IMG/VR virus record: IMGVR_UViG_3300025880_000013
DNA from: an uncultured virus (IMG/VR IMGVR_UViG_3300025880_000013)
Lineage: Duplodnaviria > Heunggongvirae > Uroviricota > Caudoviricetes
Strand: one strand, 5' to 3'
DNA length: 20,000 nt
The notes beneath the pieces were generated by a model. It saw nothing but the letters and a program-made list of their open reading frames with translations. It made no database searches and was not told where the DNA came from. Below are positions 1-20,000 of this stretch, one piece after another (positions within the stretch are counted from its first letter, which is position 1; every line of letters starts with the position of its first letter). Position numbers and translations under genes: made by a program.

Positions 1-117
1 CCTAAGATTGCTGTTAAATCTAGATTCGCTTTAGTTGAAGCTGGATTCCACGCTGAAACTCAGTACGTTACTTTCGAAGTAAAAGGTGCATGGGCTAACT
101 TAGTTAACTTAGTATAA
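1..117 (+). CDS. Major capsid protein (T4 gp23-like), C-terminal fragment
   Basis: Frame 1 reads PKIAVKSRFALVEAGFHAETQYVTFEVKGAWANLVNLV*, resembling the gp23 C-terminal 'PKIGFKTRYG' motif; codons typical of high expression (TTC/TAC/AAC); followed by a terminator. Truncated by the window edge and not in the ORF track. Confidence 0.75.
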   Translation, partial: PKIAVKSRFALVEAGFHAETQYVTFEVKGAWANLVNLV

Positions 118-154
118 TTCTAAATTAATTGGTTTAATACCACTATATTTTAAG

Positions 155-187
155 AAAGGGTAGCATTAATTTGTTACCCTTTTTTTT
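155..187 (+). terminator. Rho-independent terminator after capsid gene
   Basis: AGGGTAGCA-ttaatt-TGTTACCCT stem (one G-U pair) followed by a T run. Confidence 0.85.
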
Positions 188-189
188 GT

Positions 190-197
190 GATATATA
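190..197 (+). promoter_or_regulatory. Putative late promoter GATATATA
   Basis: Octamer recurs in intergenic gaps 22-33 nt before virion genes; resembles the T4 late promoter TATAAATA. Confidence 0.6.
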
Positions 198-230
198 GAT
201 TATATTAAAATAATAAAAACAAAGAATATT

Positions 231-1379
231 ATGATCAATAATTTTGAAAAGTGGTTTAACATGACCAATGAAAATCTTTTAAAAGAAGAAGTTGCTGAAA
301 CACCAACAGCACCCACACATACACCGACAGAAACTCAAGCACCTACATCTACAGAAACATCTGGTAGAAAAGGAATGATGCACGATGTTGACGCAATTAT
401 GACATCATTAGATGCATTAGCAGTTGAATTAACTGAAGAACTAGAAGCAGTTGAATCAGATTTAGCAATGAATGAAGCTGACGCAGCAGATGTTATTAAA
501 CAATGGTTTATTAGTATGAAAGCCGCTAAAGCACAACAGAAAGTTAATAAAATTAAAATGAATGCAGCAGATCTTGAATTTGCCGCAGATCAAGCAGATG
601 GCGACAAGGCAAAGGCAATTCAAGCTAAATTACCAAAAGTACAAAATCAAGCAAAAGAACTACAAGGAATGGTCGATGATAAATACGGTAGCAAAGGAGC
701 TATTGTAAGTGCTAGAATTTCTAAAGAAAAAATTAAAGGACAACTAGAGGTCATTAAAAGAACTACGGGTATGGAAGATGATCCAAAGAAAAAGTCGGAT
801 CTTAAGACTAAAATGAAAGAATTAGTTCAGAAGGCGAAGGAAGAAGAGCAAGCGATCGCAGACTTTGAAGATAAAAACGCTGAACAGATTGCAAAAGAAA
901 AAGAAAAATTAGCAGCCAAACAACAGGCCGATAAAGATAAAAAAGACGGTAAGACACCTGAAGGCGAGACCAACACAGATGGCAACACCAACACTGATGA
1001 CGATACCAACACTGATGGCAACACCAATACTGATGACGATACCAACACTGATGGCAACACCAACACTGATGACGATACCAACACTGATGGCAACACCAAC
1101 ACTGATGGCAACACCAATACTGATGACGATACCAACACTGATGACGATGAAGATGATAAAACAGGGACTAAAGAAGCACTAGTTATTAGAGCTAATGCAT
1201 CTGGTTTAAACGAATTAGCTTCAGAAATTGAATCTAAATCAGATTGGCAAGTTTCTGAAGGAACTGTATTAAGATCTAATTACGAAGCGATCATTAAGAA
1301 AGCAGAGTCTGATCAAATCTTAAACGAATCTAAACACCAAGTAAACTCAGTAAAAGATGCTTTTAGAAGATTAATGTAA
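231..1379 (+). CDS. Acidic coiled-coil protein with TNTD repeats; putative internal head/virion protein
   Basis: 382 aa ORF directly after the capsid gene; helical K/E/A-rich core; (L/I/M)xE motifs (LLKEE, MNEA, ILNES) like T4 gp21 protease sites; low-complexity linker. Confidence 0.55.
   Translation: MINNFEKWFNMTNENLLKEEVAETPTAPTHTPTETQAPTSTETSGRKGMMHDVDAIMTSLDALAVELTEELEAVESDLAMNEADAADVIKQWFISMKAAKAQQKVNKIKMNAADLEFAADQADGDKAKAIQAKLPKVQNQAKELQGMVDDKYGSKGAIVSARISKEKIKGQLEVIKRTTGMEDDPKKKSDLKTKMKELVQKAKEEEQAIADFEDKNAEQIAKEKEKLAAKQQADKDKKDGKTPEGETNTDGNTNTDDDTNTDGNTNTDDDTNTDGNTNTDDDTNTDGNTNTDGNTNTDDDTNTDDDEDDKTGTKEALVIRANASGLNELASEIESKSDWQVSEGTVLRSNYEAIIKKAESDQILNESKHQVNSVKDAFRRLM
969..1148 (+). 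repeat. In-frame 18-bp tandem repeat x10 encoding TNTDGN/TNTDDD
   Basis: Units ACCAACACTGATGGCAAC (A) and ACCAAYACTGATGACGAT (B) in order ABABABAABB. Confidence 0.95.
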
Positions 1380-1877
1380 TTATCTTTTAGAATTTTTACG
1401 AGCAAGTTTTAAGAACTCCTTCTGTTGATTCAGTAGGAGTTTTTTTACGTGTTTTTGAAAGCGAACTGAAGATTCCCAAATTCTAGAATCTACACTACCA
1501 CTTAAAGTGTCCCAATATTCAGGATGTACGAAGTTCTCAGCGCTAAAGTTATTTATATTAGATCGAATATCCCTATCACTCAAGGCACATTTCCAATCTA
1601 TTGTATCATAACTTTCTTTTAACTCATCTATCTTCACAAGCTCGTTAGTTGACCAATCATAGTATAACTTCTCAAATCGATCAGCATGTCGGTATCTACA
1701 TAACTCAAATATAATCTGTAAGAACTGATCATCCTGAGCACGGTCCTTGATAATAGGATGCTCTAATAATAATCTACGCTGTTGTTTTGAGATAGAGTCG
1801 TAGCGGATCCCGTATCTATTTCTAGGGTATGGCCCACCGGTTCTCTTTATATTAGGGTATTTCTTATTATATGCCAT
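1380..1877 (-). CDS. Hypothetical protein (165 aa, basic termini)
   Basis: Fills the gap between two + strand genes; its stop codon abuts the convergent gene's stop; GATAAATA upstream on the minus strand. Confidence 0.8.
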   Translation of the reverse strand: MAYNKKYPNIKRTGGPYPRNRYGIRYDSISKQQRRLLLEHPIIKDRAQDDQFLQIIFELCRYRHADRFEKLYYDWSTNELVKIDELKESYDTIDWKCALSDRDIRSNINNFSAENFVHPEYWDTLSGSVDSRIWESSVRFQKHVKKLLLNQQKEFLKLARKNSKR

Positions 1878-1883
1878 ATACTA

Positions 1884-1891
1884 TATTTATC
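1884..1891 (-). promoter_or_regulatory. Putative late promoter GATAAATA for the antisense gene
   Basis: Plus strand TATTTATC; ends 6 nt before the ATG at 1877. Confidence 0.45.
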
Positions 1892-1920
1892 TGAAACATT
1901 TCACAATACCTTCGTATAAT
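1892..1920 (+). promoter_or_regulatory. Putative early/middle promoter TGAAAC-N17-TATAAT
   Basis: Same architecture recurs at 14206 and 18052. Confidence 0.65.
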
Positions 1921-1939
1921 ATACCTAAACATATATCAA

Positions 1940-2890
1940 ATGATTCACGCATTATTTACAGAAAAATACAGACCTAAGAATCTACAAGACTTAATCTTAC
2001 CAGAAAGAGTAATGTCAAAGTTTAAAGACGGTCTATCACAAAACATTTTACTAGCAGGAAGCCCTGGAACCGGAAAGACTTCAACTGCGAAGGCAATTGT
2101 TCAACAGTTTGATTTACCATATCTATACATTAACGCCTCGACAGATACGTCAGTTGATGTTATTCGTACTAGAATTACAGATTTCTGTTCAACTATGTCG
2201 ATCTTAGATGATCGCGATAAATTTAAAGTAGTTATATTAGATGAGGTTGATGGTGTATCAGATCAATTCTTTAAAGCCCTACGTGCGACTATGGAAACAT
2301 TCGCAAGTAACTCACGTTTTATTGCAACATGTAATTACATTAATAAATTACCAGATCCAATTCTTTCTCGTTTTGAAGTTATTAATTTTGACTTTGATAA
2401 AGAAGAAGAGAGTGAATTGACAAAGAAGTATATTCGCAGAGTATATGATATTTGTGGAAAAGAAGGAATGACAATTGAAAAACCAGCACTTGTGGAATTT
2501 GTGAAGAGAAACTTCCCAGATTTAAGATCTACATTAAATAAATTACAAGGCTTTAAAACACAAGGCACAACTTCAATTAATGTCGACGATGTTAAAAAAT
2601 TTAACTCAGTTTATAAAGATGTATTTGAATTAATATTTAATGAAACAGATCCAGTTAAAAACTATCAATATCTAGTTGGAGAATATTCTAATCGAGTTGA
2701 CGATGTTTTACAAACACTAGGAGATGAATTTATTCAATACATTCAATCTGAAAAACAATCAGCAACCCGATTCATTCCACAGATTGCAGTTACTGTGGCC
2801 GAACATCAAGCTCAGCGTAATTTAGTAATCGACCAAGTTATCACTCTTTTAAGTTGTGTATATAAATTACAAGAAATAGTTCGACAATAA
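1940..2890 (+). CDS. Clamp loader AAA+ subunit (T4 gp44 / RFC small subunit-like)
   Basis: EKYRP N-terminal motif, Walker A GSPGTGKT, INAS, Walker B ILDEVD, SRF arginine-finger motif, FPDLR. Confidence 0.93.
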   Translation: MIHALFTEKYRPKNLQDLILPERVMSKFKDGLSQNILLAGSPGTGKTSTAKAIVQQFDLPYLYINASTDTSVDVIRTRITDFCSTMSILDDRDKFKVVILDEVDGVSDQFFKALRATMETFASNSRFIATCNYINKLPDPILSRFEVINFDFDKEEESELTKKYIRRVYDICGKEGMTIEKPALVEFVKRNFPDLRSTLNKLQGFKTQGTTSINVDDVKKFNSVYKDVFELIFNETDPVKNYQYLVGEYSNRVDDVLQTLGDEFIQYIQSEKQSATRFIPQIAVTVAEHQAQRNLVIDQVITLLSCVYKLQEIVRQ

Positions 2891-3669
2891 TGAAGAAAAA
2901 GGCAGCCATATTATGTCCTATTAAAAACGAGGAAATTTACATTAAAAAGTTTTTTGAATATTATCAAAAACATTTTGACGTTAATGACATCTATGTTTTA
3001 GATTTTGGATCATCTGCCGAATACATTAAAGATGTTATTGGTGAAAACGCAACTGTAATTAAAACAGACGCTAATATTTTAGACGCAATTGAGCTCTTTG
3101 AAGCTATAAGGAGTGCCCAATCAGATTTATATAAAGAATATGAGTATGTGCTTCCAGTAGATGTTGACGAGATTATATACTATAATGCCGAAGGAGGATT
3201 AAAAAAATATCTACAAGAAACAGACGTTGAATTAGTAACATGTAGAGGCCATGAGGTAATACACCTTCCTTTTTTACAAGATCCTATTGATCCTTCTAAA
3301 AAATGGATGAATCAGATCGAATATTGGTACCCTAATCACTTTCATTATGGCAAAACATTAATATCTAAAAAAGAACTAGAATGGGAAACTGGATTCCATA
3401 CATATTCCGGAGAAACAATAGATATTAGGGATAAAAATATAGATCATAACTTATTTTTAATCCATTTACATCGCCATGATTTTGAAACAACAATGTCAAG
3501 GCATATAAAATGGTCAGGTATGGAATGGTCTGAGTTTACTTTAAAAAATAAATTAAATTATCATTACACAGAAAAATCAAAAGAAAAATTAATAGATTGG
3601 TATTATAAACCACTATCTTCGAAATTATACACATTTCCAGAAGTTTTAAAAAAAAATATTGACATTTAA
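2890..3669 (+). CDS. GT-A fold (family 2-like) glycosyltransferase
   Basis: N-terminal CPIKNEEIYI, YVLDFGS, DxD motif VDVDE, WETGFH, LIHLH; start overlaps the gp44 stop (TAATG). Confidence 0.75.
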   Translation: MKKKAAILCPIKNEEIYIKKFFEYYQKHFDVNDIYVLDFGSSAEYIKDVIGENATVIKTDANILDAIELFEAIRSAQSDLYKEYEYVLPVDVDEIIYYNAEGGLKKYLQETDVELVTCRGHEVIHLPFLQDPIDPSKKWMNQIEYWYPNHFHYGKTLISKKELEWETGFHTYSGETIDIRDKNIDHNLFLIHLHRHDFETTMSRHIKWSGMEWSEFTLKNKLNYHYTEKSKEKLIDWYYKPLSSKLYTFPEVLKKNIDI

Positions 3670-3679
3670 TTACTTTAAA

Positions 3680-3711
3680 TTTTTTTATGTCGCAAAAAAG
3701 TGTTATATTTA
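3680..3711 (+). promoter_or_regulatory. Possible Bacteroidota-type housekeeping promoter (TTTT...TATATTTA)
   Basis: TATATTTA at 3704-3711 resembles the -7 element TAnnTTTG, with a T-rich stretch ~20 nt upstream; imperfect match in AT-rich DNA. Confidence 0.35.
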
Positions 3712-3740
3712 CTTATAACAAAAAATAAAAACACAAAGAT

Positions 3741-4967
3741 ATGAAGCTAGGCAAACATACATTATTAATAGACGGTAACTATTTTCTACACAGTAGATTA
3801 TTTGTACTACCAAGACCTAAAGGTGAACAACTGCTAGGTACCACAGAGAGTCAATCAAGTTTAATGCGTAAATTATGCATTGACTTTGCGTCAGAAGTAC
3901 GTAAGATGTCAGGCTTTGTTGATCAAATTGTCGTAGCAATTGATGATAAATCATGGCGTAAAGATCTTTTTCCAGATGCACAGTACAAGGGCACTAGAAG
4001 TTACGATGACTCAATTAATTGGGCCGGCGTATTTAGTACTTATAAAGCATGGCAAGAAATCTTACAAAAACAAGGTGTAGTTATTCACCAAGTCAAAGGT
4101 GCAGAAGCAGATGATGTTATGTTCGGCTGGTCAACTCAGTTAAATAATGAAGGTAAGAATTGTATTGCATGGACAGGTGATCGTGATTTAATTCAATTAG
4201 TTAATTACAATCAAGCAACAGATGCATATACCTTATGGTACTATAATTCAAAACGTAAGTTAATTGCATTCGAAGGTTTCGAAGAAGTATTAAATGAACG
4301 TGCAACTGATAAAATGTCTAATGATGATTTGATGTTCAATATGAACTCTAATACAGTAATGCACGATCAAATGAAACAAAACTTAACAGATTGGTCTCTT
4401 AAGAACGGTGTTTCTATCGAAGAAATCAATTGTGATGATTTTATTTTTACTAAGATCTTACAAGGTGATAAGAGTGATAATATTAAAAGTGTTGTCTCTT
4501 GGACAAAAACAGCAAAGTCCGGTAAGATTATGAACTATTCTATTACTGAAAAGAACGCTCTTAAAATTCTAGATCAATATAAAGAATTACATGGTAGTTT
4601 TTCAATTGATGATTTCTTTAATAAAGAAAGCGTTAATTCAATCGTAGACATCATTCATAAAGTTATCGGTAAGTCTACGTTATCAGAAATTAAAGGCAGA
4701 TTTAATCAAAACCTAGATTTAATGTTATTGCACTTTAATACTATACCAGATCCTATTCAAAAAGAAATCTATAAAGTAATTGAAAATGATTACAATATAG
4801 AGCCTACATTCCCAAAATTAACTAAAATGGAAGTAATCTTAGAAGGAACAGAGTGGTTAAAGAAAAAAGGCACTAGCGCTCCCGGAGGATACGATCCATT
4901 TGCAGGCTTAAAAACTCCTGAAACAAAACAACAAGACAACAGTAAAATAACAAACGAGTTATTCTAA
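3741..4967 (+). CDS. rnh: T4 RNase H-like 5'-3' exonuclease (FEN1/PIN family)
   Basis: LLIDGN, YKGTR, GAEADD, TGDRDLIQL, ILQGDKSDNI catalytic motifs. Confidence 0.9.
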   Translation: MKLGKHTLLIDGNYFLHSRLFVLPRPKGEQLLGTTESQSSLMRKLCIDFASEVRKMSGFVDQIVVAIDDKSWRKDLFPDAQYKGTRSYDDSINWAGVFSTYKAWQEILQKQGVVIHQVKGAEADDVMFGWSTQLNNEGKNCIAWTGDRDLIQLVNYNQATDAYTLWYYNSKRKLIAFEGFEEVLNERATDKMSNDDLMFNMNSNTVMHDQMKQNLTDWSLKNGVSIEEINCDDFIFTKILQGDKSDNIKSVVSWTKTAKSGKIMNYSITEKNALKILDQYKELHGSFSIDDFFNKESVNSIVDIIHKVIGKSTLSEIKGRFNQNLDLMLLHFNTIPDPIQKEIYKVIENDYNIEPTFPKLTKMEVILEGTEWLKKKGTSAPGGYDPFAGLKTPETKQQDNSKITNELF

Positions 4968-4971
4968 ATAT

Positions 4972-5403
4972 ATGCTAGACGAAACTAAACTATTTGACTT
5001 TGTAAAAATAATGTTTACAAAGCAAAAAGAATACTATGACATAAAGCAATTTAATAAGAAGAGACATCACTTTATGATCAATCGATTCTTTGCGATTAAG
5101 TTTCCAGCAAACGCGCAGCTGTTTAATGTTAATGGTATCAATCCAATTTCAGTAATTGATAGCTGGGCATTAGTTGCCTCAAGATTTAGAGGAGTTCCAG
5201 GCTGGATTTATACTAAGACTAAAAAATCTAAAAAGAAAACAACTTCAAATAAAGGTAAATATATACCAAGTGATGAAGCAATCCAATTCTTTATAGAAAA
5301 GAATGAAATTGGAATGCGAGAATTCAAAGAACTAGAAAAGTTCGCTAAAGATGAATTATACATATCACTTAAATCGATAGAAGGATCGATGAAAGTGTAT
5401 TAA
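4972..5403 (+). CDS. Putative clamp loader A subunit (T4 gp62-like)
   Basis: LFDFV, FMINRFF and W..TKTKK resemble gp62-family motifs; size 143 aa; near gp44. Confidence 0.55.
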   Translation: MLDETKLFDFVKIMFTKQKEYYDIKQFNKKRHHFMINRFFAIKFPANAQLFNVNGINPISVIDSWALVASRFRGVPGWIYTKTKKSKKKTTSNKGKYIPSDEAIQFFIEKNEIGMREFKELEKFAKDELYISLKSIEGSMKVY

Positions 5404-5416
5404 CACCTACAATTAA

Positions 5417-6070
5417 ATGAACATCAGTAGTTTCCCAACAGCAGTTGACGTAACATTACAACGATATAATCACATGGACAATCGCATGTGGACCCAAATT
5501 AAAAATCAATTAAATTATGTTGATGTTAGTGGAGGTTCCGTAGTGGTTAGCGTTGAGCAACTCAGCTCATTTCTAGAGATTAACTATATGGATCTCATTA
5601 ATCAAGTTAAATCAACTGGCGCAGAATTTCTTCACAAAAGAGTAAATTCACCTTATTTCTTATATATGATGTGTTTAGATATGCAAAACCTACAATTGGT
5701 TAAATTTAATCTATCATATGATAAACAATTTACTCGCTTAATTGAAAGTGACGGCAATAAAGTTTTAAAATTTGATTTTAGAATTTTATCAATGACAATT
5801 AACCTATCTAATATATTCGAAGCTGAAGATCTTCAAATAATAAATCCGGTTTTAGAAAAGACAAAAATACTTGAAGAAGGGGTTCCTTACGCTAGATTAA
5901 AAATAATAGATCTATTAGATACCTTAGATGATTGGGTAAATTCTGAAATGGATAATGAATTAGAAGATGAGGAACCTGATCCAGTGCCGCTAATCACGAC
6001 GATATTAGATTTAATAGACGTGAAAACCGAAGGAGATAACCCTATAACTTTATTAGTTACTGATTATTGA
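5417..6070 (+). CDS. Hypothetical protein (217 aa, acidic C-terminus)
   Basis: Closely packed ORF; no recognisable motif. Confidence 0.75.
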   Translation: MNISSFPTAVDVTLQRYNHMDNRMWTQIKNQLNYVDVSGGSVVVSVEQLSSFLEINYMDLINQVKSTGAEFLHKRVNSPYFLYMMCLDMQNLQLVKFNLSYDKQFTRLIESDGNKVLKFDFRILSMTINLSNIFEAEDLQIINPVLEKTKILEEGVPYARLKIIDLLDTLDDWVNSEMDNELEDEEPDPVPLITTILDLIDVKTEGDNPITLLVTDY

Positions 6071-6112
6071 TATATTTAATCGAATATATAGATTAAATAA
6101 AATAATCCTATA

Positions 6113-6520
6113 ATGAAAATATTCGGTAATTTTGGAAAGAGGGAAGCTTTGATTTATATCATAGTAGCCTTATGGATAACTATGGGTATATTTGCGGCAA
6201 TGAAGGCCTCAAGTTTATCAGATTTAGCAGTTTACTTTGGAGCTTTAACAGCTTACGCAGCAACATACATTTGGGCAGAATCAAAAAGACCTAGTAGTAA
6301 AACAGGTATAATGCGCAAAGGTCCTCATTCTAGGAGAGAGATGATGATATATGTTGTAGTTTTTCTTTGGGCTATCGCAGGTTTTGCATCAATGTACTAT
6401 GCTAGAGACCTAAAAGAATTATCAGTTTATTTCGCATCATTAACAGGATTCGTAGCTTCATGGATTGCTGGTGAAAAGTTTAAACCAGAAGATGAAGTTA
6501 ATCAAAATATTAAAAAATAA
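6113..6520 (+). CDS. Four-TM membrane protein with internal duplication (holin-like candidate)
   Basis: Two similar halves, REALIYIIVALW...LAVYFGALT...WAESKRP and REMMIYVVVFLW...LSVYFASLT...IAGEKFKP; AATATATA at 6083-6090 upstream. Confidence 0.7.
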   Translation: MKIFGNFGKREALIYIIVALWITMGIFAAMKASSLSDLAVYFGALTAYAATYIWAESKRPSSKTGIMRKGPHSRREMMIYVVVFLWAIAGFASMYYARDLKELSVYFASLTGFVASWIAGEKFKPEDEVNQNIKK

Positions 6521-8469
6521 TGGTTACAGGATTTACAGCAACAGAATATGGTGATTTTTTAATCGCTAAACTTAATGATCCTTACTATAATACAGTAAAG
6601 GTATTAGATTGGGAAATAGTAGCAGGTGTTCAGAGTTTTAGAACAACGGGTACCTTGTCAACACAAGCCGGATCCACAACCGTTAATGGAAAGTTTACAG
6701 AATTTAGTAATTTTTCTACAGGGGATGAAATTATAATCGGAAATACGACATTTACGATCGATACTATAATTACACCGATTGAATTAACTCTAACGGAGGC
6801 CCCTGATTTTACAACAACCGAAATTGAGTTTTATACACCAACAAACGCAAATAACTATTTTGAGTATGAATATAGATGGTCAAAAGACAACGAACAGTTT
6901 TCTGAACTAAGGCCTCTAAGCAAAACTCAGGGATTTACTGATTTAATGGGATTAACCTTTAATTCCGCAGATCCTCTATGGATTGATGTTAGGGCTGAAG
7001 TAGCCGCAATAACAACAGGATACTCAATATCAATTATATCAGTAACATATACGTTAGAAACAGTAGATGGAACAGTAATTAGCTGTCCACAGTTTTGTGT
7101 TGAATGTACTGATCCTTTTGCAATGTATGGTTGTGCAAATATTATCGAATGTGAAGATGATAATTTATTTAATCCATATGATTTAAATAAATCAACAAAT
7201 TTATATGAACAGCTGGTCGGAATGACTAGTAATATTTTCGGACATCCTGTTCAGTATTTTAGAACTGAGCCGGACGCAAGAACTGTAGATGTTCACTTAA
7301 TGGAATATTCTCTGCATAATGTTGTAGATAAAAAGACCGTAAAGATATTAGTACCAGATAATGAATTTCCAGATGAGTCGATGACTTATGATATTTTTGG
7401 AATGGAATTTGCAGAATTTGAAATCCACATTACAGCTTCAGAATTTGAAGCAGTATTTGGACAAGGCAAAACACCAAGAAACAAGGATTACATGTATATT
7501 CCATTAATTAATAGAATGTATGAAATTAATTCACTTTCAATTGCTGATGAATTTAATCAAACTTCGTCTTATTGGAGATGTAAATTAGTTAAATATCAAG
7601 AAAGATCATCAGTTATTAAAAATGAATTTGAAGTTGATACAGATAATTTAACAACAGGGGTTGAAGAAGTATTTGGAGAAAGGCAGAGAGAAGAACAAGA
7701 AAAAGTTACTAATCCAACGCAATTCCAAACAGTTTCTACTGCATATCGAGACGGAATTAGAGGATTTATTGATAAAGATTTAAAAATAGAAGATTATGAT
7801 CTAAAGAACAGATGGACCGTTGTTAGTAAAAACTATTACGATTTAAGTAATATTAACGGACAAAGAACTGGAGTTGAATATGCAGTACCTTCTAAATTAA
7901 TTTCAACCGATAATCTAGCAACTAGTTTATGGTTTTCTCCACAACTAGATAGCACAGATACGGGAGAGTATGTTTTATTTGGAGATTTAGCAGCACTTGG
8001 TGGTTTTAAATTATTCTATAGTAATACCGGATTTAAGGTAAGTGCAAACGGAATAGATCATGAATTTAACCATGGAATTACCCTACAAAAAGGAGAATGG
8101 TATGGATTAATCTTTAATATAAACAATAAGTTTTTACAGATTTCTCTATCATTATATAGATTGGATTCAACCAACAACACTGGAACATCAGTAGGTTCTC
8201 GTCCGCAAGATGCAAGTAATAATTTAATTGAAGAATATACAGAAACAATAGAAGCAGGTCAACCACTACAGTGGGATTCGAATTCAAAATACCACATTAG
8301 AGGAAATAAAACTTATATGACAAATATCAGGGTATTTACTAATGTGATAGAATTTGAACAACACCACAATATATTAAATCAATATGTAGTTAGAGATAAT
8401 CAATTATCAATCCTTATAGATAATGCAATCCCAAGTTTAGGCTATCAACGATTCAAGAACGCTAGATAA
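6520..8469 (+). CDS. Neck/head-closure protein (T4 gp14-like core) with extra N-terminal beta domain and C-terminal LamG-like domain
   Basis: Central FGHPVQYF...FGM...F...PRNKDYMYIPLINRMYEI resembles gp14; position upstream of terminase; C-terminal SLWF/GEWYGLIF/NIRVF pattern. Confidence 0.6.
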   Translation: MVTGFTATEYGDFLIAKLNDPYYNTVKVLDWEIVAGVQSFRTTGTLSTQAGSTTVNGKFTEFSNFSTGDEIIIGNTTFTIDTIITPIELTLTEAPDFTTTEIEFYTPTNANNYFEYEYRWSKDNEQFSELRPLSKTQGFTDLMGLTFNSADPLWIDVRAEVAAITTGYSISIISVTYTLETVDGTVISCPQFCVECTDPFAMYGCANIIECEDDNLFNPYDLNKSTNLYEQLVGMTSNIFGHPVQYFRTEPDARTVDVHLMEYSLHNVVDKKTVKILVPDNEFPDESMTYDIFGMEFAEFEIHITASEFEAVFGQGKTPRNKDYMYIPLINRMYEINSLSIADEFNQTSSYWRCKLVKYQERSSVIKNEFEVDTDNLTTGVEEVFGERQREEQEKVTNPTQFQTVSTAYRDGIRGFIDKDLKIEDYDLKNRWTVVSKNYYDLSNINGQRTGVEYAVPSKLISTDNLATSLWFSPQLDSTDTGEYVLFGDLAALGGFKLFYSNTGFKVSANGIDHEFNHGITLQKGEWYGLIFNINNKFLQISLSLYRLDSTNNTGTSVGSRPQDASNNLIEEYTETIEAGQPLQWDSNSKYHIRGNKTYMTNIRVFTNVIEFEQHHNILNQYVVRDNQLSILIDNAIPSLGYQRFKNAR

Positions 8470-8475
8470 AATTAG

Positions 8476-8483
8476 GATAAATA
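8476..8483 (+). promoter_or_regulatory. Putative late promoter GATAAATA
   Basis: Intergenic, 22 nt before the terminase small subunit ATG. Confidence 0.55.
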
Positions 8484-8505
8484 ATCTATAATAAAACATT
8501 GAAAT

Positions 8506-9153
8506 ATGCCAGAAGATAAGAAAAGTATTAAATCACAAGCTGAAGATATTAGAAAAGAATTAGACGATTTGATTGGGAATAATAATCCTATTCAATCTGC
8601 TATAGAGACTGATCCGGAATTACCGGCGAAAAGAGATCTTCCAGCCAGAATGTCTTACTCTGAATTAAAAACAAGTGCCAGTAAAAAAGCAACAAAAACT
8701 ATTACTAGTTTAATGAAGTTTTATCTGGACGAGGATATAATTGAGAGAGATGAATATATTGTTGCTAAAAAGAAAATAGATGAGATGACAATGTCTTCTT
8801 TAATCTATCAATTACAGGCAGGTGAAAGGGCCTTAACTACTTTATTGGAAACAATCGAAGACGGTGAAATTGCCCCTAGAATGTTTGAAGTTCTTGCAAC
8901 TCTACAAAAATCAATGTTAGACATTATTAAATCGCAAACCATGTATTTAATGGCAGCTGAAGAAGGTGCTAAAAGAATGGCAAGAGACATTGAATTATAT
9001 AAAAAGAGAGATGACGCTCAAGTTATTAGTGAAGCATCTGGAGGAGCTCCAGCAGGAGATACTGTTCAAAGAGGAACAAAAGACCTGATGAGAATGATTC
9101 AAAACGGAATTCAAGAAGATCAAATAGAAGACGCTGAAATTACAGAAGAATAA
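8506..9153 (+). CDS. Terminase small subunit (T4 gp16-like)
   Basis: PRMFEVLATLQK and GTKDLMRMI resemble gp16 motifs; immediately precedes the large subunit. Confidence 0.75.
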   Translation: MPEDKKSIKSQAEDIRKELDDLIGNNNPIQSAIETDPELPAKRDLPARMSYSELKTSASKKATKTITSLMKFYLDEDIIERDEYIVAKKKIDEMTMSSLIYQLQAGERALTTLLETIEDGEIAPRMFEVLATLQKSMLDIIKSQTMYLMAAEEGAKRMARDIELYKKRDDAQVISEASGGAPAGDTVQRGTKDLMRMIQNGIQEDQIEDAEITEE

Positions 9154-9155
9154 CA

Positions 9156-10982
9156 ATGGGAGATTACGTAGGAGATAATAGATGGATTCCACAGGGTCAA
9201 TCTGCTGACGATGCAGCTAAACTGATATGGTCAACAAAATCGATCAATGAGTTAATGTTAGCATTAGATCAAGGATATCGACCTTCAGTTCCTATGCCTT
9301 TTTATGAAGGTAAGCAATTTTTACGTAGAGGTAATATTGTATTTGACTACACCGATCAAGAGATTACAGAATTAGCTAAATGCGCAAATGATATTGTGTA
9401 CTTCGCGGAAAGATATGCAGTTGTAATGACTGATAATGGAGTCCAACAGGTAAAACTTAGAGATTATCAAAAGGAAATGTTAAGAGATTTCCAAAATAAT
9501 AGATTTAATATAGTATTGGCTTCTCGCCAAATGGGTAAAACCGTAACGGCATCTATATTTAATGCATGGTACCTTACATTTAACTATGATAAAACCACAT
9601 TACTATTAGCCAATAAATCAGAATCAACAAAAGAAATTATAGATAAAGCAAAGGTTGTAATCGAGAACTTACCGTTCTTTATGAAGCCCGGAATTATTAA
9701 GTATGATGTTATGAATGTACGTTCAGACAATGGATGTCGTTTAGTAGGTCAATCAACTACAGCAAAATCAGGTATTGGTTTTACGATTCATAATTTATAC
9801 CTTGATGAGTTTGCCCACATCCACCCAACAATCGTGGATTCATTTTATGAAAACGTATACCCAACACTCTCAGCTTCAAAAATATCGAGAATTAACATCA
9901 CGTCAACTCCAAATGGTTTTAACAAGTTCTACGAAATATACGCTGACGCAGAGAAACAAAATAATGAATATAAGGCGACCAGAATAGATTGGTGGCAACA
10001 TCCAGACCGCGACGACGCATGGTATAAAAGAGAACTTGGAAACTTAGGTTCTGAAGATGCATTTAATAGACAATATGGAAATGAATTTACAAGTTCATCA
10101 ACTCTATTATTAAGTCCAGGTACGATGAAAAATATGAGATCTAATTCAAAGAAATTTGAATGGTATGACTTTGAAGAATTCGATAATGTTCATATAGATA
10201 CTAAAGGTTATTTAGGATTTGATCCAGAATTTGAAGTTGAAAACGCTGGAGCATCTGATAAATATTATGTATTTTCAGTAGATATTGCTGAAGGAAACGG
10301 TGGAGACGATTCAGTTATTAATATTTTTGAAGTTGTACCAATGACACATGATGAAATAGAAAATACTATTAGCCCAGGTGCAATGTATGATTTCTTTAAA
10401 TTGAATCAAGTTGGTATGTTTAGTAGTAATGAACATCCGATTGAAGAGTTTGCAAAAATACTATACACTCTCGCCTTAGATATATTTAATTCAGAGAATA
10501 CAAAAATGATTATTGAATACAATACATACGGAAGTATATTGATTCAATATTTAAGTACAGTATTTCCAGGACGTAATGATTTTGAAGATGAGATGCTATT
10601 AAGATTTAAACACAGACACGACTCTAGAACCTTGAAACCAGGGATCAGATTAAAGAGTGATAACAAATCTGTATTTTGTCAGAACCTTAAGAAACAATTA
10701 GAAACTAATAGAATGAAAATCAACGATGTTGAGACAGTTCATGAAGCAAGTTTATTTGGAGTATTAAAGAATAGTAGTTACGGAGCTCAAATGGGTAAAG
10801 ATGATAAAATCATGACATGTGTTACGGTGACTGAATTTTTTGGCACAACAGATTACGCAGATTACGTCGAGGAATTGTTAGATATTATTCCAGAAGAAAC
10901 AGTTAAACATATGGAAAAAATCTTATATAAAGAAAGTGATGTACAAGGAGATTTACAGTTTGATATTTACGATTTACTGTAA
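9156..10982 (+). CDS. terL: Terminase large subunit (T4 gp17-like)
   Basis: LRDYQ, Walker A SRQMGKT, Walker B LYLDEFA, ITSTPNG, nuclease VDIAEGNGGDDS, IEYN, KDDKIM. Confidence 0.96.
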   Translation: MGDYVGDNRWIPQGQSADDAAKLIWSTKSINELMLALDQGYRPSVPMPFYEGKQFLRRGNIVFDYTDQEITELAKCANDIVYFAERYAVVMTDNGVQQVKLRDYQKEMLRDFQNNRFNIVLASRQMGKTVTASIFNAWYLTFNYDKTTLLLANKSESTKEIIDKAKVVIENLPFFMKPGIIKYDVMNVRSDNGCRLVGQSTTAKSGIGFTIHNLYLDEFAHIHPTIVDSFYENVYPTLSASKISRINITSTPNGFNKFYEIYADAEKQNNEYKATRIDWWQHPDRDDAWYKRELGNLGSEDAFNRQYGNEFTSSSTLLLSPGTMKNMRSNSKKFEWYDFEEFDNVHIDTKGYLGFDPEFEVENAGASDKYYVFSVDIAEGNGGDDSVINIFEVVPMTHDEIENTISPGAMYDFFKLNQVGMFSSNEHPIEEFAKILYTLALDIFNSENTKMIIEYNTYGSILIQYLSTVFPGRNDFEDEMLLRFKHRHDSRTLKPGIRLKSDNKSVFCQNLKKQLETNRMKINDVETVHEASLFGVLKNSSYGAQMGKDDKIMTCVTVTEFFGTTDYADYVEELLDIIPEETVKHMEKILYKESDVQGDLQFDIYDLL

Positions 10983-11000
10983 TATCCACCAGATAATAAA

Positions 11001-11008
11001 GATATATA
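11001..11008 (+). promoter_or_regulatory. Putative late promoter GATATATA
   Basis: Intergenic, 30 nt before the sheath ATG. Confidence 0.65.
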
Positions 11009-11038
11009 ATAAAAGAAAAAAAACAAAAATATAATACT

Positions 11039-13567
11039 ATGGCACTAAGTCCTAATTTATTACAATTTAAATCAAGTGGAGTATACCGTTTAGAATTTGA
11101 CAAGTCTCAGACTGCAGATATTAACGTTGAAACACTTAGATTAGTTACAGGTCACTCAAGAAAAGGACCTTATAACACACCAGTTTTAATTTCAAGCGTT
11201 GAAGATTTTACTAACGTATTCGGATCGATTGATAAAAAACTAGAAAAGAAAGGAATGTTCTTCCACAGATCAGCTTTAGAAGCTCTTTCAAGAGGACCAA
11301 TCTTAGCTTTAAACTTAAACAAATTCGACGAAGATGATAAATCATTTTTTGCATCTCCAGTAACTAACGGTTCTGTTGATTCAATCGTAGCAGCTGATGG
11401 ATCTAAAGAATATTCAAAGTTTTTCAATACTGATAAATTCGCAGTACCATCTGATGAAGCAGTTTTAGACGAACTTACAGTAGACTCAGATCACTTATTC
11501 CATTTTGTTAATATCAAACAAAACGGTATCACTGTTATCGTTAGACAAGCACAAGATGTTAAAGAATTTCAAATCATCGCAAGAGAATGGTATGGAGAAG
11601 GTAATGTACCAGAATTCATGAATGACTTTGATTATGTATCAGATTACATGGTTGATGTATTTGTATTCAAAGGAGAATTTGATGCAGCTAAAATGCAAAA
11701 TGATCCAGTATATGGAGAATACTTTAACGAGAATGGATTAAACAAAGAATTATTAGGTCAGTTCGCTAACTTAAGACAAGTTAATTTAGAAGCGCAATAC
11801 ACCGGATCTTTAATCCCAGGATTTAAAGATTTAGAAGGAAGAAGCTTATACATTGAATCAATGATTAACAATGAGGCAAGAAAAACAGGTTTATTCTGTG
11901 CGATTGATGAAGATAAAGTATTAGAAGGAGATGTAGACTTAGTAGGTCACTCGTATGATGCTGATCAAGATTATCAATTACTATCACACACGGTAGGTCA
12001 AACTGTCGTAGCAACCCCAGTAGTATTACCAGACACTAAAACAACAACAGTAGTTGGACCAGTATTAACATTAGATTATGATGCAAACGGAGATTTAACA
12101 GCCGGTTATTTCTTAGCAGGAGCAACCTCTGGAGAATACGTTGAAATCTTATCATCAGTATATGCAGCTGGAGTAACAACAGTAACATGTGACGGCGATA
12201 TTAACGCATCGTACGGCGGTTTAACTGGAGTAGCAGCTACACCTACAGTAACTGCAATATCTTTTGACAAATTTGCGGTTTCTCAATCAAGAGTAATTGC
12301 AGAAGAATTTACAGGAGCTACTTACGCTGCTGCAGGTTCTTTATTTACTTTAACTTATGCAACTGCACCAGATTCTATCAGCATTTCAGCTGGAGATTAT
12401 GTACAAGCAGACGCAGCCGGTAGATTAGCTAAAGTTAAAAGAATTGCTAAAGACGGAAACGTTTATCAAGTATACTGTGATGTTACAGTTCAATCAACAT
12501 GGGCTGGAGAATATGTAAAATCTTTTGAAAATGCATCGTCACACTACAAGACATTCCCATTATCAGGAGCAGTATTAAAAGAACAAACTATCAAATCAGC
12601 ACTAGATGCAGTAAGAGGAGGAACAGGATTACATATCGGATTAATTGATAAAGATTTAATCGACTTTAGATATGTTGTTGATACTTTCACATCTTTCGAT
12701 GCATTAGATGGTTTACAAAATAAATCACAATTAGCAGAATTAGCAAAAGCAAGACAAAATGCATCTGCTATTTTAAATGCACCTACAGTTGCAGATTTTA
12801 AGAAATCAACTAACCCATCGTTCACAAACGCTGACGGAGAATTTAAAGTAGAATACATTGCACAAGGAGGAAACTTAGATAAAAATCCAACAAAAACATA
12901 CTTCCTACCAGGAATCACAGAAGGAGCAAATTACGCATTCTACTACGGACCAGGTTTATTAGTATCAGATAACGGAAAAGATTTAATCGTTCCACCAGCA
13001 GCTAATGTATCAAACAATTTCTTAGACAAATACACAAGCGCTCAACCATGGTCGATCGTTGCAGGTCCAAGAAGAGGAGTTGTAGGAGGATCAGGATTAA
13101 AAGGAGCAGAATATGCTTTTGATAAATCTGATAGAGATGTATTAGAGCCTTTCGGAATCAATCCAATTGTATTCCAAAGAGGAGTAGGTCTTACGATCTT
13201 AGGAAATAAAACGGCACAACAGTCTGTTAAATCAGCGCTTTCTTCAGCTCACGTTAGAGAAGCTCTTATTTACATTCAAGATGGTATCGCAGATATTCTT
13301 AAAGGATACGTATTTGAATTTAACAATACACAAACTAGATTAGAAATCAAAACTTTAGCAGATTCATTTATGGAATCAGTAAAAGCAGACGGTGGAGTTT
13401 ATGAATTCAAAAATGTTATGGATCAATCAAACAACACTGATGACGTAATTGATAACAACTTCGGTATTATAGATACTTATGTTGAGCCAGTTAAAGGATT
13501 AGAAATAGTTGTACATAGAACTACAGTTTTAAATACTGGTGAAATTTCAACAGGGAACTTTAGTTAA
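11039..13567 (+). CDS. Contractile tail sheath protein (T4 gp18-like)
   Basis: SSGVYRLEFD, KGPYNTPVLI..F..VFG, PWSIVAGPRRG, GINPIVF, GNKT, SALSSAHVR, FEFNN, DTYVEP. Confidence 0.95.
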   Translation: MALSPNLLQFKSSGVYRLEFDKSQTADINVETLRLVTGHSRKGPYNTPVLISSVEDFTNVFGSIDKKLEKKGMFFHRSALEALSRGPILALNLNKFDEDDKSFFASPVTNGSVDSIVAADGSKEYSKFFNTDKFAVPSDEAVLDELTVDSDHLFHFVNIKQNGITVIVRQAQDVKEFQIIAREWYGEGNVPEFMNDFDYVSDYMVDVFVFKGEFDAAKMQNDPVYGEYFNENGLNKELLGQFANLRQVNLEAQYTGSLIPGFKDLEGRSLYIESMINNEARKTGLFCAIDEDKVLEGDVDLVGHSYDADQDYQLLSHTVGQTVVATPVVLPDTKTTTVVGPVLTLDYDANGDLTAGYFLAGATSGEYVEILSSVYAAGVTTVTCDGDINASYGGLTGVAATPTVTAISFDKFAVSQSRVIAEEFTGATYAAAGSLFTLTYATAPDSISISAGDYVQADAAGRLAKVKRIAKDGNVYQVYCDVTVQSTWAGEYVKSFENASSHYKTFPLSGAVLKEQTIKSALDAVRGGTGLHIGLIDKDLIDFRYVVDTFTSFDALDGLQNKSQLAELAKARQNASAILNAPTVADFKKSTNPSFTNADGEFKVEYIAQGGNLDKNPTKTYFLPGITEGANYAFYYGPGLLVSDNGKDLIVPPAANVSNNFLDKYTSAQPWSIVAGPRRGVVGGSGLKGAEYAFDKSDRDVLEPFGINPIVFQRGVGLTILGNKTAQQSVKSALSSAHVREALIYIQDGIADILKGYVFEFNNTQTRLEIKTLADSFMESVKADGGVYEFKNVMDQSNNTDDVIDNNFGIIDTYVEPVKGLEIVVHRTTVLNTGEISTGNFS

Positions 13568-13570
13568 TCA

Positions 13571-13578
13571 GATATATA
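13571..13578 (+). promoter_or_regulatory. Putative late promoter GATATATA
   Basis: Intergenic, 22 nt before the tube ATG. Confidence 0.65.
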
Positions 13579-13600
13579 AAAAAATAAAAACAATATAAAA

Positions 13601-14155
13601 ATGGCTTTACCACATTATTCACAAGATCAAACTAGCAGAAGCGGTAGACAATTCGAACCAGTTCAAGCGAACTTATTTGAAGTAACGATTTTACCTCCAG
13701 CAGGAGTAGCGGACGCACCGTTAATGATTCAACATGTAAACTCTATTTCAGGTTTAGAATTGTATAAACCAGTTGCTGCAGTTGAGCAAAAATACAAATT
13801 TTCAACACGTTCATTCGCAGGAATGCCAGATGCAACTACATTAGAAGTTGGTATTAATTTCTCATTAAATTTAAACGATGCTAATCAAGCATACCTTTAC
13901 AAAGCAATGAGACAATGGTACAATAACCAGTATGATCCTCAAACAGGACAAATGGGACTTAAAAAAGATTACGTAGGTACTATCGTTGTTGTACAGTTCA
14001 ATAGAGCTGGAGACATTTATAGAACAGTAACTTTAGAAGATTGTTTCATTACTTCTGGTTTACCTTTCACTAACGATTTAAGTTATGAAACTACCGAAGC
14101 CCAGGCTTTAGAAGTTACATGGAGATGTGATACGTTTAAAGAGGTTTTAGCTTAG
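13601..14155 (+). CDS. Tail tube protein (T4 gp19-like)
   Basis: 184 aa directly after sheath; NLFEV, QWY...DPQTG...KDY..TI, LEDCF, LSY, VTWRCD pattern. Confidence 0.88.
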   Translation: MALPHYSQDQTSRSGRQFEPVQANLFEVTILPPAGVADAPLMIQHVNSISGLELYKPVAAVEQKYKFSTRSFAGMPDATTLEVGINFSLNLNDANQAYLYKAMRQWYNNQYDPQTGQMGLKKDYVGTIVVVQFNRAGDIYRTVTLEDCFITSGLPFTNDLSYETTEAQALEVTWRCDTFKEVLA

Positions 14156-14167
14156 TAGATACTTTAT

Positions 14168-14204
14168 AATAGGGGATTCCTGAAAAAAGGTTTCCCCTAT
14201 TTTT
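14168..14204 (+). terminator. Rho-independent terminator after tail tube
   Basis: ATAGGGGA-TT-CCT gaaaaa AGG-TT-TCCCCTAT stem-loop plus T run. Confidence 0.8.
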
Positions 14205-14205
14205 A

Positions 14206-14235
14206 TGAAACAAAAATATAATATGTTGATATAAT
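14206..14235 (+). promoter_or_regulatory. Putative promoter TGAAAC-N18-TATAAT
   Basis: Immediately after the terminator, 8 nt before ATG 14244. Confidence 0.6.
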
Positions 14236-14243
14236 AATAACAA

Positions 14244-14459
14244 ATGGATAAACTGACAAAAAAGTTACAAGTTCTTCTATCTGAAGGTGAAGTAACATCA
14301 ATAAACAGGATTATCTTAAATGAAGCAATTGAAAACGGAGAAAGACCAGTATCGATATCAGCATTCATTAGAGATATAATCCGCAAAGAAATTGATCTGA
14401 AAGCAGATTCAATAGTAGAATGGAATAAAGATAATATTAAGAAACTTAAAAAGAAGTAA
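14244..14459 (+). CDS. Small ribbon-helix-helix-like DNA-binding protein
   Basis: KKLQVLLS strand, a helix, then SISAFIRDII helix typical of RHH/CopG. Confidence 0.55.
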   Translation: MDKLTKKLQVLLSEGEVTSINRIILNEAIENGERPVSISAFIRDIIRKEIDLKADSIVEWNKDNIKKLKKK

Positions 14460-14462
14460 TAA

Positions 14463-15407
14463 ATGAGCGATCAACAGCAAGACGAAGTAAACTTAAACGA
14501 TGCTTATAAAAACATCGTAGAAAATCAAGAAAATCCTAAGCCATCAGATCTAGGATCAGTTAACATGGATAAGTTTAAACAACAGGAAGCACAGGATGCA
14601 GATATTGTTTTAGGTTATCATGCAATTCCAGTTAATTCTTTACCATCAGCTGGTATGTTTTACCCTGAAGGAACTGAATTACATATCAGATCAGCAAAAG
14701 TTGCTGAAATTAGACATTTTTCGACAATGGATGAAAACAATATATTAGATGTTGATGAAAAATTAAACTCTATATTAGAATCATGTACAAGAGTTACTAG
14801 TAATAAAAAAAGAATGTCATATAAAGATCTTCTAGAAGAAGATAGATTCTTTTTAATTCTTTCAATTAGAGATCTAACGTTCCCTGAACCAGAATCTCAA
14901 TTATCAGTAGATCATGTTGATAAAAATGGAGAAACTCATAAAATAGAAATATCTAAAGATAATTTTACATATTTTAAAGTTCCAGAAAATCTAGACAAAT
15001 ATTATGATAGAGAAGAAAGAACTTTCTTAATTGAAACAAAATCTTTTGGAACATTAAAAATGGCTCCACCGACGATTGGTATCATGCAGCGAATGACAGC
15101 ATATATTAAAGACCGTCAAGATAAAAAATTAAAAGTTGATCAATCGGTTTTACAGATTATGCCATATTTAATTTCTGAATGGAGAGGTTTTACTGAAAGT
15201 GAAATTTTCAAATTTGAAATTGAAATGAACAGCTGGTCAAACAAGAAATATAGTTTAATTTATAAATTAGCAGAACAGATGAAGGTTGGTATTAAACCTG
15301 ATATGAATGTGCAAATAGGGGATGATTGGGAGGACGTCCCTATTGGGTTTCGCGACGGAATCAAGTCTCTTTTCATTGTTCAAGATATCACTGGAGAACT
15401 TCTTTAA
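14463..15407 (+). CDS. T4 gp26-like baseplate hub / tail assembly chaperone (G-like)
   Basis: LPSAGMFYP, DLLEEDRFFLILSIRDLTF motifs of gp26-like proteins; lies between tube and tape measure. Confidence 0.65.
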   Translation: MSDQQQDEVNLNDAYKNIVENQENPKPSDLGSVNMDKFKQQEAQDADIVLGYHAIPVNSLPSAGMFYPEGTELHIRSAKVAEIRHFSTMDENNILDVDEKLNSILESCTRVTSNKKRMSYKDLLEEDRFFLILSIRDLTFPEPESQLSVDHVDKNGETHKIEISKDNFTYFKVPENLDKYYDREERTFLIETKSFGTLKMAPPTIGIMQRMTAYIKDRQDKKLKVDQSVLQIMPYLISEWRGFTESEIFKFEIEMNSWSNKKYSLIYKLAEQMKVGIKPDMNVQIGDDWEDVPIGFRDGIKSLFIVQDITGELL

Positions 15408-15624
15408 AACAAAGTTCTATATTTATAAACACTTACATTTGCAACCTAGCGAACTGGAAGCAATGGAGTACTATGAATTTCACTACTTAGTTAAAGATCT
15501 TTTAGAATTTTTACAGAAAGAGAATGACGCAAATTCTGATCAACAAGATCAGACGGGTAAGGCAATGTCAGGTATGAAGATGCCTAATGTAAAAATGCCT
15601 AATATAAAGATGCCAAAGATGTAG
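15322..15624 (+). CDS. T4 gp51-like ORF; possibly expressed as a frameshift extension (GT-like) of the upstream gene
   Basis: SLENFFKTKF...HL..SELEAMEYYE resembles gp51; overlaps the upstream ORF by 86 nt in the +1 frame; start uncertain. Confidence 0.6.
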   Translation: MIGRTSLLGFATESSLFSLFKISLENFFKTKFYIYKHLHLQPSELEAMEYYEFHYLVKDLLEFLQKENDANSDQQDQTGKAMSGMKMPNVKMPNIKMPKM

Positions 15625-15631
15625 ATATATA
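15624..15631 (+). promoter_or_regulatory. Putative late promoter GATATATA
   Basis: 30 nt before the tape-measure ATG. Confidence 0.6.
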
Positions 15632-15661
15632 CTCTATATTTTAAAACATATAAGTGTATTA

Positions 15662-18049
15662 ATGAAAATTATACTAGGGCCATTACAAAGGCTAGCAATT
15701 TTAATGGAAGAACAGATTGAAGAGACAAAATCTCTTCAATCTGTAATTTCAATAGATCTAAAGAAATCAAGCAAAGATCAGTTAAGTGAGCTTAAAACTC
15801 AAACAGGCCTTTTAGAAGATATTAAAAGTATTTTAAGACAACAGCAGTTCGCTTCTCTTGCACAATCAAAAGGACCAAAGACTGGAATATTAGGAGGTAT
15901 TAAAAGTAAACTTCCAAGCTTTAAAGGAGCAAAAACCGTCGCAGTCGCGGTTGGTTTATTCGCAGGTGCTATATTGGCATCTACTGTTTTCTTTGCACTA
16001 ATGCCTAAGCTTTCTGCGGTAACTTTATTAACTGCAGTTGCGGTAGCTGGAATAATGACTTATGTTGTTCCTAAATTCATGGAACTAACAAAACTATATA
16101 GATTTAAAACAAAAAACATAGTAAGAGCTGCGGCAATATTACCATTAATTTCAATGGCAATACTAGCATCTTCACTCCCATTAGTATTAATGCCAACTTT
16201 AAGCCTAGGCTCTTTAGTTACTGCATTTGTTGTTGGGGCGGCACTTTCAATATTTACACCCTCATTTATAAAATTAGTTCATAATCTAAAGGGTGTAAAA
16301 TTAAAGGATCAAATTAACGCAGTTAAAGCTATGGCGATAATGGCTGGTGGTATTGTTGCAGTATCATTAATATTTGCCTTATTAGGTGCTGTTTCAGGTT
16401 GGGCAGCTCCGCCTTTAATGTGGACTTTACAAGCTGGATTAGCCATGTTCATATTTTCTGCGGCTTTTGTAAACATAGCAAATTCACTTAAAAAATCATC
16501 TACAAAAGATTTACTTTTAGCGTCTACTGCACTGCCACTACTTGCATTAACTATTGTTGGAGTTGCATACATATTTAAATTATTCCCAGCAAAACCTATC
16601 GCACCTGAGTATAATTGGACTCTAAAGGCAGGATTAGCGATGTTATTGTTTTCTTTTGCTTTTACAAAAATATTAAAAGTTATTAAACAAAATTCACTTA
16701 AAGATATTGCATTTGCAGCAATAGGTGTAGGACTTTTAGCAGCCGCTGTTGTTGGTGTTGCGTTTATTTTTCAAGCACTTTCATTCGTTGAAGGCTATGA
16801 AAAATACGCTCCGGATCCAGTATGGGCTCTTAAGTCAGGTCTAGCTATATTGGCGTTTACGGGTAGTTATTTGTTAATATCTTTGGCCGCTAAGAAGATT
16901 GGTTTAAAAGGTCTTGCACTAGGAGCCCTTGCTATGATAGCAGTTGCGGGTTCAATTTTAGCAACCGCATGGATATTTAGTGTTTTACCAAGTGAATTCA
17001 TAGCACCTCCACTGGATTGGTCAATAAATGCAGCGATAGCAATCACTGCCTTTGCAATTCCATTAGCAGTAATTGGCGCTTTAGCGACATTATTAACACC
17101 AGTAGGGCTTTTATTAGGAGCAGCTGGTATTATACTAGTGGCTGGGACAATGTGGGTTGTTGCTTGGATTTTTAGTAAATTACCAGATTTAGGTGAAGCT
17201 TCTAAAATGCTTACTGATGCAATAATGTACCCCATTAATCAAATGATAGGGGCTCTTGTTAGATTTAAGGATGAAATCGGAATTGAAAACATGGTACCTT
17301 TAGCGGGTGGTATTTTAGCAATTGCAGGTTCTTGGTTAACTTTAACCGCAGCCATGGCAGGTCAAGGTATTGGTGGAGCTATTGGTGCAGTTGGTAATGC
17401 AATAGGACAAGGGGTTAATAAAATTGTAGAATTTTTCGGTGGAGAAAAAGCAATGGGACCTAAGGATTTATTAGAACTATTAATAAGCAAAGCAAATAGC
17501 CTTAAAAAGATATCCGGACCTATGTACAATATAGGTAAGGGATTAAGATCAATTGGAACTAGTGCTATAAATGTTTCACTTGCTCTTGGTACATTAAAGC
17601 ATTTTACAGGTGATGATGCTGTTGAAAATCTAGAAAAATCTGCAAAATCAGTTAAAGAATTGGCTAAAGGATATAGTAAAATTGCAAGGTCAACAAACCT
17701 AATGAATATAGATGCTCTTAACGCATCTGCAAACATGTTTAACGCGATCGCTAAAGTAGCAGGATTAAAAGGAGAAGATGCGATAACGAAAATATCTGAA
17801 GAATTAATGAAAGCGGTTAACCAACTTTCTAAAACCGTTGAGAATTTACAAGAAGCTAATGGTGAAAATTCAACCTCAATGCAGGATGCTATTTCATCTA
17901 CAATCGGAGGATTTATTGATAAGATCAAAGGAACGACTGATAAAAGTGGAGGAAACGAATCTGGATTGGTTGATGTTGCACCAATTGTTGCTGCAATCCA
18001 AGAATTAGAAGATAGATTAAACAGGCCTTTAAGAGTTCAAGAAATTTAA
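15662..18049 (+). CDS. Putative tape measure protein, hydrophobic repeat-rich
   Basis: 795 aa Ala/Gly/Leu-rich helical protein after the chaperone-like pair; ~65 aa hydrophobic repeats; coiled-coil ends. Confidence 0.7.
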   Translation: MKIILGPLQRLAILMEEQIEETKSLQSVISIDLKKSSKDQLSELKTQTGLLEDIKSILRQQQFASLAQSKGPKTGILGGIKSKLPSFKGAKTVAVAVGLFAGAILASTVFFALMPKLSAVTLLTAVAVAGIMTYVVPKFMELTKLYRFKTKNIVRAAAILPLISMAILASSLPLVLMPTLSLGSLVTAFVVGAALSIFTPSFIKLVHNLKGVKLKDQINAVKAMAIMAGGIVAVSLIFALLGAVSGWAAPPLMWTLQAGLAMFIFSAAFVNIANSLKKSSTKDLLLASTALPLLALTIVGVAYIFKLFPAKPIAPEYNWTLKAGLAMLLFSFAFTKILKVIKQNSLKDIAFAAIGVGLLAAAVVGVAFIFQALSFVEGYEKYAPDPVWALKSGLAILAFTGSYLLISLAAKKIGLKGLALGALAMIAVAGSILATAWIFSVLPSEFIAPPLDWSINAAIAITAFAIPLAVIGALATLLTPVGLLLGAAGIILVAGTMWVVAWIFSKLPDLGEASKMLTDAIMYPINQMIGALVRFKDEIGIENMVPLAGGILAIAGSWLTLTAAMAGQGIGGAIGAVGNAIGQGVNKIVEFFGGEKAMGPKDLLELLISKANSLKKISGPMYNIGKGLRSIGTSAINVSLALGTLKHFTGDDAVENLEKSAKSVKELAKGYSKIARSTNLMNIDALNASANMFNAIAKVAGLKGEDAITKISEELMKAVNQLSKTVENLQEANGENSTSMQDAISSTIGGFIDKIKGTTDKSGGNESGLVDVAPIVAAIQELEDRLNRPLRVQEI

Positions 18050-18051
18050 TC

Positions 18052-18080
18052 TGAAACTTTTTTAGAATATTGAATATAAA
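18052..18080 (+). promoter_or_regulatory. Putative promoter TGAAAC-N17-TATAAA
   Basis: Third copy of the motif, ahead of the accessory gene cluster. Confidence 0.6.
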
Positions 18081-18094
18081 TTTAAACAATAAAT

Positions 18095-18403
18095 ATGTTC
18101 GATATGATAATCAACTTAATTTTAATATTTTTAGTAGGTGTAAACTTCTACATCGATAATAAAAATAGAAAATCTTACCAAATCAGGGTAAATGCACTAC
18201 AGTCTGATCTTGATGCAATGTCTCATGTGCTTTATGATGTTTCAAATCAATTAAAAGATCAGTCAATAGAACCAAATCCGGTTACTGCGAGTGACTTTCA
18301 AATTGTTGCATCTAATTTAGAATCAGTACAAGATCGATTAGCAGAATTAGACTTAATCATCCAGAACATACAAATTCAAATTAATAAAGAAATCAATGAC
18401 TAA
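18095..18403 (+). CDS. Membrane-anchored coiled-coil protein
   Basis: N-terminal hydrophobic helix followed by heptad-like segments. Confidence 0.7.
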   Translation: MFDMIINLILIFLVGVNFYIDNKNRKSYQIRVNALQSDLDAMSHVLYDVSNQLKDQSIEPNPVTASDFQIVASNLESVQDRLAELDLIIQNIQIQINKEIND

Positions 18404-18578
18404 AGCACAAATAGTACAGAGGTTATTAGATGCGAGAGCGATCTCAGCTGAGGAGGCTGTTGTTTTATTACAGAACGAAACAGTTAATATTCCAGTGTAC
18501 ACTCCTAACCCATATTATGATAACCCAAGTTTTACACCTCCACCTGTTTGGTGTGAAACCCCTAATACAACATCATGA
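18396..18578 (+). CDS. Hypothetical protein (60 aa, Pro-rich C-terminus)
   Basis: Overlaps both neighbours (ATGACTAA, ATGA); IVQRLLDARAISAEEAVVLL short helical motif. Confidence 0.7.
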   Translation: MTKAQIVQRLLDARAISAEEAVVLLQNETVNIPVYTPNPYYDNPSFTPPPVWCETPNTTS

Positions 18579-18787
18579 GTAATTCATACAACAAATATTT
18601 AGACTTAAAAGAATCAGGCGCATTTGATTTTGATCCAACAAACCCAAATCATGTTTTAGAAAAAGCAAGTAAAATCGGACTTAAAACTCAAATTCTATAT
18701 ACTGCGATGGATTTAATCAGAGAGAATAAGAGCCTAACAAATAAAGAAGCGATCTTAAAATCAGCGAAACATTGGCATGTTATATAA
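18575..18787 (+). CDS. Hypothetical protein (70 aa)
   Basis: ATGA overlap with the previous ORF. Confidence 0.65.
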   Translation: MSNSYNKYLDLKESGAFDFDPTNPNHVLEKASKIGLKTQILYTAMDLIRENKSLTNKEAILKSAKHWHVI

Positions 18788-18806
18788 TTTTTAAAACACA
18801 TTATTA

Positions 18807-19238
18807 ATGTATACGTATAAAGCAAAAGTAAATAGAATAATAGATGGAGACAGTATTGTCTTAGATATCGATTTAGGATTTGATACTTGGATTAACAATC
18901 AATCTATCAGATTAGTCGGAGTTGACGCTCCAGAATCTAGAACTCGAGACCTTGTTGAAAAACAATTTGGAAATCTAGCAAAGAAAAGAGTTCAAGATCT
19001 CCTAAAAATAGGATCTGAAGTAATCATTAGAACCTACAAAGACAAAGGGGGTAAATTCGGGAGAATCCTAGGTGAGATCATTACAGATGAAGAAATTAAT
19101 ATAAATGATTTGTTAATTGAAGAGAGATTAGCTGTGTATTACCAGGGACAATCTAAAGACGAGGTTAAACAATTACATTTAGCAAATAGAAAATATTTAA
19201 TCAAAGAAGGCAAAATAGTATTAGATGAAAATAAATAA
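18807..19238 (+). CDS. Thermonuclease (SNase-like) family nuclease
   Basis: RIIDGDSI, IRLVGVDAPE, KFGRILG, IN..LIEE.LA motifs; no signal peptide. Confidence 0.88.
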   Translation: MYTYKAKVNRIIDGDSIVLDIDLGFDTWINNQSIRLVGVDAPESRTRDLVEKQFGNLAKKRVQDLLKIGSEVIIRTYKDKGGKFGRILGEIITDEEININDLLIEERLAVYYQGQSKDEVKQLHLANRKYLIKEGKIVLDENK

Positions 19239-19794
19239 GAATTTTAAGATCAAAGGTCTTTTAGAATTTCAACCAAACGTATATGGAGATGATAGAGGCC
19301 AGTTCATTGAAACTTTCAACGAGGATGTCCTAAGGTCACTCGGGTTTAACGAACACTTTAAACAGGATAATCAAAGTATCTCGCAACGCGGGGTCTTTAG
19401 AGGGATCCATTTACAATCAGAACCACATGGTCAAGGAAAATTAGTTCGAGTAGCTAAAGGATCCGTTATCGATTATGCGGTAGATTTAAGATTAGGTTCA
19501 CCAACATACGGAGAATGGGAATCCGTGAAATTAACAGCAGAACAAGGAAATCAATTCTGGATTCCAAACGGATTCGGACATGCATTCTTAGCACTCGAGG
19601 ACGACACAATCTTTTGTTATAAATGTACTGATGTTTATGCCCCGGATCACCAGGTGTCTATCATGTGGAACGATACTGATATTAATCTAGACGTGAGCTC
19701 GCAAATAGATATTCCACTTTTAATTTCAGACAAAGATCAAAAGGGTTTATATTTACCAGAATACACATATCAAATTAACGAACAATTACAATGA
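19225..19794 (+). CDS. rfbC: dTDP-4-dehydrorhamnose 3,5-epimerase
   Basis: DDRGQFIE, QDNQSIS..GVFRGIH.Q, QGKLVRV..G, VDLR.GSPTYG, GFGHAF, YKCTD.Y.P, ISDKD. Confidence 0.95.
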   Translation: MKINKNFKIKGLLEFQPNVYGDDRGQFIETFNEDVLRSLGFNEHFKQDNQSISQRGVFRGIHLQSEPHGQGKLVRVAKGSVIDYAVDLRLGSPTYGEWESVKLTAEQGNQFWIPNGFGHAFLALEDDTIFCYKCTDVYAPDHQVSIMWNDTDINLDVSSQIDIPLLISDKDQKGLYLPEYTYQINEQLQ

Positions 19795-19958
19795 TTAAAA
19801 GAGCACCAAGTAGAGGTTATTTCGGAGGAGTTTGTCAAGGATTAGCAGAAGAGACAGACACTAACCCATTAGCATGGCGGATAATATTCTTATTAGCACC
19901 ATCAAGCCTGTGGGTATATATTGCGTTATGGATATTATTAAAAAAAGAAGATGAATAG
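19791..19958 (+). CDS. pspC: PspC-domain membrane protein (55 aa)
   Basis: Manual translation MIKRAPSRGYFGGVCQGLAEETDTNPLAWRIIFLLAPSSLWVYIALWILLKKEDE*; GGVCxGLA, R and YI.LW PspC signature; not in the ORF track. Confidence 0.8.
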   Translation: MIKRAPSRGYFGGVCQGLAEETDTNPLAWRIIFLLAPSSLWVYIALWILLKKEDE

Positions 19959-20000
19959 CATAATTAGAATATTTTCAATCATATTAGTCATTTTCTTTTA
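19951..20000 (+). CDS. Start of a membrane/secreted protein (truncated)
   Basis: MNSIIRIFSIILVIFF, overlapping the pspC stop; runs off the window. Confidence 0.5.
   Translation, partial: MNSIIRIFSIILVIFF

Follow-up and report, generated by a model that had tools for sequence, protein, structure and literature searches.

The analysed window, a stretch of 20,000 nucleotides, is part of the AT-rich genome (GC 33%) of a large myophage. Downstream of its tail tube gene lie two overlapping open reading frames, with a 71-aa gene intervening, and the features on which the analysis draws are the following.

11039-13567: tail sheath gene
13601-14155, + strand: tail tube gene (PHROG 45 and 3629, tail tube)
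14244-14459, + strand: 71-aa gene between the tube gene and ORF1, kept in relatives, with no family match
14463-15407, + strand: ORF1, predicted short form (G / TAC-N), 314 aa, gp26-like
15329-15333, + strand: GGAGG, a purine element resembling a Shine-Dalgarno (SD) sequence, 14 nt before the slippery codon
15348-15351, + strand: predicted +1 shift site UUU_C, where the P-site UUU would re-pair on UUC
15349-15624, + strand: +1 frame extension (T / TAC-C), like the gp51 C-terminal part, 91 codons including the re-paired Phe
15351-15353, + strand: A-site codon CGC
15366-15374, + strand: TCT CTT TTC, an alternative -2/+1 site, placed where cyanophages have their -1 heptamer
15402-15407, + strand: CTT TAA with the stop of ORF1, an RF2-like alternative that is not favoured
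15662-18049, + strand: hydrophobic protein of 795 aa, period 65 residues, probably the tape measure (a lead)

The 795-aa ORF was placed in the T4_Tape_measure cluster with a score of 0.87, a weak lead below the bar of 0.9, and it received no name from PHROG, Pfam or NCBIfam. ORF1 and ORF2 likely stand directly upstream of the tape measure gene, the tape-measure call being itself a lead; against this, a long ORF comes next after the overlapping pair in only 17 of 32 clusters. No tRNA genes were found in the window. Four copies of the motif (A/T)GATATATA are present, all on the + strand (at 189, 11000, 13570 and 15623) and each 30-45 nt before a gene start (the ORF at 231, the sheath gene, the tube gene and the 795-aa ORF); in 13 of 41 clusters GATATATA also stands behind the T stop, in one orientation or the other, and the motif is possibly a late promoter. 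Between the tube gene and the 71-aa gene, an inverted repeat followed by a T run (14168-14206) looks terminator-like by eye, and is missing from the listing of the hairpin and repeat scan of the window. The 382-aa ORF at 231-1379 carries an acidic low-complexity repeat with units like DGNTNT/DDDTNT. Two related loci (L347 and L385) have two tandem tube-like genes upstream of ORF1.

Relatives of ORF1 occur in 31 records among 50,697 annotated phage records, at 24-45% identity, and these comprise Lak, PAU, PTm1/5, pT24, MA9V, MaF61 and uncultured phages of 168-735 kb. Bacteroidota are the hosts of most cultured relatives, and for PAU the recorded host is Sphingomonas; six annotated genomes that carry the pair list two separate unnamed genes. 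The junction between the two frames was compared in a set that started from 420 sequences (419 loci and the window), with 5 unrelated or cyanophage loci excluded. An ORF1 match that included the stop was present in 364 sequences (72 of the 119 loci from the pattern search), and the 356 with sufficient flank were kept, which gave 191 distinct junctions in 46 clusters at 70% identity. The search patterns never included the shift site, and one of them fixed the region of the ORF1 stop. Lak phages recode TAG, and it was treated as sense in the two Lak loci. The null tests count clusters as independent, so that significance is overstated. The protein set held 150 representatives at 50% identity, 14 of which are fragments at the site.

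The earlier note on this DNA had described a 314-aa ORF that overlaps a gp51-like ORF in the +1 frame, and this arrangement was recovered, with ORF2 matching PHROG 634 ('baseplate hub assembly catalyst') at E 1e-4. The ORF1 protein of the window gave no match to PF12322, which is matched by 47 of 146 ORF1 relatives (best E 7e-10). Its predicted model (pLDDT 90.6) matches predicted gp26/gp51-type hub proteins (E 4e-9, TM about 0.5). When the model was compared with 48,161 solved chains, the top three, and the only ones with a Z of at least 5, were 3FGX (Z 6.2, rmsd 3.8, 89 aligned), 2OB9 (Z 5.8, rmsd 3.6, 79 aligned) and 3KLU (Z 5.2, rmsd 3.3, 76 aligned), and with the C-half alone 3KLU (Z 5.0) and 2OB9 (Z 4.6) again came first; these Z-scores of 4.6-6.2 lie below the tool's bar of 8, and their weight is in the rank. 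All three structures are called tail assembly chaperones (PMC9603447). Foldseek and sequence searches of the PDB gave no match. The modelling supports ORF1 as a gp26-like protein with a tail assembly chaperone fold and, since both of its halves rank solved chaperones first, the fold may be present twice, as a tandem duplication in the gp26 family. A CxxC pair just upstream of the site (about 15300-15330 in the window) is found in most relatives and is lost in the clade of the window; T4 gp26 has CxxC at the corresponding position.

Frame 0 reads ATT GGG TTT CGC at 15342-15353, as the earlier note had it. TTT-C stands at this site in 184 of the 191 junction variants and in 42 of the 46 clusters, including Lak, PAU, pT24 and MaF61, and the codons that follow TTT are CCC (82), CGC (42), CGT (39), CAA (8), CCT (4), CCA (4), CCG (2), CGG (2) and CGA (1). 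The motif UUU_CGN, as first proposed, therefore holds in its UUU_C part, with CGN being found in only 84 variants (CCN in 92, CAA in 8) and representing the choice of the window's clade. Where a cluster has Phe at the site, its codon is TTT in 42 of 43 cases (background 0.67), and an Arg codon after it is CGN in 13 of 13 (background 0.23). Among the protein representatives, Phe is aligned at the site in 124 of 150. In 120 of these the next residue is one of the five whose codons can begin with C (P in 45, R in 41, Q in 24, H in 5 and L in 5; background 0.20), and in the other four it is S, E or K; of the 12 representatives that lack Phe here, nine have it no more than four positions upstream, again followed by a residue of this class. 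The residue class after Phe changes 11 times on a tree of 46 rows, three 'other' rows included. Because five unlike residues can follow Phe, a need at the protein level fails as an explanation, while a need for UUU_C suffices.

The codon preceding TTT is free, with 24 different codons observed (GGN in 19 of 191 variants, TCC in 22), so that a tandem slip is unnecessary, and the re-pairing of GGG on GGT to which the earlier note had drawn attention is incidental. The base at -1 is C in 27 of 46 clusters. In MA9V, TTT CTA is found eight codons downstream, and in PTm1, TTT CAA is found upstream of the usual position, in both cases with the +1 frame open. Seven variants have no TTT-C at the site, and five of these have no relocated copy: L049 (TAC CCC) and the four TTC CCA variants of one cluster (L156, L178, L227 and L252), exceptions in which the +1 overlap is nevertheless kept. 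For the relocated-site protein P0206 no loci were found, and the P0129 query yielded two, both with TTT CGG. In the 20 genes of the window, in-frame TTT is followed by C in 15 of 213 cases against 25.7 expected, one of them inside the T frame, and UUU_C alone is not sufficient for a shift. That CGC is uncommon and Arg mostly AGA was borne out in the same genes (11 and 129 of 189 Arg codons, respectively). Across the genes compared, CCC supplies only 4% of Pro codons, and CGC and CGT only 2% and 14% of Arg codons, but CAA is common (78% of Gln), so that a slow A-site codon may help without being a universal component.

In the window, no stop interrupts the +1 frame between 15319 and the TAG at 15622-15624. 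The conserved +1 phase that the earlier note had named as a test was found: in every one of the 191 junctions, +1 is the frame with the best score for the gp51-like domain; the profile used in this search was made from the 46 cluster representatives, which renders the count partly circular, and independent support for the phase comes from the PHROG 634 match and from the match to cyanophage segments described below. In 130 of 191 variants a stop closes the -1 frame before 30 codons have passed, and a conserved -1 ORF was rejected, as the domain is always in +1. Stops in the +1 frame are frequent upstream, occur as close as codon -2 in 26 variants (15 clusters), and number zero from codon -1 to +44. 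For codons 0-8 in the 46 clusters, none was seen against 14.0 expected with synonymous codons randomised, and the upstream control stretch gave 25 against 25.9 expected. At codon +4, an Ile, Leu or Val codon ends in A before A or G in 0 of 165 cases. Codons +1 to +5 vary like frame-0 coding (entropy 0.40/0.59/1.20 by codon position, 30 clusters), and the +1 pattern of variation is dominant only from codon +6 (0.93/0.49/0.57, 30 clusters), a late onset that would fit a shift further downstream too.

No independent start is conserved for ORF2, again in keeping with what was first suggested. The candidate starts in the window are ATG 15322, TTG 15343 and TTG 15376; by cluster, ATG is present at -9 in 10 of 46, TTG at -2 in 8 of 46 and TTG at +9 in 12 of 46, and in 16 of 191 variants (8 of 46 clusters) no ATG, GTG or TTG precedes the conserved domain. 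The 15-nt leader of ATG 15322 contains 5 A, against 6-12 at 20 other starts, which agrees with the remark that it lacks an A-rich leader. A TTG start 9 nt after GGAGG was considered and rejected, being present in only 21 of 191 variants. In Lak and several other phages the domain begins up to about 40 codons later, past the ORF1 stop, and no stop interrupts the frame between it and the site. Six loci (L040, L041, L046, L357, L374 and L396) carry 20-40 inserted codons in the +1 frame between site and domain, and these run beyond the ORF1 stop without a +1 stop. A complex prediction for the tube protein and the T domain scored 0.00 and weighs neither way.

The GGAGG reported 11 nt before GGG is indeed at that position, and GAGG is found within 33 nt upstream of the site in 40 of 46 clusters as against 81 of 873 control windows from the gene body. 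The distance from GAGG to TTT may be 14, 17 or 20 nt, mostly 17 nt in relatives and 14 nt in the window, and Glu codons at -9 to -5 are GAG in 53 of 61 cases (background 0.21). GAGG is the sole feature that separates the site from the 14 other in-frame TTT-C in the 20 window genes. Known SD stimulators stand 3 nt (for +1 shifts) or 9-14 nt (for -1 shifts) from the slippery site (PMC5009743); the spacing of GAGG matches neither the 3 nt nor, at all well, the 9-14 nt. The ribosomes of Bacteroidia sequester the anti-SD, and in one of them, Flavobacterium johnsoniae, prfB shifts normally without SD pairing (PMC10798248), so that GAGG may act otherwise. The local GC richness mentioned in the earlier note is real, with 0.50 at 15320-15375 against 0.33 for the window, a value reached by 181 of 19,944 segments of 56 nt. 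The small GGGA/TCCC hairpin did not hold up: it is at chance level (z -0.96, in a range of -0.96 to +0.62 for the window folds against shuffles) and is not conserved in 47 aligned junctions. Of 70 clusters at 80% identity, the 47 that have TTT-C at the standard spacing were compared, and six windows around the site gave no consensus fold. A hairpin of 7 pairs that spans the site (15346-15362) was rejected, as it has no common register among relatives.

From the conserved phase and site, the open +1 frame, the absent start and the chaperone-like fold, we infer that one gene very probably gives a short and a long tail chaperone by a +1 slip at UUU-C; that a fusion is made, by one route or another, can be held with high confidence. 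Most ribosomes would terminate at 15407 and produce the 314-aa short form. In a minority, the P-site tRNA-Phe on UUU (15348-15350) would re-pair one base forward on UUC, and these ribosomes would bypass the final 18 residues of ORF1 and continue into the gp51-like domain, for a predicted long form of 386 aa (about 45 kDa) with the junction IGF followed by ATESSLF. The event would be a P-site slippage of low efficiency, aided by a slow C-starting A-site codon and by the upstream GAGG. For PA-X of influenza A virus, P-site slippage on UUU_C was demonstrated by mass spectrometry (PMC3498833). By analogy with lambda, the short form may coat the tape measure and the added domain may recruit the tube protein.

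The strongest rival places the fusion eight codons downstream of TTT-C, at TCT CTT TTC, through either a -2 slip (CUU UUC to CUC UUU, the direction seen in Mu) or a +1 slip on CUU-U. Such a site would keep the G-x-K-S-L-F motif in the long form, occupies the same position as T TTT TTY in 4 of 4 Kyanoviridae loci read, lies about where the +1-type variation sets in and could serve the TTC CCA variants; in the window, moreover, the -2 re-pairing is synonymous for both codons. However, xTT_TTY is intact in only 134 of 191 variants (CTT_TTY in 98) and is broken in 57 that retain TTT-C, and neither the conservation of TTT-C nor the absence of +1 stops upstream is explained by a shift at this place, which we regard as improbable. 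It is very improbable that ORF2 is a separate small protein, with its own start or by re-initiation near the ORF1 stop. The three candidate starts of the window, the ATG at -9 in 42 and the TTG at +9 in 99 of 191 variants, and the short downstream gene annotated in records would suit this reading, but no start position is shared among clusters (10, 8 and 12 of 46), eight clusters have no start at all before the domain, the codon -2 stops block upstream starts in 26 variants, and in T4 gp51 the same domain is fused behind a gp26-like body.

An RF2-like +1 shift at CUU UAA deserves almost no credence. CTT TAA ends ORF1 in 126 of 191 variants and 24 of 46 clusters, figures inflated by a search pattern that contained CTT TAA, and a GGAG stands 5 nt before it; against this, it is missing from the remaining variants, and the coding constraint of the +1 frame starts about 13 codons upstream, where the conserved +1 residues F-S-L-F-x-I-S-L-E-N-F-F themselves dictate CTT TAA. 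The other routes, namely RNA polymerase slippage, a hop from UUU to a downstream Phe codon, or a slip on CCC-N in those relatives that carry CCC, are together quite improbable. CCC-N is a +1-prone codon, CCC follows TTT in 82 of 191 variants, and L049 retains CCC without TTT, but the window carries CGC. Three T are too few for polymerase slippage, and contigs from RNA libraries of a close relative cross the site without an indel (one study, in which contigs drop rare variants, so that those covering the region are uninformative on transcription or rare slippage). A hop would require neither the C nor the open frame.

Slippage at UUU-C can be set beside several known systems, of which the T4-like gp26/gp51 proteins (PF12322) belong to the same protein family, with a short form and a long form that bears the gp51 C-terminal domain. 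In T4, gp26 (208 aa) and gp51 (249 aa), both hub assembly chaperones according to PMC3004832, are separate genes, whereas the window has one overlapping +1 pair. T4 gp51 resembles gp26, and its last 40 residues resemble cyanophage second-frame segments (residues about 203-244, E 2e-4 to 1e-2); these segments in turn match the second frame of the window (E 1e-8 to 7e-7), which compared directly with T4 gp51 gives E 0.2-0.5, not significant. These comparisons, with the matches to solved chaperone folds, support the earlier suggestion that gp26/gp51-like pairs are G/GT equivalents. In the four Kyanoviridae loci (L051-L054: Melnitz, P-TIM40, Syn1 and Mosig), gp51 overlaps gp26 in the -1 frame, with T TTT TTY in the overlap, in contrast to the +1 frame of the window, whose site is 8 codons upstream of the heptamer position; in these loci some conserved residues precede the annotated gp51 start. 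Frameshifting in several T4-like groups, though not in T4, was reportedly described by Vladimirov, Gautam and Davidson (Virology 2022;566:9-15, doi 10.1016/j.virol.2021.11.003). Going by its title, that paper appears to have already put the chaperone identity of T4-like gp26/gp51 in print, and it is cited in PMC12846349 for polyT -1 signals.

Lambda gpG/gpGT (-1), Mu (-2) and haloarchaeal HSTV-2 (likely +1) likewise have an overlapping pair after the tube gene with a start-less second ORF (PMC5009743, PMC3498833), and the fold of the window ORF1 is like HK97 gp13 (2OB9), 3FGX and 3KLU. The direction and signal differ, the lambda-type X_XXY_YYZ heptamer and -1 phase being absent from the window, and the G protein of the window has 314 aa and seemingly a double fold. 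Influenza A PA-X uses the +1 site UCC_UUU_CGU, and UUU_CGN has been predicted in amalgaviruses and others (PMC3498833). The likeness lies in the re-pairing of P-site UUU on UUC (UUU_CGC in the window), and the UUU_C part of the signal is general among the junctions; the CGN A-site codon, present in the window, and the UCC E-site codon are not found clade-wide. Here the ribosome is bacterial, CCN is commoner than CGN, the E-site codon is free and a GAGG is conserved upstream. The bacterial RF2 gene (prfB) shifts +1 at CUU_UGA with an SD 3 nt upstream (PMC5009743, PMC10798248), and shares with the window the direction, the P-site re-pairing and an SD-like element upstream. It differs in that the window has a sense codon in the A-site and GAGG is 14, 17 or 20 nt away, which is not an RF2-type signal.

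The short/long chaperone device is known in phages, so that surprise is limited; what is unusual here is a signal for slipping forward. The literature searched, which covered subscription journals thinly, contained no account of a +1 UUU_C shift in this clade, and the 2022 paper may include one. As a tentative proposal, on balance doubtful in its full form, a clade of large myophages (PAU, pT24, PTm1, Lak relatives and uncultured phages of 460-735 kb) might use an undescribed PA-X-type bacterial +1 shift on UUU_C that requires neither a stop codon nor a fixed hungry codon; it would be driven by a purine element lying 14-17 nt upstream, through a non-SD route, in hosts that largely ignore SD, the chaperone being a tandem double lambda-type fold. 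Apart from this proposal, the very probable slip at UUU-C corrects how a core tail gene is annotated throughout a large clade of phages, and provides a natural, short +1 signal on bacterial ribosomes. Its variants number in the hundreds, and it could be tested in cultured phages with their hosts (Flavobacterium MaF61, Tenacibaculum pT24 and Sphingomonas PAU). One chaperone family thereby reaches its short/long pair by a -1 slip, by a +1 slip or by gene duplication.
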